From: a bacterium
Lineage (GTDB): Bacteria > Patescibacteriota > Minisyncoccia > Phycocordibacterales > Zambryskibacteraceae
Reading direction: 5' to 3'
Length of the DNA: 64,000 nt
Assembly: GCA_030649135.1 (NCBI GenBank)
Contig: JAUSGI010000008.1
Coordinates: 64,001 to 128,000, forward strand
Shown here: positions 1 through 64,000 of the stretch, piece after piece
Numbering within the stretch: position 1 is the stretch's first letter
How the letters are laid out: every line of letters begins with the position of its first letter
Program-made: the position numbers and the translations under genes
The notes under the pieces: generated by a model
Seen by the model: the letters and a program-made list of their open reading frames with translations, nothing else
The model's database searches: none
Told to the model about the DNA's origin: nothing

Positions 1-1941
1 AGTAAAAAGTATTTTAAAAACCAACTCGGTGAATTTATTTATTATCGCACTTATTCCAAATGGATTGAGGATGAGAATCGCAGAGAAACTTGGATAGAGA
101 CTGTCGATAGGTACATGGATTTTATGAAAGAGAATCTTGGACAGAAATTAAAAGATGCCGAATACGCAGAGGTGAGAGAATCTATTTTAAAACAAGAAGC
201 TATGCCGTCTATGCGACTCTTGCAATTTGCGGGCAAGGCCGCTCGGGTAAATAATGTATGCGCGTACAACTGCTCTTATATCGCGCCGGAAGTTTTTCGT
301 GATTTTTCCGAGATTATGTATATCTCGATGTCCGGTACTGGCGCAGGTTGGTCGGTAGAAAGCGAAAATATTCAGAAGTTGCCGCAAATTAAACGTCAGA
401 CCGGTAAGAAACTGCCGACCTTCGTGGTGCCTGATAGTAAAGAAGGGTGGTGCGATGCACTCACGCTAGGTATGGAAACATGGGCAAACGGTTTGGATAT
501 TGATTTTGATTTTTCCCAACTTCGTCCCGCCGGCGCCCGGCTGAAAACTATGGGAGGCAAGTCCTCGGGACCAGAGCCGTTGCGCGAACTCCTGACCTTT
601 ACCAGGAGAAAGATGCTTGCCCGACAAGGCAAGCGGCTGGAAAACATTGATGCCCACGATATTATCTGTGAAATAGGCAATATCGTGGTGGCCGGAGGCG
701 TGCGCCGTAGCGCCATGATTTCCCTCTCCGACCTCGAAGATAGCGCCATTCGTGATGCCAAGAAAGGACAATTTTGGAATACAGACCCGCAGAGAATGCT
801 CGCCAATAACTCTGCCGTGTACGAGACCAAACCGACCAACACCGAATTTGTTGACGAGTGGCTGGCGCTGATGAAGTCCAATTCCGGGGAACGTGGCATT
901 TATAATCGCGGCGGGTTACAGTTTACTTTGCCCAAACGTCGTCTGTCCCAGTTTACTTCCGAGACCATGCCGCGTTGGGGAGGCAATCCGTGCGGAGAAA
1001 TTATTCTGCAGTCAAAACAATTTTGTAATTTATCAGAAATTGTGGCGCGAGCGGAAGATACGGAAGCCACTTTACTGCGCAAACTAAAAGTTGCCACTAT
1101 TCTCGGGACGTATCAGGCATCGCTCACCAATTTTCCGTATCTCTCGAAAGAGTGGCAGGAAAATTGTGAGAAGGAAGCTCTGCTCGGTGTTTCTATCACC
1201 GGTCAGTGGGATTGTCCGGCCGTGCGCAAACCGGCAGTCATGCGAAAATTGCGCGATGAAGCTGTCAAAATAAATAAAGTGTATGCCAAGCGTTTCAGTA
1301 TCAATCAATCTACCTGCGTGACCTGCGTTAAGCCGTCCGGCAATCTTTCTCAAACAGTTGATTCCTCTTCCGGCATTCACCCGCGACATTCCGCATTCTA
1401 CATTCGACGTGTTCGCATTTCCAATACCGATTCACTTTTCAAAATGTTGCGTGACCAAGGTGTACCCTTCCATCCGGAAGTGGGACAAACTATGGAGAAT
1501 GCCACCACCTTCGTTTTGGATTTTCCGGTGAAAGCACCCGACCGCTCGGTCTTTAAAAATGACCAAAGTGCGATTGACCAGCTGGAATACTGGAAAATGG
1601 TGAAAGAAAATTTTACGGAGCATAATCCTTCCACCACTATTTCTATCGGTGATGACGAATGGATAGAAGTGGCAAACTGGATTTATAAAAATTGGGATAT
1701 TGTCGGGGGGCTGGCCTTCCTACCGCGCGAGAGCCATGTCTATAAACTCGCGCCCTATGAGGCCATTGATGAAAAGACATATACCGAGATGAATAAGCGC
1801 TTCGGGAACATTGATTTCTCCAAAATTGTGACCTACGAAGTGACTAACGAGCTTGACCAGAAGGCGGAACTTGCCTGTGTCAGCGGTGTTTGTGATGTTG
1901 ATGCCGTGGGGACATCGGCTGAACCCGGTTCCGTCAAATAG
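1..1941 (+). CDS. nrdJ: Ribonucleotide reductase class II (adenosylcobalamin-dependent), 5' end outside the window
   Basis: The frame is open from nt 1 (SKKYFKNQLGEFIYYRTYSKW...ETWIETVDRY) upstream of the listed ATG at 115. NPCGEI active-site motif and class II RNR-like sequence throughout. Confidence 0.85.
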   Translation, partial: SKKYFKNQLGEFIYYRTYSKWIEDENRRETWIETVDRYMDFMKENLGQKLKDAEYAEVRESILKQEAMPSMRLLQFAGKAARVNNVCAYNCSYIAPEVFRDFSEIMYISMSGTGAGWSVESENIQKLPQIKRQTGKKLPTFVVPDSKEGWCDALTLGMETWANGLDIDFDFSQLRPAGARLKTMGGKSSGPEPLRELLTFTRRKMLARQGKRLENIDAHDIICEIGNIVVAGGVRRSAMISLSDLEDSAIRDAKKGQFWNTDPQRMLANNSAVYETKPTNTEFVDEWLALMKSNSGERGIYNRGGLQFTLPKRRLSQFTSETMPRWGGNPCGEIILQSKQFCNLSEIVARAEDTEATLLRKLKVATILGTYQASLTNFPYLSKEWQENCEKEALLGVSITGQWDCPAVRKPAVMRKLRDEAVKINKVYAKRFSINQSTCVTCVKPSGNLSQTVDSSSGIHPRHSAFYIRRVRISNTDSLFKMLRDQGVPFHPEVGQTMENATTFVLDFPVKAPDRSVFKNDQSAIDQLEYWKMVKENFTEHNPSTTISIGDDEWIEVANWIYKNWDIVGGLAFLPRESHVYKLAPYEAIDEKTYTEMNKRFGNIDFSKIVTYEVTNELDQKAELACVSGVCDVDAVGTSAEPGSVK

Positions 1942-1944
1942 GTA

Positions 1945-2487
1945 ATGCTCTATACTCGCAAGGGGGATAGTGGGACATCGGGGCTTTTCGGCACTAAGGA
2001 GCGTTTCTCGAAGGATAGCCCAATCTATGAAGCGCTCGGTACTCTAGACGAACTTAATTCCCTACTGGGTGTATGTCATGCGTATACCTTGCGTGAGAAA
2101 GAAGGGGGGGTTATGGCCGACGTGATCAGAAATGTTCAGGAACGTCTTTTTGTCGTTCAGGCAGAATTGGCGGGGGCGGATAAATGCATTACACAGACTC
2201 AAGTGGACGAGTTGGAGAAGACGGTAGACCGATATGAGGCGCAGATAGAAAATCCTCATGCCTTTATTATTCCCGGCGCAACAGGGTTGTCGGCTCTGCT
2301 CGACTATGCTCGAGCTGTGTCTCGCAGAGCGGAACGAGTAGTTATTGGAGCACATGCTCCCCACGAAGCGTCGGCTCCCACTAGAGCGTATCTTAATCGT
2401 CTTTCGAGTTTGCTGTATGCCCTGGCTCGGCATGTGGCGGGAAAAGCCGGTGCGCAAGAACCCGCCCCAACGTATAAGGAAGTCTGA
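1945..2487 (+). CDS. ATP:cob(I)alamin adenosyltransferase, PduO-type
   Basis: N-terminus MLYTRKGDSGTSGLFG is typical of PduO/MMAB. 180 aa. Starts 4 nt after the nrdJ stop. Confidence 0.8.
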   Translation: MLYTRKGDSGTSGLFGTKERFSKDSPIYEALGTLDELNSLLGVCHAYTLREKEGGVMADVIRNVQERLFVVQAELAGADKCITQTQVDELEKTVDRYEAQIENPHAFIIPGATGLSALLDYARAVSRRAERVVIGAHAPHEASAPTRAYLNRLSSLLYALARHVAGKAGAQEPAPTYKEV

Positions 2488-2535
2488 TATTTTCTTGATT
2501 CCTCGTCCCTTTTTCGTTATTGTTTCTTTGTTAAA

Positions 2536-2607
2536 GGCCTCATCGTCTAGCGGCTAGGACACAGCCTTCTCAAGGCTGGAACCGGGGTTCGATTCCCCGT
2601 GAGGTCA
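2536..2607 (+). tRNA. tRNA-Glu (anticodon CTC)
   Basis: Manual cloverleaf: acceptor GGCCTCA/TGAGGTC, anticodon stem CAGCC/GGCTG with loop TTCTCAA, T-arm GGGGTTCGATTCCCC. CCA is not encoded. Confidence 0.8.
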
Positions 2608-2744
2608 TACGAGCGGAAAGCACATGAACTGCTTCATGTGCGGGCGAAGTATGAAGACGGAAGCATATTTTTCTATCAAGAAAAATAGCTGAGTCCGGGG
2701 CTGGAAAATCTGCGAGTGGCGACGAGCAGATTATTGTGGCTCAC

Positions 2745-2767
2745 ATAGATTTGCATGCGAAGCATAC
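2745..2767. repeat. Left copy of a 23 bp direct repeat (ATAGATTTGCATGCGAAGCATAC) flanking a two-gene cassette
   Basis: Matches 3494-3516 (ATAGATTTGAATGCGAAGCATAC) at 22/23 positions. Contains a possible -35 TTGCAT. Confidence 0.6.
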
Positions 2768-2791
2768 GTTATTGGTATACAATTTGTACAT

Positions 2792-3199
2792 ATGACCTAC
2801 CTAAGCTACTTAATGGGAGCAGACAATATTGAGGATAAAGAGCTTACTGATTTGGGTATTAGTATTGAGGAGAAAAAGGCTGATGGAGACAGAACACTAA
2901 AGGTTCCAGATGAAAAGTTGAACGGGTACATTGAGTTAATGAAAACCAAGCTGAATAATGGCTTTTGGAATGAGATGGTTGGAGAAAGGGAGATCATCTT
3001 TGTTTTCAAGCTAAAAGATGGCTCAATCAAAGAATATAGGCTTTCACCTGAAAATGAGCAAGAAATTGATAACTTGTGTGCTGAACTGAATAACGAGCTA
3101 CCAGAGAAAACAGTAAATGTTTACAAGTACATTTCAGACAATAAGTTCTACCGTGATTTCATGATGGAACACTATGCTGATTTAATTAATAGAAAATGA
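2792..3199 (+). CDS. Hypothetical protein (135 aa), AT-rich cassette gene 1
   Basis: Long ORF in an AT-rich segment. ATGA overlap with the next ORF. No recognisable motif. Confidence 0.5.
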   Translation: MTYLSYLMGADNIEDKELTDLGISIEEKKADGDRTLKVPDEKLNGYIELMKTKLNNGFWNEMVGEREIIFVFKLKDGSIKEYRLSPENEQEIDNLCAELNNELPEKTVNVYKYISDNKFYRDFMMEHYADLINRK

Positions 3200-3405
3200 A
3201 ATTCCCACCAGAACCAAAAACTCCTTATATTTTGGATAAAGAACAGGATAAACGCATTTTTGAAAAACTCTCCAAATTCAAGAATAAAAAGCTAACTAAA
3301 GGACAGGAGGAGCTGATTGCTTTTCTTTACACACAACTTGAGGACGACTGGAGAACACCCCTTGAGGAGTTCATAGACAAGCTACTCGGAAGCACTCAAG
3401 CCTAA
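3196..3405 (+). CDS. Hypothetical protein (69 aa), AT-rich cassette gene 2
   Basis: Translationally coupled (ATGA overlap) to the ORF at 2792. Confidence 0.45.
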   Translation: MKFPPEPKTPYILDKEQDKRIFEKLSKFKNKKLTKGQEELIAFLYTQLEDDWRTPLEEFIDKLLGSTQA

Positions 3406-3493
3406 CAAAGAACTCTACAAAGGGTTTTGAATCTGATATCGTTAGGGTCACAAAATGTGTAAAGCAGGCAAACTGCTTTGCCTGCGGACATTA

Positions 3494-3516
3494 TAGATTT
3501 GAATGCGAAGCATACA
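3494..3516. repeat. Right copy of the 23 bp direct repeat
   Basis: See 2745-2767. Confidence 0.6.
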
Positions 3517-3546
3517 ATTTTTACCTAAAATAATTCCTTATTTATC

Positions 3547-3586
3547 AATACACAAAAAGCCCGATTGCTCGGGCTTTTTGTGTATT
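3547..3586. terminator. Perfect 18 bp-stem palindrome AATACACAAAAAGCCCGA-TTGC-TCGGGCTTTTTGTGTATT, bidirectional intrinsic terminator candidate
   Basis: GC core stem flanked by an A-run and a T-run. Lies between convergent transcription units. Confidence 0.6.
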
Positions 3587-3600
3587 CGAGTGGCTCACAA

Positions 3601-3693
3601 TTACTTCTTCCCCTCCTCACATCCACAGGCACAAGTACCATTTTCGGTGGTGTGAACATGGTCGCACTTGGAACATTTAGTTTCTTCTGGCAT
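3601..3693 (-). CDS. Small Cys-rich peptide (30 aa) MPEETKCSKCDHVHTTENGTCACGCEEGKK, putative zinc-ribbon mini-protein
   Basis: ORF below the track cutoff. CxxC...CxCxC pattern. Its stop abuts the palindromic terminator. No clear SD. Confidence 0.25.
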   Translation of the reverse strand: MPEETKCSKCDHVHTTENGTCACGCEEGKK

Positions 3694-3974
3694 AGTATAG
3701 TTGTTTAGTATTCTAATATATTCGCCGACCTTTTAAGTATAATATTTTATAGAGAGCAAAGCAATCCGTTTTTTAGTTGTGTATACCTGTATTTTTAAAA
3801 AATTCTTCCGGCGAAAAAGAGAAAACATGGAAAGGCGGAACGGGGCGAGGGCGGGGCGCCTAGTCCACGCGTGCGAAGTGGGTTCGCGCATGGGTTAGAA
3901 TATCCTCACAACTTGATTTTTATATAAAATCGTGTTATTTTGTGTTTAGATAAGTCAAGAGGGGGAAATCTTCC

Positions 3975-4529
3975 ATGAAATCAACTTCCGCTCCAATTCG
4001 TATCACCCAGGCAACCCCAGAAGACGTACTAGGTATGCAGGAAGTCTTCTACAAGACTTGGCTCGCAACTTACCCAAATGTCGAGTACGGTATCACCGTC
4101 GAGGACATCAGGGAGCGTTGGAAAAATCGGCTCGATGATGAGTACCTTGCCAAACGGCGTGAGCAGATGGCCAATCCCCCAATCGGTGAGTTGACTTTAG
4201 CCGCTCGGGATGGAAATCTGGTGGTTGGTGTTTGCCGGGTCATCAATCTTCCCAACAAGAACCAGCTGCAGGCACTTTACGTTCTTCCCGAATATCAAGG
4301 AAGAGGTGTCGGTACCACTTTGTGGGAAGAGGGTCGTAAATTCCTTGACGCTACACGAGACATCGAGGTTTGGGTCGCAACCTACAACACCAAGGCTATC
4401 GCATTTTACCAGCATCTTGGCTTTAGAGAAACGGGAGAGACCGACCTCGACGAACACTTCAAAATGCCTATAAGTGGTAACGTTATCCCGGAGATTGGGA
4501 TGGTGTTGAAGGCAGAACCGGCATCTTAA
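3975..4529 (+). CDS. GNAT family N-acetyltransferase
   Basis: Acetyl-CoA binding motif LYVLPEYQGRGVGTTL. 184 aa. Confidence 0.8.
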   Translation: MKSTSAPIRITQATPEDVLGMQEVFYKTWLATYPNVEYGITVEDIRERWKNRLDDEYLAKRREQMANPPIGELTLAARDGNLVVGVCRVINLPNKNQLQALYVLPEYQGRGVGTTLWEEGRKFLDATRDIEVWVATYNTKAIAFYQHLGFRETGETDLDEHFKMPISGNVIPEIGMVLKAEPAS

Positions 4530-4570
4530 TGGGTGCCGTTTTTCTTTTATTGTATAATATAGAAAATAAT

Positions 4571-4771
4571 ATGAGCCACTTGTTTCGTAGCGATAAATGT
4601 AAAAAATGCGGTGGGGATGCACCCAACTGGAAGTGTCCAAAGTGCGCTAGCACGTCGAGTGTTTTTGACCCATTACATTGGCAGAAATGTCGTTTCGGAG
4701 CAAAATATCAAGCGCAGTGCCAGAAGTGCGGTGAAGCCGAAGATAATTGCACTTGCACAATAGTTTCCTAG
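4571..4771 (+). CDS. Small Cys-rich zinc-ribbon-like protein (66 aa from MSHLF...)
   Basis: CKKCGG...CPKC...CQKCG...CTC. Rubredoxin-like knuckles. The listed ORF at 4529 probably starts at the internal ATG at 4571. Confidence 0.4.
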   Translation: MSHLFRSDKCKKCGGDAPNWKCPKCASTSSVFDPLHWQKCRFGAKYQAQCQKCGEAEDNCTCTIVS

Positions 4772-4782
4772 TTTTTAAATTT

Positions 4783-6534
4783 TTACGGTCGTGCCGGCGG
4801 AGGGGCTTCCCTATCCGGCTGGATATCATAGTAGTTGATGAGAAACTTGGCGGTATTAACAAAGGTGTCTGTTAAGGTTTCCGAGGCGTATTGAACATTC
4901 TTGGGATAATAAGTATAGAGAAACACTAGGAATTCCGGGTCATAGGATGGGAAATAGCCGAAGAATGAGTGAAGGTAACGGTCATCATAATATCCTCCTA
5001 CCTCTGGTCTTGCGATTTGGGCGGTGCCTGTTTTGGCGGCAATATTGTAGTTCTCAAGTCGAACTTGACCATAGTGGAGAGAACGGTCCACCACTTCCGT
5101 GAGCATGCGCGATATTTCCGCCGAAGTATCGGGAGAAAGGACGCGTGCTCTCTCTTCCTCCGGGGGATAGAGAATATTTTTGGTGGGCCCAAGTTCATAT
5201 CTAATTCCCTTGACCAAGTGGGGGGTGATGAGCGTGCCACCATTGGCCAGAGCCGAGAGCGCGCGTACGGTAATGATGGGGGTGAGCGCAATACCTTGGC
5301 CGAAAGAGGCCTGCGCCAGTTCAAGGTCGCGGCCGGTTTTGAGATTGGAGACCAGGGATTTACCCTCGTTTGGCAGGTCAATGCCGGTAGTAGTTTCGAG
5401 GCCGAAGCGAAGCATGTAGTCGCTGAATTTTGCGTTACCCATACGAGAGACTACGAAGGCGGCACCGGTATTGAGAGAGTTATTAAGTACTGCCTGCATG
5501 GAAAGACCGGAGCCATGAGATTTGCCGTCATAGTTGCAGAAAGTTCTGGTATTGAGTGTCATACAGCCCGGGTCGTTATAAGTGCTTCTAGCTGTGATGG
5601 CGCCAGAGTCGATGCCAGCCGACATAGTCAGCGCTTTCAGGATTGAACCCATTTCGTACCTATCTTCTATCAATCTGTTACTAAAAATAGCCGCATAACG
5701 CTCGCTTTGTGGGGAATTTGGGTCGAAGGAGGGAGTTAATGCCATGGCGTATATTTCTCCCGTTTTGGGATTAATCACTATGCCGCCGGTAAAGTCGGAG
5801 GAATATTTCTCGGTTACTTTTTTTATCTCGCTCTCGAGATATGCTTCGACCGATGGTTCGATGGTGGTGACTATATCTCCTTCGAAACTCTCATCTTCGC
5901 TGACAGCTTTCTTTATACTGGAAAAAATCTCGGCGAAAAAATTGACGAAAACATCGTCACCGCTTCTCTTTAGTACAGACTCATAGAAACGTTCCAATCC
6001 GTAGCGCCCGGCAAGTTCGTCTCCGCTATAACCAATGAGTCCTACGGTATGGGCCGCTATGGTTTGGCCTGGATAGGTACGCCATCTTTCCTTAGCGACG
6101 GAGAGGCCGGAAATTTTAAGCGCTTGGATTTTATCCGCTTGTTCTGTCGGTAGGCGTTTCGCCAGCTCCTCGTATGGGTCATTTTTTTTACCGACTTTGG
6201 CAAAGAAGTCTTCTTTGACAACTGGCGTAATGGTGTTGACGGTTTCGTAAATATTTTCTAAGTCGGTACGCTGACTCAGCATACTCGGGTTGATATAAAG
6301 AATAAACCCGGTCTTAATACCGGCCGCCGGTACGAGCGTACCATCTTTAGCGGTGAAAAAGATTAGTCCCCGGTCAAAGTAATTTATTCCGGCAACGTAC
6401 TGATGCTCCGCTTTGGCTTCGAAATCTTCCCCCGATATTATCTGGATAAAATAAAGTTTGCTAACAAGCAGAAGAGCGCTTAACAGTACGAAAAGCGACA
6501 GGAGTCGTAATCTGTTCTGAAGCCCATGCATCAA
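4783..6534 (-). CDS. ftsI: Peptidoglycan D,D-transpeptidase, PBP2/FtsI family
   Basis: N-terminal TM helix. SxxK (SILK), SLN and KTGT motifs. Position after ftsL in the dcw cluster. Confidence 0.85.
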   Translation of the reverse strand: MMHGLQNRLRLLSLFVLLSALLLVSKLYFIQIISGEDFEAKAEHQYVAGINYFDRGLIFFTAKDGTLVPAAGIKTGFILYINPSMLSQRTDLENIYETVNTITPVVKEDFFAKVGKKNDPYEELAKRLPTEQADKIQALKISGLSVAKERWRTYPGQTIAAHTVGLIGYSGDELAGRYGLERFYESVLKRSGDDVFVNFFAEIFSSIKKAVSEDESFEGDIVTTIEPSVEAYLESEIKKVTEKYSSDFTGGIVINPKTGEIYAMALTPSFDPNSPQSERYAAIFSNRLIEDRYEMGSILKALTMSAGIDSGAITARSTYNDPGCMTLNTRTFCNYDGKSHGSGLSMQAVLNNSLNTGAAFVVSRMGNAKFSDYMLRFGLETTTGIDLPNEGKSLVSNLKTGRDLELAQASFGQGIALTPIITVRALSALANGGTLITPHLVKGIRYELGPTKNILYPPEEERARVLSPDTSAEISRMLTEVVDRSLHYGQVRLENYNIAAKTGTAQIARPEVGGYYDDRYLHSFFGYFPSYDPEFLVFLYTYYPKNVQYASETLTDTFVNTAKFLINYYDIQPDREAPPPARP

Positions 6535-6536
6535 TT

Positions 6537-6860
6537 TTAGCGACTAAGTGTGTTGAACGAAAGGGATGTCACGCTCGTACGGGAAACATAAAGTGGCTTC
6601 TTAGCTTCTCGAAAGCCGTGCTGATACGCGAGCTCAAGGGAGACGTTATTCTTAAGTTCGATGTAGTCAAACTCGAGCGAACCAAGATTAGCCGAGATTT
6701 TAGCCATCTGCCTCTCCAGGTTTTGTCTGGTGGCAATATTTCTTGCGGTGGCATGTATGGCGTAGATATAGGCAAAGAGAGATAGTATCGATATAGCTAC
6801 TAAAATCCAGAAAACACGGGCTCGGTGGTCGTAGGAAATTGTTTTTGTCTTGTGTATCAT
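6537..6860 (-). CDS. ftsL: Cell division protein FtsL-like (small bitopic membrane protein)
   Basis: 107 aa. Single TM plus coiled region. Lies between rsmH and ftsI. Confidence 0.5.
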   Translation of the reverse strand: MIHKTKTISYDHRARVFWILVAISILSLFAYIYAIHATARNIATRQNLERQMAKISANLGSLEFDYIELKNNVSLELAYQHGFREAKKPLYVSRTSVTSLSFNTLSR

Positions 6861-7717
6861 ATTTTCTCTATAACTCGTAACTTGGCACTGCGCGAACGTG
6901 GGTTGTTCATCGTCTCTTCTTCGCTTGCTGTTATCGGTTTTTTGGTTATTTGCCTGGCGGATTTTTCCTTTATTTTTTCCCGGAAGAAATTCTTGACTAT
7001 TCGGTCTTCTAAGCTATGGAAGGAGATAACCACCAATCTGCCTTGATGTCCGAGAGCTTCAAACCCTTTCTCCAGTCCGACCTCTAGACTGGAAAGCTCT
7101 TCGTTCGTCGCGATTCGGAGAGCTTGGAAAGTCTTGGTGGCGGGGTGAATTTTGTCCCGAAAGCTTCTGTGTTTTACCGTCTCCACCACCCTAACAAGGT
7201 CGAATGTGGTTTGAAACGGTTTGACCTTTCTTTGTTCCACAATGGCTCTTGCAATTTTTCCGGATAACCTCTCTTCTCCGAAGCCGCGCAGGATGAGTTC
7301 AATGGCGTGCTCATCCCAGGAGTTTAAAATGTCGGCGGCTCGGATGCCTGTGTTAGACATTCTCATGTCCAGAGGTTCGTCTCTAAGAAAAGAGAATCCT
7401 CTGCCGGAGCGCTCGAGCTGGTCGGTGGAAATACCGAGGTCAAAGAGGATGGCGTCAACCTTTTGGGTTACGACTTTGTCCAAGTCTCTGAAGTTTGCTC
7501 GGGTTACATCTACCTTCGGGTCTTGGTCGATGGCGATTACCTTTACTGTCGGGAATCGCCTTCTCACTTCCTTGCTATGTCCCCCGCCGCCATAAGTGGC
7601 GTCGAGGAATATTTCCCCAGACTTGAGGTCGAGAGCATTAATGCTTTCGTGTAAAAGAACAGGTTTATGCATATTCTGACTCGAGTCGTTTTCTATAGGC
7701 CGACCAGCTTGAGGCAT
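6857..7717 (-). CDS. rsmH: 16S rRNA (cytosine1402-N4)-methyltransferase RsmH/MraW
   Basis: HKPVLL...LDATYGGGGHS motif typical of MraW. Confidence 0.9.
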   Translation of the reverse strand: MPQAGRPIENDSSQNMHKPVLLHESINALDLKSGEIFLDATYGGGGHSKEVRRRFPTVKVIAIDQDPKVDVTRANFRDLDKVVTQKVDAILFDLGISTDQLERSGRGFSFLRDEPLDMRMSNTGIRAADILNSWDEHAIELILRGFGEERLSGKIARAIVEQRKVKPFQTTFDLVRVVETVKHRSFRDKIHPATKTFQALRIATNEELSSLEVGLEKGFEALGHQGRLVVISFHSLEDRIVKNFFREKIKEKSARQITKKPITASEEETMNNPRSRSAKLRVIEKI

Positions 7718-8060
7718 TCCAGATTTCCACCCTGTCGTGAACGCCGGTAATAACGACTGGGTTTTTCAGGTCCGCAAACTCCCGCAAAAATTCGGGGACC
7801 AGAATTCTGCCTATAGAATCGATCTCAACTTCAGATGCACCGGAGAAAGTGAATCGTGCATAGCGATGGTCACTTTCTACATGCCCAAGTTTCCCCACCT
7901 CTTCGGAGATTTGAACCCAGGTTTTGTGGGGGTAGAGAAAAAGACAATGATCTTTGCCTCGAGTAACAACGACTTTGCTACCGAGAGCTTTTCGGAATTT
8001 GGCAGGCAAAGAGAAGCGATTCTTCTCGTCAACTGTATGTGTGTACTCGCCGATAAACAT
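7665..8060 (-). CDS. mraZ: Transcriptional regulator MraZ
   Basis: MFIGEYTHTVDEKNRFSLP...TRGKDHCLFLYP. Duplicated MraZ domain. 131 aa. Confidence 0.9.
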   Translation of the reverse strand: MFIGEYTHTVDEKNRFSLPAKFRKALGSKVVVTRGKDHCLFLYPHKTWVQISEEVGKLGHVESDHRYARFTFSGASEVEIDSIGRILVPEFLREFADLKNPVVITGVHDRVEIWNASSWSAYRKRLESEYA

Positions 8061-8132
8061 TGTTTTTTCATATTACCACTATTTCCCACTAACAAACATT
8101 CTATACCACCACATTCCACAACACTACTAAAG

Positions 8133-8162
8133 TTATCCCCTTTTTATCCCCTCCTTATCCCC
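8133..8162 (-). promoter_or_regulatory. Three direct repeats of GGGGATAA (minus-strand sense) at 11 bp period upstream of mraZ, candidate MraZ-binding boxes
   Basis: TTATCCCC at 8133, 8144 and 8155 on the plus strand, about 75-100 bp upstream of the mraZ ATG. Resembles the arrangement of MraZ repeats in other bacteria. Confidence 0.45.
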
Positions 8163-8173
8163 AATACTAAAAA

Positions 8174-8196
8174 TGTCAAACACCAGGTGTTTGACA
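8174..8196. promoter_or_regulatory. Perfect 23 bp palindrome TGTCAAACACC-A-GGTGTTTGACA in the mraZ upstream region
   Basis: 11+1+11 inverted repeat containing TTGACA. Operator-like. Confidence 0.4.
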
Positions 8197-8233
8197 CAAT
8201 ATAATTCTGAAATAGAGAAAGCCTCACACAGAG

Positions 8234-8256
8234 AAGCCATGCTTGGCTTTTTCTAT
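8234..8256. terminator. Hairpin AGCCA-TGCT-TGGCT followed by TTTTTCTAT, terminator candidate
   Basis: Lies 27 nt past the stop of the minus-strand gene 8283..8513. A T-run is present in the plus sense and a U-rich tract in the minus sense. Confidence 0.35.
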
Positions 8257-8282
8257 GCGAGGCCTACCGCTCGTGGTGGTCG

Positions 8283-8513
8283 TTAGAGCGACCAGTCCAT
8301 GCCTGGCATCCTCTGGTCCCGATCGTCCTCCGTGACCGCCTGAGCATTGGCAGGGACGAGATCCCATTCCCTCGGGACATCGTCGCCGATGCCGAGACCA
8401 GGGCAGTCGGGTTTCGTCACGAAGATGTAGGTTTCTCCTACCTTCCTGGCAAGTCCTCCCCCCTGCGTTCCGTAAATACCGAAGTTGTAGGTACAACCTT
8501 TCTTGGTATTCAT
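8283..8513 (-). CDS. Hypothetical small protein (76 aa) in a GC-rich islet
   Basis: Strong SD (AAGGGAGACCA-ATG). Consensus promoter TTGACA-17-TAAGAT upstream. Locally GC-rich versus flanks. Confidence 0.5.
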   Translation of the reverse strand: MNTKKGCTYNFGIYGTQGGGLARKVGETYIFVTKPDCPGLGIGDDVPREWDLVPANAQAVTEDDRDQRMPGMDWSL

Positions 8514-8563
8514 TGGTCTCCCTTCTTCCGAAGTTATCTACCGCTATCTTATCATACTACTAC

Positions 8564-8614
8564 TTATATGTCAAGGATAGCTTTTTTAGCGTTGGATTGG
8601 ATAAAGGATTTACG
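8564..8614 (-). repeat. Duplicate of the gyrB 3' terminus (encodes ...RKSFIQSNAKKAILDI*), left copy
   Basis: 51 bp with about 85-90% identity to 9604-9654 (gyrB ...RKSFIQSNAKKAVLDV*), same orientation. Confidence 0.65.
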
Positions 8615-8727
8615 GTAGTAATAATTCTTGGTTTACTTTATTCATTAGTAGGTCTTGAGTGACTCGTTACTTTTGTGTTGGCAGTCATATTAGCTAAACA
8701 GATAGAGATACTTAACAAGTTGGACAG

Positions 8728-8916
8728 ATGATTAGTCATGTTCTACAAAATATCATTCTATTTTTTAGTTTAGTTGGTATATGGCACCTTATACTTTTAA
8801 TTCTTAGCAACACACAAAACAAAGAAACATTTAAAGTTGACGTTAAACCAGAATTAGCAGGAATTTTATTATTGTTGTTTGTGATTGTGCTTCTATCTTT
8901 ATCTGGAGAGTTATAG
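8728..8916 (+). CDS. Hypothetical small membrane protein (62 aa)
   Basis: Hydrophobic ORF in the AT-rich insert. Weak RBS. Confidence 0.25.
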   Translation: MISHVLQNIILFFSLVGIWHLILLILSNTQNKETFKVDVKPELAGILLLLFVIVLLSLSGEL

Positions 8917-9047
8917 TGATTAGGTTATCCACACCTATCCCCTAAAAATTGGCTATTTGCTCTCCATATTACTTTCATAGTATAGTATGGGTGTGTCTGC
9001 GGGACGTCAGTCCTATCTAGCCAAATATTGCGCTGGAGACAGGCACA

Positions 9048-9422
9048 CTAAAGGATGTCGCTTATGGCGGCATTTTTTAGTGTCTCATCGTCATCGGAAG
9101 ATCGTAGCCCTTTTCCAGTAGATGTTTGTATCATTTTTATATCCCTATATTGTTTAGTGAACCATGCTGGTACAACACTTAGGAATTCAATAGCACCGTT
9201 ACCTTCTTGTGTTACTACGACTTTTACACGGAATTTCTGCACTATGGCTACAAAACCCCAACAACGGATAACGACATTCATTGGCACCCAAAGTCCTCTC
9301 CGATTTACTTTCTTGTAAACGATTTCCTCATCGTATTCTTGAAATGTAGTAGACGTCTCAAGTATGAATTTCGCCTTCTCAAGCATGTCAAAACGAAGTA
9401 TTTGCGCTCTTTTATCTCTCAT
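9048..9422 (-). CDS. Hypothetical protein (124 aa) in the AT-rich insert
   Basis: GGAG 11 nt before the ATG. An in-frame TAA lies 36 codons upstream, preceded by a 24-codon ORF in the same frame. Confidence 0.4.
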   Translation of the reverse strand: MRDKRAQILRFDMLEKAKFILETSTTFQEYDEEIVYKKVNRRGLWVPMNVVIRCWGFVAIVQKFRVKVVVTQEGNGAIEFLSVVPAWFTKQYRDIKMIQTSTGKGLRSSDDDETLKNAAISDIL

Positions 9423-9603
9423 TTTCTTTGGCGCTCCATAAACAAGGTGGTTAAACCCCTCTGATGTAAAACGAATTTCCTGACCAAGTGCAGGACAGTT
9501 TACAGAAATAAATGTTTTTTAAAGTGCTGCGGCTTCCCGTTTTATCTGTTCATAGTCTGCAACACGCTCTTCTATTGATTTTTTGTCTGTCATTTTATAA
9601 AAA

Positions 9604-11559
9604 TCACACGTCTAAAACGGCTTTTTTAGCGTTTGATTGGATGAAAGATTTGCGGGAAGGGACGTCGGTGCCCATGAGAATGTCGAAAATACGGTCCGCT
9701 TCTCTCGCATCCACAACAGTTACTTGTTTAAGAATTCTCGCTTTTGGATCCATGGTTGTTTCCCAAAGTTCTTCCGAGTTCATTTCCCCGAGACCTTTAT
9801 AACGTTGGATGTCGGCGCCTTCGATAGTCTTCTCGTTTTTTTCTTCGTCGGAATAGACATAAATAATTTCTTTCCCTTTTTTGATTTTATAGAGCGGCGG
9901 TTGAGCGATGTAGACATAGCCGGCATCGATGAGCGGTCTGAAAAATCTATAAAGTAATGTCAAGAGTAGAGTACGGATATGCGCGCCATCAACATCGGCA
10001 TCGGTGGCAATAATAATTTTGTGATAACGGAGTTTAGTGATATCAAAAGTATCCCCTATTGCCGTGCCGAAGGCGATGACTAGGTTTTTAATCTGTTCGC
10101 TCGCGAGCATCTTATCTAGACGCGCGCGCTCAATATTGAGAATCTTACCGCGCAAAGGGAGTATGGCTTGGATGCGTCTGTCTCTTCCCATCTTGGCGGT
10201 ACCGCCAGCCGAATCTCCCTCAACGATAAAGAGCTCTGCTTCTTCTGGGGTAGTGCCAGACTGGCAATCAGAGAGTTTGCCAGGCAGAGTCATGCCCTCA
10301 AGCGCTCCTTTGCGCAGGACTGAGTCCTTGGCCGCCTTGGCGGCTTTGCGCGCCTTGAGCGCGAGTACCACCTTCTGAATCATACTTCTGGCATCATCGG
10401 GATTTTCCTCAAGATAGGCAGAGAATGCGTCACCGAAGACGGTATTAACCATGCTCTGGGCCTCCACGCTACCGAGTTTTGATTTGGTCTGTCCCTCAAA
10501 TTGAATCTCACGCAATTTAATCGAAATGACAGCAGTCAGACCCTCGAGCGCGTCATCTCCGGTGAAGTTATCCTCCTTTTCACTCACCATATTATTCTTG
10601 CGGGCGTATGAATTTAGACTTCTGGTCAGGGCAGTCTTGAAACCGGTAACGTGAGTACCGCCTTCAGTAGTGTAAATATTATTGGCGAAAGGCAGGATGC
10701 GGGAAGAGATATCATCGACATATTGCAGGGCCACCTCCACTGTCTCGTAGTCGTTACCGTTCGCCTTCTTCTCAACATAGAAAATATTTTTATGTATCGG
10801 TTTGTTTCGCTCATTTTCGAATCGTACGAGAGATACCAGTCCCCCTTCGAAATAAAAAGACATGGAAGGTGTTTCCAGTCCCAACTCTCGTAGATAAAAG
10901 ACTTCGCTATCGGCAACTTTTGCTATCCCTCGGGCATCCAGGACCGATATGCGGAGACCCTTGACGAGATATGCCTGCTGGCGCAAATGATCGGCAATCC
11001 GTTCGAAGTTGAAGTTGGTATCCGGGAAAATAGCGGGGTCCGGTTGAAAGGTAATGACGGTACCATGGAGTTTTGAGGCGCCAATTTTCTTGACTGCACT
11101 TTTTCTTTTGCCCTGGCTGTACTCTTGAGCATAAACTCCCCCATCTCGGTGCACTTCGGCCCGGCAATAAATAGAGAGAGCATTGACTACCGAGCCACCG
11201 ACGCCGTGTAGTCCTCCGGAGATTTTGTATCCCTCTCCGCCGAACTTGCCGCCGGCATGCAGGGTAGTCATGATGGTCTCGAGTGCCGAGACTTTGGTTT
11301 GTTTGTGCGTATCAACCGGAATACCCCGGCCGTTATCAACCACGCGGACACGATTGTTGGGCAAGAGCACAACCTCTATATCGTCGGCAAATCCCCCCAT
11401 GGCCTCATCCCGAGAGTTGTCGAAAATCTCCGTCACAAGGTGGTGGAGGCCGTCGGGACCGGTGGTACCGATATACATGCCTGGACGTTTGCGCACCGGC
11501 TCGAGACCCTCTAAGACCGTAATTGATTCAGCGCTGTAATTGCTCTCTTTTTTCGGCAT
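9604..11559 (-). CDS. gyrB: DNA gyrase subunit B
   Basis: GHKL ATPase motifs (LVTEIFDNSRDEAM, GLHGVGGSVVNALS). Toprim and C-terminal domains. 651 aa. Confidence 0.95.
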   Translation of the reverse strand: MPKKESNYSAESITVLEGLEPVRKRPGMYIGTTGPDGLHHLVTEIFDNSRDEAMGGFADDIEVVLLPNNRVRVVDNGRGIPVDTHKQTKVSALETIMTTLHAGGKFGGEGYKISGGLHGVGGSVVNALSIYCRAEVHRDGGVYAQEYSQGKRKSAVKKIGASKLHGTVITFQPDPAIFPDTNFNFERIADHLRQQAYLVKGLRISVLDARGIAKVADSEVFYLRELGLETPSMSFYFEGGLVSLVRFENERNKPIHKNIFYVEKKANGNDYETVEVALQYVDDISSRILPFANNIYTTEGGTHVTGFKTALTRSLNSYARKNNMVSEKEDNFTGDDALEGLTAVISIKLREIQFEGQTKSKLGSVEAQSMVNTVFGDAFSAYLEENPDDARSMIQKVVLALKARKAAKAAKDSVLRKGALEGMTLPGKLSDCQSGTTPEEAELFIVEGDSAGGTAKMGRDRRIQAILPLRGKILNIERARLDKMLASEQIKNLVIAFGTAIGDTFDITKLRYHKIIIATDADVDGAHIRTLLLTLLYRFFRPLIDAGYVYIAQPPLYKIKKGKEIIYVYSDEEKNEKTIEGADIQRYKGLGEMNSEELWETTMDPKARILKQVTVVDAREADRIFDILMGTDVPSRKSFIQSNAKKAVLDV

Positions 11560-11642
11560 TTAAGTTTCCCCTATTCTAGCATAAATAGAGCTAGAAAGAA
11601 AGAGAAAATGTGTCAAAAACCCATATATAGGTTATAATTTAA

Positions 11643-12125
11643 GTGATGGTTATTTCAGAAGACAAGATTAGACGAGCAATAGAAGAAAAAGAGATAAGTA
11701 TACAGCCATTCAATGGGTCTTTACTTAAAGATGTTAGTTACACTTTCACTCTAAGTAACAAGTTTTGTCTGCCAAAAGTTACTACCGAATTCATTGACGC
11801 AAGAGATTCTATAGAGTTTGAAGAAAAAGTGATGCCTGATGAAGGATACTTACTTAGGCCTGGAGAATTTATTGTCTGTTATACCAAAGAAAAAGTCACT
11901 TTAAATAACAAATTCGTTTGTTTAATAAGTACAAGAGCATCGTTAGCTCAAATGGGATTAAATGTTACTCAAGGTTCCTTCCTGACAGGATCTGATACGG
12001 ATAACATCTTTGCGCTAGAGACAAGTAATAATGGAAACCTGCCCATTAAATTATTCCCTGGAATGAAGATAGCGAAAGGGGTTTTCCTAAGAGTAGACTC
12101 GGATTCTAGTTCTAACATTGGGTGA
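11643..12125 (+). CDS. dcd: dCTP deaminase family protein (dUTPase fold)
   Basis: N-terminal DKIRRAIEEKEISIQPF and FALETSNNGNLPIKLFPGMKIAKGVF resemble Dcd. A short 160 aa version. Confidence 0.7.
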   Translation: MMVISEDKIRRAIEEKEISIQPFNGSLLKDVSYTFTLSNKFCLPKVTTEFIDARDSIEFEEKVMPDEGYLLRPGEFIVCYTKEKVTLNNKFVCLISTRASLAQMGLNVTQGSFLTGSDTDNIFALETSNNGNLPIKLFPGMKIAKGVFLRVDSDSSSNIG

Positions 12126-12154
12126 TGTTTTGTATATACAATAAAATTATATTA

Positions 12155-12163
12155 TGCTATAAT
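12155..12163 (+). promoter_or_regulatory. Extended -10 promoter element TGCTATAAT at the start of the GC-rich island
   Basis: About 95 nt upstream of an sORF with a perfect SD. -35 not clear. Confidence 0.35.
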
Positions 12164-12257
12164 CACAAGTGGATTATACGCCTGTTTTAAGGCCAGCCAT
12201 GCACTCTCCAGGCATTTCGGGACTTGAGCCCGTTCAGCCTAGAAAGGAGGGATGTGC

Positions 12258-12431
12258 ATGCTAAATGTGATTTCGCTGGATCAACCCGTCCGGTTCGTGG
12301 ATAGGTCGGGCCAGCCCTGCGAGGGGAAACCTCTATTTCTCTCGCGGGACACGTATGGTAACTGGGGTCTCTCTGTTCAATACAGTGAAACAGGGATTTC
12401 CTGGGTTGCTTTCGACCAAATCAAGCAGTAG
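12258..12431 (+). CDS. Small ORF (57 aa) MLNVISLDQPVRFVDRSGQPCEGKPLFLSRDTYGNWGLSVQYSETGISWVAFDQIKQ
   Basis: Near-perfect SD (AAAGGAGGGATGTGC-ATG). Below the ORF-track size cutoff. Confidence 0.35.
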   Translation: MLNVISLDQPVRFVDRSGQPCEGKPLFLSRDTYGNWGLSVQYSETGISWVAFDQIKQ

Positions 12432-12485
12432 TACTGCTGGTCAAAAGCAATTGCCCGTCTAGAACAGACGTGAGCGGAAATCCAC

Positions 12486-12647
12486 ATGAAGTCCCTAAAT
12501 GGCAAGGGTATAAGTGTGGGCGAGACCGCAGACTCGGCATCCCTCTTGCCGTCTTCCAATGAGGCACGCATCTACTGTGGGCTGAGGAAGAGAAAAGAGA
12601 CAAGGCGATTGGTTCCCAATCGTCTTCCGTCCAAAGTTTGTTTATGA
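12486..12647 (+). CDS. Small ORF (53 aa) MKSLNGKGISVGETADSASLLPSSNEARIYCGLRKRKETRRLVPNRLPSKVCL
   Basis: Same frame as the previous sORF. Weak RBS. Could instead be part of a structured RNA. Confidence 0.2.
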   Translation: MKSLNGKGISVGETADSASLLPSSNEARIYCGLRKRKETRRLVPNRLPSKVCL

Positions 12648-12910
12648 AAATAGATTTTGGACGGAGGAGGTATCCCAATATATCCATGACCTAACTAGGC
12701 CATTATTTTAGAGCGTATTTAATACCATCAATCATGATTGACTTATCTATTTACATATGCTATCATTAACAGCAGATTAGATCGCAAGGCTTCCGTTCCC
12801 CGCCAGTTAAAGGGGATTACAAACCGGCATCGACTCACAAGATGAGTCATGCCAATGAAGTTCCTTCAAGAGTCTCAGTCACACAAGTGACTAGACGCGG
12901 GAGAAGTAAA

Positions 12911-13258
12911 ATGTGGTATCAGTACGGATGGGGAGAAGAGAAGGACATGCAGCGCTCAGCAGAGCGTTGGATGTGCAAGGGGTTTCAAGTTCGGGCCAAC
13001 CTCCAGCAGGGGACGGCTTGGGCCCTCGTGTCGGATTTCACCTTCCCTGGTGCGATCCCACATGAGACTTGCCCGGATTGTAGGGGAACCGGCTGGTGCT
13101 CGCACCATATCCCGGACTGCCCTGGCGAGCAGGTCTGCGACGGGAAGTGCTACACGTGCGTCGAGAGCGGGACGATCTGCCTCCAGCCCACCTGGGCGGA
13201 GGGTCGGGTCGTAACGCTCGAGGAAGCGGTGGCCTACCTGAAGCAGGGCCATCACTAA
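12911..13258 (+). CDS. Cys-rich protein with a DnaJ CR-type zinc-finger-like motif (CPDCRGTGWC...CPGEQVCDGKCYTC)
   Basis: Start chosen at the internal ATG with SD GGGAGAAG (the ORF track starts at 12842). GC-rich. Confidence 0.5.
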   Translation: MWYQYGWGEEKDMQRSAERWMCKGFQVRANLQQGTAWALVSDFTFPGAIPHETCPDCRGTGWCSHHIPDCPGEQVCDGKCYTCVESGTICLQPTWAEGRVVTLEEAVAYLKQGHH

Positions 13259-13277
13259 GATCACAACGTGTCACCAA

Positions 13278-13319
13278 GGCCCTGCGCGACTAGCAATCGC
13301 GCAGGGCCACTTCTTTTTA
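13278..13319 (+). terminator. Rho-independent terminator GGCCCTGCGCGA-ctagcaa-TCGCGCAGGGCC + ACTTCTTTTT
   Basis: 12 bp perfect GC stem followed by a T-run, directly after the island gene. Confidence 0.75.
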
Positions 13320-13436
13320 CACTCCTTCTTCTATTCTCGTTCTTACATTTATAATACGCTGTAGCGTAAATTAAGTGTATACGTTATAAAGTGTCTATAG
13401 GTAGAAGATAACGTGTGTATATATCTTCTTAAAAAC

Positions 13437-14579
13437 TCAAACCCTGCGAATTTCGGCTTTGAAGTCTGTTTCAGTTTTATTCTCGAGTTCGGCGTGGAGT
13501 TTATTGACCTCCTCGTTAGTTAATGTTCTTTCTAGGCTACGGTAAGTAATGCGGAAAGTGTAACTTAACTTCCCAACGCCAAATTTCTCCGTGTTCTCGT
13601 ATTTGTCCAAAAGTTCTACTTGCTCAATCAAATTTCCTCCTATATCTCGGATGACATCGAAATAATCATTGGGCACGAAGTCCTTGTCTACCACGAAGGA
13701 AATGTCCCGTATCACCGGTGGAAATTTAGAGACTTCTTTAAATTTAGTGCCAAGTGTTAATTGTGATTTCACTCTCTCGTCTGTAGACCAAAGCAGGCGA
13801 ATATCAGGCAAGTCCATGGCCATCATGGCGAGACGTTCAAGGCCGAAACCGAATGCCCAGCCGTGATACTCGGTTAAGCCGAAATTGGAAAGCACACTCT
13901 TTTTAGGCATACCGGAGCCGAGCATCTCAACCCACTTTCCCTTCACTTCCGCTTCCATCTCAAAACTTGGGTCAGTATAAGGAAAGTTATGGTCATAAAA
14001 GCGGAAGTTTGTACCTTTGTCAAAAATGTTTTCAGCAACTTCCGTAAGAACGTTTTTGAGGTCTTCCGGTTTAACGGTCATCTTGGCATCGGGCACGAGA
14101 TATAGTCCGCCTATCTGGTGAAATACATTCATATGAGTACGGTCTATCTCATCCTTGCGGTATACCTTGCCGAAACAAATTACTCTCAAAGTTTCTCCCC
14201 TTTTTATTTTTTCCTTGATAGACGGATGGTTCAAGTAGTAATACCAGAATACCGTGTCGTGAGTACGTAACACATGATTTTCGTCCACATAATATGTGTC
14301 TGATTTACTTCTGGCCGGGTGTCCGGGAGGCATGTTAAACAAGTCAAACAAAATCTCGGTAGAAATAATTTCCGGTATTTGAATTATGTCAAAACCTTCA
14401 AGACTCCGGACTTTGAGAGTTCGGTCCACCACCTCCTTTAATGGGCTGCCGGTAGCGCGAGAAAGGTCCGGTAGGGAAAGAAAGCGTTTCAGGCGCTCCG
14501 ATTCCGGGTCGTTTTTCGTCTCTAGGTCCTTGCGTAATTTCTGCTCTTCCTCTGATTGAATTACTATATTTTCTGCCAT
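13437..14579 (-). CDS. pheS: Phenylalanine--tRNA ligase alpha subunit
   Basis: Class II aaRS motifs (FNMPPGHPAR..., GLERLAMM). Confidence 0.95.
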   Translation of the reverse strand: MAENIVIQSEEEQKLRKDLETKNDPESERLKRFLSLPDLSRATGSPLKEVVDRTLKVRSLEGFDIIQIPEIISTEILFDLFNMPPGHPARSKSDTYYVDENHVLRTHDTVFWYYYLNHPSIKEKIKRGETLRVICFGKVYRKDEIDRTHMNVFHQIGGLYLVPDAKMTVKPEDLKNVLTEVAENIFDKGTNFRFYDHNFPYTDPSFEMEAEVKGKWVEMLGSGMPKKSVLSNFGLTEYHGWAFGFGLERLAMMAMDLPDIRLLWSTDERVKSQLTLGTKFKEVSKFPPVIRDISFVVDKDFVPNDYFDVIRDIGGNLIEQVELLDKYENTEKFGVGKLSYTFRITYRSLERTLTNEEVNKLHAELENKTETDFKAEIRRV

Positions 14580-14616
14580 TATCTTATATGGTATGGTATA
14601 GTGGTTTTTATCGCAA

Positions 14617-15864
14617 ATGGTTGAGATTCAAACCCTTTTCTTGTATGGTTCCATTTTCGTCTCGCTTTATTTCGAGGTATTTCTGCTTATCACCTATCTG
14701 GAAGTACAAGCAGAATTAATTCTCGAAGGGGAACATCTTGCCAAGCCCATCACCCGGTTTCCAACTGTGACCATCGTCGTCCCCTGTTTTAACGAGGCAT
14801 ATACGGTCAATAAAACCGTCCGCTCACTTTTAAATTTGGATTATCCCAAAGATAAACTTTCTGTCATTCTCGTGAATGACGGCTCGACCGACGGGACAGG
14901 CCGTGAACTTGCCAAGTTTAAGAAGCATCCTCAAATTAGTATTCTCTCCAAGGAGAACGGTGGCAAATATACGGCGCTTAATCTCGCTTTGGCGAAAGTC
15001 CAAAGTGACTTGGTGGGCGGCCTTGATGCCGATTCCTTTGTCGACCCACTTGCTTTGAGGAAAATTGTGCCATTTTTTGACGATGCCAATATTCAAGCGG
15101 TAATCCCTTCGATTAAAGTCTTTGAACCCAAAAGTGTCTTACAGCATGTTCAGAAGATTGAGTACAGCTGGGGTATCTTCCTGCGCCGAATGCTTTCCTC
15201 TATAGGCGCGCTTTACGTCACGCCCGGACCATTTTCCATCTTTCGCACGCGGGTGTTTACGGAACTGGGCGGCTATGTCCGCGGGCACCATACCGAGGAC
15301 TTGGAAATGGCGCTACGCATGCAGAAGCATCATTATAAAATCGTCAATTCCTATGGAGCGCATGTTTATACCGTCACGCCGGCAAATTTACCGGCACTTT
15401 ACAAACAGAGGGTGCGCTGGACTTACGGTTTTCTTAATAATGTTCTGGACTACCGTGGGATGTTCTTCAATAAAAAATACGGTCACATTGGAATGTTTGT
15501 CTTGCCTGTCGCCACTTCCTCAATTTTTTCCACTCTCTTTATTGTCGGTAGCACTCTCTGGAATAATTTATCCGGAGTGCTTGACCTTTTGGCCAGATTC
15601 CGGACGGTAGGTTTCAGCTGGAAGTTGTTGCTTCCCTCTTTCGACTGGTTTTTTATCAGTACTGGTGTGACACCCTTTCTTACCATAGGCGCACTAACTC
15701 TTACCCTCGTTATTCTGTATCTGTCTATTAAAATGGCTGACGGCAAGGTGAATCTTACGAGGGGTATTTTCTACTACCTCGTACTCTACATTTTCATCGT
15801 GCCCTTGTGGTTAACCAAGGCGTTATTCAATACTGTCTTTAGGAGACAAATTAGTTGGAGATGA
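14617..15864 (+). CDS. Family 2 glycosyltransferase, processive membrane-embedded type (PgaC/NodC/cellulose-synthase-like)
   Basis: DxD region (VILVNDGSTDGT), QRVRW (QxxRW) motif, C-terminal TM helices. Confidence 0.8.
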   Translation: MVEIQTLFLYGSIFVSLYFEVFLLITYLEVQAELILEGEHLAKPITRFPTVTIVVPCFNEAYTVNKTVRSLLNLDYPKDKLSVILVNDGSTDGTGRELAKFKKHPQISILSKENGGKYTALNLALAKVQSDLVGGLDADSFVDPLALRKIVPFFDDANIQAVIPSIKVFEPKSVLQHVQKIEYSWGIFLRRMLSSIGALYVTPGPFSIFRTRVFTELGGYVRGHHTEDLEMALRMQKHHYKIVNSYGAHVYTVTPANLPALYKQRVRWTYGFLNNVLDYRGMFFNKKYGHIGMFVLPVATSSIFSTLFIVGSTLWNNLSGVLDLLARFRTVGFSWKLLLPSFDWFFISTGVTPFLTIGALTLTLVILYLSIKMADGKVNLTRGIFYYLVLYIFIVPLWLTKALFNTVFRRQISWR

Positions 15865-16556
15865 TAGACTTTAAAAAATATATTGTTGCGTTTATCATTA
15901 CTGCTTTTATCTTTGGCACGGCAATTTTCGTATCCAATCTGATAGGACAAAAGAAGCTCGAGGATGTTCGCGCCATCGAGAATCGGGTGGCGCTCGATAT
16001 TCTCTCATCGGAAACCCAATTTGCCTTACTTGAAGAAACTTCCTGCAAAGACATTGGCCCGGGTTTTCTTTCTAAAGAACTCGGCTCTCTCGGAGAGAAG
16101 CTCGCTTATGCGGAAAACCAGACCGAATTTAACGCCGGTGACCTTGAGTATCTGAAACGTTCGTATTTCTTGCTTGAAATCAAGGACTATCTCTTGATGA
16201 AACGGCTGACGGAGAAATGTGGTATCCGGCCAACCTTCATTCTATATTTCTACTCTACCCAGGAGAAGTGTGAAGACTGCGAAAGGATGGGCTATGTTCT
16301 GACAGCGTTACGGGATAAGTATCAAGACTTGCGAGTATACTCATTTGATTATCACTTCGATGTCGGGGCAGTTGGCACCCTCATTTCTATTTATAAAGTT
16401 AAATCGGACCTACCGGCTATGATTATCAACGGTCTTACCTATTACGGCTTTCGCTCCGTCGAAGACTTGGAGAAGACCGTGCCCGCTCTCAAAGAGCTTG
16501 CGGCCAAGGTCAAAGCCGCCGAAAAAGCCACCACTTCAACTCCGAAAATCAATTAG
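15855..16556 (+). CDS. Membrane-anchored thioredoxin-like protein (CEDC motif)
   Basis: N-terminal TM. FILYFYSTQEKCEDCERMGY...PAMIING resembles a thioredoxin fold. 10 nt overlap with the upstream GT2. Confidence 0.45.
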   Translation: MEMIDFKKYIVAFIITAFIFGTAIFVSNLIGQKKLEDVRAIENRVALDILSSETQFALLEETSCKDIGPGFLSKELGSLGEKLAYAENQTEFNAGDLEYLKRSYFLLEIKDYLLMKRLTEKCGIRPTFILYFYSTQEKCEDCERMGYVLTALRDKYQDLRVYSFDYHFDVGAVGTLISIYKVKSDLPAMIINGLTYYGFRSVEDLEKTVPALKELAAKVKAAEKATTSTPKIN

Positions 16557-16589
16557 GTATCTGTATCGAGACGGGAAGAGAATTTAGAG

Positions 16590-16946
16590 TTAGGTCTTGA
16601 GTGACCACGGCGGCTGGAGTTTCCCGATGTAGGTCTTTGGCCCGCCGTACTGATCTGCTGTGATGTCGACGATCGTCCCGTCGTCCATCTGAAAGAACGT
16701 GTGGTTTTCCTCGCCGTACCTCCCTTGGATGATTGCGCCTAAACCGAGTCGGTGGCGCAGGTAGATAGTTGCCGCACCACAGGCAAGGTGCGGGAACGAG
16801 CCGAGTATTTGCTTCACGAAGAGTGCGGTATCACCGACATCGGCATACGCGCCATAGAGTTCGGCAAGTAACGCCTCGTCGACACTCTTCGTCTCGAACG
16901 CTCTCCGGACATCTCCCACGATGCTTTGTAGTTCGGCTTCGTACAT
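16590..16946 (-). CDS. Hypothetical protein (118 aa), GC-rich island
   Basis: SD AAGGGGGTGGTG before the ATG. Follows the truncated carbamoyltransferase remnant. Confidence 0.45.
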   Translation of the reverse strand: MYEAELQSIVGDVRRAFETKSVDEALLAELYGAYADVGDTALFVKQILGSFPHLACGAATIYLRHRLGLGAIIQGRYGEENHTFFQMDDGTIVDITADQYGGPKTYIGKLQPPWSLKT

Positions 16947-16989
16947 ACTGCACCACCCCCTTACACTTCTAGTATACCACTTCGGCGCG

Positions 16990-17196
16990 TTAGGTACGTT
17001 TTACAAGTAGAAACCGATCAAGCACGAGCGCATCGAGGTTCATCCGCAGGAACGTTCGCACTGCATCCTGTGGCGTCTCGACGATCGGCTCATCCTTGGA
17101 GTTGAAGGAAGTATTCACCACGACTGGGATACTGGTGATCGAGGCAAACTCGCTGATAGCTACCTCAACTCCGAAAACCAAATGAATGTGTTATAG
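16990..17196 (-). pseudogene. C-terminal remnant of a NodU/CmcH/HypF-family carbamoyltransferase
   Basis: VVVNTSFNSKDEPIVETPQDAVRTFLRMNLDALVLDRFLL matches the conserved carbamoyltransferase C-terminus. An upstream in-frame stop leaves only about 68 codons. Confidence 0.55.
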
Positions 17197-17302
17197 AGGC
17201 GGTCACTTATTAGAAGAGACATTGGTTGATTAAGGGATAAAAATTGGTTAGACTAACGTTAGACTAATAATCGTCAGTAGACGAGGAGAGAGAGGGCATA
17301 CC

Positions 17303-17461
17303 ATGAGCTGGGAAGATGTTCCAGTAAGAATTATTATTTCACCAATGCGGGAGGTGCCAGCCAAGGAAGCAACGTCTCTGTTCAAGATCATCATGCGGAC
17401 CCAACAGACTAAGCCTATTCCTCTAGTGGATAAGGCCCCAGGTCACGCGAGCACCGACTAA
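17303..17461 (+). CDS. Small ORF (52 aa) MSWEDVPVRIIISPMREVPAKEATSLFKIIMRTQQTKPIPLVDKAPGHASTD
   Basis: SD GGAGAGAGAGGG upstream. Below the ORF-track cutoff. Preceded by a TTAGACTAA x2 direct repeat. Confidence 0.25.
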   Translation: MSWEDVPVRIIISPMREVPAKEATSLFKIIMRTQQTKPIPLVDKAPGHASTD

Positions 17462-17505
17462 AGAAAATAGTCGTGTGTCTTCGCTGGCCTTTTTAATTTT
17501 CAAAC

Positions 17506-17581
17506 TGGAGCCGGGAAGAGGACTCGAACCTCCGACCTGAGCTTTACAAAAGCCCTGCTCTACCAACTGAGCTATCCCGGC
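17506..17581 (-). tRNA. tRNA-Thr (anticodon TGT)
   Basis: Reverse complement GCCGGGATAGCTCAGTTGGTAGAGCAGGGCTTTTGTAAAGCTCAGGTCGGAGGTTCGAGTCCTCTTCCCGGCTCCA. CCA encoded. Confidence 0.85.
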
Positions 17582-17588
17582 ATTTACA

Positions 17589-18029
17589 CTACCTTACCTC
17601 TTTTTTGTCGTCTTGAGAACCGTCTTCGCAGACATCATGTATTTCCCCGTTTCCTTTCTCAATGTCGGATATGTTTTTAAAGAATTCCGAGATGCCGTCT
17701 GATTTTTTTAATAACCTTGAGTCGCGCATATTGTTGGCGTACTGTTCCCTTTTTTCTCCAAGGTAAACAAGTAATTTGTTGAAAGAATTTCTGGAATGAA
17801 TGGGGATTTGTTTGTGGAAAAGAAAAGAAGTTTTCTCCTTACCTTCTGAATACAAGTGAACTACCTTGTGATAAATAGCGCGTACGCGAATATCACCCCT
17901 CGAGATGATGCTTAATAAGAAGAACGGTTTTTTTTGTTTTTCCCCAAACTTTTTGGCCGCTATAAGCAGCACAACCGCCAGACCGGAGACGGCAAAAGAG
18001 ATTATAAATATCAAATCTAGAGCTGGCAT
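17589..18029 (-). CDS. Hypothetical membrane-anchored protein (146 aa)
   Basis: N-terminal TM helix. No motif recognised. Confidence 0.5.
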   Translation of the reverse strand: MPALDLIFIISFAVSGLAVVLLIAAKKFGEKQKKPFFLLSIISRGDIRVRAIYHKVVHLYSEGKEKTSFLFHKQIPIHSRNSFNKLLVYLGEKREQYANNMRDSRLLKKSDGISEFFKNISDIEKGNGEIHDVCEDGSQDDKKEVR

Positions 18030-18032
18030 GCG

Positions 18033-18485
18033 CTAATTAACGGAAAACCGCACAAAATGTCCTATTTCAGCACGCTCGCCGAATTTCTGTACGGTATTGT
18101 TTATAAGGTCGCTGATTTTTTGTCCGGGGTCTTTGATAAATGGTTGCTCGAGCAGTTCGGCAGTATCGGTTGGATTCATGGCAGCTATGTGCATGCAAAT
18201 ATCGCGGGCGATAGATTTGAATTCGGGATTTTTGGCGACAAAGTCCGTCTCGCAAAGGAACTCAATCATCACCCCGACCGTCTCACCGGTATGAATGTAA
18301 GAGACTACTGTGCCGGCTCCGAGAGTGCGGCCGCCTTTCTTAGCGGCGATTTCGGCCCCTTTTTCCTTGAGAAGGATTATGGCCTTGTCTTTATCCCCCT
18401 CCGCCGCTTCCAAAGCCTTCTGACATTCCATGATGGAGAGGCCGGTTTCTTCGCGCAGAGCTTTGATTTCAGCTGTGGTAATCAT
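18033..18485 (-). CDS. tsf: Elongation factor Ts (short form)
   Basis: MITTAEIKALREETGLSIMECQKAL is the UBA-like EF-Ts N-terminus. Lies downstream of rpsB. Confidence 0.85.
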   Translation of the reverse strand: MITTAEIKALREETGLSIMECQKALEAAEGDKDKAIILLKEKGAEIAAKKGGRTLGAGTVVSYIHTGETVGVMIEFLCETDFVAKNPEFKSIARDICMHIAAMNPTDTAELLEQPFIKDPGQKISDLINNTVQKFGERAEIGHFVRFSVN

Positions 18486-18487
18486 CT

Positions 18488-19213
18488 TTAAACCTTTGGT
18501 TCTGCTGGTTCCGCTGGTACTGTTTCCCTGCCTTTCTTATATGCAGTCACCAACGTTTCTAGGATAAAGGCAATGCTTTGTCTCGAGGAGTCGTTACCGG
18601 GGACGGCATAGTCAATTTCGTAGAGGTTAGAATCAGAGCCAGCCAGGGCTACCACCGGAATGTGCATTTTGCGTGCCTCAGCGACGGCTATGGATTCTTT
18701 TTTAGGGTCAATGACTACCAAAAACTTCGGTAAAGATTTAAGTTGAGCCAGTCCTCCGAAATAAATAGTAAGTCTCTCAATCTCACGGTCGAAAAGCAGG
18801 CGTTCTTTTTTGGTGTATTTGCCTAGCTCACCTTTTTCTCTTTGTTCGACAAGCTCTGCCAGCCTGGCAATACGTTTCTTGATTTCAGAAAAATTGGAGA
18901 GAGTGCCCCCAATCCACCGACCGGCGACATAAGGCATATCAAGTTCCCTACCGGCTTTCTTGATAGCTTCTCTTGCTTCACTTTTGCCTCCGACCCAAAG
19001 GGCCACGGCCTTTTCCTTGCCTTTCTCTTCCACAAAAGCTTGTGCCTTCTCCAGTTCCTTACTGGTTTTCTCCAGGTTGAATATTTCGAGATTATTTTTG
19101 GAGCCGAAAATAAAGGGTTTGGCAGACGGGTGTCTGCGAGATTTTACGAAACCGAAGTGAGCTCCAACAGCAAAAAGAGCATTCACCGCCGAAGCTTTGT
19201 TGATTTTCTCCAT
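18488..19213 (-). CDS. rpsB: 30S ribosomal protein S2
   Basis: NALFAVGAHFGFVKSRRHP... Start placed at MEKINK, although the ORF frame stays open up to 19264. Confidence 0.9.
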   Translation of the reverse strand: MEKINKASAVNALFAVGAHFGFVKSRRHPSAKPFIFGSKNNLEIFNLEKTSKELEKAQAFVEEKGKEKAVALWVGGKSEAREAIKKAGRELDMPYVAGRWIGGTLSNFSEIKKRIARLAELVEQREKGELGKYTKKERLLFDREIERLTIYFGGLAQLKSLPKFLVVIDPKKESIAVAEARKMHIPVVALAGSDSNLYEIDYAVPGNDSSRQSIAFILETLVTAYKKGRETVPAEPAEPKV

Positions 19214-19254
19214 GGTCGATAAGTTTAGCAGAAAAGCCCGTCTCTTACAAGGAT

Positions 19255-19289
19255 AGAAAAACACCCTCGACTGTTGCCAGCCGAGGGTG
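19255..19289 (-). terminator. Intrinsic terminator CACCCTCG-...-CGAGGGTG + TTTTTCTATCC (minus sense)
   Basis: 8 bp stem followed by a U-run. Downstream of gene 19323..19580. Confidence 0.6.
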
Positions 19290-19322
19290 TGGTGACTGTT
19301 GGGTCTGCGGGAGCGCGGACGC

Positions 19323-19580
19323 TTAGCTGGGCGTTTCCTGTTTTCTTACCTTCCTTTTCTTGCGAAAAGGAGAGTCACGGTGTAAGACGGTACACCACGC
19401 CTTACCGTCGCTTCCAGCCTCGGCGCTACCAGATATATAGCCCCGGTAGTCTACGAGGATGTCCTCAGAGCCGGACATGCCAGGCGTGTGGTTTTCGCAC
19501 CACTTGATCTCCAGCATTTCCTTCGTGGAGTCGGCATCTCCTTCACACCCTGGGCAGTAGGGGCGCGCCGTCTCGCTCAT
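19323..19580 (-). CDS. Hypothetical Cys-containing small protein (85 aa from MSETARPYCPGCEG...)
   Basis: SD GGAGGG. ATGA overlap with the upstream gene. GC-rich islet. Confidence 0.45.
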   Translation of the reverse strand: MSETARPYCPGCEGDADSTKEMLEIKWCENHTPGMSGSEDILVDYRGYISGSAEAGSDGKAWCTVLHRDSPFRKKRKVRKQETPS

Positions 19581-19834
19581 AGCGCCCTCCCTGCAGTCCA
19601 CAGACCAAGGTCGTAGAGACGGCGTTTGTCGAGGTTCGCGTCGTACCTACAACGACTGCACTGTACCCTGATAGACTCGCCTTTCACGAGCCCCATGATG
19701 ACCATCTCGGCCTTGCAGACGAAGTGTATGGCCTGGTTGTTCTCGATGGTGATGGTTCTCGGGTTCTTCGTCTGGTCAATCCGTAGGATAGGGGGTAGGT
19801 CATCCTTATCACTCAAAAATGCTAGGAGATTCAA
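19577..19834 (-). CDS. Hypothetical small protein (85 aa, apparent TTG start)
   Basis: Translationally coupled to 19323..19580. GC-rich. Start uncertain. Confidence 0.35.
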   Translation of the reverse strand: MNLLAFLSDKDDLPPILRIDQTKNPRTITIENNQAIHFVCKAEMVIMGLVKGESIRVQCSRCRYDANLDKRRLYDLGLWTAGRAL

Positions 19835-19894
19835 ATAGTTCGGAGCGGCCTAACCCCACCTTACCTAGAAATATAGAAAAATCAACCGGGGTGT

Positions 19895-20680
19895 ATGATT
19901 AGTTTTATGTTGAATAAAGAGACCCCAAAAGGCAGGGATTATAGCCAAGATATCCGTTGGCTACTCGAAGAAAAGTATCATGGTCAAATGAGTGAGGCGG
20001 CCCAGACGGACATAGAAAGAATTAAACAGGGTGAGCCCGTAGCCTATGTTATTGGCTTTGTGGATTTTCTGGGGTGTAAAATTGACCTCTCGCAAAAGAC
20101 TTTGATTCCTCGAGCAGAGACGGAATTTTGGGTGGAACAAGCAATCAGAAGCATCAAGAAGGATGTTCCTACAGGGGTAAGGTGTCTTGATATGTTTGCC
20201 GGGTCTGGATGTATTGGGGTTGCCGTGCTTAAGAACATCCCTTTTTCGACAGTAGATTTTGTGGATTGTGACGCTACAGCGATTACACAAATTGCCATCA
20301 ACTGTAAACTAAATGGTATCGAAGCGTCTCGTTGGAAGGTCATAAAATCGGATGGGTTTCAACGTGTAGACGACTCGTATGATTATATTTTTGCCAATCC
20401 GCCATATATTGCCAAAAACAGAAGGAGTGATGTGGCAGAATCTGTCTTAACCCATGAACCGCGCGGAGCACTTTGGGGTGGTACCGACGGCCTCCTCTAC
20501 ATTAAAACTTTTCTCGACCAAGTAAAAGAATATTTGAATGAAGGGGGCACGGTCTATATGGAATTCGATACTCACCAGAAAGACGAGATAGAAAAGATTT
20601 TAATGACTAAAAGTTTTAATAAAATTGATTTTTGCCAAGATCAATTTGGTAAATGGCGATATCTCGTTTTAATTGCCTAA
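19895..20680 (+). CDS. prmC: Release factor glutamine methyltransferase PrmC/HemK
   Basis: NPPY motif (IFANPPYI) and SAM-binding motif [10 protein letters not shown]. Confidence 0.85.
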
Positions 20681-21562
20681 ATTGGCCGCTGTGGCTTCGA
20701 GAATCGGTCCCATCTCCCCTTTCATGATTCTTTCTATGTTATGCCACGACTCCTTGAGACGGTGGTCGGTAATGCGGTCCTGGAGAATATTATAGGTACG
20801 AATCTTCTCCGAGCGGTCCGCGGTACCAATTTGAGATTTCCTGTCTGCGGAATACTTGGCCTCTTCCTCCTCCTCTTTCTTAGCTTCAAGCTTGGCAATG
20901 AGAATGCTCATAGCTTTCTCACGATTCTTTAATTGGCTTCTCTCGGCAGTAGAGCGCACATCAATGCCGGTTGGTTTATGGATAATCCTGACCGCAGTTT
21001 CGATCTTATTAACATTTTGACCCCCGGCACCTCCCGACCTGGAAGTTTCTATCTCTAAGTCGGAAGGTTTGATTTCAATGGTAGTTTTTTTGCGTAACGG
21101 CAGAATAGCCACAGAAGCAGTCGAGGTGTGGACCCTGCCCATCTTTTCCGTCGCGGGTACTCGTTGGATGCGATGTACCCCAGTCTCGAAGCGTAGTTTC
21201 TTATAAACATCCCGTCCGCGTATTTCAAACGCCGCTTCCTTATAGCCCCCCAGCGATGTATCAGAACTGTAGAGCGGGGAGACCCCCCAGCCTTGGAGAG
21301 CGGCGTAGAGGGTATACATTTCGGAGAGTTCTCTGGCAAAGAGAGCCGCCTCCTCCCCTCCGGCACCGGCACGCACTTCCAGGATAATTTCATTTGGGAA
21401 CTCATCGTCTTCTCCTGTAATTTTTTCTGCCGAAAGAATTCTGTCCATCTCCTCAAGCATCATTTGTTTCGACTCCTCGTCTTCGGGAGGCAGGCGTAAA
21501 AGAGCCTTGGCTAAATAGGCAGTCTTGGGATTATTTTTATATTTTTCTATATCAAAACTCAC
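20669..21562 (-). CDS. prfA: Peptide chain release factor 1 (compact form)
   Basis: GGQ motif ([11 protein letters not shown]). PAT tripeptide ([14 protein letters not shown]), which is the RF1-type PxT. Confidence 0.9.
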
Positions 21563-21864
21563 TTCTTCTTGCTACGACTTGTCCCGAGCTTCGTCGAGGG
21601 AACCTTTCTAGGAGTAGCTTGCGCCTGTCTTTGTTTGAAGCGTTCGACTCGACCTGCGATATCGAGCGTGCGCACCTCTCCGGTATAGAAAGGGTGGGTA
21701 GCGGAAGATATTTCTACCCGAAAAACAGGATACTCTTTCTTGTCTACTTTGGCTTTGGCGGTTTCCTTGGTCACAACCGTGGAAGGAATGATAAATTCTG
21801 TGCCATCAGAGTTATCGATAAAAAGTACCGGTCGATAATTGGCGGGGTGAATTTCTTTTCTCAT
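21559..21864 (-). CDS. rpmE: 50S ribosomal protein L31 (non-zinc type)
   Basis: MRKEIHP...HPFYTGEV...GRVERF. 4 nt overlap with prfA. Confidence 0.85.
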
Positions 21865-21887
21865 TGGAACTCTATTATATCAGCAAA

Positions 21888-23303
21888 TTAGAGGTTCTGC
21901 AACGGGTTAATCATGGTCAGCTGGATGTTCGAGGCCCTGTTCATCACCTGATTTCCATAGCTTAGACCGACATTTGCTCTACCTCTGGTGTAGCAAGTTT
22001 TACCGGAGTAATATCGACAAGCGGCACTACGCTCATCGGTAAAGTCTTGGGAGCCGGCACCAAGATTTCCAAGTAGAATAGCCGAAGCCATAATGGCATC
22101 GGCCGGGTTCCAGGGGTCAGGATTCGTCTTGCCAACCGCCGAGGCAATCTGACTTTCGATAAGGTTCCAGGTCGAAGGAATAAACTGGGCCGGCCCCATA
22201 GCGCCACCGTATCCCGGGACACCCGCAATAGGACACGAAACTCTAGTCCCCAAAGCGTCTCGTCCCAGATTTTTTAAAATAGTTTGCAAGAGCGGCAGGT
22301 CACGTGTCGGGTGAATACCGTTTAAAAACATTCTGCCTGTGTTGACCCCCTTGGTCTCACCGGTGGCAAGGTTCGTGATTACACAAGAACCGACATTTGC
22401 CCCGAGGTTTGACTCTTGTTGGAGGATTGCCAAAATAAATGCCGGTCGCACTCCCGTTTTGACGCTTGCCGTTTCGGCATATTGGAGGGCCGTACCGAAG
22501 GGAATCGCTCCGGCATCTCTTAGTGGAAAGAGTACGGCTTTAATCTGTGCTGCCTTAGCTTGTCTGTCTGCCAAGACTTGTTCGTAAGTTTTTTCTTTGG
22601 TCTGGTTAATAGCCAGGAGGGTCTTTTTCTCGGTCTGGTCTATTTCCACTTCTTTCTTGGATGCTTCCATGGCGGCGCGGGCAGCCGCCTCGGCTTCCCT
22701 TTTTTTATTCAGAATTGCTTTCTCCGTTTCGGTCAGGGTTCTGGTGGTTCTTAATTCGGTAAATAGGTCAGCCAGCGCCTGCTCGGTGGAAGCATAGGTA
22801 TCTATGTCTATAAAAAATTCAGAAAGATTCTTGTCGCTTAACATGGCCTCGACTAATGAATAAGAATTGATATCGTTTGTCTTACGCAAAATATCAGCAA
22901 TGGCGTTTTTACCCTTCGTGATGCGGGTATCAAGTACTACAATTTCTTTTTGCTTGACCGCGATATCTTTTGTCAGGTTAGCTATAGCAATATTTTTCCC
23001 CTTGATATTAGCTTGGGCGGCCTTTATTTTGGCAGTAAGAGCTGCAATGTCTCTAGTAAATGAGGCGCTGTCCTGTTTAGTTTTATTGAGCGTTACCGTC
23101 CATTCAGCAATCTCTTTATTACAGGCTTCAAGCTCTTGTTCAAGTTGGGCCCGACTCTTATTGGCGATTTGGTCGGTACAGGCATCTTGAGCGAGAGCGG
23201 AGTGATAATTGGGAACAATCAAAAAGCCGATAACGAGTATCGAGACGGAAATTATTTGGAGTGGATTAAACTGGAGGTGTTTCTTTTTTGACTTCACTTT
23301 CAT
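21888..23303 (-). CDS. Coiled-coil protein with a C-terminal lytic transglycosylase domain (MltB-like)
   Basis: Signal/TM, long coiled coil, then GAMGPAQFIPSTW typical of MltB/Slt LTs. Start ambiguous (23324 or 23303). Confidence 0.7.
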   Translation of the reverse strand: MKVKSKKKHLQFNPLQIISVSILVIGFLIVPNYHSALAQDACTDQIANKSRAQLEQELEACNKEIAEWTVTLNKTKQDSASFTRDIAALTAKIKAAQANIKGKNIAIANLTKDIAVKQKEIVVLDTRITKGKNAIADILRKTNDINSYSLVEAMLSDKNLSEFFIDIDTYASTEQALADLFTELRTTRTLTETEKAILNKKREAEAAARAAMEASKKEVEIDQTEKKTLLAINQTKEKTYEQVLADRQAKAAQIKAVLFPLRDAGAIPFGTALQYAETASVKTGVRPAFILAILQQESNLGANVGSCVITNLATGETKGVNTGRMFLNGIHPTRDLPLLQTILKNLGRDALGTRVSCPIAGVPGYGGAMGPAQFIPSTWNLIESQIASAVGKTNPDPWNPADAIMASAILLGNLGAGSQDFTDERSAACRYYSGKTCYTRGRANVGLSYGNQVMNRASNIQLTMINPLQNL

Positions 23304-23937
23304 TGGTTTCAATAGTTTCCTCACCTTCTTTGCCCTTCTTTTCCACTTCTATTTCCGAAAGGTCAACCGGTAGAACCTCTTCCTCCTTCTCTTCTCGTGG
23401 AGCCGATACCAAAGCCACCACTTCCTCCGGATTTTCTTTAAGCTCAACACCCGATGAAAGTATAATGTCTTTAGCTAGAATCTGGTCACCGAAATTGGCT
23501 AGAGGGCTTATGTCTATATTGATGCTATGGGGTAAATCTTTTGGCATCGCTTCTATTTTGAGTTTGTAGAGCACTTTTACGAGCATTCCGCCCAAATCTT
23601 TGACTGCCGGTGAAACCCCGATAAATTCGAGAGGTAATTCCACTTCTACTTTGTGGCCTTTTTCAAAGACATAGAAATCCGCATGACGAGGCACGCCGGT
23701 AATGGGGTCGAGGTCCACATCTTGGATTAGGCTTTCCTTAATACCTTCTGGTGTCTCTAGGGTCACTACGCTTGATTCCCCTGCTTCCTTCCAAACCTTT
23801 ATAAAGTCAATCTTGGGAACAGAAATCGAGGTAGATGCTTCCTTTTTACCATAAAAGACTGCGGGAACCTTTCCCGCTTTTCTGATTTGATCCAATTTAT
23901 CGGCCTTATTCCGTGCCTCTGCCTTCAAGGTAAGCAT
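23266..23937 (-). CDS. rplY: 50S ribosomal protein L25 / general stress protein Ctc
   Basis: MLTLKAEARNKADKLDQIRKAGKVPAVFYGK is the L25 N-terminus. Acidic C-terminal tail. Confidence 0.85.
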   Translation of the reverse strand: MLTLKAEARNKADKLDQIRKAGKVPAVFYGKKEASTSISVPKIDFIKVWKEAGESSVVTLETPEGIKESLIQDVDLDPITGVPRHADFYVFEKGHKVEVELPLEFIGVSPAVKDLGGMLVKVLYKLKIEAMPKDLPHSINIDISPLANFGDQILAKDIILSSGVELKENPEEVVALVSAPREEKEEEVLPVDLSEIEVEKKGKEGEETIETNESEVKKETPPV

Positions 23938-23946
23938 ATCTCCATC

Positions 23947-25590
23947 TTACTCGATTGCGATGTGAGATTCAAGATACTCCAAAGTGCCGTTCACCTTCTT
24001 GCCGGGGTTGAAGATATTTTGTGGGTCGAAAATTTCTTTGGTTTGTTTGAAGAGTCCCAGTACCTTCGGCGAATACATTTTATTTAAATACGGAGTGCGG
24101 ACGATGCCGTCATTATGTTCAGCAGTAGTCGTTCCCTTATACTCCGCTACTAAGTCATAAAACTTATCAGCAACAATTGGAATCTTTTTTCGCTCACTTT
24201 CTTTTCTCAAATCCATAAGCGGAATGATGTGGAAATTGCCGTTACCCGCGTGTCCGGCGATATTAGCCTCTATACCCGCCTCTTCAAGAATTTTGAGCGC
24301 CCGCGGCAGAAATTCCGGAACTTTCTCAGCCGAGATACAGAAATCATCCACGAAGGGGGCCGTTCTTTTACCCTTGACATGTTTTCTCAATAGATTAAAC
24401 GACTCTCTGCGCATGACCCAGAATTTTTCTTCTTCAGAATCCTTTTCTATCACTCTTGACCAGACATTAAACGACTTGAGAGCTTCCATAACTTTTTTAA
24501 CCTTTTCTTTTACTTCTCCTTCTGCTTGTTCAGCTATCTCTACCAAAATGATGAGTTTGGGTAAACCAAGCATTCTTAATCCAATAAGAATTTCTGGAAT
24601 AAATTGCGCGGCAAATGATACGAGTCCGGTTCCGGCTTTTCTGGCAATTTCTGGCATGAAGCGGATACCTAGCTTGAGCGTATCTTCATCAAAGGTCTCG
24701 AGACTCTCTGGGTCATGGGGCAAGATAGCATTGACCACTTGCGGAAGCTCATCCCATGATTTTAAGAAAAGTGCGACCATGTCGTGATACTTTTTTTCAG
24801 GCACTAACTTTAGTTTCATTTCCGTGACGATGCCAAGTGTCCCCTGCGAACCCACCAAAAGCTTATTTATGTCAAACACCTGGTGTTCGACATCCCAGAC
24901 ATTCCAAAGGTAATATCCGGCAGAGTTTTTTGATACTTTAGGTTTTGCTTGTGCCAGAGCTTCTTTATTATCTTCCACCAGACTGAATATCTTTTGGTAA
25001 ATACTGCCCTCGAAATCTCCTTGTGCCATCTTGACATCAAGTTCGGTTCTGGAGAGAGGCTTGACTACATACTCATTGCCATCAGCGAAAATCACTTTTG
25101 ATTCCAGAATAAAGTTTTCCATTTTGCCGTAGCGTAAACTTCTCTCCCCCGCACAATTATTGCCAAACATACCACCGAGAGCGCACAAATTTTTTGAAGC
25201 CGTAAAGCAAGGCAAGATGAGTCCTTTTTCTTGCGTCCTTTGCTCAAAATCACGATAGAACATTCCCGGCTCTACCAACACAGAGGTTAAACCTTTGTGC
25301 TCGGAGATCTCAGCCATTTTATTAAGATATCTTGTCACGTCGGCGACTACCGACTCGCCGAGTGGTCCACCGGTCATATCCGAACCGGCTGCTCTGACGG
25401 TGACAGAATTACCAGGATTCTCCCCTACCCATTTGACAAGATTCTTCAAGTCTTCGGTATCTTTCGGGAATACCACAAGCTTAGGCTTCACTTCAAACAA
25501 TGAGGCATCGTGCGAATATGTCTTGAGGGTCGCTTCGTCATCCGAAATATCGCCTTTAAAAAATTTCCTGACTTCTTCCGCTAAGGTCAT
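23947..25590 (-). CDS. FAD-linked oxidase (PCMH-type FAD-binding; GlcD/D-lactate dehydrogenase-like)
   Basis: FAD-binding region VTVRAAGSDMTGGPLG. C-terminal oxidase domain. 547 aa. Confidence 0.8.
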   Translation of the reverse strand: MTLAEEVRKFFKGDISDDEATLKTYSHDASLFEVKPKLVVFPKDTEDLKNLVKWVGENPGNSVTVRAAGSDMTGGPLGESVVADVTRYLNKMAEISEHKGLTSVLVEPGMFYRDFEQRTQEKGLILPCFTASKNLCALGGMFGNNCAGERSLRYGKMENFILESKVIFADGNEYVVKPLSRTELDVKMAQGDFEGSIYQKIFSLVEDNKEALAQAKPKVSKNSAGYYLWNVWDVEHQVFDINKLLVGSQGTLGIVTEMKLKLVPEKKYHDMVALFLKSWDELPQVVNAILPHDPESLETFDEDTLKLGIRFMPEIARKAGTGLVSFAAQFIPEILIGLRMLGLPKLIILVEIAEQAEGEVKEKVKKVMEALKSFNVWSRVIEKDSEEEKFWVMRRESFNLLRKHVKGKRTAPFVDDFCISAEKVPEFLPRALKILEEAGIEANIAGHAGNGNFHIIPLMDLRKESERKKIPIVADKFYDLVAEYKGTTTAEHNDGIVRTPYLNKMYSPKVLGLFKQTKEIFDPQNIFNPGKKVNGTLEYLESHIAIE

Positions 25591-26435
25591 AGCATATTAA
25601 ATATTTTCAGCCGGCCGAGAACCACTTTTTTCATTTCCTCCACTCCTTCGGCCAAGAATTTATAAGGTGCTATTTCACCCGACTTAAGACCTTCCTCGAT
25701 TCCCTCTTTGTAAGCAACCCTTAATTCGGTATTGATATGAATAATTCTGATACCGGCCTTGATTGCCTCCCGAAATTCCTCTTCTTGATTTCCGGAGCCG
25801 CCGTGCAGCACCAACGGTATGCCGACAGTTTCCGCAATAGCCTGAATGCGTTCGATATTAAGCTTGGGCTCACCTGTTTTCACTATGCCGTGAACGTTAC
25901 CGACGGATGGCGCAAGCATGGCCACACCGGTAGCTCTCACAAACTCAAGTGCCTCTTCAGGCTTGGTTTGTGTTTCAAGCGAAACACCTTCAGGCAGGGC
26001 ATCAAGCAGTTTGGATGATTTGCCTATAAAACCAAGTTCCCCCTCTACTATTATTTCCGTATTTTTAGAACGAGCATATTCCACGACCTCTCTGGTCATT
26101 TTAACGTTTTCCTCAAGTGTTTTATCTGCAGCATCGATGATAACGCTATCGACTCCTGCATCAATGGCCAACTTTGCCTTTTCCACGGAATAAGTATGGT
26201 CGGCGTTAATAAAAACCGGTAGACCGTTTGCCCTTGCGGTTTTTACCAAAGAAATCACCTCCTCAAGTCCGATGAAGTCCCGCTCCCCTTCGGAAACCCC
26301 GATGATGACCGGGACACCCAGCTCCTTAGCTGTCTCAACTACCGCCTTGAACCCTTCCGAGTCTGAAATATTGAAATGGCCTATAGCCACTTGTTTCTCT
26401 TTCGCCCAAGCTAGGTATTCCCTTAAAGTTTTCAT
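25587..26435 (-). CDS. fba: Fructose-bisphosphate aldolase class II
   Basis: LVLHGGSG motif. Start placed at MKTLREYL, although the ORF frame is open up to 26699. Confidence 0.85.
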   Translation of the reverse strand: MKTLREYLAWAKEKQVAIGHFNISDSEGFKAVVETAKELGVPVIIGVSEGERDFIGLEEVISLVKTARANGLPVFINADHTYSVEKAKLAIDAGVDSVIIDAADKTLEENVKMTREVVEYARSKNTEIIVEGELGFIGKSSKLLDALPEGVSLETQTKPEEALEFVRATGVAMLAPSVGNVHGIVKTGEPKLNIERIQAIAETVGIPLVLHGGSGNQEEEFREAIKAGIRIIHINTELRVAYKEGIEEGLKSGEIAPYKFLAEGVEEMKKVVLGRLKIFNML

Positions 26436-26466
26436 TCTTACAATTCTATCATGATATACTTTCTGT

Positions 26467-27453
26467 ATGCATGACTTCGTAGCCATAGGCGAGACTACTA
26501 TTGACGCGTTTATAAAGCTTGAGAATGCGAGTGTCAATTGCGATGTAGATAAGGAGAATTGCAAAATCTGTCTGCCTTTTGCGGCCAAAGTGCCGTATGA
26601 GTTCGTGGTCGAGGTACCGGCGGTCGGTAATGCGGGCAATGCCTCCGTGTCTGCTAGTCGCTTGGGCTTGAAGTCCGCCCTCGTTGCCAATATCGGCAAA
26701 GATAGCGATGGAGAAAAGTGTTTGCGCGCACTGGAGGCAGACGGAGTCTCGACCGAATATATCGGTATCCAGGAGGGTGAGAAAACTAATTACCACTACG
26801 TGCTCTGGTACGAAAGTGATAGAACTATTCTCCAGAAACATAGTAAATTTATATACAAACTACCGGATATTGGAGAGCCAAGCTGGGTATATCTGACTTC
26901 TCTTGGGAAAGATTCGGATAAATATCATACCGAGATTGTCGAGTATCTTAAAGGCCATCCCAACATCAAACTTGCCTTCCAACCTGGCATATTTCAAATT
27001 GGTCTCGGTAAAGATAAGCTCAAAGATATCTATGGGAGAACAGATATATTTTTTTGTAACGTTGGAGAAGCAGAAAAAATTCTGGGCATCGATACTTTGG
27101 GCATAAACGAGCTTTTAAAACGTATGCAGGCTCTCGGACCCAAAATTGTGGTTATCACAGATGGACCGAATGGAGCATATGTCTTTGACGGTAAGGATAT
27201 CTTGTTCCAGCCACCCTACCCCGATCCCAAGCCCCCTTACGAACGCACCGGAGCGGGCGATGCCTTTGCTTCGACGACGGTGGCCGCTCTGGCGCTTGGT
27301 AATGACCTCCCTACCGCTCTCTCATGGGGTGCAGTCAATTCAATGTCCGTGGTTCAACAAGTCGGCGCCCAAAAAGGTTTGCTCACCCGCCCTCAAATCG
27401 AAGAATATTTGAAAACTGCCCCTCCCGATTTCAAAGCCAAGCAAGTAAAATAA
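26467..27453 (+). CDS. PfkB-family carbohydrate kinase
   Basis: TGAGDAFAS motif. Ribokinase-like fold. Confidence 0.8.
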   Translation: MHDFVAIGETTIDAFIKLENASVNCDVDKENCKICLPFAAKVPYEFVVEVPAVGNAGNASVSASRLGLKSALVANIGKDSDGEKCLRALEADGVSTEYIGIQEGEKTNYHYVLWYESDRTILQKHSKFIYKLPDIGEPSWVYLTSLGKDSDKYHTEIVEYLKGHPNIKLAFQPGIFQIGLGKDKLKDIYGRTDIFFCNVGEAEKILGIDTLGINELLKRMQALGPKIVVITDGPNGAYVFDGKDILFQPPYPDPKPPYERTGAGDAFASTTVAALALGNDLPTALSWGAVNSMSVVQQVGAQKGLLTRPQIEEYLKTAPPDFKAKQVK

Positions 27454-27455
27454 TA

Positions 27456-28442
27456 TTACCGCTTTATAATTTTGTTGACTGCTCCGATAATACTTTTGGT
27501 GCCCATACCGTAGTGTTCTATGAGTTCATCTGGAGTTCCGGATTGGCCAAATTGGTCGTCTACGCCCAGAAACTCCATGGGCACCGGGAAATTTTTAGCT
27601 AAACATTCCGCCACGGCAGAACCCATACCACCACGAATTTGATGTTCTTCCAGAGTTATTATCCTGCCAACTTTCTTGGCAAATTTTACAATACTTTCTT
27701 CGTCTAAAGGTTTAATGGTCGCAAGGTTCACTACTTCTACTTCAATCCCCTGCTCCTCAAGCTCTTTAGCTGCTAGGAGTGCTCTGTGAAGAAGCGCCCC
27801 GGTAGCAATGATACCCGCTTGGGGCTTTTCGCTAGTCCAGTAAGTTTCTGCTTTACCAATCTTGAAGGGTGTTTGTTCTGTTGTTATAATAGGCGTCTTT
27901 TCACGGGCGAGGCGTATATAAACCGGCGTGCCTGTATCCACGCTTGCCAAAGTGGCTTTCTTGGCTTCTATGGCGTCGCAAGGAGAAAGTACCATCATGC
28001 GAGGAATAACGCGAGTGATAGCGATGTCTTCTATGGCCTGATGCGTCCCGCCATCAGGACCGACAGAGATGCCGGCATGGGAGCCGATAATCTTAACTGG
28101 CCTATCGTTATAACAAATATTGGTGCGAATCTGCTCCCAATTCCTACCGGGAGAAAACATGGCGTAAGAGCTGATGAAAGGAATCTTGCCCATCGCCGCT
28201 AAACCGCTGGCTACTCCGGCAAGGTTTTGTTCGGCCACTCCAACTTGAATAAATCGGTTCGGAAATTTCTCGGCAAACAGATTCATCTTGGTAGACTCTG
28301 TCAAATCAGCGCAGAGCCCCACTACCTGCATGTTTTTCTCCCCTGCCGCCAAAAGTCCTTCGCCGAATCCTTGCCGAATCGGTATTTGTTCTACATCCTT
28401 ATCAAATATCTTCGTATTCAGTTTTAAGTCAGGGTTTAGCAT
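27456..28442 (-). CDS. Transketolase, C-terminal (pyrimidine-binding) subunit
   Basis: ...FIQVGVAEQNLAGVASGLA... Typical split-transketolase B subunit. Confidence 0.9.
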   Translation of the reverse strand: MLNPDLKLNTKIFDKDVEQIPIRQGFGEGLLAAGEKNMQVVGLCADLTESTKMNLFAEKFPNRFIQVGVAEQNLAGVASGLAAMGKIPFISSYAMFSPGRNWEQIRTNICYNDRPVKIIGSHAGISVGPDGGTHQAIEDIAITRVIPRMMVLSPCDAIEAKKATLASVDTGTPVYIRLAREKTPIITTEQTPFKIGKAETYWTSEKPQAGIIATGALLHRALLAAKELEEQGIEVEVVNLATIKPLDEESIVKFAKKVGRIITLEEHQIRGGMGSAVAECLAKNFPVPMEFLGVDDQFGQSGTPDELIEHYGMGTKSIIGAVNKIIKR

Positions 28443-28465
28443 TATTTATAGTGAGTTTATCGAAC

Positions 28466-29077
28466 CTACCTATTTTTATTAGTCCATAAATTATCCCACC
28501 AACTTGACGGGTCCTCGCTTAAAGCTATTTTAGCCAGGGCCTTGCCACTTTTTGTCTTGAATCTTTCCAAGTATTTGTCCTTCTCGCCCCCTTCACCCGG
28601 TTTTCCTTCTAACCAAATCAAAGCTTCTTTATTGCCTTGCCAAACGTACTCTCGTAAGAGAAAAAGTTGGTCAATCAGGTCAGCCTCTTTGGCTATTATA
28701 GCCTCCACGCTTTCCCGCTTGTCATACTCGTCGGCGATTTCCTTCAAATCTCCGAAGGGCAAAGTGCCGAGTTGTTCAGCTTTAATCTCCTCGTCGAAGA
28801 TTTTGACATATTTTTTGTGAATCCAGTTGTGGTCCCCCGTTCTGACTTCGCCCATATCATGAGTAAGGCACATCATCACAACCTTATAAGGATCCGCTTT
28901 CTCCATTTTGGCCAAAAACCAGCCTATTAATGTTGCCCGATAGGAGTGAGTGGCAATATTGTCTGACATGTCATCCGTCAGAAGAGTTTGGCGGTGCATG
29001 CGCGGTAATTTGCGCATGGTACCCATTTCAAAAAGGAACCTGACTATCTTTTGTTCGTTTGAATCACTCATGTTCAC
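28466..29077 (-). CDS. HD-domain phosphohydrolase (YfbR-like 5'-deoxynucleotidase family)
   Basis: H...HD motif (THSYRA...LTHDMGEVRTGDH). 203 aa. Confidence 0.75.
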   Translation of the reverse strand: MNMSDSNEQKIVRFLFEMGTMRKLPRMHRQTLLTDDMSDNIATHSYRATLIGWFLAKMEKADPYKVVMMCLTHDMGEVRTGDHNWIHKKYVKIFDEEIKAEQLGTLPFGDLKEIADEYDKRESVEAIIAKEADLIDQLFLLREYVWQGNKEALIWLEGKPGEGGEKDKYLERFKTKSGKALAKIALSEDPSSWWDNLWTNKNR

Positions 29078-29957
29078 TTCTTATTTTACCGCCCAGAGTC
29101 CGTAATTCGGACAAAGCCACATCACCCTGTTTATCAGCCGGCACTTTATCGGTCGGACCTTTGCCGGGAGGACTGCCGTGCCAGCGGTAATCACGTTCAA
29201 ATTCCGGAACTCCCTTACCTGCGATAGTATGAGCAATAATTACGGTTGGTTTGCCGAATATCCCCTTAGCCGCCTCGAAGGCATCAGCAATTTCTTCGAT
29301 ATTGTGCCCATCTATTTCAATCACGTGCCAATTCCAAGCGCACCATTTATCGGAAAGTGATTCAAGTGGCATAATATTTTCGGTATACCCCTCTATCTGG
29401 ATATTATTTCTGTCTATTACGGCAGTCAGGTTGTGTAGCTTCTCTTTGCCCGCAAGCATGGCTGCCTCCCAAGTCTGCCCGCAATCCTGCTCCCCGTCGG
29501 AGAGGAGCGCGTAGATGCGTCGCTCACTTGTCAGACCGTAGTCAATCTTATCGGCAAGCGCCATACCAACTGCTTGGGAAAGCCCGGAGCCAAGTGGTCC
29601 GGAACTGGACTCTAACATTGGCAAAAAATCTCGGTGCGGATGTCCCTGCAGGCGTGAGCCGAACTTTCGGAGAGTCTTGAGCTCTTCGACCGGAAAATAA
29701 CCGGCATGAGCCATGGTCGAGTAGAGCACCGGACAAATATGGCCATTCGAGAGTACCAACCTGTCCCGTTCCGGCCAGTCTGGTTTCTGGGGATTATGCT
29801 TCAGGGTATGAAAGTATAGTACGGTAAAGATATCGGCCATATCTAAAGGTCCCGCGGTATGCCCGGAGCCGGCGGTAATAAGCGCTTCAATAAGCGAGAT
29901 GCGAATGTTATTCGCCTTCTCTTTAAGTTCGGTTAATTTTTCGTCAGTGATTTCCAT
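29064..29957 (-). CDS. Transketolase, N-terminal (TPP-binding) subunit
   Basis: GSGHTAGPLDMADIF...LSNGH motifs. Confidence 0.9.
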   Translation of the reverse strand: MEITDEKLTELKEKANNIRISLIEALITAGSGHTAGPLDMADIFTVLYFHTLKHNPQKPDWPERDRLVLSNGHICPVLYSTMAHAGYFPVEELKTLRKFGSRLQGHPHRDFLPMLESSSGPLGSGLSQAVGMALADKIDYGLTSERRIYALLSDGEQDCGQTWEAAMLAGKEKLHNLTAVIDRNNIQIEGYTENIMPLESLSDKWCAWNWHVIEIDGHNIEEIADAFEAAKGIFGKPTVIIAHTIAGKGVPEFERDYRWHGSPPGKGPTDKVPADKQGDVALSELRTLGGKIRSEHE

Positions 29958-30493
29958 AATTCTTGAAAGCCCGACCCGACCACCAACCTATCTGCGCCGG
30001 CATTTTGGAGCGCCTGATAGTTGGTAATATTGATTCCCCCATCAATGCTCATCGGCACTTGGGGAAACTTTTCTTTAACCTTTTTTATTCTATCAAAAAT
30101 CTGTTCATCTAGCGGATGTCCTTGCGCGCCAATCTGGGCGATAGACATGAGATGGATAAAATCTATTTGAGGTACAAGCGGGGAAACTTCTTCTAACGGT
30201 GTTTCGAGTTCTACTGCCAAGCCAATCTCCACTTTGCCTTTAAACTTACTAATCTTTTCTTCGAGAGTATGAACGATAATTCTCTTGGCTCCCCTCTTCA
30301 CCCAGCGCTCTACAATTTCTCCTGGTTGCTTTACCATCAAGTGCACTTCAAAGTTGATGCCCAGAGGCTCTATCCAGATATCTGCCTCGAGCGTATCAAG
30401 GTGCACCAATCTTACCTCCTTTGGTATCTGGGAGAGCTTAAAATCTAAATCGGCAATGTTGGTAGGTAAAATAGCCGGGATAATTTCACTCAT
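29933..30493 (-). CDS. rpe: Ribulose-phosphate 3-epimerase-like protein (short)
   Basis: HLMV and SIDGGIN motifs of the RPE TIM barrel. 186 aa. Confidence 0.7.
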   Translation of the reverse strand: MSEIIPAILPTNIADLDFKLSQIPKEVRLVHLDTLEADIWIEPLGINFEVHLMVKQPGEIVERWVKRGAKRIIVHTLEEKISKFKGKVEIGLAVELETPLEEVSPLVPQIDFIHLMSIAQIGAQGHPLDEQIFDRIKKVKEKFPQVPMSIDGGINITNYQALQNAGADRLVVGSGFQELWKSLTKN

Positions 30494-30962
30494 GAATACG
30501 ATTCATTTTAGTAATACGCCTCGCATATTTTTCCGTATTCTTAAATGGAGTATCGAGCCATTCTTTGACCACCTCTTTCATCTCTTCTTCGGTGATAAAT
30601 CTCGCTCCTAAAGAAAGTACGTTGGCATCGTTGTCAGCTCGGGAGATCTTGATGATTGACTCGTGCTCTTCTTGCACTACGCATTGTCCCTGTCCATAAT
30701 AAACCGTAGCCCGGACGTTATTAAATTTGTTGGCCGCCATGCCTTCTCCCTGGCCGGAACCGCCCAGGACAATCCCTCTCACTTCATTGGGGTGCATTGA
30801 GACTTCGCGGGCTACTGGAATGATGAAATCGGGATAGTCGTCTTCCTCGTTGTATTCAAAGGCACCCTTATCCCCCACTTCGTAACCAAGCCCCTGGAGA
30901 AAAGGAACTAGTTTTTCCTTAAGTCCGAATCCGGCATGGTCAGAACCTACGAAAATTTTCAT
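30486..30962 (-). CDS. rpiB: Ribose-5-phosphate isomerase B
   Basis: MKIFVGSDHAGF...GIVLGGSGQGE. Confidence 0.85.
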   Translation of the reverse strand: MKIFVGSDHAGFGLKEKLVPFLQGLGYEVGDKGAFEYNEEDDYPDFIIPVAREVSMHPNEVRGIVLGGSGQGEGMAANKFNNVRATVYYGQGQCVVQEEHESIIKISRADNDANVLSLGARFITEEEMKEVVKEWLDTPFKNTEKYARRITKMNRIHE

Positions 30963-30963
30963 A

Positions 30964-31953
30964 TCATTTGATGTGCGAGCCTAACTTAATAACATGCTCT
31001 AAGAGCGTGTAGCAGTACCCCATTTCGTTGTCATACCAAGCGAGCACTTTCACCAAGTTACCGCCGACCACGCGAGTGAAGTTAAGGTCGGCAATCGAGC
31101 CGTAGGGACTACTTAAAATATCCGAGGAGACCAGTTCTTCTTCAGTAACAGTGAAGATTCTTTTCCACCTCTCCTCGCCCGATGCTTTCTTCAAAATGTT
31201 GTTTACCTCCTCGACGGTAGTTGCCCTTTTGGATACAAAGGTGATGTCTACAATAGAACCAGCCACAACCGGTACCCGCATAGCGATGCCATCGAACAAT
31301 CCGTTAAGCTTGGTAAATGCTTTAGTCACAGCAATAGCGGCACCTGTGGAGGATGGCACTATATTTTGCGCTGCAGCGCGTCCCTCCCGGAAGCCTCTCT
31401 GGGAAGGACCATCCACTAAAGACTGTGAAGCTGTATAGCCGTGGGTAGTGTTCAAAACCGCTTTCTCTATACCGATGGCTTCATCGAGAATAGCAATTAA
31501 AGGACTGCCGGCATTGGTGGTACAGGAAGCATTGGAAGTAATAAGGCAAGTAGAAAGTTTTTCTTCATTTACCCCCATGAGTACTGTGGCTCCCTCAATA
31601 CCCCCAATCGGTTCATCTTTCATCGGAGCAGTTACCACTACCCTCTTAGCTCCGGCATCAAGATGCGCCTTCGAGCCGGCGTAGCTTGCAAAAAATCCCG
31701 TGGATTCAATAACTACATCTATATTGAGTTCTTTCCATGGCAGGTTACTTGGGTCTTTCTCCTGGAAAAATTTAACATCAAATTTGCCGTTCCAGTTGCC
31801 GTAAACGGTGTCATGCTTTAATAGATACTCAATGTTCTCCCGGTCACCCAAGTCGTTAACAGCCACCACCTCGACCTCCGGTCGCTCGACAGCCAATTTA
31901 TAAAAAGCCCTGCCGATTCTACCCGCCCCATTGATTGCCACTCGTATTGCCAT
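30964..31953 (-). CDS. gap: Glyceraldehyde-3-phosphate dehydrogenase
   Basis: INGAGRIGR NAD motif. SCTTN active-site cysteine. Confidence 0.95.
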   Translation of the reverse strand: MAIRVAINGAGRIGRAFYKLAVERPEVEVVAVNDLGDRENIEYLLKHDTVYGNWNGKFDVKFFQEKDPSNLPWKELNIDVVIESTGFFASYAGSKAHLDAGAKRVVVTAPMKDEPIGGIEGATVLMGVNEEKLSTCLITSNASCTTNAGSPLIAILDEAIGIEKAVLNTTHGYTASQSLVDGPSQRGFREGRAAAQNIVPSSTGAAIAVTKAFTKLNGLFDGIAMRVPVVAGSIVDITFVSKRATTVEEVNNILKKASGEERWKRIFTVTEEELVSSDILSSPYGSIADLNFTRVVGGNLVKVLAWYDNEMGYCYTLLEHVIKLGSHIK

Positions 31954-31954
31954 C

Positions 31955-32398
31955 CTAGAATTGTACCATAGCGCCTATATCAATAAAGTGTCGAGCGCTA
32001 AATCCAGCCGGAAGTTCCAAGACGTATTGGACTACTTGATTGGGATAGAAAATTTGTGGAAAAGTATCCGGCGATACTTCCTTGTTTATATCAACAACAC
32101 GAAAATTATTATCAATCCAGACGATATCAATGGCAAAACGCATATCTTTCATCCAAAAGCCGTCTTGAACCGGATTACCAAATATAAAAAGCATACCCGT
32201 TCCTGCCGGAAGCGTTTTCCTACCCGACAAACCCTTGGCGCGCGTTTGCGGGGTATCAACTACCTCAACTTGTATGCTGGTATCGTTTATTTTTATAATT
32301 TTTGTCTGGCTTTCGGGAACTACTGGGCGGCTGAAGAACAGAAAAACTGACCCGAGTATAATGAGGAGTCCCAAGACAAGAAAGAAGAAATTCTTCAT
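31955..32398 (-). CDS. DUF192 domain protein
   Basis: MLFIF...FWMKDMRFAIDIVWID pattern of DUF192/COG1430. N-terminal TM. Confidence 0.6.
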   Translation of the reverse strand: MKNFFFLVLGLLIILGSVFLFFSRPVVPESQTKIIKINDTSIQVEVVDTPQTRAKGLSGRKTLPAGTGMLFIFGNPVQDGFWMKDMRFAIDIVWIDNNFRVVDINKEVSPDTFPQIFYPNQVVQYVLELPAGFSARHFIDIGAMVQF

Positions 32399-32412
32399 CT
32401 TTTTATTATAAC

Positions 32413-32437
32413 AAACCCCGCCAGAGGCGGGGTTTGT
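32413..32437. terminator. Hairpin AACCCCGCC-aga-GGCGGGGTT, intrinsic terminator candidate
   Basis: Perfect 9 bp GC-rich stem with a U-rich flank. Lies after the RRM gene. Confidence 0.55.
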
Positions 32438-32460
32438 TCACTAACTGCTTTCGCAGTTAA

Positions 32461-32742
32461 TTACATAGGTCGACGATCGCGAGGAGCGCGAGGCTCTAGC
32501 GGGCGAGCAACATTGACAGTCAACTTTCTACCTTCGTAGTCTTGACCATTGTACATGTTAATCGCTGCTTGAGCTTCATCATCATTTGACATCTCGACGA
32601 ATCCGAAACCTTTGCTTCTGCCGGTCATGCGATCAATAATAATTGATGCAGAGGAGACAGCTCCAGCCTTTGCGAACAAGTCGCTAAGGGCTGCTTCTGT
32701 CGTGGAATAAGGAATCCCACCGACGTATAGCTTTGTTGCCAT
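32461..32742 (-). CDS. RRM-type RNA-binding protein
   Basis: RNP-2 (LYVGGIP) and RNP-1 (KGFGFVEM) motifs. Start placed at MATKLYV, although the ORF frame is open up to 32772. Confidence 0.8.
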   Translation of the reverse strand: MATKLYVGGIPYSTTEAALSDLFAKAGAVSSASIIIDRMTGRSKGFGFVEMSNDDEAQAAINMYNGQDYEGRKLTVNVARPLEPRAPRDRRPM

Positions 32743-32890
32743 TTTATTTGTGCCGACATTTAAGTTAAGCATGTAAGTGTCGGACCGATCTCATCTCGCG
32801 CTCTCTCTCGGATAAACCTCAAGTAACCTCTCAACGAGAACCTTACATTGCTTGATTATAGCATATAGTCCTAATTTGTGCAAACTTGCT

Positions 32891-33097
32891 TTAACCATCC
32901 TTTCTTTTAAACCAACCCTTTAATTTATCCCATAGTAAGACTCTAAGTCCCAATAACTCTAAACCTACGAGCAAAAGAAAGCCTACCGGTGTAAAAGGGG
33001 TGATTACGGACAGCAAGCCGATAATGACCAACACCACACCGGTAACTTTTCTGACCTTGGGATTATCAGTCCAAATTTTTTTAAAATATTCTTTCAC
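32891..33097 (-). CDS. Small membrane protein (68 aa)
   Basis: Two predicted TM helices. Contiguous with the upstream small gene. Confidence 0.4.
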   Translation of the reverse strand: MKEYFKKIWTDNPKVRKVTGVVLVIIGLLSVITPFTPVGFLLLVGLELLGLRVLLWDKLKGWFKRKDG

Positions 33098-33358
33098 TTA
33101 AAGTGGACAAACCGTATCCCCCCTCTGACATTTATCGTAATACTCCTGTGTCACGCAATTTAGAGGGACCCCATAATTTACACAACCCGCCGGACATTTT
33201 CCATTGGCATCCGGGTCAACATTACATTGACTATTATCTACAGCGGGCGGCGTCAGATAAACTGCGTTTTGTTTGGTGTAAACAAAATAAGAACCTGCTC
33301 CGATAACCACAATGGCAGCTATGATAAGGGCTATATTTATAAATCCTTTTTGGTGCAT
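33098..33358 (-). CDS. Small secreted/membrane-anchored Cys-rich protein (86 aa)
   Basis: N-terminal TM and 6 Cys in the C-terminal half. Confidence 0.4.
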   Translation of the reverse strand: MHQKGFINIALIIAAIVVIGAGSYFVYTKQNAVYLTPPAVDNSQCNVDPDANGKCPAGCVNYGVPLNCVTQEYYDKCQRGDTVCPL

Positions 33359-33390
33359 ATTGTTCTCTCAATTATACCACGATTCCCAAC

Positions 33391-33478
33391 TGGCGGAGGC
33401 GGAGAGAGTCGAACTCTCGAGGGCTTGCGCCCTACACGCTTTCCAAGCGTGCGCACTAGACCACTATGCGACGCCTCC
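33391..33478 (-). tRNA. tRNA-Ser (anticodon GGA)
   Basis: Reverse complement GGAGGCGTCGCATAGTGGTCTAGTGCGCACGCTTGGAAAGCGTGTAGGGCGCAAGCCCTCGAGAGTTCGACTCTCTCCGCCTCCGCCA. Long variable arm. Confidence 0.85.
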
Positions 33479-33537
33479 GTGATTGAAGCATACTAACCCA
33501 ATTTCCGCCTTTTTAAAATCTCCACCCATATTTTTTC

Positions 33538-34368
33538 TTACCACCGACCACTCGCTCCCCCGCCACCGGACATTCCCCCGCCGAAACCACCGAAGCCACC
33601 GGAGTGGCCACCTCCCCTGCCTCCGCCAATCCACCATGGCGGTACTCCGCCCCGCGTGACCGCATTTTTGTAAGCTCGAGAAACCAGAAAGTCGAAAACC
33701 AATCCGACCAAAATGCTTAAGCCAATGAACAAAACGCCGGATAAAAATATAAATCCCAGAACGCCTCCTATGATACCACCCGCCCACCACGACTTTGACC
33801 TACCTAAAATTGAGGCAAAGTAAATTAAGATAAAGATAGCGTAAGGAAAAAAGTTTGACCAATTCTCACCGCCGGATTCTACCCCAGAAGGTAATTCCTC
33901 ACCTCCTATAAGTCCGATAATGATGTTAATAGCATCATTGATACCGCCATCATAATTGCCCGCCCGAAATGCCGGTACAATAATCTCTCTGATGATTCTT
34001 CCGCTGTCGATGTCCGTAACTACCGACTCCAATCCGTAACCGACTTCTATACGCACCTCTTTATCCTCGAGAGATACCAGAAGAAGCAGGCCGTTATCTT
34101 CCTTTTCCTTACCGATTTTCCATTCTTGAAACAGTTTTTCCGCGTAAGTCTCGATAGTCTCGTCTTCGAGCTTAGGGATAGTGACTACCGTAATTTCATT
34201 ACTGGTATCTTCTGCAAACTGCGTCAATCTCTGATTGAGACTCGAAATAGTTTCCGGTTTGAGAACTTTCGCAAAATCATTGACAAATCCCATCGGCTGG
34301 CCGGGAGAAATATAGCCCAGGACAATAGCCGGAAATATCAAAGAGAAAACGAGAGCAGACCACCTCAT
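33538..34368 (-). CDS. TPM-domain protein (TLP18.3/Psb32-like) with a Gly-rich C-terminal tail
   Basis: GFVNDFAKVL...ITVVTIP pattern. TM. GGGxGG tail. Confidence 0.75.
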   Translation of the reverse strand: MRWSALVFSLIFPAIVLGYISPGQPMGFVNDFAKVLKPETISSLNQRLTQFAEDTSNEITVVTIPKLEDETIETYAEKLFQEWKIGKEKEDNGLLLLVSLEDKEVRIEVGYGLESVVTDIDSGRIIREIIVPAFRAGNYDGGINDAINIIIGLIGGEELPSGVESGGENWSNFFPYAIFILIYFASILGRSKSWWAGGIIGGVLGFIFLSGVLFIGLSILVGLVFDFLVSRAYKNAVTRGGVPPWWIGGGRGGGHSGGFGGFGGGMSGGGGASGRW

Positions 34369-34371
34369 CGC

Positions 34372-34929
34372 TTATTCGAGATTTACTGTAGGAGATGTCT
34401 CGGCCCCACTAGCTGATTCGAAGTATGAACGTTCACCAAAACCAAGCAATCCCGCCAGAATATTCTTAGGAAATCTTTTTACGGAGATATTATAGTCACG
34501 AATCATGTCGTTGAAGCGGATGCGTTCCACCGAGATACGGTTCTCCGTACCTTCAAGCTGGGTCATCAGGTCTCGCACATTGGAGGAAGACTGTAATTGC
34601 GGATAGTTCTCCATCACTACGAGGAGTCTCGCGAAAGCATTTTCGACTTGGCTCGCAGCGAGGGCCTTATCATTGGCGGAAGTAGCGCCGGCGTAGCGAG
34701 TGCGGGCTTCGGCAATATCACCGAAAATCTTTTGCTCTTGAGTTAAGATGCCTTTAACCGAATTTACCAAGTTAGGGATAAGGTCAAATCGTCTCTGATA
34801 CTGTGTTTCCACTTTGGCCCACTGGGCGTCGGCCGCTTCGTTCAATGAAATCAGGCCGTTATAACCAGAAAATCCCCAAATGACGAGAAGAACGAGCACT
34901 CCTATAATTGCCAAAACGCTTTTGTTCAT
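34372..34929 (-). CDS. lemA: LemA family protein
   Basis: WAKVETQYQRRFDLIPNLV motif. Start placed at MNKSVLAII to avoid overlap with groEL (the ORF frame is open up to 35034). Confidence 0.8.
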   Translation of the reverse strand: MNKSVLAIIGVLVLLVIWGFSGYNGLISLNEAADAQWAKVETQYQRRFDLIPNLVNSVKGILTQEQKIFGDIAEARTRYAGATSANDKALAASQVENAFARLLVVMENYPQLQSSSNVRDLMTQLEGTENRISVERIRFNDMIRDYNISVKRFPKNILAGLLGFGERSYFESASGAETSPTVNLE

Positions 34930-34963
34930 ATCTTTTTGGTTAGTTACCAAATTGTAAACTAAT

Positions 34964-36628
<1,665 letters not shown>

Positions 36629-37009
36629 TTATTTAATGACTGCTAAAATATTGTCTTCTTTCAAGAGATAAAGTTCCTCGCCGCCCTGTTCAACTTCGTC
36701 ATATCCGTATTTGGAAAAGATGACAACGTCGCCAACCTTAAGACGCACCGGTACCAATTTTCCCTCGATCCATTTCCCCTCCCCGACGGCTAAAACTTTA
36801 CCTTGAGCCGATTTCTCTTTGGTCACGGATTCAGGGAGAATAAAATTGAGTGGAGACTTTTTACCTTGAGCTTGCCCCGCCACGGCGGGGCGCAGTCGAA
36901 TCTCTTCTTCGGTAAAAGGACGAACCAGAACTCTGTCCCCAAAAGGCTTGATCTGGGCTTTTGCTTGCCCGGAGTTTTTGCGAGGGGTTTTTGTATTTTT
37001 CTTTTTCAT
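36629..37009 (-). CDS. groES: Co-chaperonin GroES (with an N-terminal basic extension and a loop insertion)
   Basis: KPFGDRVLVRP...GKVLAVGEG... Confidence 0.9.
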   Translation of the reverse strand: MKKKNTKTPRKNSGQAKAQIKPFGDRVLVRPFTEEEIRLRPAVAGQAQGKKSPLNFILPESVTKEKSAQGKVLAVGEGKWIEGKLVPVRLKVGDVVIFSKYGYDEVEQGGEELYLLKEDNILAVIK

Positions 37010-37127
37010 ATTGCCCGCACATTATATTCAAAAAAATCATAAAGTCAAATTAAATGGTTTGCGTGGCTGGTTTAAATTGTGCTAGTATAACCCGGTACAG
37101 GCCCCTCGACCTTACTCGGGGTAAACA

Positions 37128-37355
37128 ATGGCCCAGATTCTTCCCTACATTCAGATTCTTTTGAGCATCCTTCTTATAGGAGGAGTGCTCCTCCAGCGCT
37201 CGGAAGCCAGCCTCGGTTCCGCCTTTGGAGGGGACAGTGCGATAGGAGGTCGTTTCATGCGACGTGGATTTGAAAAAATTCTTTTCAACGCTACGGTAGT
37301 AGTGGCTATCCTTTTCGCCCTTTCCGCTTTTGCCAGTCTTTTCCTCGACCGGTAA
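37128..37355 (+). CDS. secG: Preprotein translocase subunit SecG
   Basis: MAQILPYIQILLSILLIGGVLLQ...FGG is SecG-like. Two TM helices. Confidence 0.75.
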   Translation: MAQILPYIQILLSILLIGGVLLQRSEASLGSAFGGDSAIGGRFMRRGFEKILFNATVVVAILFALSAFASLFLDR

Positions 37356-37361
37356 GTAACA

Positions 37362-39119
37362 ATGAATTATAAAGAATTGCAAGTGCTTCTCTTGAAGCGC
37401 TTCAGTATGCCCAAGGAACGTTTAGTACGCGGAATTCTGCGTTCTTTCTCCATAGCGGAAAAGGCGGTGTTCTTTTTCTTAGTCTCGGTCTTTGTATTTT
37501 CCGGCACCACTCTCCTATGGAAAGTGAGCAGTACCTATCTCGTCGAAGTACCTACCGAAGGCGGCACCCTGACGGAAGGCGTAGTCGGTAATCCGCGCTT
37601 TATTAACCCGGTGCTGGCTATATCGGAAGCTGACAAGAATTTGGTAGCTCTGCTTTACTCCGGCTTGGTACGCGTCACCCCGGAAGGCCAGACGGAAAAT
37701 GATTTGGCGGAAAAAGTGGAAATTTCAAATAATCGCCTAGTTTATACGGTTCAAATTCACCAAGATGCCCATTTCCATGACGGTACGCCAGTGACGGCTG
37801 ACGATGTAATTTTTACTATCCAGAAAATTATTGACCCGAGTATTAAAAGTCCCAGAAGGGGCAATTGGGATGGGGTTGAGGTCGAGAAAATCGACGACAG
37901 AACCGTCTCGTTTACTCTAAGACAGGCATACACTCCCTTCATCTACAACTTGGCGGTAGGCATCTTGCCCAAACATATTTGGAAAAATGTTTCCCCCGAC
38001 GAGTTTTCCTTTAGTCAGTTTAATACTCTTCCCGTCGGTTCCGGACCGTATCAGGTTGAAAGTGTCGAGAGAAATTCCGGTGGCATACCCAATTTATACA
38101 AATTAATCCCCTTTGAGAACACGCCCGGTAAAACACCCTTTATCAAAAATCTAGTGTTCAGATTTTATCCTAGCGAAGCCGAATTGATTATGGCCCATAA
38201 CACAAATGCGGTAGAAAGCCTTAGCGGTATCTCGCCAGAGAGAGTACAGGAGCTCGAAATAAACGATTCCCGCATTGTTTCCTCCGCTCTACCTCGCGTT
38301 TTTGCCGTCTTTTTCAACCAAAGTAAATCCAAGGCGCTTTTAAATAGAGAGGTGCGCCAAGCGCTTGACCTTGCCAGTCCCAAGGAAGAAATAGTCGAAA
38401 AAATTTTCGACGGCTACGCTACCGTTATCGACGGCCCAATGCCCGCCGGCATATACTCTTGGACCAATACCGACAAGAACAGACCTCCACTTGACCAGAG
38501 ATTAGAGACAGCGCAAGCATTACTTGCCAAAGCAGGTTGGAAAATGAACACGGAGACGGAAGTGCTTGAAAAGAAATCCGCTTCTGGTACAATGACCTTG
38601 TCGTTTGCAATCTCTACCGGTGATGCCCCCGAACTTCAACAGGTAGCGAATGAGCTCGTTGCTCAATGGGGAAAACTCGGCGCCAAGGTCAATGTTCTCG
38701 TCTTCGAGACTGGTGACCTTAACCAAAACGTCATACGCCCGAGAAACTTCGACGCCCTTCTCTTCGGTGAGGTAGTAAGCAGAGATGCCGACCTGTATCC
38801 ATTCTGGCATTCTTCTCAGAGAGCCGACCCCGGGCTCAATATCGCTCTCTATGCCAATAGTCGGGCCGACAAGGAACTCGACAATGCCCGAAGTGCAAGT
38901 AACCCGCAAGCGGCGGAAGAAAGTTACAAGGCCTTCACGAAAGAGTTGGAGGCCGATATGCCGGCAGTCTTCCTCTATACGCCAAGTTTCCTTTATGTCG
39001 TACCGGAAAAAATAGCGGCCTTGAGTCTAAACTCTCTGACGGTTGCTCAAGATAGATTCCTGGGTATTAGAGAATGGTATATCGAAACAGATAAAGTTTG
39101 GAAAATATTCGTTAACTAA
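37362..39119 (+). CDS. Extracellular solute-binding protein, family 5 (OppA/DppA-like), orphan
   Basis: N-terminal TM anchor. SBP_bac_5-like sequence. No adjacent permease genes. Confidence 0.75.
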   Translation: MNYKELQVLLLKRFSMPKERLVRGILRSFSIAEKAVFFFLVSVFVFSGTTLLWKVSSTYLVEVPTEGGTLTEGVVGNPRFINPVLAISEADKNLVALLYSGLVRVTPEGQTENDLAEKVEISNNRLVYTVQIHQDAHFHDGTPVTADDVIFTIQKIIDPSIKSPRRGNWDGVEVEKIDDRTVSFTLRQAYTPFIYNLAVGILPKHIWKNVSPDEFSFSQFNTLPVGSGPYQVESVERNSGGIPNLYKLIPFENTPGKTPFIKNLVFRFYPSEAELIMAHNTNAVESLSGISPERVQELEINDSRIVSSALPRVFAVFFNQSKSKALLNREVRQALDLASPKEEIVEKIFDGYATVIDGPMPAGIYSWTNTDKNRPPLDQRLETAQALLAKAGWKMNTETEVLEKKSASGTMTLSFAISTGDAPELQQVANELVAQWGKLGAKVNVLVFETGDLNQNVIRPRNFDALLFGEVVSRDADLYPFWHSSQRADPGLNIALYANSRADKELDNARSASNPQAAEESYKAFTKELEADMPAVFLYTPSFLYVVPEKIAALSLNSLTVAQDRFLGIREWYIETDKVWKIFVN

Positions 39120-39195
39120 AATTTAAGGAAACATGCTTAATACATTTACGAGTGGTCTGCGCCACAAAAATATTCATAGGAGATCTAACGCACCC

Positions 39196-40905
39196 ATGGT
39201 GGCGAAAAAGCCTCATGACATCATTCCGACATTGGGAGAGAGCATTAGAATCATCCCGCTCGGCGGGGTGGAAGAAATCGGCAGAAACATGACCGTCATA
39301 GAATACGGCGAAGATATCATAGTCATTGATGCTGGCATTAAGTTTACCGACTATGAGACGCCAGGGGTCGACTATATCCTGCCTAATATTAAATATCTCG
39401 AGGAACGCAAGGACCACATCCGCGCCTTGGTGATTACTCACGGGCACCTCGACCACATCGGCTCCATCCCCTACGTCATTGACCGCCTTGGTAATCCGCC
39501 AATCTATACCCGTGAGTTTGGGGCCCTATTGATTCAGAAGAGGCAGGTGGAATTTCCCCACCTGGCGCCGCTTGATATCAGGATTGTCGAAGCCAACGAC
39601 ACTTCCATCCCGTTAACCGCCAATCTCAAGGTGCGCTTTTTCGGTGTTACCCACTCTATTCCGGATTCCACCGGTGTCATCATCGAGACCCCTTACGGCG
39701 ACATCGTCAATACCGGAGACGTGCGTATAGAGAACGAAAATGGCGTACCGGACCAGAGGGAAATAGAGCATTACAAAATGTTCAAGGACCGCAATATTCT
39801 GCTCTTTTGTATGGACTCGACAAACATCGAACAACCGGGCTTCTCGCTATCGGAAACTTTTATTTTGAAAAACATAGACGGGATTGTGGCCGCCGCGCCC
39901 GGCCGGATTATCTTAGCCACCTTTGCTACCCAAGTGGAGAGGGTGATTGAGTTTATCAAGATGGCCCAGCACTATTCGAGAAAAGTGATTATTGAAGGCC
40001 GCAGTATGAAAACAAATGTCGAGATTATCAAACATCTTAATCTCGTCGAAACCAGCCATATCATTCCGATTGAAGATACTACGAAGTATCCTCCCAACAA
40101 GATTATGATTATCACCACCGGCGCCCAAGGCGAAGAATTCTCCGCTCTGATGCGCATGTCCAACAAGACCCACAAATTTGTCCGTCTGGAACGTTCCGAC
40201 ACCATTGTGCTCTCTTCTTCCGCTATTCCCGGTAATGAACGCGCTATTTCCAAGCTGAAAGATAATCTCTATCGTCATGATTCAAAAATTATCACTTATC
40301 TTGATTCGGACGTGCACACCTCGGGCCACGGTAGGCGCGGTGAATTGGAGTGGTTACACAAGCAAATGCCGTACAAATATTTTATGCCGGTGCATGGCAA
40401 CCACTACAGACTAAAGATGCACGCCGAACTAGCCGCGAGACTCGGCTGTCCGCGCGAAAACATTATCGTGCCGGACAACGGCAGTATTCTCGAAATTCAA
40501 GACAAAGGCGCTAAGTTTGTTAAATTACGGGAGAAAGCGCCCTCGGAAGATATGGTGGTTGAGGGTCTTTCTATCGGAGATATTTCTGACGTAGTAATCC
40601 GAGACAGAAAAATGTTGGCGGAAGACGGTATTTTCGTAGTTATAGCCCTGGTGAACACGCGCACGGGCTATCTCAAAAAATCACCGGACATTATCGCCAG
40701 AGGTTTCGTCTACCTGCGGGAATCGCAGGAATTGCTTTCCGAAGCGCGGGGCATCATTAAGCGCTCCATCGAAGGCACCACCGTGGGTATGAATCCGATT
40801 AATTTTGATTACGCCAAGAACGCAGTCACCGAGGATGTCTCCCGGTTTCTCTTCCAACGCACAGCCAAAAAACCGATAGTTATTCCGGTCATCTTAGGAG
40901 TATGA
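39196..40905 (+). CDS. rnj: Ribonuclease J
   Basis: Metallo-beta-lactamase HxHxDH (VITHGHLDHIGS), beta-CASP and C-terminal domains. Start placed at MVAKKPH (the ORF track starts at 39133). Confidence 0.9.
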   Translation: MVAKKPHDIIPTLGESIRIIPLGGVEEIGRNMTVIEYGEDIIVIDAGIKFTDYETPGVDYILPNIKYLEERKDHIRALVITHGHLDHIGSIPYVIDRLGNPPIYTREFGALLIQKRQVEFPHLAPLDIRIVEANDTSIPLTANLKVRFFGVTHSIPDSTGVIIETPYGDIVNTGDVRIENENGVPDQREIEHYKMFKDRNILLFCMDSTNIEQPGFSLSETFILKNIDGIVAAAPGRIILATFATQVERVIEFIKMAQHYSRKVIIEGRSMKTNVEIIKHLNLVETSHIIPIEDTTKYPPNKIMIITTGAQGEEFSALMRMSNKTHKFVRLERSDTIVLSSSAIPGNERAISKLKDNLYRHDSKIITYLDSDVHTSGHGRRGELEWLHKQMPYKYFMPVHGNHYRLKMHAELAARLGCPRENIIVPDNGSILEIQDKGAKFVKLREKAPSEDMVVEGLSIGDISDVVIRDRKMLAEDGIFVVIALVNTRTGYLKKSPDIIARGFVYLRESQELLSEARGIIKRSIEGTTVGMNPINFDYAKNAVTEDVSRFLFQRTAKKPIVIPVILGV

Positions 40906-42053
40906 TGCGATTCATACCGGTTTTCGCGGCCAGCCTCTTTCTCTCCGTACACTTTGGCAGTACCCTTTACTTCCATTCTTCTTTCTTAAACGATTACTTC
41001 AAACCTAATGTCGTCAGTTTTCTCTTTCTCCTTGGAGCCCTCGGTAATATTTTTCTTTTTTTATTTGCTCCTAAGTTGATTCAACGATTCGGCAAGCGTC
41101 CTCTGCTCTTTTTTTCCCTCGTCCTAACCGCCGCCAGTACGTTTATTTTCGCTTTAACTATCACCCGACCAGTGATTATTTTTGCTTTTATCGTCTACAG
41201 TAGTTTCCTGCCCATGGTTTATTACTGCCTTGATGTTTTCCTGGAAGAACTATCGACAAATGCCAAGACGGGGGAAATCCGGGGTATTTATCTTACTGTA
41301 TTTAATGCCGGCATAGTCGTGGGACCGCTTATTCTGGCGATCTTGGCGCAAGAGGGCCCGCCTACTAAATTTCTGTATTTAGTGGCGGGTCTGTTGTTAA
41401 TACCGCCGGCGATACTAGCGCTTTTTTCTTTCAAATCTCAACAGCCTAAAGCGCACAGCCCCTACCACCATTCCCTGCGATTGCCATTCGGCGATTGGTG
41501 GCATTCCAAAAACATTCAACGCGTTACTTTAGCCAGACTAACACTCGAATTGTTCTTCGCCTTTATGGTTATCTATGTTCCAATTTATCTCCATACTGGG
41601 CTTGGTTTCGCGTGGTCAGAACTTGGTATTATTTTCACCGTTATGCTTCTGCCTTTTGTGCTGTTCGAGTGGCCAGCAGGCGAACTTGCCGACCGTCTCC
41701 TGGGGGAAAAAGAGATTATGAGTGCCGGTTTTTTCATTACTGGCATATCTCTGCTCATCATGCCTTTTATAGGGAAAGTATTTTGGGCATGGATGGCTAT
41801 CCTTTTTATCTCAAGAGTTGGAGCGAGTCTAATCGAGGCGATGACCGAAAGTTATTTCTTTAAACATATCAACGCGCGTGATACCGGTCTGATAAGCATT
41901 TTTCGCTTAACCCGTGCGTCCGGTTTCGTTTTGGGCGCCATAGTCGCCACTCTGACTTTAAATTTTTTCTCGTTCGATAAAATTTTTTTTGCTCTGGCGG
42001 TGATAGTCTTCTTCGGTCTCAAACAAAGTTTGTCTCTCAGAGATACGCGGTAG
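40902..42053 (+). CDS. MFS transporter
   Basis: About 12 TM segments. 383 aa. Confidence 0.8.
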   Translation: MMRFIPVFAASLFLSVHFGSTLYFHSSFLNDYFKPNVVSFLFLLGALGNIFLFLFAPKLIQRFGKRPLLFFSLVLTAASTFIFALTITRPVIIFAFIVYSSFLPMVYYCLDVFLEELSTNAKTGEIRGIYLTVFNAGIVVGPLILAILAQEGPPTKFLYLVAGLLLIPPAILALFSFKSQQPKAHSPYHHSLRLPFGDWWHSKNIQRVTLARLTLELFFAFMVIYVPIYLHTGLGFAWSELGIIFTVMLLPFVLFEWPAGELADRLLGEKEIMSAGFFITGISLLIMPFIGKVFWAWMAILFISRVGASLIEAMTESYFFKHINARDTGLISIFRLTRASGFVLGAIVATLTLNFFSFDKIFFALAVIVFFGLKQSLSLRDTR

Positions 42054-42061
42054 AAAAATTT

Positions 42062-42097
42062 ATAAAAAAATAGGACCCGCCAAGTAGGCCGGGTCCT
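42062..42097 (-). terminator. Intrinsic terminator GGACCCGGCCTACTTGGCGGGTCC + UAUUUUUUUAUA (minus sense)
   Basis: 8 bp GC stem followed by a U-run on the minus strand. Downstream of cassette gene 1. Confidence 0.65.
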
Positions 42098-42133
42098 GTG
42101 GCAGTTTGGGGAGGTCTGCCAACCTTTACTTCT

Positions 42134-42322
42134 CTACTCGGCGGGTCGGAACTTACGACGAGGCCGACTTTGTTTCAGGTCTTCGTCACACCCTACCATC
42201 TCCCTTTCTATCACATCCTGGTCAGAGAGGTCTTCATCCTCCGACCCATGCATCAGTCCAAAACCCTTAAGGAGTCGAATTTCCTTACTCGAAGGATCTA
42301 CGCCTGTCTTTCTCTTTTTCAT
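42134..42322 (-). CDS. Hypothetical small protein (62 aa), GC-rich island cassette 1
   Basis: SD AAGGAGCCCAG-ATG. TTGACAA -35-like element upstream. Confidence 0.45.
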   Translation of the reverse strand: MKKRKTGVDPSSKEIRLLKGFGLMHGSEDEDLSDQDVIEREMVGCDEDLKQSRPRRKFRPAE

Positions 42323-42446
42323 CTGGGCTCCTTATGTCCTGCTTCCCTTTCGATTATGTTCAGGGTGAAGGCTTACAGACACTAACGCTCTGTCCTTTAG
42401 AGTGGCATGAACAAGCTAGTTTGTCAATTAGTTGTAATCGTTGTAT

Positions 42447-42478
42447 AGAAAAAGGACCCTCCATGCTGGCAGGGTCCC
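42447..42478 (-). terminator. Intrinsic terminator GGGACCCUGCCAGCAUGGAGGGUCC + UUUUUCUAU (minus sense), preceded by a second hairpin at 42486-42505
   Basis: Hairpin followed by a U-run. Downstream of cassette gene 2. Stem-loop sequence related to the terminator at 43443-43479. Confidence 0.65.
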
Positions 42479-42555
42479 GTTGTGAGTTGAGGCCGTGTCC
42501 TCAACTCGTTTGTACTTAGGCGTGACATCGGCACGCATTGGGATCTGAAACTCTG

Positions 42556-42786
42556 CTAGTCCCCGATCGCCCCACTTCGTGAGAACGGGCGAGAGACGCC
42601 CGGTAACACCCGGGACGGATCCATCCCGAGGCGCTGCCTCAGCCACGCGACCCACTCCGGATAGCTCGGAGTGAGAAGCACGACGACCTCGTCGTAGGTC
42701 GGCGTGTCCCCAAGCACGTCGCACACGGCTGGCAAAAGAAGCCGGCGTGTTTCCTTGTCGAGTCTCCGACCCGATGCGTCATTCAT
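42556..42786 (-). CDS. Hypothetical small protein (76 aa), cassette 2
   Basis: SD GAGGAGAAGG before the ATG. Structured GC-rich leader. Confidence 0.45.
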   Translation of the reverse strand: MNDASGRRLDKETRRLLLPAVCDVLGDTPTYDEVVVLLTPSYPEWVAWLRQRLGMDPSRVLPGVSRPFSRSGAIGD

Positions 42787-42920
42787 TGCCTTCTCCTCAT
42801 CGCGCTTTGCGCGACTTTAAACATTTAGCAGTGCGTCCTCTTGCGAGGCCTATACGCACTGCGGTTCAGCCCCCTCTGTGCGGGGAATCGATACTTGATT
42901 ATATTTTCTTTCTCAAAGAA

Positions 42921-42977
42921 CTAACTGTTTCGCCCTTTCGGACTCATCAGCGCAGATACACATCTGCGAACAGCGGG
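42921..42977 (-). ncRNA. Candidate hammerhead ribozyme (type III topology, minimal)
   Basis: Minus strand 5'-CCCGCUGUU|CGCAGAU-GUGU-AUCUGCG-CUGAUGA-GUCC-GAAA-GGGC-GAAAC-AGUUAG-3'. Conserved CUGAUGA and GAAA cores. Helix I is a 7 bp hairpin. Helix II is GUCC/GGGC with a GAAA loop. Helix III is a 5 bp pairing of CUGU(U)/ACAG. Cleavage triplet GUU. Confidence 0.45.
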
Positions 42978-43019
42978 AAGTTTTGCTGAGATACTTCCCG
43001 AAACTCTGGGTTTGCACGG

Positions 43020-43340
43020 TTACCCCTTCTTCTTCTTGCTACCGGCACCCATGCCAGCGGCCATCCGGCGCTGCTCCTCCGCGCGCTCGCTCCGGTGGGC
43101 GAGGTAGCGCTTGTGCGCCGCCTCACGGATGGAGGCCGAGAACTCGGTCTCCTTCCGACGCCGCTCGGACAGCATGCGCCTGGCGCACGCCAGGCGTGGC
43201 CGCCAGAAATCGGAGGTCGCGAGTTGCTTGTCGAGCTCGACCGCGGCGATATCCGCCGCAACGGTCGAAGTGGCGACCTGCACCGGCAGGGTGCAGGCCA
43301 GAAACTCTATCACTCGGCCAATGGAGCGTGTCGCATTCAT
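43020..43340 (-). CDS. Hypothetical protein (106 aa, helical, basic C-terminal tail), cassette 3
   Basis: SD AGGAG. Promoter TTGACAA-17-TATCAT upstream. Confidence 0.5.
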   Translation of the reverse strand: MNATRSIGRVIEFLACTLPVQVATSTVAADIAAVELDKQLATSDFWRPRLACARRMLSERRRKETEFSASIREAAHKRYLAHRSERAEEQRRMAAGMGAGSKKKKG

Positions 43341-43402
43341 GGCGTTCTCCTTATCGTGCCTCCCCTTCGTCTATACTTAGGGTGAGGACTTTCTAGCTAC
43401 AA

Positions 43403-43430
43403 TGATAGCATAATACAACTTATTTGTCAA
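43403..43430 (-). promoter_or_regulatory. Sigma70-like promoter TTGACAA-N17-TATCAT for cassette gene 3
   Basis: Consensus -35 with 17 bp spacing. About 60 nt upstream of the ATG at 43340. Confidence 0.55.
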
Positions 43431-43442
43431 TGGCTTTAAATA

Positions 43443-43479
43443 GTTAAAAGTAAAAGGGCCCTCCGTGTAGGCAGGGCCC
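43443..43479 (-). terminator. Intrinsic terminator GGGCCCUGCCUACACGGAGGGCCC + UUUUACUUUUAAC (minus sense)
   Basis: Downstream of cassette gene 4. Homologous to the 42447-42478 terminator. Confidence 0.65.
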
Positions 43480-43498
43480 AGTCGAAACGCCACCTAGT

Positions 43499-43894
43499 CT
43501 AGTAACTGGTGGGGAAAGCAGATGTCAGCGCCTCCCCCTGGTCGCTTGCCGGGTTGGGGTTGAACCAAACCCGAGAGATGGACCCATGGCCGATGTGATA
43601 CACGCCGGCCAGAGTACATGAGCCATCCCGCTGTGCGGGGTGATGTACGAACACCCCGAAACGCAGACGGGCCAGCGCGGCCGCGATGCAGAACGGCACA
43701 TCCGCGACGGCATAGACGAAGCCATCGCCATGCTCGCGGACGTAGTCCGCGAGCCCATCCGTGGTGACGAACACCGTGGGGTCCTTCACGATCTCCACGT
43801 AAACACCGTGGAGAGTTCGCATCGCCCGCCGCTGTGTGGGCGACATGTCGTAACGCGATAACCAATAAATCCTCCCGATGTAAATTCTGTTCAT
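43499..43894 (-). CDS. Hypothetical protein (131 aa from MNRIYIGRIYW...), cassette 4
   Basis: The ORF track starts at 43969, but that ATG lies inside the promoter. The ATG at 43894 has SD GGGAGG...GGGGGAACC. Contains DGSCTLAGVYHIGHG (possible Cys/His catalytic pair). Confidence 0.5.
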   Translation of the reverse strand: MNRIYIGRIYWLSRYDMSPTQRRAMRTLHGVYVEIVKDPTVFVTTDGLADYVREHGDGFVYAVADVPFCIAAALARLRFGVFVHHPAQRDGSCTLAGVYHIGHGSISRVWFNPNPASDQGEALTSAFPTSY

Positions 43895-43959
43895 GGTTCC
43901 CCCACTCTGCCTCCCATTTCTCGGAGGGCTATAGGTAATACAACCTTGGTCTGCTCTCA

Positions 43960-43988
43960 CTAATAGCACAGCACAATTCTCTTGTCAA
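43960..43988 (-). promoter_or_regulatory. Sigma70-like promoter TTGACAA-N17-TATTAG for cassette gene 4
   Basis: Consensus -35 with 17 bp spacing. Lies at the island boundary with the AT-rich DUF2231 gene region. Confidence 0.5.
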
Positions 43989-44002
43989 CAGCGTCCATAA
44001 AT

Positions 44003-44437
44003 CTAATACACATTTAGGAGTTTGAAAATTGGAGCAAGGAACGGGTCGAAATGAGTACCGTAGACGGTGGCGCCGAAGAGTCCGCCGGCAACCACAATAA
44101 AAAATAGTCCGATAATAGCCAAGGGAATTATGATGACTGGCAAGAGCATTTTAGACCATCTAACGTAAGCCAGAGAAATAATGCCGAAGATAGTGGCAGT
44201 GATAAGAATAAAAATTTTATACATGGTTACCAGAGGACTATCCCCCGCCAAATTAGCGCTCATGTAAGCGGTGACAACCGTAGCAATAGCGCCCAGCTCA
44301 CCGACTACGAGCAAAGTTCCTTTGATAGGGAGCCAGTGCGGAGAGTCCAATAATTTTTTGAAACGCATTAGTTCAAAAACAGTATAAGTTGTCAAAAATG
44401 CTATGGGGTAGTGTATCACCAGTGGATGAATGTCCAT
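44003..44437 (-). CDS. DUF2231-family membrane protein
   Basis: MDIHPLVIHYPIAFL N-terminus typical of DUF2231. 4 TM. Confidence 0.6.
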   Translation of the reverse strand: MDIHPLVIHYPIAFLTTYTVFELMRFKKLLDSPHWLPIKGTLLVVGELGAIATVVTAYMSANLAGDSPLVTMYKIFILITATIFGIISLAYVRWSKMLLPVIIIPLAIIGLFFIVVAGGLFGATVYGTHFDPFLAPIFKLLNVY

Positions 44438-44438
44438 T

Positions 44439-46088
44439 TTATTTCTTATTTTTTATTATAGCTTTTATAAAAGCCGTGAAAAGAGGGTGGGGGGAAAGAG
44501 GTCGCGCTTTGAACTCCGGATGAAATTGCGTTGAGAGATAAAATGGGTGAGCATTTTTAGACAATTCAGCTATTTCGCAAAGTCTCCCGTCTGGAGACAT
44601 GCCGGAGAAAATCATGCCTGCCTTATTAAGTCTTTCAATATAAGCAGGATTAACTTCAAAACGATGCCTGTGTCTCTCGGAAATTTTATTTGTCGCGTAG
44701 GCCTTGTGGGCAAGAGTCTTTGGTTTAAGAACCGCCGGCCAAGCACCCAGGCGCATGGTGCCGCCAAGTTTACCGTCTTTAATTTTATCTTTCTGCTCTT
44801 CCATGACATCTATCACCGGGTATTTGGTTTCTTTATCTACTTCCGTAGTGTGTGCACCCTTGAGACCGGCCACATGCCGTGCGTACTCCACTACCGCCAG
44901 TTGCATACCGTAACAAAGCCCGAGATACGGAATCTTCTTTTCCCTCACAAACTTAATTGCGCTGATAATGCCCTCCACGCCGTTGGAACCAAAACCACCC
45001 GGCACTATCACTCCATCGTAATTTTTAAGTTCACTTACTTTGCGTTTACCCGTCTCGTATTCTTTGGCATTTATCCAGACTAGTTTAGGCTTCACGCTTT
45101 GCCAATAGGCAGAGAATTTGACAGCTTCTATAACCGACACGTAGGCATCGGAGAGCACAAAGTCTCCGGTGTCGAAATATTTACCTACTACCGCAACCCT
45201 CACTTCCCTCTTGGCGGACTTGGTTTTAGAAACAAATTTTTTCCAGGCGACTAAATCCTTTTTGCGTGGTTTGAGACCGAAGTGGCCGAGAATCCTTTGA
45301 CTTAACCCGTCCCGTTCAAAATTTATCGGCACATCATAAATACTTTCGATATCCGGCGCTGCAATGATATCCTCACTCGACACGCCCGTGGCCAGAGCGA
45401 TTTTCTCCTTCCGCTTCTGGTCAATCGACACCTCGCTTCTTGCGATAATCATGTCCGGTTGGATACCGTAGGAATTGAGTTGGCGGATAGCATTTTGGGT
45501 AAGTTTGGTTTTCATCTCGCCGAGCTTGCCCGGCACAGGAAGATAAGAGACCATCACGAACATAACGTTTCTTGGTTCTCGAATTTTCATTAGGCGGGCT
45601 GCTTCGAGAAAAATGGCATTCTGATATTCGCCGACCGTACCGCCGATTTCGAGTACGGTAATATCCGCATTAGTTTTAGAAACTGAATGATGAATACGAT
45701 TGAATATCTCTTCCGTTACGTGATAGACCGGTTCCACACACTTGCCGTTGTATCCAAGAGCGCGCTCTTTATCTATAACATGTTTAAGAATCATGCCATT
45801 GGTCAGATAATTTTCCGAAGGCATATCGGCATTGAGGAAACGTTCGTAATTGCCCATATCCTGGTCAGTCTCAAGACCGGAATCCAGCACAAAGACTTCT
45901 CCATGTTCGACCGGATTCATGGTGCCGGCATCGACATTTAAATAAGGGTCAGCCTTGATCAGACTGACCGAGAAACCTTTTGACTGGAGAATGGCGCCAA
46001 TAGAGGAGGTGGCGATACCTTTGCCGACTCCCGACATTACTCCGCCCACGACAAAGATATATTTATACCGACCTTCCTTTTTTCTCAT
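44439..46088 (-). CDS. pyrG: CTP synthase
   Basis: YIFVVGGVMSGVGKGI... Glutamine amidotransferase C-terminal domain. 549 aa. Confidence 0.95.
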   Translation of the reverse strand: MRKKEGRYKYIFVVGGVMSGVGKGIATSSIGAILQSKGFSVSLIKADPYLNVDAGTMNPVEHGEVFVLDSGLETDQDMGNYERFLNADMPSENYLTNGMILKHVIDKERALGYNGKCVEPVYHVTEEIFNRIHHSVSKTNADITVLEIGGTVGEYQNAIFLEAARLMKIREPRNVMFVMVSYLPVPGKLGEMKTKLTQNAIRQLNSYGIQPDMIIARSEVSIDQKRKEKIALATGVSSEDIIAAPDIESIYDVPINFERDGLSQRILGHFGLKPRKKDLVAWKKFVSKTKSAKREVRVAVVGKYFDTGDFVLSDAYVSVIEAVKFSAYWQSVKPKLVWINAKEYETGKRKVSELKNYDGVIVPGGFGSNGVEGIISAIKFVREKKIPYLGLCYGMQLAVVEYARHVAGLKGAHTTEVDKETKYPVIDVMEEQKDKIKDGKLGGTMRLGAWPAVLKPKTLAHKAYATNKISERHRHRFEVNPAYIERLNKAGMIFSGMSPDGRLCEIAELSKNAHPFYLSTQFHPEFKARPLSPHPLFTAFIKAIIKNKK

Positions 46089-46114
46089 TCAGATGATTCT
46101 ATCACACTCAATAT

Positions 46115-46321
46115 CTAAGACATTTTGGGGATAATAAAGATGGCCAAAATGTATGCGACAAGTCCCGGTACCACCCCGCTGAATATAACTACGAGGAGCC
46201 AAACTAGGCGTAATGGCACTGGGTCAATGCCGAAGTACTCCCCCAGTCCTCCACAGATACCGGCAAAAACCTTGTTGGTATTACTGCGATATAATTTCTT
46301 GGTTTCCATATTGGTTTCCAT
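46115..46321 (-). CDS. PspC-domain membrane protein
   Basis: LYRSNTNKVFAGICGGLGEYFGIDPVPLR is the PspC domain. The start lies within a tandem ATGGAAACCAAT/ATGGAAACCAAG repeat (46321 or 46309). Confidence 0.6.
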   Translation of the reverse strand: METNMETKKLYRSNTNKVFAGICGGLGEYFGIDPVPLRLVWLLVVIFSGVVPGLVAYILAIFIIPKMS

Positions 46322-46360
46322 ATTGGAATTATAACAGATTTCAGGTATCGTATGAACTAT

Positions 46361-46381
46361 TGCGGGATCGTCTAATGGTAG
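46361..46381 (+). pseudogene. 5' half (positions 1-21) of a tRNA-Gln(TTG)-like gene, detached
   Basis: TGCGGGATCGTCTAATGGTAG is identical to the 5' end of the intact tRNA at 57213-57286. The sequence diverges after the D-loop. Confidence 0.6.
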
Positions 46382-46408
46382 CCTGCCCGCCATCGCTGGG
46401 AGTTGAGC

Positions 46409-46479
46409 TGGGAGATCGTCTAATGGTAGGACACCTCCCTCTGAAGGAGGTTATCTTGGTTCGAGTCCAAGTCTCCCAG
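46409..46479 (+). tRNA. tRNA-Gln (anticodon CTG)
   Basis: TGGGAGATCGTCTAATGGTAGGACACCTCCCTCTGAAGGAGGTTATCTTGGTTCGAGTCCAAGTCTCCCAG. U1-A72 pair and G73 discriminator typical of tRNA-Gln. Confidence 0.8.
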
Positions 46480-46574
46480 CTCAGGCCCTAGCAGGCGGGG
46501 ACATCGCCATCCCTGCCCCGCCGTGGCGGGGTGAAAAGGCGAGCATCTTGCTTGTCCCGGCCAGCCGGGCGGGA

Positions 46575-46597
46575 GTCGAGTCCAAGTCCCGCAGCCA
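46575..46597 (+). pseudogene. 3' fragment (T-loop plus acceptor plus CCA) of a tRNA-Gln(TTG)-like gene, detached
   Basis: GTCGAGTCCAAGTCCCGCAGCCA versus GTTCGAATCCAAGTCCCGCAGCCA in the intact copy. The acceptor is complementary to the 46361 half. Confidence 0.55.
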
Positions 46598-46645
46598 GGT
46601 TTGCTATAACTAAGCGCATGAACAAATGTGCTACAATAAGAACAT

Positions 46646-47536
46646 ATGAACAAAATAATCATTGCGCTGGCTGTAATCATGATTGCTGGTTTGGGTGTTT
46701 ACTTTATAAACAAGAGTCCTACAAAGGTAGTAAATCCTCCCGAAAGCCAGAATACTACTGCTACCACTACGCCCATAGCGAAAGAAGAAAATCCAAGCGA
46801 ATCGATTATCGGTAAATCGGTCGAGAATCGCGACATCATCGCCTACCACTACGGCACCGGTGAGACGGAACTATTGTTTATTGGCGGGATACATGGCGGA
46901 TATTCGTGGAATACGGCACTGGTCGCATTTGAGTTGATGGACTATCTCAAGGCAAGCCCCAATATCATTCCCAAGAATATAAAAGTGACGGTCATTCCGG
47001 TACTGAACCCGGACGGTTTGAATAAAGTTGTCGGCACTGCTGGTCGCTTTACCCCATCGGATGTGCCGTCGCCAATATCCGCCACGGTGGCTGGTCGCTT
47101 TAACGCCAATACCGTTGACCTTAATCGTAACTTCGACTGTGACTGGAAAGCTTCAGGCACATGGCAAAGCAAAACCGTCAGCGGCGGAAGCAGGGCTTTC
47201 TCCGAACCCGAAACCCGGGCAATCAAAAGCTACGTAGAATTAAACAAACCAGACGCAGTCGTGACCTGGTATAGTGCCGCAGGGGGTGTCTATGCCTCCG
47301 AGTGCGGTAAGGGCATTTCCGCCGAAACCCGGGCTATCACAAAAGAATTTGCCGATACCTCCGGCTATCCTGCTTTTGATGATTTCGACTTCTATGAGGT
47401 AACGGGCGACATGGTCAATTGGTTTGCCAAGAATAATATCCCAGCCATCAGCGTGCTTCTCACGAACCACACAGACACCGAATGGACAAAAAATCAGAAA
47501 GGCATCCAGGCTCTCCTCAAGTATTACGTCAAATAA
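46646..47536 (+). CDS. M14-family zinc carboxypeptidase (MpaA / gamma-D-Glu-mDAP peptidase-like), paralog 1
   Basis: N-terminal TM. DLNRNFD motif and GGIHGGY. 296 aa. Confidence 0.75.
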   Translation: MNKIIIALAVIMIAGLGVYFINKSPTKVVNPPESQNTTATTTPIAKEENPSESIIGKSVENRDIIAYHYGTGETELLFIGGIHGGYSWNTALVAFELMDYLKASPNIIPKNIKVTVIPVLNPDGLNKVVGTAGRFTPSDVPSPISATVAGRFNANTVDLNRNFDCDWKASGTWQSKTVSGGSRAFSEPETRAIKSYVELNKPDAVVTWYSAAGGVYASECGKGISAETRAITKEFADTSGYPAFDDFDFYEVTGDMVNWFAKNNIPAISVLLTNHTDTEWTKNQKGIQALLKYYVK

Positions 47537-48405
47537 TGCCCAGGAAGGTTATTGTTCCGGTTGTCATTGTCATCTTGGGTATTGGTGCGTTTGTGCTGTT
47601 TAATTTTTACGGAAAATCTAGAGAAGCGCCATCGATAGTAGACTTAGAGCCCAAGTGGCCCCAATTCGAAGTCATCGGCCAATCCGTCGAGGGGCGCAAA
47701 ATTGAAAGTTATACATATGGAGACGGAGATAAATATGTGCTGTTCGTGGGTGGCATCCACGGGGGTTACGAGTGGAACAGTGTACTCCTCGCTTATCAAT
47801 TCATCGACTACTTGGCGGCCAATCCTACTACCGTACCCCCCAATTTAACTATCGCAGTAATACCTTCGGCTAATCCTGACGGAGTCTATAGAGTGGTAAG
47901 CAAAGAAGGTCGTTTTACCAGCACCGATGTTTCTACCGACAAAGAAACCCTGGCCTCGGGACGTTTTAATGCGCACAAGGTAGACCTTAATCGCAACTTT
48001 GACTGCAATTGGAAACCGACAAGCCTGTGGCGAGAGAAGACCGTGAGTGCCGGCTCCGAGCCATTCTCCGAGCCGGAAGCAATGGCACTGCGAACATTTG
48101 TTTTAGAAAACAAACCGGATGCCGTTATCTTTTGGCATAGTCAATCCAACGCTGTGTACGCATCAGAGTGCCAGTCAGGTATTCTTCCGGAAACACTTGA
48201 TATCATGAACGCCTACTCGCGTGCGTCAGGATACCAGGCGGTCAAGTCATTTGACAGTTACGATGTCACAGGCGACTCTGAAGGGTGGCTCGCTTCTATC
48301 GGTATCCCGTCCATTACGGTCGAGCTTAAAGACCACGAGAACATAGAGTGGGAGAAGAACCTAGCCGGTATCAAAGCTATACTCGGATACTATTTGACAA
48401 AATAA
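47536..48405 (+). CDS. M14-family zinc carboxypeptidase, paralog 2
   Basis: Same motifs (VDLNRNFDCNW, GGIHGGYEWN). Start placed at MPRKVIV, overlapping the paralog 1 stop (TAATG). The ORF track starts at 47482. Confidence 0.75.
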   Translation: MPRKVIVPVVIVILGIGAFVLFNFYGKSREAPSIVDLEPKWPQFEVIGQSVEGRKIESYTYGDGDKYVLFVGGIHGGYEWNSVLLAYQFIDYLAANPTTVPPNLTIAVIPSANPDGVYRVVSKEGRFTSTDVSTDKETLASGRFNAHKVDLNRNFDCNWKPTSLWREKTVSAGSEPFSEPEAMALRTFVLENKPDAVIFWHSQSNAVYASECQSGILPETLDIMNAYSRASGYQAVKSFDSYDVTGDSEGWLASIGIPSITVELKDHENIEWEKNLAGIKAILGYYLTK

Positions 48406-48516
48406 GCGAGGTGCGATATACTAGAGCGGTAAATCAGTACTCACAGGTTTCGTTTGGAGATTATCTCTATTACGCAGACGCAAGTCTATAAACCTCACGA
48501 GCGAGGTTTATCTTAT

Positions 48517-49686
48517 ATGCAAAATGGAAATCGCGGCTTTAGGCCGCAAAATAGAGGACGTATAGGCAAGTGGCCCCAGAAGGCCTTTTCTGACGTGTCG
48601 AAGTTTATAAATAAGGATATTATCAACCTTGAGACGGAGCACTTCGCGCCGGAACATTCTTTCGCCGATTTCAAATTCCAAGAAATATTGAATCAAAATA
48701 TCAAAGCGAAGGGCTACATCACTCTTACGCCTATTCAGGATAAGGCCATCCCCTATGTTATGGCCGGCAAAGATATTGTCGGTATCGCCAATACCGGTAC
48801 CGGTAAGACGGCCGCTTTCCTTATCCCACTTATCAATAAAATTATTCTCGACTCCCGAGAGAAGGTCCTGATTGTGGTACCCACCCGTGAGCTGGCGCAC
48901 CAGATAGACGAGGAGCTACGAGTTTTTGCCAAAAACTCAAACCTTTTTTCCGTGCTCTGTATTGGCGGTGTCGGTATGGGTAAACAGATTAGAGAACTCT
49001 ATCAGAGACACCATTTTGTCATCGGCACACCCGGGCGTTTGAAAGACCTCATGGAACAGAAAGTACTTGACCTCTCCGGATTCAAGACTATCGTCCTTGA
49101 TGAGGCTGACAGAATGCTCGATATGGGCTTTATTCGTGATATGCGTTTTATGATGTCAAAAATGCCCAAAGAGAGGCACACGCTCTTCTTCTCCGCCACT
49201 TTATCGCCGGAGATTGAGAAACTTATTCATGAATTCCTACGCGAACCGGTGCGTATCTCGGTGAAAACTCAAGATACTCCCAAGAATGTACACCAAGATG
49301 TGGTGAGAATTCCGAAAGATAAAACCAAACTGGATATCCTTCACAATCTTCTTACGCAAGTGGAGTTTAGTAAGGTGCTCATCTTCGGCCGTACTAAACA
49401 CGGAGTAGAGAAGCTTGCCCATGAGTTAGGAAAGCGAGGTTTCAAAGCCGAATCTATCCACGGCAACAAGAGTCAACCACAAAGACAGCGAGCGCTGGAG
49501 CTCTTCAAGCACGACCACGCCCAAGTGCTTACCGCGACCGATGTGGCCGCACGTGGTCTCGACATTTCCGATGTGACACATGTCATCAACTTTGATTTGC
49601 CGGCTACCTATGACGACTACGTCCATCGTATCGGCCGTACCGGCCGCGGTAGTAAGTCAGGCAAGGCCCTCACATTTATCGAGTAA
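48517..49686 (+). CDS. DEAD-box ATP-dependent RNA helicase
   Basis: Q motif, Walker A (ANTGTGKT), DEAD (VLDEADRML), SAT and HRIGRTGR motifs. Start placed at the first ATG (the ORF track offers a TTG at 48454). Confidence 0.85.
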   Translation: MQNGNRGFRPQNRGRIGKWPQKAFSDVSKFINKDIINLETEHFAPEHSFADFKFQEILNQNIKAKGYITLTPIQDKAIPYVMAGKDIVGIANTGTGKTAAFLIPLINKIILDSREKVLIVVPTRELAHQIDEELRVFAKNSNLFSVLCIGGVGMGKQIRELYQRHHFVIGTPGRLKDLMEQKVLDLSGFKTIVLDEADRMLDMGFIRDMRFMMSKMPKERHTLFFSATLSPEIEKLIHEFLREPVRISVKTQDTPKNVHQDVVRIPKDKTKLDILHNLLTQVEFSKVLIFGRTKHGVEKLAHELGKRGFKAESIHGNKSQPQRQRALELFKHDHAQVLTATDVAARGLDISDVTHVINFDLPATYDDYVHRIGRTGRGSKSGKALTFIE

Positions 49687-49687
49687 A

Positions 49688-50104
49688 CTAACGTACAGTC
49701 AGAGTACCAACCATACCCATAGCGCGATGATTGCCGATTGAGCAGTAGTATTGGAAAGAGCCAGTCTTATCGGCGACAAAGGTAATCGTTTGTTCTTCTC
49801 CGACTTTAAGGGTACGGGTGGCGACACCAAATTCGTCTATCTTTAAGTCGTGAGTGCCGTTCACGTTCTTAACGGTAATTTTAACAGTATCTCCTTTATT
49901 GACCACCAAGGTCGTAGGAGTAAATGAGAAAGGAACCGCCTCGATATTAAATTCCTTAACTCCGATTAAGTTAGTTTGTACCTCCTCTTCCAGCACTTTT
50001 TCTTCCACTACTGCCGTTGGCGCAATACTTTTACTTTTGAAAAGTAGGAAACCGCCAACAATCAGGACAACAACAATGACAACTGAAATTATTTTATTAT
50101 TCAT
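49688..50104 (-). CDS. Cupredoxin-domain (plastocyanin/azurin-like blue copper) protein
   Basis: N-terminal TM. Type-1 copper ligand pattern ...GTHDLKI...YYCSIGNHRAMGM. Confidence 0.7.
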   Translation of the reverse strand: MNNKIISVVIVVVLIVGGFLLFKSKSIAPTAVVEEKVLEEEVQTNLIGVKEFNIEAVPFSFTPTTLVVNKGDTVKITVKNVNGTHDLKIDEFGVATRTLKVGEEQTITFVADKTGSFQYYCSIGNHRAMGMVGTLTVR

Positions 50105-50115
50105 GATACTTTAAA

Positions 50116-51057
50116 TTATACCTTCAAGTACTTTCTAATGGCAAGAGCGCTCGAGAGCGCGCCGATAGACACTCCGGAAACCATAATGATGGAAGCAATC
50201 TCCAGGAAGTGGCGAAAATAATAAGAGAAGATATTGAAGCCTACAAAGAAACTTTCGGTAGTACTGCCAAGCCAGTAAGTAAGGGGTAAAAGGATTAGCA
50301 GAGTCAAGAGGCCTGCCACCACTCCGTAAATAATGCCAACCACCACGAACGGTCCCCTGATGTAGGTGGTCGAGGCACCCACCAAGCGCATGACACTTAT
50401 CTCATCCCGAGCGAGGTAGATGGTCAGACGAATGGTATTGAAGGCAATCAGCACGGAAATAATGGCCAGAAAGAGCGTCAAGGCGAAACCGAGCCGGTCA
50501 GCGGAGGAAATAATTTGTGTCAGTTTGTCTATGGCCACTTTGTTCTGAAAGTAATTAACTCGGTCAATAATAGGCACACCGCCGGAGGCAAGCGCGCTCC
50601 CACTCTCCAGAAACTCGGCTACGGAAGCGTACTGGGCTGGGTCCCTGGCTCTGACATTAAGAACCGCCCCCAGCGGATTTTCACCCAGCTCATTAAGAGC
50701 GGAAAGAATGGGCTGGTCACTTGCGTGTCTCTCTTTGAAGGCAGTGAGCGCCTCCTCGCGCGAAACATAAGTGACCAAAAAGACTTCGGAGAGAGATTCA
50801 ATGGTATGTTTAATATTTAAAATATCCTCTTCTTTGGCCGAAGTGACAAAAGTGACGTTAATATCAATCTTATTTTTCAATTCGGCCAGAGTAGTATCGA
50901 GAATGGCGCTGGAGAAAGAAATGAGACCAATAACCAAAAGTGTAACCATCATCACCAAAACGGAGGCGAGAGTAACCGTGCCGTCTCTCCAGAAGTTGAA
51001 AAATCCGGTGCGTAGGATTCTCTTTAATTTTGTCCAAAACATTTGCTTTTTCGTCAT
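50116..51057 (-). CDS. ftsX: Cell division permease FtsX
   Basis: 4 TM with a large periplasmic loop. Downstream of ftsE. Confidence 0.85.
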   Translation of the reverse strand: MTKKQMFWTKLKRILRTGFFNFWRDGTVTLASVLVMMVTLLVIGLISFSSAILDTTLAELKNKIDINVTFVTSAKEEDILNIKHTIESLSEVFLVTYVSREEALTAFKERHASDQPILSALNELGENPLGAVLNVRARDPAQYASVAEFLESGSALASGGVPIIDRVNYFQNKVAIDKLTQIISSADRLGFALTLFLAIISVLIAFNTIRLTIYLARDEISVMRLVGASTTYIRGPFVVVGIIYGVVAGLLTLLILLPLTYWLGSTTESFFVGFNIFSYYFRHFLEIASIIMVSGVSIGALSSALAIRKYLKV

Positions 51058-51734
51058 ACGAAATATTTGCCGGCTTTTTCATCGCGGACAATCTTGCCTC
51101 GATTCATGGCCACGACGCGCTTCTTCAACAAATCAATTATACCTTTATTGTGCGTGGCGAGTATGACGGTGGTGCCAAGATCGTTAATCTTTTTTAATAT
51201 CTGCACTATGTCGTAGGTATTGGCTGGGTCAAGATTGCCTGTCGGCTCATCGGCAATAATGATATCCGGTTCGTTGACCAAGGCGCGGGCAATAGCTACT
51301 CGCTGCTTCTCACCGCCCGAGAGTTCGCGCGGAAAATTCCAAATCTTCGGCATCAAGTCTACCAATTCAAGAACATGGGGAACATCCGACTCTATCTCAC
51401 TATCCGTTCGACCAGCTGCTTCCATGGTGAAGGCGATATTCTCGTAGACGGTCTTATTGGGCAGAAGCCGAAAATCTTGGAAAACCATGCCCACTTTTCT
51501 GCGAAAGGCATCAATTTCTTTCTTGTTGAGAGTGTGGATATTGGTAGATTCGTAATACACGGAACCTTCGGTCGGCTTTTCTTCCGCGAGAAAAAGTTTC
51601 AAGAGTGTGGTTTTGCCGGCACCGGATGGTCCGACGATAGAGATAAATTCCTCCGGCTCGATTGAGAGCGTTACCTCCTCCAGAGCTATGGAATTATCGG
51701 GATAAATTTTAGACACACGGTCAAAAACAATCAT
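51054..51734 (-). CDS. ftsE: Cell division ATP-binding protein FtsE
   Basis: Walker A (GPSGAGKTT), ABC signature (LSGGEKQR), Walker B. Confidence 0.9.
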
Positions 51735-51796
51735 GTCTCTCTATTCTATCATGCGACTATCCGCCCAACAAGATAAAATATGCTATATTATCAACA

Positions 51797-52384
51797 ATGA
51801 AGGGACGAATTATCGTTATAATTGCTGTTTGCGCCGCTGGGATAATATTTTTTATTAGCACTTACCCATCGAAAACCGTGCGGTCTTTCCCGAACCCTGA
51901 TTTACCCCTTGTCTCCCCTGTGCTCTCTGCTCCGCCCATAGACATACTATCCGGTAATGACCCGCTATTGGCTACCCGAGCATGGATGACCTTCCAGAAC
52001 TATCTGGAATTTGCCCGCACTCATAATCTACCAGGGATAAAAAGTTTGTCTCATCAAATTTCCGACACATGTAATGACCCTGTAAAAGAGCAGAGGTGTT
52101 TCGCTCTGATGGACAGCGTGTACATTATGGCTAGTAAACTAAAGATGGACGAATTCAAACATATCCAAGCAGACCGACGCCAGATTATGATGTTTACAGA
52201 TGGACCGATAGTGGCAATTCTTTATTTCACCAGAGATGAAAGCCTTACTCCCAAGATGCTCGGCCTTAGGTTTTGTTTCGAAGAGACAACGACACCGGGA
52301 AGATGTGTCGAGGCTGATCCCAAACTGCGCGACCAGGATGGCAACGGCTGGTGGGACAACGTTGAATCACTTTTCTACCGTTAG
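51797..52384 (+). CDS. Hypothetical membrane-anchored protein (195 aa)
   Basis: N-terminal TM. No motif recognised. Confidence 0.4.
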   Translation: MKGRIIVIIAVCAAGIIFFISTYPSKTVRSFPNPDLPLVSPVLSAPPIDILSGNDPLLATRAWMTFQNYLEFARTHNLPGIKSLSHQISDTCNDPVKEQRCFALMDSVYIMASKLKMDEFKHIQADRRQIMMFTDGPIVAILYFTRDESLTPKMLGLRFCFEETTTPGRCVEADPKLRDQDGNGWWDNVESLFYR

Positions 52385-52398
52385 TTCAAATACGCTTC

Positions 52399-52824
52399 CT
52401 AGGACCTGTCGGTACTTTTCAATGCCAAGAGAGCCAACACCAGAATATAAACAATGTGTTCGTCAAGCAGAGGATGGTTGGCAGGCGGGAAAGCGGCCAA
52501 ATACATTAACAAGAACATAAGACTGCCGGCAAGTGCTCCCCAGACAACCTTCCTATTAAGTAATAGGGTAAGTCCCACGGAGAGAAGTCCCAGCATAAAG
52601 AGCCAATCAACCACGGGCATCCCGGAGAGACCCTTGAAAAATTCCGCCAAAGGCCCACGGGTGGCATTCATTAAGAATCCAGAAGTGGGCGAACCGCCGT
52701 TAATCCAAGCTTTTTCGCTTGTGGTGGCAAAGCCGAGTCCGAACAACTTATCGACAAACGCCCAAAGGAAAATTAGACCCATTGATAAACGTAGCGCGAG
52801 CCAAACAATTTTTTTCTTCTTCAT
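52399..52824 (-). CDS. DoxX-family membrane protein
   Basis: 4 TM. LGFATT...GGSPTSGFL pattern consistent with DoxX. Confidence 0.55.
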   Translation of the reverse strand: MKKKKIVWLALRLSMGLIFLWAFVDKLFGLGFATTSEKAWINGGSPTSGFLMNATRGPLAEFFKGLSGMPVVDWLFMLGLLSVGLTLLLNRKVVWGALAGSLMFLLMYLAAFPPANHPLLDEHIVYILVLALLALKSTDRS

Positions 52825-52865
52825 ATGCGCTTATTATAACATGTGATAAAATGTAATATCATATT

Positions 52866-53282
52866 ATGTGGATAGGTTACGCTTTATTGTCAGCTATCTT
52901 TGCGGCCGCGGTCGCTATTCTTGCTAAAATCGGCCTGAAAAATGTTGACTCGACTCTGGCAACCACTATCAGAGCTGTGGTTATGGCGCTTTTTCTCCTC
53001 GGTGCCGCTCTTGTATTGCAGAAATTCTCGCTCATCAAAACTGTCGGCAATCAAACTCTGACTTTTATTGTCTTTTCCGGCGTGGCCGGAGCTCTCTCCT
53101 GGCTCTTTTACTTCCTCGCTCTTAAATACGGTCCGGCTACCGGTGTAGCCGCTTTAGATAGACTAAGTGTCGTCTTTGTCGTCATTCTCGCCGCCATATT
53201 TCTCGGTGAAGCTCTAACCTTTAAATCCGTCACCGGTCTAGTATTACTTGTCCTCGGAGCCCTTCTCCTCGTCTGGAAGTGA
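52866..53282 (+). CDS. EamA-like (DMT superfamily) 4-TM transporter
   Basis: 138 aa. EamA domain-like hydrophobic pattern. Confidence 0.65.
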   Translation: MWIGYALLSAIFAAAVAILAKIGLKNVDSTLATTIRAVVMALFLLGAALVLQKFSLIKTVGNQTLTFIVFSGVAGALSWLFYFLALKYGPATGVAALDRLSVVFVVILAAIFLGEALTFKSVTGLVLLVLGALLLVWK

Positions 53283-53289
53283 AAAAGTC

Positions 53290-53574
53290 CTACTTATCCA
53301 ACTTTTTATAAAGAGTACCGGTAAAAATAAGGATTACAAGACCAATTAAAAATAAATACCACGGGTTATTCTCGAATATCAATACGCTTCTGATAATCCC
53401 TTTCACCCCTTCAGAGACTGCAACAGCGCCGAAAAGTGCAAGCAGAGCAAAGGTGAGCGGATACCTTTTAAAAACAGATTGACCCTTCTTCCCCGCCATA
53501 TTATTTACCTCCTCAGTCAGTTTCTCTAAATCTTTCAGTAAGTCAAGCTGACTACGCGGTTCTGATTCGTTCAT
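53290..53574 (-). CDS. Hypothetical membrane protein (94 aa)
   Basis: Two TM helices. Confidence 0.35.
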   Translation of the reverse strand: MNESEPRSQLDLLKDLEKLTEEVNNMAGKKGQSVFKRYPLTFALLALFGAVAVSEGVKGIIRSVLIFENNPWYLFLIGLVILIFTGTLYKKLDK

Positions 53575-53608
53575 GGGTATATTCTAACAGAGTTTAGATT
53601 TCATACAC

Positions 53609-54178
53609 TCATTGCATCTCCAACACGGCTTCTAGAGCTGATGGTAGACTGCTTACTCCGTCACTGCCGCTAAAATGCCCCTTGTTGTGTTCTACGATTA
53701 TCTTGGCCCCGGCCTTTTCTTTCCAGGATTCCTGATTTTCCGCTAAAACAAAAGGGTCATTATCTGAAAAGATAGCAACCGCTTTGTTTACCACTCTTTT
53801 TACTTTCTCATCGTTGCGTGGCGTATTGACCCATGGTCCGGCAATTCTTTCTTCCTCTTCAGTCTCCAGATTACGAAGATTGTAAAACCCAGCTACGAAT
53901 ACAGCCCCGCCAATTTTAACTCCTTCCGGCAAAGTTTCGAGATACCTGATAATGGCCTGGCAGCCGATACTATGTCCAATAAAAAATGTATTGATATCGG
54001 CTGTTCCCACTAAGTTACTCAAAAATGGAATCCATGTTTCTATCTTTGGTTCTGACGGGTCTGGCATTGCTGGCACAAAAACTTCGAAACCTCTGGCTTC
54101 TAGTTCTTTCTTCAACCACGGAAACCAGCATTCTTCGGGATGACCATCCCAACCGTGAATTATGTAGACTCTTTTCAT
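53609..54178 (-). CDS. Alpha/beta hydrolase, YdeN/RBBP9-like serine hydrolase
   Basis: IIHGW...GHSIGC nucleophile elbow. Start placed at MKRVYIIHGW (the ORF frame is open up to 54211). Confidence 0.65.
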   Translation of the reverse strand: MKRVYIIHGWDGHPEECWFPWLKKELEARGFEVFVPAMPDPSEPKIETWIPFLSNLVGTADINTFFIGHSIGCQAIIRYLETLPEGVKIGGAVFVAGFYNLRNLETEEEERIAGPWVNTPRNDEKVKRVVNKAVAIFSDNDPFVLAENQESWKEKAGAKIIVEHNKGHFSGSDGVSSLPSALEAVLEMQ

Positions 54179-54183
54179 ATAAA

Positions 54184-54744
54184 TTACTTTTGGGCGCTCA
54201 TAATAAAACACGGCGGAATATTACGAAGTTCAAATTGAGTATTAACGGCATCTTTATTAAAGTATTTATTCAGTAGGCCAAGCATTAGCGGAGAATACTG
54301 GTGAAAGACGATAAATTTACCGGTACTCTTGAGCATTGCGAATGTATCACCCACTATTTTTTCCCGCTCAAGAGACTTCAAGATGGAAAAGGGGATGCTG
54401 GAAACTACTAAATCGATAGTGGCCTCGTTCCTGCGGCTTAATTCTCGGGAGGCTTCTTGGGCTGTTCCTTTGATAATTTTCAGTCGGGAATCTTCTATAT
54501 TTTTTAAAACTTTCAAAAACTTTGGATTCGTTTCCACCACGATAAGCTCTCCATCTTCCGGCATTCTTTTCAGTATCTCCATTGTCAGCACCCCGTCCCC
54601 GGGGCCATATTCTACTACCCGGCGCAGTGCCCTACCGTCAAACTGGCGCACCACAGCGTTCACCACATATTTAGAACTACGCGTTAGCGCGCCGATTTGA
54701 CTGTCCAGGAAAGCGACCTTGAAAAAATTTAATTGTTCCAGCAT
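54184..54744 (-). CDS. Class I SAM-dependent methyltransferase
   Basis: VVEYGPGDGVLT motif I. Confidence 0.6.
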   Translation of the reverse strand: MLEQLNFFKVAFLDSQIGALTRSSKYVVNAVVRQFDGRALRRVVEYGPGDGVLTMEILKRMPEDGELIVVETNPKFLKVLKNIEDSRLKIIKGTAQEASRELSRRNEATIDLVVSSIPFSILKSLEREKIVGDTFAMLKSTGKFIVFHQYSPLMLGLLNKYFNKDAVNTQFELRNIPPCFIMSAQK

Positions 54745-54748
54745 GTTG

Positions 54749-55324
54749 TCAGACTACGCGGAGGAGGAAAAGTAGTATTTCTTTCCCCAGAAAGATATAG
54801 ACCGCGCAAGTTATCCCTTCTCCAATAAATACCCCCAGCAGAAACTTTTTTTTATCTATCTTCAGCGAACCGCAAACATAGCATATGACATCGGTGGGCG
54901 TGAATGGAAGCATACTCCAAAGGATAACGATTGGCAATTCATTTTTCTCGATTACCGACTTTAATTTGGCTATCTGTGTGGGATATTTGCGTTCGAAAAA
55001 TTCGCTTAAGTGGAGAAATTCAGAGAAGTAATAGACAACGATGGAAGATACCATAATGCCAACTAGGGTTAGGATAAAAAGCGGCTTTAAGGGCAGGAAT
55101 AAAAGTCCCAGTATTATTAAATAGGTTACCGGAATCAGAGTAAAACCGCGTAGGCATCCTAATACTAAATAAACCCAGTAACGTACATAAAGGGGTGCAT
55201 CCACTACTCTGGTTATCTGCTCCACGATGAATCCTCTCTGGAAAAAATACAAATAAAACGCCGCAATAATTACGAGAAGCCATATATCTCTAGCGACGAG
55301 CTTTGTTTGGGAGTGAGTTTCCAA
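54749..55324 (-). CDS. DedA/TVP38-family membrane protein
   Basis: Multi-TM. ...LPFTPTDVICYVCGSLKIDKKKF resembles the DedA family. Confidence 0.55.
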   Translation of the reverse strand: METHSQTKLVARDIWLLVIIAAFYLYFFQRGFIVEQITRVVDAPLYVRYWVYLVLGCLRGFTLIPVTYLIILGLLFLPLKPLFILTLVGIMVSSIVVYYFSEFLHLSEFFERKYPTQIAKLKSVIEKNELPIVILWSMLPFTPTDVICYVCGSLKIDKKKFLLGVFIGEGITCAVYIFLGKEILLFLLRVV

Positions 55325-55371
55325 GAGTTTTGCTAGTAGTAATTCCTAAATCTTCATTTTTTATCTTACCA

Positions 55372-55608
55372 TCAGGTGCGAACTTGTTCTTGAATCCTTT
55401 TTAGGTTTTGCGAAGCCTCATTGTATCGTTCCTCAACAGTATCGTGTAACCAAGCTGATGAAATCTCTTGATTATTACCACCCGATTCTTTAACTAGACC
55501 CGCAACTTCTGCCAAGTGAAAAATGTATGGTGTTTTTGCTTCGTCATTGCGCACATGGTCCTTGTGTGCGTGCGATGCGAATTCTTTTGCTTTTGTAATT
55601 ATGTCCAT
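55372..55608 (-). CDS. HD-domain N-terminal fragment (RelA/SpoT-like hydrolase fold), possibly a truncated gene
   Basis: HAHKDHVR...PYIFHLAEVA...WLHDTVE carries H..H and HD, but the ORF ends after 78 aa, before the distal Asp. Confidence 0.45.
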   Translation of the reverse strand: MDIITKAKEFASHAHKDHVRNDEAKTPYIFHLAEVAGLVKESGGNNQEISSAWLHDTVEERYNEASQNLKRIQEQVRT

Positions 55609-55646
55609 ATTTTTGATGTTTCTTAGAGTCCGAACCTGTCTCTACA

Positions 55647-56378
55647 CTAGAGATCTACTCGGTGTAATCCTTTTTTCTTTATTAGACTGCCTAGAAAGAT
55701 GCAATTGCGGCCATGCTTCCCGTTGACGAATATTTCATCGCACTCACATTCACCAAGAACACCTTTAAAGTACTCGTAGTCCATCTCTTTGGGCGCAAAG
55801 ATTACAATATCATTCGTTATAAACTCTTTGATATCAGAAATCAATTTAGCTAAGTCAGGATTTACTAGAGACCTTTTTTCTGCCGAATAGTTTGGATATT
55901 TCTCAGGGTACCAGTAAGGAATATCGTAAATAACAATATCCGCAGCAATACTTTTGAGTAAATCGGTATCAGTCACATCTCCCAAAACTAATTTAACTTT
56001 TTCAAGCAGACCTGCTTTTTCTAAATTTTCTCGACATGCTTCCAATACTTTTTTATCTATATCGACACCAATAGCTCCCTTGAACACTGGTGCTAAACGT
56101 TCAAGTGTAACACCAACCGCACAGCAGAGTTCGAGTAAAATCTTATTCGTATTGCCAATGCGTTCTCCAAGCCATTTTGCAGCCGTAGGATTGTTGGATA
56201 GGTAGAGAGATAATGCATCACCAGCGATATCTTCCCGGTATCCTCTTTTTTGTATGAGTAAACTACGAACGTTATCGTACATAATCTCTATTTTAACAGA
56301 TTTAGGCTTCAACAATAGACACCTGCGATTTTTGACAATTTCAAATTTTTTAAGAGATTTTCCCGAAGAAGTCCTCAA
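55647..56378 (-). CDS. Class I SAM-dependent methyltransferase (RsmD/TGS-like)
   Basis: LELCCAVGVT...GVDIDKKVLEACRENL. Start possibly at the internal ATG 56282, which would remove a 29 nt overlap with the patatin gene. Confidence 0.6.
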   Translation of the reverse strand: MRTSSGKSLKKFEIVKNRRCLLLKPKSVKIEIMYDNVRSLLIQKRGYREDIAGDALSLYLSNNPTAAKWLGERIGNTNKILLELCCAVGVTLERLAPVFKGAIGVDIDKKVLEACRENLEKAGLLEKVKLVLGDVTDTDLLKSIAADIVIYDIPYWYPEKYPNYSAEKRSLVNPDLAKLISDIKEFITNDIVIFAPKEMDYEYFKGVLGECECDEIFVNGKHGRNCIFLGSLIKKKGLHRVDL

Positions 56379-57210
56379 GTCCCTGATGATTCATTGTATC
56401 GTCATAACCCTGCTGGATCGTCTGAGACAAACAGTTAAACCTGGTGTCTATTCTGAAAATTGGTAAGTTCTTCTTTGGCTGAATTACAGCAATGTTTTTC
56501 TTCTGGCGTATTTTCTCAATAAGATTGGGTATTTGCTCGTAGTGAGCGGGCATGCTCCAAATCGCTTCCTGTAGTGCAGTTGTTTCATCGCGTATGAGAA
56601 GCCAGCGTAAAATTTTACGGAAGAAAAACATTTTAGGCAACGGCATAGGCGGTCTTGTAAGAACTATCAGGATATTATCTTCATCAAAAACTCTTTCTAG
56701 CCCAGAAACACTACCAATAGTGCCGTCATAGTAACACCGGCCCCCAAAACAAACCTTTCCTTCAGAAAAATAAGGAACGGCACAGCTTGATCTTAATAGT
56801 TCATAAAAATTTATTGGATCATCTTTCGAGAAAAAAACAGAAGTTCCAGTTTCAGCATCGGTAACGCCAATTTCTAATTTAGTTGGGTTACTCTTAAATG
56901 CGGGAAGATTTAATGGATATCGCTTTTGAAGCATTTCATCGATAAGAAAATTAATGTTCATGACACGTTTACCGATGGGGAATTTCCAGGGAGTAACAAA
57001 TTTACCAGATCTTACTAAGTCCTCCCAAATCGGTTGGATGAGATTCTCCTGGCCGCTGACAAGATACGAATATACTGCTGCTGCACCTGAGCTTGCTACA
57101 ATACGATGGAGTTTTTTAAAGCCGTATCTCTTCCCAAGTGCGGACACGACTCCAGCATGATAGGCAGTAATCATTCCGCCGCCCTGCCCAATGATACAAA
57201 ATTGATTCAT
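56350..57210 (-). CDS. Patatin-like phospholipase
   Basis: GxGxxG (IGQGGGMITAYHAG) and GxSxG (ASSGAA) motifs. Confidence 0.8.
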   Translation of the reverse strand: MNQFCIIGQGGGMITAYHAGVVSALGKRYGFKKLHRIVASSGAAAVYSYLVSGQENLIQPIWEDLVRSGKFVTPWKFPIGKRVMNINFLIDEMLQKRYPLNLPAFKSNPTKLEIGVTDAETGTSVFFSKDDPINFYELLRSSCAVPYFSEGKVCFGGRCYYDGTIGSVSGLERVFDEDNILIVLTRPPMPLPKMFFFRKILRWLLIRDETTALQEAIWSMPAHYEQIPNLIEKIRQKKNIAVIQPKKNLPIFRIDTRFNCLSQTIQQGYDDTMNHQGLEDFFGKIS

Positions 57211-57212
57211 TT

Positions 57213-57286
57213 TGGCTGCGGGACTTGGATTCGAACCAAGATACTCGCCTTCAAAGGGCGATGTCCTACCATTAGACGATCCCGCA
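57213..57286 (-). tRNA. tRNA-Gln (anticodon TTG)
   Basis: Reverse complement TGCGGGATCGTCTAATGGTAGGACATCGCCCTTTGAAGGCGAGTATCTTGGTTCGAATCCAAGTCCCGCAGCCA. Its 3' end lies 2 nt from the patatin start codon. Confidence 0.85.
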
Positions 57287-57335
57287 ATAGGTCCAATTTA
57301 TCAAAATTCTATCCCTTTCGCCACCTCCATAAAAT

Positions 57336-57605
57336 CTATTCTAGTGTTCTCAAGAACTTAAGAATAGATTTGCCATCATCAGTTAAAGCATGGCGCACAC
57401 TATTATTATCATTCCTTTTCATCACAATACCAGAAAGCGCTAACCGCCGGATATGATCTGCCCCTGTTTTGTAATTTATTATCAACATGTCAGATATCTC
57501 CGTGACTGACAACTCGGGAGATTTGGCTAATAACTCCATTATTTCTATCCTTCTATGGTTTGAAAACCCTCTAACTAATTTTTGCAGTTGTTTAGGTTTT
57601 CTCAT
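57336..57605 (-). CDS. ArsR/SmtB-family transcriptional regulator
   Basis: HTH ...VTEISDMLIINYKTGADHIRRLALSGIV... 89 aa. Confidence 0.8.
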   Translation of the reverse strand: MRKPKQLQKLVRGFSNHRRIEIMELLAKSPELSVTEISDMLIINYKTGADHIRRLALSGIVMKRNDNNSVRHALTDDGKSILKFLRTLE

Positions 57606-57611
57606 TCTATA

Positions 57612-57646
57612 CTGGTGTTCTTGAGAACATAAGAATGCTATTTGAC
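57612..57646. promoter_or_regulatory. Operator-like element containing the 12 bp palindrome GTTCTTGAGAAC upstream of arsR. About 80% similar to 57341-57374, which lies inside the arsR 3' end.
   Basis: CTGGTGTTCTTGAGAACATAAGAATGCTATTTGAC versus CTAGTGTTCTCAAGAACTTAAGAATAGATTTGCC. Confidence 0.4.
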
Positions 57647-58681
57647 AGTGTCGGCGAGAGCAAGCTCGAGAGCCAGTTCTGGGATACTGGTGCGGCCGGA
57701 GTCTTCGTAAGCAGTAATGAAGCGCAGGAGAACGTCGGCAGTTAGGTCAGTCCCAGCTTTGTCTCTAAGGGTTTGCAAAAACTTAAAGTCATCTTCACTA
57801 ACTTCTCCGGCAATATATTCGTCCATACCTGCTTTGAGCCGCAGGAGAAAGAGGAAACGCAGGCGCTCGAGAATAAGTTTGGCGAAAAGTTTCATCTCGG
57901 CATTGGCTCCGGCGGCGCTCTGGATTGCTTTCATCCCCTTTTCTAAATCTTTTTCGACAATCGATTCGAGAATCTGGCGCACCAGCTCCGCTTTCGGCGC
58001 ACCAGTTACTTGTTCTATCTCCTCTCTGGTTATCTTCTTACTTTTGGTAGAAGAAAGCACTTTTTCCAAAATCCCATGCGCATCGCGGAAAGAGCCGTCA
58101 CCCAGTAGCGCCACCAGTTCCGCCGCGGCCGGCTCAAGCGCTGCGCCCTCCTTTTTCGCCACCGAGAGTGCGAAATCTTTGAGCGTCGCTTGATTGGGTT
58201 GTTTGAACGAAAAAGTTTGGCAACGAGAAATCACCGTCTCCGGCACTTTCTCAAGTTCGGTGGTAGCTAAGATGAAGACCACATGCGCCGGTGGTTCCTC
58301 AAGAGTCTTTAGAAACGCGTTCCAGGCATCTTTGGTAAGCATGTGCACTTCGTCGATAATGTAGACCTTATATTTGGACTCGAATGGCAAAGTATTGACC
58401 GATTCCCGAATCTCCCGCACGTCGTCGATACCACGGTTGGAAGCGGCGTCCATCTCGACGAGGTCATTGGCCGAGGTGCCAATTTCTCGCGACAAAATTC
58501 TCGCCATGGAAGTCTTGCCGGTACCTCGTGAGCCAGAGAAAAGGTAGGCATGGGAAATATTGCCGAGTTTGATTGCCCCTTCCAAAACTTTGACAATATG
58601 ACCCTGCCCGATAATATCTCCAAAGGTTTGGGGACGATATTTGCGGTAAAGCACTCCCCCGCTCTTCTCTCCTTTTTTCAT
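57638..58681 (-). CDS. dnaX: DNA polymerase III subunit gamma/tau (short form)
   Basis: Walker A GSRGTGKTS. DEVH box (IIDEVHML). SRC sensor (ISRCQTF). 347 aa. Confidence 0.75.
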   Translation of the reverse strand: MKKGEKSGGVLYRKYRPQTFGDIIGQGHIVKVLEGAIKLGNISHAYLFSGSRGTGKTSMARILSREIGTSANDLVEMDAASNRGIDDVREIRESVNTLPFESKYKVYIIDEVHMLTKDAWNAFLKTLEEPPAHVVFILATTELEKVPETVISRCQTFSFKQPNQATLKDFALSVAKKEGAALEPAAAELVALLGDGSFRDAHGILEKVLSSTKSKKITREEIEQVTGAPKAELVRQILESIVEKDLEKGMKAIQSAAGANAEMKLFAKLILERLRFLFLLRLKAGMDEYIAGEVSEDDFKFLQTLRDKAGTDLTADVLLRFITAYEDSGRTSIPELALELALADTVK

Positions 58682-59661
58682 GAACGTAGTATATCAGATA
58701 CTATTTTGTTAACCTCGTTTGCGTTGTTCGTTTCCATAAGTTTGGCGCGTAAATCCCCTGCTTTATCAAAGCCCGTAACGTAGGCCTTAAAATGTTTCTT
58801 CATCACAGAAAAGTTTTTGTACCCACCGAGCAGTTCTTCAAATAACTTTGTGTGCTCAACCAGCACCCGCAGTTTTTCTTCGGTTGCCGGAACATATCCT
58901 TCCACAAATAGCCACGGGTTTCCGAAAATGGCCCGGCCGAGCATGACACCATCACAGCCCGTCTCTTCGACTCTCATCCTTGCTTCTTTCAAATCTTTAA
59001 CATCCCCATTACCCAAAATTAAAGTGTCTTTACCACTTGCATCACGAATCTCGACTGCCAGTTTGACAAACTCCCAACGAGCGGGCACCTTCGACATTTC
59101 TTTCCTGGTACGAGCATGAATGGTAACCATCGCCACTCCCTCTTTAAGCATTTCTGACAGCCAGCTCTCCAGGTCAGGACGACTGTACCCTATACGAGTT
59201 TTGACCGAGACAGGTAGTGTGCTAGCCCCTTCTTTAGCCGCCCTTACAAGCTCCCGAGCCAGCACCACGTTCTTCATAAGTGATGCGCCGGCACCTTGTT
59301 TCTCGATACTTTTGTCCGGACAACCCATATTTATATCGACACCATCAAAGCCAAGCTCCTTTGCGAGCTCGGCGGCTTTTTTCATATGTTCCGGAGAGGA
59401 GGTAAAGAATTGCGCCACGATTGGCCGCTCCGCTTCGCTATATTCCAGATTCTTCAAAAGTTTCTTTTTCCCCTCTTCCGGCGCAAGTGCCAAGCCGTCG
59501 GCAGAAGTAAATTCTGTCCACATCACGGCGGGTTTACCCCGCCCACCTAGGCGGGGCGAGCCGTACTTAGCGATTATTCTGCGAAAAGCGGCATCCGTAA
59601 CATCCGCCATGGGAGCGAGGACGAAAACAGGTTTTTCTATTTTCTGCCAGAAATTATCCAT
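58678..59661 (-). CDS. dus: tRNA-dihydrouridine synthase
   Basis: VFVLAPMADVTDAAFR... TIM-barrel Dus family. Confidence 0.85.
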   Translation of the reverse strand: MDNFWQKIEKPVFVLAPMADVTDAAFRRIIAKYGSPRLGGRGKPAVMWTEFTSADGLALAPEEGKKKLLKNLEYSEAERPIVAQFFTSSPEHMKKAAELAKELGFDGVDINMGCPDKSIEKQGAGASLMKNVVLARELVRAAKEGASTLPVSVKTRIGYSRPDLESWLSEMLKEGVAMVTIHARTRKEMSKVPARWEFVKLAVEIRDASGKDTLILGNGDVKDLKEARMRVEETGCDGVMLGRAIFGNPWLFVEGYVPATEEKLRVLVEHTKLFEELLGGYKNFSVMKKHFKAYVTGFDKAGDLRAKLMETNNANEVNKIVSDILRS

Positions 59662-62002
59662 TCACGTCCTTTTCCGTCAATTCTATTTCCGAGCCTGAAG
59701 TAATTTCACCGGATATCATCTTCTTGGCAATAACCTGTTCAACAGTCTCCTGTATGGCGCGATTAAGCGGCCGGGCACCGAACTTCGGGTCCATACCTTT
59801 TTTGGTTAGAAATGATATCAAAGAGTCGCTGATTTTAAGAGTGATGCCTTGTTTCTTCAGACGTAAGGTGAGGTGGGACAATAAGCGTTTAGACACCTCA
59901 CGTAAAGATGCTTCGTCGAGGGGATGGAATAGTATCACGCCGTCAAAGCGATTCAATAACTCCGGTTTGAAAATTCCCTTGGCGATTATCTCATTAATAA
60001 TCGTTTCGCGCGCCAGGGAAAGGTCCTTACCGGACTTGACGTATTCAAAGATGAGGTCACTCCCAGCGTTGGAGGTGGCGACAATGATGACATTTCTGGC
60101 ACTCACCTTTTCGCCCCGCATGTCCGAAAAGATTCCCTCATCTATAATCTGGAGAAATAAGTCCAGTACTTTCGAATCTGTTTTTTCAAATTCATCAAGC
60201 AAAAGAACGCCATACGGGTTCTCACGAAGCAAAGTAGTAAGCGTCCCCGGCGTCTTGGACTCAAATGAGCCTATCAATCTGTTTAACGAGTCCGGAGCAT
60301 TATATTCGGACATGTCGAGACGAAGTAATTTGGATGCTTGGCCGAAAAAGACTTCCCCCAAAGCTTTAGCCGTTTCCGTTTTACCAACTCCGGTAGGGCC
60401 GATAAACAGAAAAGAGCCGGCGGGTCTTAACGGATTGCCTATGCCGGAGCGGGCGCGTCTGACAGCGTCGCTCACCGCCTTAATCGCATCATCTTGACCC
60501 ACAATCCTCTCCTTGAGAATAATCTCAAGATTCAAGAGCTTGTCTTTCTCTTCCGGTTTGACAAAACCGGTTGGTATGCCGGTTTTAGACTTGACCGCGG
60601 AGAGAATGTCTTCCTTATTCACTATCCCCCTTCCATCTTGGCTCACTTTCGCTGACGATGTCGCTATAAGATCCATGGCGCTGTCAGCAAGCGGTCTGTC
60701 CACAAAATATTGTTTGGATGCGGCCACAGCTTCAGAGAGCGCCGGGTAGGAAATCAAAATATTCATTTGTTTCTCCAAATGGTTGACCTCCGATTCAAGC
60801 ATTTGCACCAACGCGTCTTCATCGACCGGCAAGACATTTACTTTTTCAAAATGTTGTTTAATCTCGCCCAAGGGTTCGAGCAGACGCTGGTATTCCTCGG
60901 TATTGGAGACGCCCACAATCTGCATCTGCGACGAAGAGAGAAAGGGACTTAACAGGGCCAGCACAGAAACTCCGTAACTATTGCCCGCCGACAAAAAAGC
61001 GGCCATATTCGGTATGACGAATATGACATTACCGGCCCTTTCGGACTCTTGCAGCACCTTTATCAGTTCGCGTTCCAATATCTGACCATTACTTGCCGCC
61101 GCGGAAAGAGTGGAGATTTCAAAAACCCATATTTGTTTGTTGCTTAATGCGGCAGACACTTCGTCTTTCTCTATAAGTTTGTGGAGTTCCTCAAGCACTT
61201 CCATCTTCCCTACCCCGTCGTCACCGACAAGCAAAGCATTGGCTTCATGCGACCGGGACAGAGCAATTTCCAGAAGCTTGGCTTCTTCGATATGGTACCC
61301 TTCCTCACCCATTGAGTCGGAGATTATAAGTGGACGGGCATACTTCATCAGAGAAAATGATTTTCCATACGACCAATCCCGGCCTATGGGGTCTATTTTG
61401 AAAAGATTGTCTTTGCCCCACCATCTTTTTGATTTCAAGATATTAAATCTGACTGACGCGGTCCATGTCGCCGCTCCCAGAAATTCTTCCTCCGTAACGT
61501 GATGAGTGAGAATAAAGTTCTTGAATTCGATATCGGAAGTAAGCAATCCTCCTAGATATCCACGAAGGATGGAATGGCCTCTAGTTAACTTGAAAGAGGC
61601 CGATGTTACCTTAGACTTTCTGTTCGATAAAAAGTTCTTCTGGGATTCCTGGTCTATGCCACAACGCCAAAGTATTTCCCTTCCCAACTTGGCCGACATG
61701 AAGCCGTAAGTTAAATCGCCTTCCGGAGAACCGAAAACTATCAAGGCGAGCTCACAGGCAAATCTACCGGTATCTTTGGAACGCTTAAAATAAAGAGAGT
61801 AAAAGAAACAATCAAACAAAGAGAGTATGAGCCATAACGAGAAAAAGGCGAGACCAAGACCTATGGACCATATTGAAGTAATAGCGAATAATAAAATAAG
61901 GACGGTCTTCACAATACCGCGCGCACGTCGCGGTAAGGTTTGCTCAAGCAGATAAACCGGCTTCCAGGGGGTAAGTGTTTTCTTTAATGTTTCATAATGC
62001 AT
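59654..62002 (-). CDS. Clp/Hsp100-family AAA+ ATPase with an N-terminal transmembrane region and a degenerate first nucleotide-binding domain
   Basis: NBD2 intact (GPTGVGKTE, LLLDEFEKT, ATSNAG). NBD1 Walker A reads GDDGVGKM with no DE Walker B. About 2 TM helices at the N-terminus. Confidence 0.8.
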   Translation of the reverse strand: MHYETLKKTLTPWKPVYLLEQTLPRRARGIVKTVLILLFAITSIWSIGLGLAFFSLWLILSLFDCFFYSLYFKRSKDTGRFACELALIVFGSPEGDLTYGFMSAKLGREILWRCGIDQESQKNFLSNRKSKVTSASFKLTRGHSILRGYLGGLLTSDIEFKNFILTHHVTEEEFLGAATWTASVRFNILKSKRWWGKDNLFKIDPIGRDWSYGKSFSLMKYARPLIISDSMGEEGYHIEEAKLLEIALSRSHEANALLVGDDGVGKMEVLEELHKLIEKDEVSAALSNKQIWVFEISTLSAAASNGQILERELIKVLQESERAGNVIFVIPNMAAFLSAGNSYGVSVLALLSPFLSSSQMQIVGVSNTEEYQRLLEPLGEIKQHFEKVNVLPVDEDALVQMLESEVNHLEKQMNILISYPALSEAVAASKQYFVDRPLADSAMDLIATSSAKVSQDGRGIVNKEDILSAVKSKTGIPTGFVKPEEKDKLLNLEIILKERIVGQDDAIKAVSDAVRRARSGIGNPLRPAGSFLFIGPTGVGKTETAKALGEVFFGQASKLLRLDMSEYNAPDSLNRLIGSFESKTPGTLTTLLRENPYGVLLLDEFEKTDSKVLDLFLQIIDEGIFSDMRGEKVSARNVIIVATSNAGSDLIFEYVKSGKDLSLARETIINEIIAKGIFKPELLNRFDGVILFHPLDEASLREVSKRLLSHLTLRLKKQGITLKISDSLISFLTKKGMDPKFGARPLNRAIQETVEQVIAKKMISGEITSGSEIELTEKDVNG

Positions 62003-62008
62003 AAATCC

Positions 62009-62398
62009 TTAGATAAAGAGATTAATTGCGCCGAGAGAAAAAAGAAACAAAATGATAAGCGGCACGAGCGCCCATAAAACAAACGCTACAGGACCGGCGA
62101 TAACCAGCAGAAGCAAAACGAGCAACCCGGCCGTCATCACAAACGTTTTTAAGACAAATCCCACCATGCGCATCAGAGTATTAACCACCAAAGTTTCGAA
62201 AAAAACTTCGGGGTTAAGCCCTTTTTGATACTCTTCATCAAGCCGTCCAAATGGGGCAAACCAAGTTCTAAAGAGAAGTCCCAAGGAGAAAAAGTGACGG
62301 ACGAACAAAATAAGATTTTTCCAATTGTGAAGTAAATCTTTTAAGCCATCGGTATAATGCCACCTGGTGTAGAAAGGTAAGAGATAGAAGAAACCCAT
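62009..62398 (-). CDS. Hypothetical membrane protein (129 aa)
   Basis: 3-4 TM. Lies 7 nt upstream of the Clp-family gene. Confidence 0.4.
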   Translation of the reverse strand: MGFFYLLPFYTRWHYTDGLKDLLHNWKNLILFVRHFFSLGLLFRTWFAPFGRLDEEYQKGLNPEVFFETLVVNTLMRMVGFVLKTFVMTAGLLVLLLLVIAGPVAFVLWALVPLIILFLFSLGAINLFI

Positions 62399-62416
62399 GA
62401 CTTCTTAATTATACTA

Positions 62417-63232
62417 TTAATCTTTGAATTTGTAGAATACTTTATTTTCGGTACGCAAATCGAGGTAGCGTATCCTGTCGAAGAAATCACTTTGGGCTTT
62501 GATGGCGGGGTCGGAGAGAAACGCCTCCAAGTTCGAGCGGATAAGGACGAGATCGTCCTCCCTTCGCCATATAATCTGACCTCCCTCGGACAGCCCGAGC
62601 TTGTAGTCCTCGCTTCCGACTTCCATGGTCAAAGGTTGAATCTTGAGTGCCGCCAAATTTTCTATAAACTTTGAAAGTAATCGAAAATCTTGAATAGGAG
62701 TGAATCTTTTACCCACGGGACTCTCGGCCTGGTTAGGAGCAAGGTAGGCAAAGTAGACTCCATCCGAAAAGGAGGGCGCGGGAGCAAAAATGAATCCCTC
62801 TTCGTCCAGGAAAAAACATTCGGGAGTGCAGTAAAGGGCAAAAGGCATACGCTCGAGAACTGCTACGAGCAACTCCTGTTGTTCCCCTAAATCCAAATTA
62901 ACAGACTTGAACCTAGGAAATTCTCCAAGCAGATTTTCTCTGATGGCACGCCGCGGATAGATGAGAACATTGGCCCGGGGAATAAGCCAAAGATAGTAAC
63001 CTGCAAGCCCGCGTCTGACCGTTTGGATAATTTCTTCTTTATCAACCACATTCTCTCCCAAAATCGTGACATCGGTTATTTGAAAGCGTTCCAGACGAGA
63101 AAGATAGATTAGCCAAGAAAGAATGGACAGGAATCCAATAGAAAGCAGGGTAAGCCGGATAAGTCTCCTCCTTTTCTTCTTCTCATAGAATTCTCGCGAG
63201 TTAAGGACCCTGCCACTCGAAACAATTTTCAT
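62417..63232 (-). CDS. ftsQ: FtsQ/DivIB-like cell division protein (TM plus POTRA-like)
   Basis: N-terminal TM then ITDVTILGENVVDKEEI POTRA-like segment. 271 aa. Confidence 0.55.
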   Translation of the reverse strand: MKIVSSGRVLNSREFYEKKKRRRLIRLTLLSIGFLSILSWLIYLSRLERFQITDVTILGENVVDKEEIIQTVRRGLAGYYLWLIPRANVLIYPRRAIRENLLGEFPRFKSVNLDLGEQQELLVAVLERMPFALYCTPECFFLDEEGFIFAPAPSFSDGVYFAYLAPNQAESPVGKRFTPIQDFRLLSKFIENLAALKIQPLTMEVGSEDYKLGLSEGGQIIWRREDDLVLIRSNLEAFLSDPAIKAQSDFFDRIRYLDLRTENKVFYKFKD

Positions 63233-63262
63233 AAGAGAAGTATAACAAATCCTTTAACAATT

Positions 63263-63844
63263 TTAGAAAAAAGAAATGTGATGAGGCCGATACATCGAGT
63301 ACTCAAGACAGAGAACCTCGTGTGATGGGTCCATGTAGTTGACTATCCAAGACGATAGATTGAGTGGGGTCAGACGCTTCGAATAAATGCGTCCGCACTC
63401 AAACCGTTTGGATAGAATGCTCTGGATCATGGCGGCGGTTGTCGTCTTACCGACACTTCCAGTAACTCCCACTACTAGTGGGTTGAGAATCGAAAGAACG
63501 TACTCCCGCAGTTGATTGATTGCGAGAAACACGTCGTGAACACGGATATATTTCAGGCCGTACATGTCGCCGTCGGAGACTCTGCCATCGACCACGAAGA
63601 CGATATTGCTTCTTTGTCGAAGTTTGGGGATATTTTTGGTACGATCAAACGCGTTGATGTACCAACCCTCTTCTTTCGGATTGTCTTTATAGACTACGAA
63701 GTAGAGTTCGTTTCCCTCTCTAACACCGCCTGTCTCAAACTCCCTGATGTAGGCGACGTTGAGTCTCATGAAAGATGTTCCGTCACTGACGTTGTGAACC
63801 TCTGCTTCCCAGATGGCTCTGATCGTCTCGATACTTATTTGCAC
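63263..63844 (-). CDS. MurF-like Mur ligase N-terminal region, truncated just after the P-loop
   Basis: LVVGVTGSVGKTTTAAMI is the Mur ligase P-loop. The N-terminal domain resembles MurF. The ORF ends about 45 codons later, and ftsQ follows immediately. Confidence 0.5.
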   Translation of the reverse strand: MQISIETIRAIWEAEVHNVSDGTSFMRLNVAYIREFETGGVREGNELYFVVYKDNPKEEGWYINAFDRTKNIPKLRQRSNIVFVVDGRVSDGDMYGLKYIRVHDVFLAINQLREYVLSILNPLVVGVTGSVGKTTTAAMIQSILSKRFECGRIYSKRLTPLNLSSWIVNYMDPSHEVLCLEYSMYRPHHISFF

Positions 63845-63855
63845 TTTGTTCTCCC

Positions 63856-64000
63856 TAGGTCAGGTTGACGATGACTGAAACAAGCTCATCAGTGTGAGTG
63901 TTGGCGATATCGTGTCCGCCGCCCTCGATGACGTGGAGTTTGTGGTGGCTCTTGCGCGAAGCAAGAAAATCCTTTACCGACTCAAGCGGAGTAGCAGAAT
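63856..64000 (-). CDS. 3' end of an unidentified gene (partial, runs off the window)
   Basis: The minus-strand frame encodes ...HVIEGGGHDIANTHTDELVSVIVNLT* with its stop at 63856-63858. Confidence 0.2.

Follow-up and report, generated by a model that had tools for sequence, protein, structure and literature searches.

Moron-like, putatively acquired gene units and a phage-type hammerhead ribozyme in a GC-rich island of a Parcubacteria chromosome

A GC-rich island of 1.9 kb fills the spacer between the convergent genes for an MFS transporter (stop 42053) and a DUF2231 protein (stop 44003) in the chromosome of an ultra-small, Zambryskibacteria-like Parcubacteria/CPR bacterium. It was analysed within a window of 64,000 nucleotides, i.e., the whole stretch of DNA under study (Table 1). 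The island contains four minus-strand ORFs, named D, C, B and A (131, 106, 76 and 62 aa), and, between C and B, a type III hammerhead ribozyme that was missed by the first-pass annotation. Taken as a whole, the island is probably explained by acquired, moron-like units, the second of which is split by a phage-type hammerhead. Three transcription units are predicted rather than four: D; C, hammerhead and B as a self-cleaving bicistron; and A. The island is a combination of known kinds of element (moron-like acquired cassettes and a known ribozyme class) and not a new kind. The first-pass annotation had recognised the GC-rich island, its ORFs, the -35 boxes, the terminators and the start of D, while its promoter for every gene and its Cys/His catalytic pair did not hold. 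Its four independently expressed cassettes stood as modular units but became three, the middle one a predicted ribozyme-processed bicistron.

Table 1. Features of the island in window coordinates.
Feature	Coordinates	Strand	Details
Whole island (putatively acquired)	42054..44002	-	GC profile; missing in 80 relatives
Promoter of gene D	43960..43988	-	TTGACA 43988-43983, 17 nt, TGC-TATTAG (-10 at 43965-43960); aligns with other cassette promoters
5' UTR hairpin of D	43910..43928	-	CCCUCC-GAGAAAU-GGGAGG, then SD GGGGGA; sequence and alignment
Gene D, 131 aa	43499..43894	-	Start ATG 43894
3' module of D	43444..43510	-	Terminator hairpin GGGCCCUGCC-UACAC-GGAGGGCCC (43479-43456), T-run
Promoter of C-B unit	43402..43430	-	TTGACA, 17 nt, TGC-TATCAT; 11/12 consensus matches
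5' UTR hairpin of C	43359..43387	-	CCUC[A]CCCU ... AGGGGAGG, then SD AAGGAG
Gene C, 106 aa	43020..43340	-	Helical protein, basic C-terminal tail
Hairpin 5' of ribozyme	42975..42999	-	GGGAAGU-N11-ACUUCCC; directly 5' of ribozyme; fold
Type III hammerhead ribozyme	42918..42980	-	Between the 106-aa (C) and 76-aa (B) genes
Hammerhead stem III	42974-42970 / 42928-42924	-	5 bp, open
Hammerhead stem I	42968-42962 / 42957-42951	-	7 bp, loop GUGU
Hammerhead core	42950-42944; 42931-42929	-	CUGAUGA; GAA
Hammerhead stem II	42943-42940 / 42935-42932	-	4 bp, loop GAAA
Structured leader of gene B	42787..42917	-	Three hairpins, SD GAGGAG; sequence and fold
Gene B, 76 aa	42556..42786	-	GC3 0.75
3' module of B	42441..42517	-	Hairpin GAGUUGAGG-ACACGG-CCUCAACUC, then terminator GGACCCUGCC-AGCAU-GGAGGGUCC (42477-42454), T-run
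Promoter of gene A	42399..42427	-	TTGACA, 17 nt, TGC-CACTCT
5' UTR hairpin of A	42342..42370	-	CUUC[A]CCCU ... AGGGAAG, then SD AAGGAG
Gene A, 62 aa	42134..42322	-	Highly charged; host-like composition
3' module of A	42060..42133	-	Terminator GGACCCGGCC-UACUU-GGCGGGUCC (42096-42073), T7 run

Windowed GC and codon-position GC upheld the earlier claim of a GC-rich island, the composition of the region being far from uniform. In 500-nt windows over 42501-44000 the GC content was 0.56-0.59 against a window mean of 0.463, and the highest 300-nt value of the whole window (0.68) fell inside the island. Within the island GC was modular: 0.60-0.69 in coding parts and 0.43-0.49 in promoter, UTR and terminator spacers. 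Three of the four genes had 60-67% GC compared with 46% for the host. Their GC3 values (D, 0.74; C, 0.83; B, 0.75) compare with 0.48-0.58 in the flanking host genes and about 0.48 in the host, and gene A was host-like (GC 0.50, GC3 0.51). The four small genes described previously were borne out by their ORFs and by a Shine-Dalgarno (SD) site before each. All share one strand, the longest island ORF being that of D, and several antisense ORFs are also present. The immediate neighbours of the island encode RNase J, MFS, DUF2231 and CTP synthase.

The island had been proposed to be an acquired array, and the possibility that it holds conserved core genes was examined in 80 related genomes fetched via RNase J. 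None of the 80 carried any of the four genes. In six relatives (L014, L020, L026, L031, L032, L034) the MFS and DUF2231 genes abut, overlap or lie within 252 nt of each other. In the close relative L028 two other genes occupy this site as a GC-rich island that shares the 3' terminator module, and an L028-type island is also present there in assemblies L090 and L091. These comparisons agree with the proposal and indicate that the island was laterally acquired. No integrase, transposase, att repeat or phage structural gene was detected in or beside it, and a search for target-site duplications and inverted repeats at its ends returned only short, chance-level repeats. The window contig and assembly L001 were 100% identical, across both island junctions; because the two may stem from the same reads, independent assembly support comes only from the analogous island of L028, L090 and L091.

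Genes D, C and A are each preceded by a TTGACA -35 box placed 17 nt from a -10 element, as had been seen in the first pass. The -10 of A (CACTCT) is poor, and a generic promoter scan passed only the promoter of C (scan count 2 vs. 2.2 expected from shuffles, i.e., no excess). The shared extended pattern TTGACW-N14-TGCYAY-NN-T occurred four times in 64 kb against 0.47 expected, each time before a GC-rich small gene, and the fourth occurrence belongs to a further cassette at 12.7-13.3 kb. The 5' UTR hairpin of C shows one compensatory pair relative to that of A. No -35/-10 pair of the shared type was found upstream of gene B and no terminator was found after gene C; with the hammerhead between these two genes, the claim that each cassette has its own promoter was abandoned. 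A TATAAT box at 42903-42898, within the B leader and downstream of the ribozyme, lacks a good -35 but could allow gene B to be transcribed independently to some extent. The sequence GAUUCCCCGCAYAGAG of this leader also occurs in L028.

GC-rich hairpins with T-runs, which define intrinsic terminators, follow the stop codons of D, B and A (43479-43444, 42477-42441 and 42096-42060). Two of these had been described as homologous; comparison extended this to all three, each a bulged hairpin with a T-run. The terminator motif was found three times in the 64-kb window, always within the island, where 0.01 occurrences were expected. A generic terminator scan flagged that of A alone, missing those of D and B because of a bulged G. 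This extrahelical G is conserved and, as read from the alignment, stem changes between the copies are compensatory. The 3' module is 86-96% identical between the window and L028 (86% over 59 nt for the module of B), begins at the stop codon in L028 and L089, and stands behind other small ORFs in L088 as well as in L089. Only six copies were present in 1.2 Mb of related DNA, and at least six unrelated ORFs at four genomic sites are followed by the module. Viral copies of the terminator-plus-promoter module were searched for and none was found. Finding one set of expression modules attached to unrelated ORFs at several convergent-gene junctions gives a hint of the way in which streamlined genomes acquire foreign genes and express them.

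The hammerhead contains the full catalytic core (CUGAUGA, GAA, the A42928-U42970 pair as A15.1-U16.1, and U42969 as H17). The core-adjacent pairs C1.1-G2.1, G10.1-C11.1 and A15.1-U16.1, required under the rejection criteria of Perreault et al. (PMC3088659), are all intact, three helices are present, and the centroid structure forms the canonical three-way junction. When the whole window was searched with all of Rfam, RF00008 scored 37.5 bits (E 1.8e-4), below its gathering threshold of 48.5 bits. A sister copy in the CPR contig L093 was also under-scored (16.7 bits), so the shortfall reflects the Rfam model, which under-scores the whole subfamily, and not the RNA. A covariance model of the subfamily itself gave 78.1 bits, the next best match in the window scoring 10.7, and a descriptor search of both strands of about 1.1 Mb matched nothing else. 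By eye, the leader of gene A resembles the stretch from the ribozyme to the SD in L093; the idea that the leader hairpins of D, C and A might be decayed hammerheads was nevertheless rejected, the subfamily model (filters off) giving no match there at E<=10. Other Rfam families were absent from the island at E<=10 beyond noise, and the rest of the window contained only tRNAs and one weak STnc370-like match.

The subfamily comprised 139 copies in 84 sources. Among 114 distinct sequences, in an alignment that was fitted to the model, 97.5% of cells were paired and covariation was 0.883 compared with 0.243 in shuffles, while slid controls were 30-44% paired. A seven-sequence set had 99% of cells paired and compensatory changes at 12 of the 16 pairs, and covariation thus supports the helices. 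Members of the subfamily are carried overwhelmingly by phages, and a contig often has 2-6 of them; L098, which was among the first two viral contigs identified, is demonstrably phage (Sak-like annealing protein and exonuclease VIII). Two copies flank a D-family gene in L093, where a 1,199-nt unit containing the gene lies between direct repeats of 282 nt, both of which terminate in this hammerhead. The L093 island stands directly after a tRNA gene and carries a repeat of a tRNA fragment (14 nt), as is typical of an integration scar. In the window, the hairpin directly before the ribozyme is predicted to protect the C mRNA at its 3' end after cleavage; the same hairpin-then-hammerhead order was found in L093, L098 and L099. 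No viral copy of the exact stem II 24-mer was found.

With bacterial and phage type III hammerheads (RF00008; PMC3088659) the window ribozyme shares the full core (CUGAUGA ... GAAA, A15.1-U16.1, H17 = U), closed stems I and II, an open stem III, and a position between two small genes of one predicted transcript. Its close relatives are located in phage early operons, several copies per contig; in contrast, the window hammerhead is a single copy on a CPR chromosome, in a unit that otherwise has ordinary promoters and terminators, with a GC hairpin directly before it. Compared with RF00008, its subfamily lies below the gathering cut-off, its loops are short (4 nt), and loop 1 always contains UGUGU. 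Hammerheads that flank single genes in bacteria and phages were described by Perreault et al. (2011; PMC3088659), who showed that such polycistronic RNAs cleave in vitro. The window hammerhead has the cleavage triplet GUU, not the commonest GUC, and its loops 1 and 2 have just 4 nt apiece; it need not therefore cleave fast at physiological Mg2+. As this large phage-borne subfamily sits under the Rfam gathering score, routine annotation misses members, and its spread into Patescibacteria chromosomes may be under-counted.

Transcription and cleavage in vivo, as we infer them, would proceed from an accessory island gained laterally into a chromosomal spacer between convergent housekeeping genes. 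Each unit would open with a stereotyped sigma-70-type promoter (TTGACA, 17 nt, TGC-extended -10) and a short leader that contains a hairpin and a strong ribosome-binding site; a small ORF of foreign composition would follow, and an equally stereotyped intrinsic terminator with a bulged GC hairpin would close it. Unit 1 would express the 131-aa protein and unit 3 the 62-aa protein. Unit 2 would be transcribed in the order 106-aa gene, hairpin, type III hammerhead, structured leader, 76-aa gene and terminator, and the hammerhead would cut itself, during or after transcription, at its predicted site between U42969 and C42968. The 106-aa mRNA would gain a hairpin-protected 3' end with a 2',3'-cyclic phosphate instead of a terminator, and the freed 76-aa mRNA would start with a 5'-OH and the folded ribozyme. 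Through ribozyme cleavage, two cistrons read from one strong promoter could have separate stabilities. As for the donor, the most likely ancestor of the whole island, or failing that of unit 2, is a phage or mobile element, by analogy, because this type of hammerhead punctuates phage early operons. The three predicted transcripts can be checked in metatranscriptomes, an orphan GC island thereby becomes dissectable, and for an uncultured CPR bacterium a self-cleaving site is predicted to the exact nucleotide.

None of the island proteins matched Pfam, PHROG, NCBIfam or PADLOC, in agreement with the earlier view that they have no recognisable domains, and structural comparison yielded no informative neighbour. 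Toxin, antitoxin and defence families of Pfam, NCBIfam and PADLOC gave nothing at E<=1 save two insignificant matches. No match was obtained to any component of a toxin-antitoxin or known anti-phage defence system (membership was taken to need at least one), and no signal peptides or secretion genes were seen on reading the sequences by eye. The suggestion of effector, immunity or toxin-like roles thus found no backing among families, defence systems or structures. Relatives of C were absent from IMG/VR, C and D were absent from GenBank phages, and eight cassette proteins and two L093 ORFs had no homolog in 120 hammerhead-bearing viral loci; a viral origin of the proteins was rejected, as phage collections contained no island-protein homolog.

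Searching for relatives of the 131-aa protein D, as had been recommended, defined an uncharacterised family of small alpha/beta (flavodoxin-like) proteins found mainly in CPR-type genomes. The family alignment, with 28 homologs, yields a confident predicted fold; D-family alignments lack a stretch conserved enough for alignment-based locus searches. The ATG start proposed earlier is supported by its SD site and by the N-termini of the 28 homologs, which align to residues 5-8. The proposed Cys/His catalytic pair failed the same comparison: most homologs have Phe in place of the Cys of DGSC, and conservation of GHG is lacking too. One homolog, in L095, adjoins a YafQ/RelB toxin-antitoxin pair. 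Matches of D to giant proteins were discarded as spurious, these being cadherin/RTX repeat proteins.

Gene C had six homologs. A named CPR genome (Sungbacteria) is the source of at least one, and others stand in CPR-like contexts; all are GC-rich and each has its own strong promoter. The third-codon-position excess and many synonymous differences of C show purifying selection, and D likewise has homologs under such selection. Gene B had no homolog besides itself among 5.8 billion proteins, and gene A had none in any fetched locus or library. Both have a correctly spaced SD and GC1/GC2/GC3 patterns like those of coding DNA, and their translation is predicted from SD, ORF and codon-position GC.

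Phage morons, in the concept of Hendrix and colleagues, are promoter-gene-terminator units of deviant composition located between genes that are adjacent in relatives. Units D and A are likewise single genes with their own promoter and terminator, while the C-B unit is bicistronic; insertion between genes that abut in relatives and deviant composition are shared as well. Unlike morons, the island resides in a bacterial chromosome among housekeeping genes with no adjacent phage gene, and it has several tandem units, promoters and terminators that are homologous although the ORFs between them are unrelated, and one ribozyme bicistron. It is moron-like in working and not a moron in the strict sense. 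Integron arrays resemble the island in their tandem co-oriented small ORFs, each followed by a related imperfect hairpin, and in cassette content that differs at the same site among relatives. They differ in having IntI and attI, which were absent from the island and its flanking housekeeping genes, and in attC RYYYAAC/GTTRRRY cores and promoterless cassettes; the island hairpins have T-runs. A further comparison is with retrozyme-like or viroid-like units, such as plant and animal retrozymes, which have type III hammerheads at their boundaries. The comparator unit in L093 has a geometry that could yield excisable, potentially circular RNAs; the window has one hammerhead and no long flanking repeat. 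No sign of RNA circles or of a reverse transcriptase was seen.

That the island is a decayed prophage or integrated-element remnant, retaining early-region genes rather than separately inserted units, is possible but doubtful. Its single coding strand, the phage-borne and often multicopy hammerhead subfamily, and the D-family-plus-hammerhead island of L093, with its tRNA gene and repeat, would suit such a history; however, the lack of an integrase, of att repeats at the ends and of phage genes in or next to the island does not, nor does a site that is not a tRNA gene. The individual promoters and terminators are unlike the promoter-poor, ribozyme-punctuated phage operons of L098 and L099, and the other gene set of L028, with the same site and 3' module, fits piecemeal exchange better. 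We judge it unlikely that the genes form four independently transcribed cassettes for toxin, immunity or effector proteins, one with a Cys/His dyad. Such cassettes would share the modular anatomy and foreign composition, the small accessory genes at a variable site, and the D-family neighbour of a YafQ/RelB pair, but gene B has no shared promoter, gene C no terminator, and a hammerhead separates them. Equally contrary are the empty family and structure searches, the replaced Cys and unconserved GHG, and, for effectors, the lack of signal peptides and secretion genes.

By analogy with the L093 unit and its repeats, the promoter/leader and double-hairpin terminator modules could be handles of a lineage-specific cassette exchange in Parcubacteria, hammerhead-bounded units its mobile form (an RNA or DNA intermediate that can be excised and may be circular) and the island a domesticated array with one ribozyme left; we consider this very unlikely. 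It is highly improbable that the bulged hairpins serve, besides or instead of termination, as single-strand recombination sites of an integron-like cassette system. One orientation of all cassettes and one hairpin module, starting at the stop codon in L028 and L089 and keeping its extrahelical G and compensatory stems behind unrelated ORFs, would accord with this, but the screen found no recombinase ORF in the island or immediate flanks, no RYYYAAC/GTTRRRY cores could be read beside the hairpins, a coding-strand T-run follows every hairpin as in intrinsic terminators, and the cassettes carry promoters. Scarcely credible is an artefact, i.e., a chimeric assembly, or A and B as non-coding spacer or RNA. 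The sharp compositional contrast, the lack of homologs of A and B in the searches run, the long ORFs that GC-rich DNA gives by chance, and the antisense ORFs could be cited for it. Against it stand spacers that are host-like in GC and continuous with the foreign ORFs, the second assembly identical across both junctions, the analogous island at the same site in three others, purifying selection in C and D homologs, and the SD spacing and codon-position GC of A and B.

The 131-aa alpha/beta and 106-aa helical proteins represent newly defined families, both uncharacterised and largely found in CPR-type genomes, organisms whose accessory biology is almost unknown. The 131-aa family recurs beside the same ribozyme, and both families are candidates for functions tied to mobile elements.

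The GC-rich island between the convergent MFS and DUF2231 genes is real and is built from known kinds of part, but it is more structured than the array of four independent single-gene cassettes described in the first-pass annotation. The four small minus-strand ORFs and their Shine-Dalgarno sites were present as described, and none of the four proteins matched Pfam, PHROGs, NCBIfam or PADLOC, in agreement with the reported lack of recognisable domains. The corrected start proposed for gene D (ATG 43894) was right: 28 aligned homologs started at residues 5-8.

Windowed GC and third-position GC (GC3) bore out the composition claim. The three 500-nt windows spanning 42501-44000 were 56-59% GC versus a mean of 46.3% for the 64-kb window, and the 300-nt GC peak of the entire 64 kb (0.68) fell at approximately 43000-43350. 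At 150-nt resolution the profile was a comb, not a block: ORF bodies were 60-69% GC, and the spacers carrying promoters, leaders and terminators were host-like (43-49%). Codon-position GC agreed with this profile, with D, C and B standing out from the flanking genes; gene A, given its GC3, is therefore compositionally host-like.

Features of the island, of the rest of the window and of comparison loci (window coordinates unless a locus is named)
Feature	Position	Strand	Details
Island	42054-44002		genes D, C, B, A
Gene D	43499-43894	minus	131 aa; GC3 0.74; -10 box TATTAG
Gene C	43020-43340	minus	106 aa; GC3 0.83; -10 box TATCAT
Gene B	42556-42786	minus	76 aa; GC3 0.75
Gene A	42134-42322	minus	62 aa; GC3 0.51; -10 box CACTCT
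MFS, DUF2231, CTP synthase genes			GC3 ~0.48
RNase J gene			GC3 0.58
Hairpin after C	42999-42975	minus
Type III hammerhead	42980-42918	minus	between C and B
Stem III			GCUGU / ACAGU
Predicted cleavage site	between 42969 and 42968	minus	GUU, then cut before C
Stem I			CGCAGAU-GUGU-AUCUGCG
Catalytic core			CUGAUGA
Stem II			GUCC-GAAA-GGGC
Conserved GAAA			G12 A13 A14 and A15.1 (first base, 3' strand of stem III)
Fifth GC-rich cassette	12730-13320	plus	promoter TTGACT-N17-TATCAT
Its Cys-rich ORF	12842 or ATG 12911 to 13258	plus	CPDCRGTGWC motif
STnc370 match	32374-32442	plus	43.3 bits versus 54; E 0.009
ftsH-adjacent divergence	L088 4520-5000; L089 6995-7240
D-homolog trio	L087 2592-6372
Mini-ORF element	L002 6313-6470; L004 1017-1153		MLPLVMA / MLATGMA
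C homolog beside tRNA	L003 6446-10677
GC-raised island	L093 4186-6190		JGI Ga0272441_10000001
L093 hammerhead copy	L093 4922-4984

A complete hammerhead ribozyme, overlooked in the first-pass annotation, lay between C and B. It belongs to a known class, whose defining features of sequence and structure it has in full, and it is predicted to be catalytic. Its score with RF00008 (Hammerhead_3), 37.5 bits, was below the Rfam gathering score (48.5 bits) and hence sub-threshold; the E-value was 6e-6 locally and rose to 1.8e-4 when the whole window was set against all 4227 Rfam families. The core-adjacent pairs, the acceptance criterion for hammerheads of Perreault et al. 2011 (PMC3088659), were intact, and the 63 nt, when folded alone, gave a centroid structure that was exactly the hammerhead three-way junction. 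A simple descriptor found no second hammerhead on either strand of ~1.1 Mb of related sequence.

Ahead of each of genes D, C and A, a TTGACA was separated by 17 nt from a -10 box. A generic consensus scan picked up only the promoter of C among the three, and its total count in the window was no better than in shuffles. The three promoters were mutually alignable between -35 and roughly +10, with a TGC immediately ahead of the -10 in common, and the shared pattern occurred four times in the window versus 0.47 expected. The terminators of D, B and A were homologous in all three cases (GGRCCCNGCC-N5-GGNGGGYCC and a T-run), extending the relatedness of GC hairpins already reported; the motif was restricted to the island within the window (3 versus 0.01 expected), and its copies, as read from the sequences, retained a bulged G and carried compensatory stem changes. 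The C-B intergenic stretch contained neither a terminator nor a shared-type promoter. A promoter and terminator for every cassette, as first proposed, therefore holds for D and A but not for C, which has no terminator, or B, which has no shared-type promoter, with the hammerhead between them.

The fourth copy of the promoter pattern preceded a small gene at 12.7-13.3 kb, both GC-rich and Cys-rich, in a fifth cassette convergent with pheS. Its promoter stretch ATGCTATCATT was identical in the promoter of C, its leader hairpin was CCCCGCCAGUUAAAGGGG, and its own GC-hairpin terminator was GGCCCUGCGCGA...UCGCGCAGGGCC with a T-run; the ORF had only weak DnaJ zinc-finger-like similarity. Elsewhere in the window, a sub-threshold match to STnc370, an enterobacterial sRNA family, is probably due to chance in the present phylum.

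From this anatomy we infer three transcripts (D, C-hammerhead-B and A), of which the middle one would be self-cleaving. The cleaved C mRNA would end in a hairpin and GCUGUU with a 2',3'-cyclic phosphate, a substitute terminator, and the released B mRNA would have a 5'-OH and carry the folded ribozyme at its start. 5'-OH ends can be protective or destabilising, the glmS ribozyme with RNase J1 being the destabilising case. An RNase J is encoded by the same organism 1.1 kb away, and the effect on B mRNA may therefore be in either direction. Uncoupling of the C and B cistrons by cleavage is firmly predicted and agrees with what has been proposed for phage hammerheads that occur in clusters (PMC3088659).

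The host was Zambryskibacteria-like: identity of its RNase J to that of MAGs named as Zambryskibacteria and Parcubacteria reached 85%. Among the closest relatives RNase J was repeatedly followed by MFS and, where these could be detected, by DUF2231, CTP synthase or both; several of these relatives had a different gene in the place of DUF2231. Relatives of A, B, C or D were encoded in none of 80 related loci, and the convergent MFS and DUF2231 genes overlapped or lay at most 252 nt apart in six relatives, versus 1,950 nt in the window. Both results support the proposed acquisition of the array, and neither contrary outcome named with that proposal, uniform GC or core genes in relatives, was found. 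The exception among the relatives was L028, a close one (DUF2231 75% identical) with a 1.05-kb GC-rich two-gene island at the exact MFS/DUF2231 junction. Its 92- and 102-aa proteins were unrelated to A-D and had no family match. The 3' module after its last gene, two hairpins with an intrinsic terminator, was 86% identical over 59 nt to that of B and 96% over 28 nt to that of D, and its promoter and leader had stretches in common with those of A and B. Beyond the L028 population, a terminator scan of metagenomes found two more sites, both beside ftsH in related genomes and both with the module trailing yet another small ORF; an HMM of the module found no copies in 1.2 Mb but these six (three in the window island, one in L028 and the two beside ftsH). 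Expression modules re-used around unrelated ORFs are new here. Beside ftsH, two closely related genomes (L088 and L089) diverged, with the same terminator module as the window island: one carried a GC-rich ORF of 140 aa, whereas an amidase gene and a ~36-aa membrane-peptide ORF stood in the other.

Phage morons work like the island units, which differ in not being located in a phage. The island does not qualify as an integron: it and its immediate flanks contain no integrase, no core sites flank its hairpins, and its cassettes carry promoters. A toxin or immunity role for the island proteins, suggested earlier, was unsupported.

Protein D had 59 representative relatives at E<=1e-3, mostly of 110-140 aa; a few matches to cadherin/RTX giants were spurious. 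The four D-homolog loci fetched were CPR-like, with housekeeping-gene surroundings and varying position. AlphaFold modelled D confidently (pLDDT 91) as a flavodoxin-like alpha/beta fold, with generic structural neighbours only. Near-invariant residues were W11, H29, G30 and Y61; the Cys of a previously suggested Cys/His catalytic pair was Phe in most family members, and the pair is not conserved. In L087, a 761-aa ORF, its only match being faint and DHH-like, precedes a 292-aa ORF without a family match, whose stop is overlapped by a D homolog (44% identical); this trio may be a conserved three-gene operon and a possible hint to the function of D.

Protein C had six homologs at 50-71% identity. 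One is annotated as Candidatus Sungbacteria; the rest belong to assemblies that are unnamed or CPR-like. The motif FWRPRL.CA.RML was invariant, and the tail had the pattern G.G.KKK; a helical bundle plus a single long helix was predicted. Differences at third positions were approximately double those at either of the other two codon positions, a clear sequence signature of purifying selection. The homologs were GC-rich wherever found (66-71%, GC3 0.88-0.98), even amid 52% GC surroundings, each with a strong promoter and a GGGCCC-type terminator of its own. Downstream of C homologs in L002 and L004, a conserved Shine-Dalgarno sequence and 7-codon mini-ORF were followed by a conserved stretch (..UUGGCCC..CGGGGAAG..CGCCAAGA) and may form a leader peptide or small RNA; the window had no element of this type. 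In L003, the C homolog lay in a ~62% GC upstream region and was followed by a tRNA gene and then a ~45% GC block coding for a protein with LexA_DNA_bind, Peptidase_S24 and N6_N4_Mtase Pfam matches; the block resembles an element inserted at the tRNA gene. B was an orphan, and A had no relative in any fetched locus.

Inspection of D homologs revealed that one of them, P0034 in L093 (a 769-kb contig, 36% GC, CPR-like gene content), has a hammerhead of this kind 20 nt ahead of it and a second copy downstream. This linkage of the D family with a hammerhead subfamily in two CPR genomes is also new. The stem I and core pattern retrieved further copies from two IMG/VR viral contigs, one clearly phage (Sak-like annealing protein and exonuclease VIII). 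Across the seven sequences 99% of cells were paired, with compensatory changes in 12 of 16 pairs; stem III was wholly different in sequence among window, L093 and phages, yet paired every time. A GC hairpin lay immediately 5' of stem III in every copy examined (window, L093, and viral contigs L098 (copy L098c) and L099). With the seven-sequence covariance model the window copy scored 78.1 bits and the rest of the window at most 10.7; the model had no match in 80 Zambryskibacteria-like loci. A looser pattern matched at least 120 viral stretches in IMG/VR, and the model then found 139 copies spread over 84 sources, many contigs having 2-6 of them. The 114 distinct sequences had 97.5% of cells paired, a figure somewhat inflated by fitting the alignment to the model (slid controls, 30-44%), and covariation of 0.883 versus 0.243 for shuffles. 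The window ribozyme can thus be placed as a typical and high-scoring representative of a subfamily that is phage-borne and missed by Rfam's threshold. The L093 copy scored only 16.7 bits with RF00008, versus 37.5 for the window copy and 48.5 for gathering, and annotation at that threshold would overlook the at least 120 IMG/VR stretches bearing the subfamily.

The L093 island (GC 0.47-0.50 versus 0.36 for the whole locus) lay directly behind a tRNA gene and a 14-nt repeat of the tRNA T-arm. It held a 1,199-nt unit of two genes, one of the D family with a Sigma70_r4 domain fused to it and the other Cys-rich (66 aa). Direct repeats of 282 nt, 96% identical, bounded the unit; each was strongly structured (z = -4.75) and terminated in a hairpin and hammerhead. 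A unit between hammerhead repeats is the third new element here; its geometry is retrozyme-like and could allow unit-length RNA release.

Follow-up and report, generated by a model that had tools for sequence, protein, structure and literature searches.

The minus strand of the window (the whole stretch of 64,000 nucleotides that was analysed, to which all positions refer) carries, between two small genes (gene 3 and gene 2) of an uncultured, ultrasmall bacterium, an element that, judged by its sequence, is a real type III hammerhead and not a chance match, and that very probably does cleave itself. It is best explained, with a probability of roughly 0.7, as the processing site of a common transcript: genes 3 and 2 would be transcribed as one RNA from a putative promoter at 43430-43402, and this RNA would be cleaved by the hammerhead into two mRNAs.

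Read directly, the minus strand from 42977 to 42921 is CCCGCUGUU-CGCAGAU-GUGU-AUCUGCG-CUGAUGA-GUCC-GAAA-GGGC-GAAAC-AGUUAG. The same letters had been given by the first-pass annotation, which had proposed a type III hammerhead between genes 3 and 2; this proposal is supported by an Rfam match, by a covariance model built without the element and by covariation in a family of relatives. Every invariant position of the hammerhead core is present and the base at the cleavage site, H17, is U42969 and not G. The core-adjacent pairs are preserved as well (N1.1-N2.1 = C42968-G42951, G10.1-C11.1 = G42943-C42932 and A15.1-U16.1 = A42928-U42970); helices I and II are capped by loops and helix III is open, which is the layout of type III. 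Invariant core nucleotides and core-adjacent pairs are the criteria by which hammerheads were accepted in Perreault 2011 (PMC3088659), and the window copy has both. The perfect 7-bp hairpin first described for helix I was found again (Table 1). For helix III, 5 bp had been counted, of which the four Watson-Crick pairs (42973-42970 with 42928-42925) stood but the fifth, G42974·U42924, did not; G42974 more probably belongs to the 8-bp hairpin directly upstream. The minimum-free-energy fold of the 71 nt from 42915 to 42985 is the three-way junction, and its energy is ordinary for the composition (z = -1.09). Unremarkable folding energies are common among RNAs this small. In a context of 246 nt, the minimum-free-energy fold paired the ACAG strand with G-CUG of the core and not in helix III, so that folding of the hammerhead may depend on context.

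Table 1 Features of the putative gene 3-gene 2 transcription unit in the order of transcription. Paired strands are given as 5' strand with 3' strand.
Feature	Position	Strand	Remarks
Putative sigma-70-type promoter of the gene 3-gene 2 unit	43402..43430	-	TTGACA-17-TATCAT, upstream TG; 11/12 consensus
Gene 3	43020..43340	-	106 aa, basic C-terminus
AGAGUUU motif	43001..43007	-	immediately 5' of P0
Accessory hairpin P0	42974..43000	-	CGGGAAGU, 11-nt loop, ACUUCCCG; 8 bp; no gap to helix III
Predicted type III hammerhead ribozyme	42921..42977	-	Rfam, leave-one-out model, fold, family covariation
Helix III, 5' strand	42973-42970	-	CUGU
H17 (cleavage-site base)	42969	-	U; predicted cut U42969/C42968
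Stem I	42968-42962 with 42957-42951	-	CGCAGAU/AUCUGCG; perfect 7 bp; stem-loop I = 42968-42951
Loop 1	42961-42958	-	GUGU
Core	42950-42944	-	CUGAUGA = C3 U4 G5 A6 U7 G8 A9
Helix II	42943-42940 with 42935-42932	-	GUCC/GGGC; 4 bp, G10.1-C11.1, one U·G wobble
Loop 2	42939-42936	-	GAAA; stem-loop II = 42943-42932
Core	42931-42929	-	GAA = G12 A13 A14
Helix III, 3' strand	42928-42925	-	ACAG
Trailing motif	42913..42921	-	GUUCUUUGA; family pattern G(U/A)UCUUU(G/C)A
Structured leader of gene 2	42787..42892	-	hairpins UCCCC/GGGG(G), GCAGUGCGU..ACGCACUGC with inner CCUC-GCAA-GAGG, and GUCGCGC/GCGCGAU; then Shine-Dalgarno GAGGAGAAGG
Gene 2	42556..42786	-	76-aa ORFan
Intrinsic-terminator-like hairpin and U-tract	42449..42478	-	GGGACCCU-GCCAGCAUGG-AGGGUCC-UUUUU; end of the gene 3-gene 2 unit

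With the Rfam model Hammerhead_3 (RF00008) the element scored 37.5 bits, with E-values of 1.4e-6 in 501 nt, 6.1e-6 in 2.2 kb and 1.8e-4 over the whole 64-kb window and all 4227 Rfam families, where it was the sole meaningful match that was not a tRNA. The gathering score of RF00008 is 48.5 bits, a curation cut-off and not a structural feature, and the window copy falls 11 bits short of it; therefore, a default Rfam scan of the window returned five tRNAs and nothing else. We attribute the low score to the GUU cleavage site, the U·G wobble in helix II and the short helix III. By all structural criteria that were applied the element is a type III hammerhead, and the Rfam score cut-off is the only one of which it falls short. 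Close relatives straddle the threshold (L059, 54.5 bits; L017, 52.6; L029, 52.1 and 48.8; L062, 50.5; L039, 48.8). It had been stated beforehand that a cmsearch score below noise would speak against a hammerhead; the Rfam score was found to be above noise, though below the curated threshold. A covariance model of 42 relatives (R2), from which the window copy and its nearest look-alike were left out, matched the window copy with 71.9 bits (E ~5e-20), and over the whole window it gave no second credible match, everything else scoring at most 11 bits.

Relatives were collected with a degenerate pattern of the 24-nt core, CTGATGAGYCCGNRAGGRCGAAAC, from one genome per bacterial or archaeal species; the pattern leaves helices I and III and the flanks unconstrained. 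It matched 53 loci in these genomes, against about 0.1 expected by chance according to our own estimate. A few of them are other hammerhead types. Patescibacteria is the label of 37 of the 53, comprising Saccharibacteria, Parcubacteria/Paceibacterota, Shapiro-, Ames-, Kaiser-, Taylor-, Doudna-, Wolfe- and Uhrbacteria and Minisyncoccia. The relatives have a common architecture: a hairpin, CUGU followed by C, U or A, a 7-bp stem I with a GUGU cap, the core, and ACAG. Among 36 in-register copies helix I was paired to 99.6%, with compensatory changes in six of seven pairs, and helix III to 96.7%, with compensatory changes in three of five. None of 500 shuffles equalled the observed covariation score, and pairing fell to 31-46% when the 3' partners were moved by 1-3 columns as a control. 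A model built from these 36 copies gave 86 matches across the fetched loci. Copies outside the original pattern added covariation in helix II (GCUC/GAGC, GUCG/CGAC, GGCC/GGCC, GUCA/UGAC and GUCU/AGAC), and overall 13 of 16 pairs, in all three helices, showed compensatory changes. As read from their sequences and pairing, the relatives and the window copy are one family of about 90 non-identical members, which would make it one well-defined type III family concentrated in Patescibacteria. Of these 90, 68 have C as H17, 14 have U, 8 have A and none has G; core position 7 is freely variable. Loop 1 is GUGU in 44 of the 90 and GNGU in most others, with U-A or U-G as closing pair in 85; loop 2 is GAAA or AAAA.

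The exact 24-mer core had no match in viral contigs, where the degenerate pattern was required; with it, 42 IMG/VR records were found, about 20 of which are phage-size contigs with the architecture of the family, some in arrays. Two short records, L102 (322 nt) and L072 (366 nt), scored 74 and 69 bits with the Patescibacteria model, and a third, L078 (359 nt), has the textbook core with a GUGA loop. Going by their sizes, we take the 322- and 366-nt records to be plant virusoid or satellite RNAs. The window copy had been described as a minimal form without loop-loop contacts, which is probably not correct: its loop 1 (GUGU with a U-A/U-G closing pair) is conserved in the family and, together with the GAAA/AAAA loop 2, is the architecture of these two records. 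The conserved loops suggest tertiary contacts as they are typical of full-length natural hammerheads. Fast cleavage of natural type III hammerheads at cellular Mg2+ relies on such loop-loop contacts (PMC6155905).

Three features of the window copy are on the weak side: U, the less frequent base at the cleavage site, the U·G wobble in helix II and a helix III of 4 bp. Therefore, one may ask whether it is a decayed or very slow copy, descended from a hammerhead but without a useful cleavage rate, so that genes 3 and 2 would be co-translated from an intact bicistronic mRNA. Besides these features, the 11 bits missing to the Rfam gathering score, the competing pairing in the longer fold and the slow natural variants reported in Perreault 2011 (PMC3088659) are in line with such a decay. 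However, a neutral relic would be expected to gather changes in the core, and here all invariant core bases and core-adjacent pairs are intact, and loop 1 GUGU, P0 and the trailing motif are all kept. The cleavage triplet and the short helix III had been named as weak points by the first-pass annotation as well, but both turned out to be traits of the family: U17 occurs in 14 of 90 members and helix III has 4-5 bp throughout. The GGGC variant of helix II, too, is found in another relative (L037). Thus, we consider loss of useful cleavage improbable.

The family is also characterised by accessory parts on both sides of the ribozyme. A perfect hairpin of at least 5 bp that ends at most 5 nt from helix III was found in 79 of 88 members but in only 37% of control windows, and one of at least 6 bp near helix III in 61 of the 88, compared to 18% of the controls. 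The stem sequences of P0 are unrelated between members; the abutting hairpin probably stacks on the short (4-5 bp) helix III. The motif (A)GAGUUU(Y) is present at the matching position in a subfamily (L053, L056, L060, L051, L034 and L019). On the other side, the pattern [GA][AT]TC[TC]TT was found within about 30 nt downstream of the ribozyme in 37 of 90 members; among control windows its share was 3.2%. The UUCUUU of the trailing motif is the 5' arm of a small hairpin, UUCUUU-GAG-AAAGAA (42920-42906). Taken as a -35 box, the trailing motif had no acceptable -10 at 16-18 nt in the window or in the relatives checked, by inspection, and this reading was rejected.

Since the conservation of both flanking motifs goes beyond the requirements of the hammerhead fold, cleavage could be conditional: alternative pairings of AGAGUUU and GUUCUUUGA would switch the ribozyme or P0, and the ratio of gene 2 to gene 3 would be regulated. 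By inspection, GUUCUUU is complementary to AAAGGAC, that is loop 2 and the 3' strand of helix II, and GAGUUU can pair with AAACUU or AAAC(C)UC of P0; competing structures do appear in the longer fold. But the trailing motif stays constant where helix II differs (e.g. L042:4664 and L043:1577, by inspection), so there is no covariation behind its pairing with helix II. Moreover, most phage copies and over half of the family lack the motifs, and no domain resembling a ligand-binding domain and no known riboswitch was found. A switch of this kind appears distinctly unlikely.

The hammerhead lies in an accessory island of about 2 kb (~42060-44000) whose GC content of 55-65% exceeds the 43-50% of the surrounding genome region. 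The island is bordered by the gene of an MFS transporter on one side and a DUF2231-like gene next to pyrG on the other, and the genes flanking it are housekeeping genes. The CTP synthase (44439-46088) is 82-89% identical to proteins of Candidatus Zambryskibacteria and Parcubacteria-group MAGs, which places the window in a Patescibacteria genome resembling Zambryskibacteria; the genome was assembled from SRR13727527. A gene encoding RNase J is located at 39133-40905 of the window. For the four proteins of the island no sequence match was found in Pfam, PHROG, NCBIfam, PADLOC or PDB, and gene 2 had no homologue among 5.8 billion proteins. Neither an integrase nor a recognisable phage gene was found among the genes checked around the island, and a search for direct repeats or att-like sites at its borders gave nothing informative.

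Promoters and terminators were called by simple consensus scans, by which the minus strand of the island is divided into three units: promoter-gene 4-terminator, promoter-gene 3-hammerhead-gene 2-terminator and promoter-gene 1-terminator. The hammerhead, the only copy in the 64-kb window, is thus intergenic, co-oriented with the flanking genes and inside one predicted transcription unit. The putative promoter listed in Table 1 is the sole strong promoter-like site upstream of gene 3 on the minus strand. GC-rich hairpins with a U-tract, similar to the one that ends this unit, follow gene 4 (43479-43446) and gene 1 (42097-42064), and also the cassette of the closest relative, L105. On the minus strand between the stop of gene 3 (43020) and the start of gene 2 (42786), neither a terminator-like nor a promoter-like site was detected. 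The observation that the hammerhead sits where the other cassettes have a terminator thus holds: the other three gene ends carry a hairpin and U-tract, the gene 3-gene 2 junction carries none. The long structured leader that had been noted ahead of gene 2 is real as well; it has no Rfam match, and a leader with about 88% identity precedes a different coding sequence in the L105 cassette.

Combining these parts, we propose the following course of events. One transcript would start at 43430-43402 and span gene 3, the hammerhead module and gene 2 up to the hairpin at 42478-42449. In the folding RNA, the 2'-OH of U42969 would attack the adjacent phosphate, and the chain would break between U42969 and C42968. 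The upstream product would be the mRNA of gene 3 with a 2',3'-cyclic phosphate, its end lying five nucleotides past P0, much like that of a terminated transcript. The downstream product, the mRNA of gene 2, would begin with a 5'-OH inside stem I, followed by stem-loop II, GUUCUUUGA, the structured leader and the Shine-Dalgarno sequence. A recurring hairpin beside a 4-bp helix III would give the upstream mRNA a terminator-like 3' end and suggests that both products are shaped. The ribozyme would then be the counterpart, on the level of RNA, of the terminator and promoter at the other cassette junctions, and would yield two messages with uncoupled stability and translation. What we infer here is in vivo cleavage, a stabilising effect of the structured ends on the products, and uncoupling as the purpose.

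The site of the island holds other genes in several relatives. In L105 it holds a single cassette of 452 nt, in which a promoter is followed by about 105 nt of leader, by an unrelated ORF of 71 aa and by a similar terminator. The coding parts of this cassette and of gene 2 do not align, in contrast to the leaders. Since the leader in L105 stands behind its own promoter, the hammerhead junction occupies a position that is held elsewhere by a promoter. This is a natural comparison, as one leader has a promoter ahead of it in L105 and gene 3 with the hammerhead module in the window, and it gives a testable hint that the ribozyme may substitute for a terminator-promoter junction. In metagenome scans the leader was not found beyond the window and L105/L106. 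Homologues of gene 3, six in number and 50-71% identical, are encoded on Parcubacteria-type contigs, and none of them (six homologues, nine loci) has a hammerhead next to it. In L004 the homologue is followed by a terminator-like hairpin of its own. A tRNA-Asn lies about 128 nt downstream at two of the gene 3 homologue loci. The idea that tRNA and ribozyme are equivalent processing signals was rejected, because in L004 the terminator-like hairpin stands between the gene and the tRNA.

More tentatively, the whole module of about 95-100 nt (AGAGUUU, the hairpin stacked on a short helix III, the hammerhead and GUUCUUUGA) may be a cassette boundary that is interchangeable with a terminator plus promoter and widespread in accessory-gene arrays of Patescibacteria and in some phages, a generalisation that we regard as possible and still rather doubtful. 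The window and L105 would then have captured such an exchange of boundaries, because the same leader follows the ribozyme in the one and the promoter in the other. If so, ultrasmall bacteria would commonly arrange variable ORFan genes as operons punctuated by ribozymes, and the module itself might move between cassettes.

Many of the relatives' loci carry co-directional arrays of 3-6 hammerheads (L011 has six, L019 five, and L026 and L043 have four each), and the copies are separated by small, mostly unrelated ORFs, many with Shine-Dalgarno sequences. A promoter that agrees with the consensus in 12 of 12 positions precedes the six copies of L011, the last of which is followed by a small ORF and then by a strong terminator-like site; in L043, an 11/12 promoter lies ahead of the four copies. 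The prophage hammerheads of Perreault 2011 (PMC3088659) are arranged in this way. An all-against-all BLAST of 239 hammerhead-flanking ORFs gave small clusters only, mostly of related contigs, and the genes of the window did not recur among the 239. Ten array-flanking proteins showed matches to a helicase and to sigma-70 region 4 and nothing else.

A different fate of the downstream product has to be weighed as well. The 5'-OH end left by the glmS ribozyme is reportedly a target of RNase J1, in work ascribed to Collins in 2007. As the genome encodes RNase J, cleavage could destabilise, and not stabilise, the message of gene 2. The hammerhead would then be a surrogate of a terminator: RNase J would attack the 5'-OH end, degrade the downstream RNA and dislodge the polymerase, so that gene 3 is ended and gene 2 is kept low. 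The position of the hammerhead, where other units have their terminators, and the RNase J gene inside the window fit this scheme. However, the new 5' end would be paired in a 7-bp stem with no single-stranded overhang, and a good Shine-Dalgarno sequence and an ORF follow soon after the hammerhead in the window and in many relatives, which suggests that the downstream RNA is meant to be translated. L011, where a single strong promoter and a single terminator-like site enclose six ribozymes with intervening ORFs, argues against it too. We regard a terminating function as very unlikely and keep to cleavage into two translated mRNAs.

The window hammerhead most likely cuts one transcript into two, and ribozymes with such a use are already known in bacteria and phages. 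[quoted passage not shown] Clustered bacterial and prophage hammerheads are also covered by de la Pena and Garcia-Robles 2010, as cited in PMC6155905. The purpose of bacterial hammerheads is still largely unsettled (PMC6765202). Like those in the prophage clusters of Perreault 2011, the window hammerhead is canonical and intergenic, shares a transcription unit and its orientation with small genes on either side, has relatives that occur in arrays, and would have the role of processing into gene-length mRNAs. Unlike them, it stands alone in a small accessory island around which the genes checked include no integrase and no recognisable phage gene, so that the prophage-array context of the literature is matched in part only; its host belongs to the Patescibacteria, and its family has a hairpin abutting a very short helix III as well as flanking motifs. 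In the literature searched, the coverage of which was incomplete, no link between hammerheads and Patescibacteria or the candidate phyla radiation was found. Bacterial hammerheads have been known since 2010-2011 and the locus leaves the definition of the hammerhead unchanged; its value lies in the annotation of Patescibacteria genomes and in a compact system for experimental tests.

The hammerheads of plant virusoids and satellite RNAs (sTRSV, sLTSV) and the window copy are nearly identical in architecture, with an open helix III, a stem I of 6-7 bp capped by GUGU/GCGU, a helix II of the type GUCC-GAAA-GGAC and the same core. In plant virusoids and satellite RNAs the ribozyme cuts the rolling-circle multimers of a circular RNA genome, whereas the window copy is single, resides in a DNA genome between two protein genes and has no repeat or second ribozyme that would define a circle. 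A circular RNA or retrozyme-type element was rejected on the same grounds, there being one ribozyme and no repeats. The RiboJ insulator, reportedly introduced by Lou et al. in 2012, is said to consist of an sTRSV-derived hammerhead and a hairpin placed between promoter and ribosome-binding site. As in RiboJ insulators, cleavage in the window would strip off the upstream RNA and leave a defined, structured 5' end before a hairpin and the Shine-Dalgarno sequence, and downstream expression would consequently be independent of the upstream sequence. Unlike RiboJ, the window element is natural, has a GAAA instead of a GUGA loop and a different stem I, and its P0 would also shape the 3' end of the upstream gene.

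Chance resemblance or synthetic contamination, e.g. by a RiboJ-type insulator from a cloning vector, is effectively refuted: hammerheads are indeed short, and the core pattern did hit two 'Bacterium D16-36' scaffolds with a GUGA-loop core followed by ctctacaaataattttgtttaa, which we take to be synthetic RiboJ, but the window copy was recognised with E ~5e-20 by a model built without it, and its stem I, loops and flanks fit the natural Patescibacteria family and not RiboJ. The locus is situated within a contig of 217 kb and recurs, with normal genes on its flanks, on a separate Logan contig of 6.9 kb.

The cassettes of the window and the single cassette that the closest relative (L105) carries at the same chromosomal site end in terminator-like hairpins whose mutual likeness extends to the loop (GGGMCCCU-GCCnnCAyGG-AGGGKCC-UUUU). 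The structured leader of gene 2 is ~88% identical to that of the L105 cassette, and the ORFs 3' of the two leaders are unrelated. The leader contains three hairpins, one of which is GCAGUGCGU..CCUC-GCAA-GAGG..ACGCACUGC; it had no match in Rfam, and two metagenome scans gave no additional copies of it. The similar terminator-like hairpins and the conserved leader together suggest a hot spot adjoining pyrG at which the ends of the cassettes are conserved and their ORFs vary.

A different conserved element, distinct from the hammerhead, was found at the cassette junctions of loci with gene 3 homologues. It consists of CUUCAACUGAAYUC, a hairpin and GUUCUnnGAAG, in this order, and may serve as a further signal for processing or regulation; its tail resembles GUUCUUUGAGAAAG, the sequence 3' of the window hammerhead. 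In two further loci of this group a tRNA-Asn (anticodon GUU) lies downstream of the gene 3 homologue, and two acceptor-stem pairs are mismatched in the L005 copy.

The trailing motif, which follows the hammerhead within about 30 nt in part of the family, reads GUUCUUU. In the family consensus it is by inspection complementary to AAAGGAC (loop 2 together with the 3' strand of helix II); in the window, where the counterpart is AAAGGGC, the pairing would include two wobbles. The motif is constant in several copies despite an altered helix II and, therefore, this pairing is unproven. The core itself also varies among array copies: three have U4 replaced by C (CCGAUGA), and two copies in L011 read CUGAUGA-CGGC-GAAA-GCCA-GAAAC, in which inspection revealed a C/A mismatch at the core-adjoining pair. 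These copies may be slow or inactive, or else the changes may be tolerated.

Positions of the features compared in the window and in loci from other genomes
Feature	Locus	Position (strand)	Context
Cassette terminator-like hairpins	window	43446-43479, 42449-42478, 42064-42097 (-)	
Cassette terminator-like hairpin	L105	~10490-10525	
Structured leader, ~105 nt	window; L105	42787-42892 (-); 10158-10262 (+)	~88% identical
Other junction element	L006; L007; L009	356-367; 465-476; 22-33 and 552-563	gene 3 homologue loci
tRNA-Asn	L004; L005	10446-10517; 819-890	~128 nt downstream of gene 3 homologues
Trailing motif	window	42913-42921 (-)	
AAAGGGC	window	42932-42938 (-)	
Array copies, U4 to C	L026; L020; L021	2598-2656; 5376-5434; 3663-3750	
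Array copies, GCCA variant	L011	5100-5158, 5814-5872	
GUGA-loop hammerhead core	L016; L057	8-31; 718-741	RAYF01000220.1; RAYF01000201.1
Identical hammerhead regions	L013; L032	216-274; 4505-4563	

In two short scaffolds of 'Bacterium D16-36' (L016 and L057), ctctacaaataattttgtttaa stands 3' of a GUGA-loop core, a combination that matches the synthetic RiboJ insulator; these scaffolds are, therefore, probably vector or construct contamination of a genome assembly. Furthermore, the hammerhead region is identical in a Phycisphaerales MAG (L013) and a Wolfebacteria MAG (L032), and nearly identical in a Polynucleobacter MAG (L014) and a Saccharimonadales MAG (L025). Such agreement across very different phyla suggests that the non-Patescibacteria MAGs of these pairs contain mis-binned Patescibacteria contigs.

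Elsewhere in the window, the segment 32374-32442 (+), which lies in an intergenic gap, resembles the enterobacterial sRNA STnc370 in Rfam, at 43.3 bits (E = 0.0088) and thus below the gathering score of 54.

Follow-up and report, generated by a model that had tools for sequence, protein, structure and literature searches.

A hairpin-ended 118-nt tRNA-Gln cassette probably broke and replaced a resident tRNA-Gln(CTG) gene in a member of the Patescibacteria

Organization of the nested tRNA-Gln locus

The stretch of DNA analyzed here (64,000 nt of contig JAUSGI010000008.1, assembly GCA_030649135.1; hereafter called the window) contains on its plus strand a complete tRNA-Gln gene which is nested within the scattered pieces of another tRNA-Gln gene. 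An intact paralog, tRNA-Gln(UUG), is located on the minus strand (57213-57286; called by ARAGORN and Rfam), and its body is almost identical to that of the outer relic. By a k-mer comparison with this paralog the outer gene was resolved into four collinear pieces with three GC-rich inserts between them. A previous reading, made from the sequence alone, had recognized two halves of a tRNA-Gln(TTG)-like gene at this place. The fragments it described are real, but they belong to a gene of which four pieces, separated by three inserts, can be matched collinearly.

The first piece (46361-46381) comprises the 5′ strand of the acceptor stem, the 5′ strand of the D-stem and the D-loop of the resident tRNA-Gln(CTG) gene. 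It is identical to nt 1-21 of the paralog (57286-57213), as the sequence-only reading had stated, and likewise to nt 1-21 of an intact ortholog in a related genome (L121, 1924-1997). Toward the paralog the identity runs 4 nt (CTAT) further upstream, giving 25/25 matching positions. Directly behind this piece, at the 3′ edge of the outer D-loop, lies a 118-nt cassette (46382-46499). It consists of a 27-nt 5′ arm (CCTGCCCGCCATCGCTGGGAGTTGAGC, 46382-46408), an intact 71-nt tRNA-Gln(CUG) gene (46409-46479, with its 3′ end at 46479/80) and a 20-nt 3′ arm (CTCAGGCCCTAGCAGGCGGG, 46480-46499, with one G being ambiguous at the 3′ boundary). The inner gene was called by ARAGORN and matched Rfam family RF00005 with 63.4 bits, in agreement with the earlier statement that a complete tRNA-Gln(CTG) is present between the fragments.

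The second piece (46500-46511) contributes the 3′ strand of the D-stem, the 5′ strand of the anticodon stem and the loop nucleotides AUC; its part GACATCGCC (46500-46508) is collinear with nt 22-30 of paralog and ortholog. It is followed by a 20-nt solo GC hairpin (CCTGCCCCGCCGTGGCGGGG, 46512-46531), which interrupts the anticodon of the outer gene (C|UG). The third piece (46532-46550) starts with the remainder of the anticodon loop, UGAAAA, which includes two extra A, and continues with the 3′ strand of the anticodon stem, the variable loop and the 5′ strand of the T-stem. Its part AAGGCGAGcATCTTG (46536-46550) is collinear with tRNA nt 36-50 at 14 of 15 positions. The third insert, a degenerate GC hairpin of 25 nt in the T arm (CTTGTCCCGGCCAGCCGGGCGGGAG, 46551-46575, boundaries uncertain by 1-2 nt), reads as CCCGG-CCAG-CCGGG; it is absent from the intact ortholog, and G53/T54 of the outer gene have been lost. 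The fourth piece (46576-46597, equivalent to tRNA nt 53-74) includes the remainder of the T-loop, the 3′ strands of T-stem and acceptor stem, G73 and the CCA end. It matches the ortholog at 22/22 and the tRNA-Gln(TTG) paralog at 21/22 positions, CCA included, which bears out the earlier assignment of the 3′ fragment.

The 25-nt and the 22-nt match far exceed what is expected by chance (blastn E-values within the window of 1.5e-8 and 2e-4, respectively). As previously described, the acceptor strands of the outer gene are complementary (TGCGGGA and TCCCGCA) and 193 nt separate its first from its last fragment. The second part of this distance had been regarded as a GC-rich, hairpin-rich spacer of 95 nt. 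The hairpins are indeed there, but the supposed spacer also holds the middle of the outer gene, namely GACATCGCC and AAGGCGAGcATCTTG.

The acceptor stem of the inner tRNA, as read from its gene, is UGGGAGA/UCUCCCA with the pair U1-A72, and it is followed by the discriminator G73, with CCA not being encoded. CCA is likewise unencoded in the tRNA-Glu gene at 2536-2607 and encoded in three other tRNA genes of the window. Within the window, the acceptor stem and the anticodon stem of the inner tRNA differ from both resident tRNA-Gln genes, and the D-arm and T-arm sequences are common to the inner and the outer gene. The part of the locus from 46452 to 49635, which includes the 3′ arm, the two hairpins and the fourth piece, is reproduced base for base in the Logan assembly of run SRR13727527. 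Therefore, the arrangement is not an assembly chimera of the contig. The Logan contig ends inside the inner tRNA, as expected for a repeat. ARAGORN found no tmRNA and no permuted tRNA in the window, and a simple scan of the plus strand upstream of the locus yielded no sigma-70-like promoter.

An uninterrupted gene at the same place in a related genome

The nested locus is flanked by genes for a CTP synthase (PyrG), a PspC-domain protein and two M14 peptidases, whose closest homologues are found in metagenome-assembled genomes of Parcubacteria, Zambryskibacteria and Taylorbacteria. The closest relative found, L121 (M14 peptidase 80% identical), exhibits the same gene order as the window, with PyrG-PspC upstream and M14-M14-DEAD helicase-cupredoxin-FtsX downstream. 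Between PspC and the peptidases it contains an uninterrupted 74-nt tRNA-Gln(CTG) gene, so that the earlier notion of a tRNA gene split by insertion is supported by an unsplit gene at the same syntenic place. A synteny walk with further M14 homologues (P0005, P0007, P0010 and P0011) found no conservation of the neighborhood beyond this closest relative.

When joined, the outer pieces of the window also sum up to 74 nt and match the L121 tRNA-Gln(CTG) at 70 of 72 aligned positions, with a 2-nt insertion (the two A in the anticodon loop) and a 2-nt deletion in the T arm. The outer gene furthermore retains C|TG in its anticodon loop and TCGAGT in its T-loop, as does the gene from L121. Synteny, the match of 70/72 and these two retained features identify the outer gene as the resident ortholog of that tRNA-Gln(CTG) gene, in a broken state. 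It is thus a remnant of the CTG isoacceptor and not, as had been proposed, a TTG-like gene. The tRNA-Gln(UUG) paralog and the L121 tRNA-Gln(CTG) differ at only 2 of 74 positions. The likeness of the outer gene to the intact paralog might result from a recent origin of the break, from gene conversion or from both, with 57213-57286 being a possible donor.

Recurrence of the cassette in other tRNA-Gln genes

The genome collection was scanned with a pattern of two D-loop decamers 20-50 nt apart. This pattern was too loose, as most of its 119 matches were repeats in protein-coding sequence, but it yielded one further locus, L052, with the same junction as in the window (GGTAG|CCTGCCC...). Many Patescibacteria loci with partial tRNA-Gln copies were seen in the same scan. 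A second scan, against metagenomes, combined the start of the 5′ arm with the D arm of the inner tRNA-Gln and left the outer sequence unconstrained; by design it passes over cassettes with other tRNAs and those outside of tRNA genes with a diverged inner tRNA. It returned 30 loci, of which 21 contained the cassette.

In all 14 contexts in which both flanks are visible, the cassette lies inside a tRNA-Gln gene and on the same strand, and the inner anticodon equals the outer one (14/14). Across these genes, four different insertion positions in the D-, anticodon and T-loops are occupied. Two are located in the D-loop, namely GGTAG|GAC (window and L052) and AACGG|TAGGAC (L135 and L137/144). The site in the anticodon loop, between positions 36 and 37 (CTTTG|GA), is used in L129, L132, L134, L142, L143, L151 and the truncated L155, and the one in the T-loop, between positions 56 and 57 (GGTTC followed by GAAT or AAAT), in L130, L139, L147 and L148. 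The outer acceptor stems vary (TGCGGGA, TGTCGGA, TGCCGGA, TCGGAGG, TGCCGGG and TGCCGAG). The left flanks end in ACGG, GTAG, TTTG, GTTC or GTCC, and neither a common target motif nor a target duplication was found at the flanks of the 14 contexts. Deletion of the 118 nt in silico is exact and restores a tRNA-Gln that can be called by ARAGORN in 10 of the 14 contexts. Taken as sequence patterns, these observations point to the cassette being a discrete recurrent unit and a so far undescribed small insertion element in Patescibacteria. In the literature searched, no description of nested tRNA-Gln genes or of the cassette was found; journals outside of it may hold some.

The genes next to the related loci are diverse, and no enzyme recurs among them except GIY-YIG proteins, which occur at a minority of the loci. 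Close to some of these loci there are small genes that look mobile, of the GIY-YIG or the RelE/ParE-like type. No gene for a transposase, an integrase or a GIY-YIG protein is present within the 64-kb window, nor is there a reverse transcriptase gene near the locus. Three scans for the cassette in viral contigs revealed nothing relevant, with at most one chance match in GC-rich coding DNA.

Architecture and conservation of the cassette

Fifteen distinct cassette sequences (window, L052 and 13 from metagenomes) were compared. All of them are exactly 118 nt long and share the same build of a 27-nt arm, a 71-nt tRNA-Gln with the acceptor stem UGGGAGA/UCUCCCA and a 20-nt arm. The mean pairwise identity is 97% for nt 1-19 of the 5′ arm, 93.5% for the 3′ arm and 50% for the inner anticodon stem. 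The two arms can pair with each other in two helices. In P1, nt 1-6 pair with nt 113-118 (CCUGCC/GGCRGG, 6 bp) in 15/15 copies, which is invariant except for a change from U.G to U-A in L052 and L148. In P2, nt 14-19 pair with nt 106-111 (GCUGGG/CCUAGC), with one compensatory change from G-C to A-U.

The stems of the inner tRNA are 97-100% paired across the 15 cassettes. The anticodon stem and the T stem are both paired to 100%, with double changes in 5/5 and 3/5 pairs, respectively. Overall, 40 doubly changed cells were counted compared to 10.4 in shuffles, and none of 500 shuffles reached 40. Because the stems stay paired with compensatory changes far above the shuffled level, the inner copy is, as far as covariation can tell, the copy under selection. 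Its cloverleaf score, its covariation, U1-A72 and G73 are those of a bacterial elongator tRNA-Gln, as which it is predicted to function.

The octamer GCTGGGAG, which had been reported as duplicated at the 5′ end of the inner tRNA, is present in two copies. The first (46395-402) forms the 5′ strand of the arm helix P2, and the second (46407-414) consists of the last two bases of the arm and the start of the inner acceptor stem. A target-site duplication was considered for the octamer and rejected, as both copies are internal to the cassette. The 118 nt do not contain any open reading frame. Rfam scans (a gathering-threshold scan of the window and 18 related loci as well as an E-value scan of 46300-46660) detected no family other than tRNA at these loci.

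Condition of the outer genes and hairpins without a tRNA

The condition of the outer genes was assessed in part by direct reading of their sequences. Removal of the three inserts from the outer gene of the window leaves an anticodon loop of 9 nt (AUCUGAAAA) and a T arm which is 2 nt too short, and ARAGORN at default settings does not call a tRNA. The outer gene of the window is hence not predicted to become a functional tRNA upon removal of its inserts. Among the outer genes of the cassette loci, only those of L129, L135 and L139 are free of defects. A C at position 55 of the T-loop (U55C) is found in L130 and L132, and stem mismatches occur in L147 (one), L151 (three) and L134 (four). The outer gene of L143 has an A.C mismatch both in the anticodon stem and in the acceptor stem; that of L142 shows a G.G mismatch in the anticodon stem and a D-loop without GG, and its 3′ exon carries inner tRNA sequence. 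Entire parts have been lost in L148 (D arm), L137 (5′ acceptor strand) and L052 (3′ half). As most related outer genes are visibly degraded, no related genome was found which would carry the arrangement as a functional intron-containing tRNA. In several loci the bodies of inner and outer tRNA are identical, yet they differ between loci. Gene conversion may be the cause, as the two bodies form direct repeats that lie close together.

Hairpins without a tRNA were found in outer copies only (0/15 inner tRNAs). They are located in the T-loop of L151/L156, the variable region of L142/L154, the D-loop of L155 and in the anticodon loop and T arm of the window. The solo hairpin at 46512-46531 has the same termini as the cassette arms, and its 17-nt core is identical to 36875-36891. 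Seven other hairpins of the type CCCGCC..GGCGGG are present in the window and may be related to the cassette. Solo hairpins with the same ends are also found at other places of the window, and one of these lies in frame in groES.

Origin of the nested arrangement

The arrangement is probably best explained by a 118-nt hairpin-ended tRNA-Gln cassette which broke and replaced the resident tRNA-Gln(CTG) gene, of which the outer pieces would be a relic. The starting point was an ordinary tRNA-Gln(CUG) gene, as it still exists in L121. The cassette was inserted precisely at the 3′ edge of the D-loop, and its arms, by pairing in P1 and P2, form a clamp which closes the base of the unit. No promoter is evident within the cassette, so that its transcription probably starts at that of the interrupted gene. 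The 5′ end of the inner tRNA would be generated by RNase P and its 3′ end by RNase Z or by exonucleases, followed by the addition of CCA, which would be needed because it is not encoded. The GC clamp may keep the inner fold separate, so that it does not mispair with the outer halves, whose sequence is almost the same. With the resident gene destroyed, the cassette tRNA would serve as the tRNA-Gln(CUG) of the cell, making the insert indispensable. The outer pseudogene would later have gained two tRNA-less hairpins of the same family as well as small indels. Flawless inner tRNAs within decayed, hairpin-bearing outer genes are what one would predict if the outer gene is inactivated by the insertion, the inner one takes over and the relic subsequently drifts and gathers more hairpins. 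Similarly, the consistent agreement of inner and outer anticodons would follow from the need of the insert to stand in for the gene it disrupts. Going by its distribution, the cassette appears to behave as a non-autonomous unit which inserts precisely into tRNA-Gln loops and leaves no target duplication.

Some observations do not fit well with such a replacement. A passive passenger would not require arms conserved to such a degree, the window contains no mobilizing enzyme, the flanks share no target motif, and the cloverleaf is still flawless in three outer genes. The identity of inner and outer bodies in several loci moreover demands frequent gene conversion, which is an extra assumption.

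The GIY-YIG genes raise the idea of homing, in which a nuclease encoded beside a tRNA-Gln gene cuts uninterrupted copies and repair spreads the cassette with co-conversion of the flanks. In four of about 14 contexts (L132, L142/154, L147/158 and L155), a GIY-YIG open reading frame (PF01541, E-values from 1e-9 to 6e-18) is found at a distance of 225-332 nt to the cassette. L121 has a GIY-YIG remnant next to its intact gene, and L075 has a GIY-YIG gene beside a nested tRNA-Gln. The inner tRNA sequence in the outer 3′ exon of L142 resembles a co-conversion tract. In phage T4, the gene for the GIY-YIG nuclease SegB lies beside tRNA genes and promotes the inheritance of the adjacent tRNA region. 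At the cassette loci, unlike in T4, the link consists of adjacency in a minority of loci, with no such nuclease near the copy in the window. Homing could carry the cassette from one allele to another, but it would copy an insert to the same site and leave the four different sites unaccounted for, and the host genomes may be rich in small GIY-YIG genes anyway. As an explanation of its own, homing therefore appears unlikely; as it does not contradict the replacement of the resident gene by the cassette, it is a possible mechanism within that process.

Another explanation would be that cassette and solo hairpins behave like introns and are removed from the outer RNA, so that one nested gene gives rise to two tRNAs. 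For example, RNase P and RNase Z could free the inner tRNA and, once the arms have been trimmed, a ligase of the RtcB or Rnl type could join the outer halves; alternatively, an endonuclease might act at the base of P1. The exactness of the insertions and their restriction to D-, anticodon and T-loops are what a process at the RNA level would produce; removal in silico gives back a tRNA in 10/14 cases, with three outers being flawless, and the termini of the arms are nearly invariant. For the copies in the anticodon loop, the arm helix stacks on the anticodon stem in the predicted fold. Yet, stem mismatches, U55C or lost arms affect most outer genes and never the inner tRNAs, and the outer gene of the window, once freed of its inserts, has the oversized anticodon loop and defective T arm which ARAGORN does not accept. 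A spliced outer tRNA would also be redundant, because its anticodon never differs from the inner one.

The geometry of the junctions speaks against introns as well. Archaeal splice sites of the bulge-helix-bulge (BHB) type consist of two 3-nt bulges with a 4-bp helix between them, or of the relaxed form HBh'. No such geometry is present at the cassette, nt 1 of which pairs with nt 118 in 15/15 copies, and in the predicted folds the helix runs through the junction without a break. A conserved exon-intron helix is not possible either, because the exon sequence beside the junction differs between the sites. The multi-intron and split tRNA genes of archaea (e.g., those of Thermoproteales, with intron transposition) do resemble the locus in the window, as they contain short, GC-rich, structured inserts in the D-, anticodon and T-loop, up to three per gene, and as related inserts occur at different positions. 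In contrast to them, the cassette loci belong to a bacterial host, lack BHB, have decaying outer genes and include one insert with a complete tRNA. The assignment of the three inserts to archaeal-type introns was rejected for their lack of BHB geometry and the defective joined outer gene. Rfam scans detected no group I or group II core. Group I introns, which interrupt tRNA genes in Patescibacteria and in cyanobacteria (PMC13011429), are similar insofar as they occur in the same phylum and break the host tRNA gene in a loop; the cassette is far too short for one and has no group I core, with Rfam showing the inner tRNA only. Neither tRNA-Gln nor nested tRNAs are mentioned in that study of tRNA introns in Patescibacteria. 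Altogether, an intron-like nature of the inserts is improbable.

A more specific version regards the cassette and its hairpin kin as a new kind of protein-dependent bacterial tRNA intron: RNase P and RNase Z would be brought in by the embedded tRNA to cut the precursor, the clamp would hold the outer halves together until a ligase rejoins them, and the excised RNA could re-enter tRNA loops. Re-entry into accessible loops would explain the precise distribution over several sites in loops only, but we regard this version as quite improbable.

A purely local rearrangement would consist of duplication or recombination between the resident CTG and TTG paralogs without any imported unit; recombination between tRNA paralogs had been one of the two origins suggested from the sequence alone. 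It would fit that the outer pieces are almost identical to the TTG paralog, which lies at a distance of 11 kb, and that inner and outer gene share D- and T-arm sequences. However, the acceptor and anticodon stems of the inner tRNA are unlike both resident genes, and a tandem or unequal crossover would lead to hybrid tandem genes, not to a nested one. The same 118-nt unit, constant in length and with conserved arms, was moreover found in 14 further distinct sequences and in no fewer than 13 other tRNA-Gln genes. The outer genes are unrelated there and other positions are occupied, four in total, which renders a local origin very unlikely.

The other suggested origin, an integrase-mediated event, would make the locus the footprint of an island or prophage that integrated and later departed. 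tRNA genes are classical integration sites, integrating elements often carry a replacement tRNA segment, and classical att cores lie in the anticodon loop or in the region from the T-loop to the 3′ end. Like islands and prophages with a tyrosine integrase, the cassette hits an essential tRNA gene, would keep the cell viable by supplying tRNA sequence and leaves a displaced fragment behind, and small mobile-looking genes are found near some related loci. In contrast to such elements, it comprises a fixed 118 nt without recombinase or island, brings a whole tRNA instead of a 3′ part and is nested, at no less than four positions including the D-loop, between two relic halves which complement each other to one gene and are no direct repeats of the att type. 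With no integrase among the neighboring genes and nothing relevant in the viral contigs, this origin is hardly credible.

Small non-coding, GC-rich palindromic units, such as REP/BIME, Rickettsia palindromic elements (RPE), MITEs and IS200/IS605-derived PATEs, are comparable to the cassette, and the in-frame hairpin in groES resembles the behavior of RPE. The cassette has the inverted-repeat ends of MITE, REP and RPE (CCUGCC...GGCRGG, paired in 15/15), and solo hairpins occur in several outer genes. Neither a target-site duplication nor an occurrence at many unrelated sites was found, with the tRNA-bearing form having been seen only in tRNA-Gln genes. Unlike the hairpin repeats, the cassette has no target duplication and no fixed tetranucleotide, and it carries a predicted functional tRNA solely into the cognate tRNA gene. 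An identity as IS200/IS605-type (PATE) element was rejected, since the left flanks lack one fixed tetra- or pentanucleotide.

Biological implications

We know of no transposition chemistry which accounts for an insertion that is targeted to loops, free of duplications and spread over multiple positions. Candidate mechanisms would be structure-specific at the DNA level, RNA-mediated or driven by a homing nuclease. If the replacement of the resident gene by the cassette holds true, the cassette would be, to our knowledge, the smallest element that kills a gene and replaces it. Patescibacteria would then carry a tiny non-autonomous unit which maintains itself by disrupting an essential tRNA gene for which it supplies the substitute, and this would represent a new route of tRNA gene turnover. 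It would also explain the half-tRNAs which litter tRNA-Gln loci in these genomes, as well as the assembly breaks at such loci.

Hairpins elsewhere in the window

Hairpins with CCCGCC...GGCGGG ends also occur at several other positions of the window. The one at 32417-32431 has a T run behind it and resembles a terminator, a second was found at 41357-41389 and a third, at 59538-59555, lies within an ORF. A 70-nt hairpin with CCCGCC/GGCGGG ends (42076-42145) is located at the start of a block of approximately 1.95 kb with a foreign composition (42054-44002), which is placed between the genes of an MFS-type transporter and of a membrane protein. In this block the GC content reaches 69.5% (200-nt windows), compared to roughly 46% elsewhere. 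The best three ORFs of the block (131, 106 and 76 aa) yielded no Pfam match, and nothing in it matched Rfam. Over the whole window the heptamer GGCGGGG was counted 23 times, whereas about 7 occurrences would be expected.

Two further hairpins are part of chaperonin genes. The groES gene (36629-37009, minus strand) contains a perfect 17-nt GC palindrome, GCCCCGCCGTGGCGGGG, at 36875-36891, the sequence of which is the same as the core (46515-46531) of the hairpin in the anticodon loop of the interrupted outer tRNA-Gln. The palindrome is in frame and corresponds to a 7-residue insertion, L-RPAVAG, that is present only in the closest GroES relatives, while other GroES relatives do not have it. This in-frame palindrome is reminiscent of the Rickettsia palindromic elements. 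The 3′ end of groEL, also on the minus strand, contains an imperfect hairpin (34973-35003), which codes for the final residues of the GroEL tail. With the 5′ arm of the cassette, the insert that carries the intact inner tRNA-Gln, it has 12 nt in common on one strand (CCCGCCATCGCT) and 11 nt on the other (GCCTGCCCGCC).

Related tRNA-Gln loci

Among the related loci from genome, metagenome and assembly scans (L-numbers), small GIY-YIG nuclease genes or their remnants (Pfam PF01541) directly adjoin tRNA-Gln in L121, L132, L142/L154, L147/L158, L155 and L075. In L121, the closest relative found, with an uninterrupted tRNA-Gln(CTG), such a remnant spans positions 2100-2340. Small toxin-antitoxin-like ORFs are found near L129, L137/144 and L143. 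In three loci the tRNA-Gln gene follows dnaX; as it carries the cassette in L052 and L130 but is uninterrupted in L161, these loci may represent a second pair of filled and empty sites.

In twelve loci (L018, L022, L095, L075, L088, L100, L070, L096, L047, L003, L046, L009) a 5′ fragment of a tRNA-Gln is located upstream of an intact tRNA-Gln. The acceptor strand of the fragment is usually that of the intact gene, and a variable GC hairpin of 18-70 nt, CCYGCC...GGCRGG, is placed between G10 and T11. The process that produced the nested genes probably left these hairpin-bearing fragments behind as older relics. In other loci (L008, L033, L037, L056, L068, L071, L072, L089, L092, L115) the real tRNA-Gln is preceded by one or two tandem units, each consisting of the first 20 nt of tRNA-Gln and a hairpin that pairs with D-loop sequence (...CTAATGGTAAGC..GCTTGCCATTAG...); L037 additionally exhibits a 3′ relic downstream of the gene.

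In L110, L084 and L027 the tRNA-Gln is interrupted, in its T-arm or variable region, by a structured and conserved insert with a length of about 100 nt. It is composed, in this order, of GGTGAG, a covarying hairpin, CGCAAG, GGAG, GGGGTCGCGA, a second covarying hairpin and TTGTGAC. In L110 and L027 the gene interrupted by it is the outer copy, and in L110 it lies about 180 nt downstream of the inner tRNA on the minus strand. A different insert, placed in the T-loop (CTTGGATTCGAAC|AGGAGTGGGGTCGGGAGAGCAC...), is shared by L123, L046 and L145. An Rfam scan assigned no family to the former insert in L110, L084 and L027, nor to the latter in L046, the one locus of its group that was scanned.

Nesting in other Patescibacteria

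Short-read assemblies are broken by nested tRNA-Gln loci. The Logan assembly of run SRR13727527 (L001) ends at window position 46452, inside the inner tRNA, in T-arm sequence common to this tRNA and the TTG paralog, and the first base of L123 likewise lies 2 nt ahead of a nested tRNA-Gln. Such loci will be under-represented in contig sets. A tRNA-Gln between the halves of another one was found in other Patescibacteria genomes (L110, L027, L109, L076, L098, L120, L050, L041, L123). There, the arms differ from those of the cassette and are unrelated to them, and the inner acceptor stem is often lengthened by a long perfect stem (16 bp in L110, GAATTCTTGGCAAAGC). Nesting of tRNA-Gln seems to be general in the phylum Patescibacteria and to involve several cassette families.
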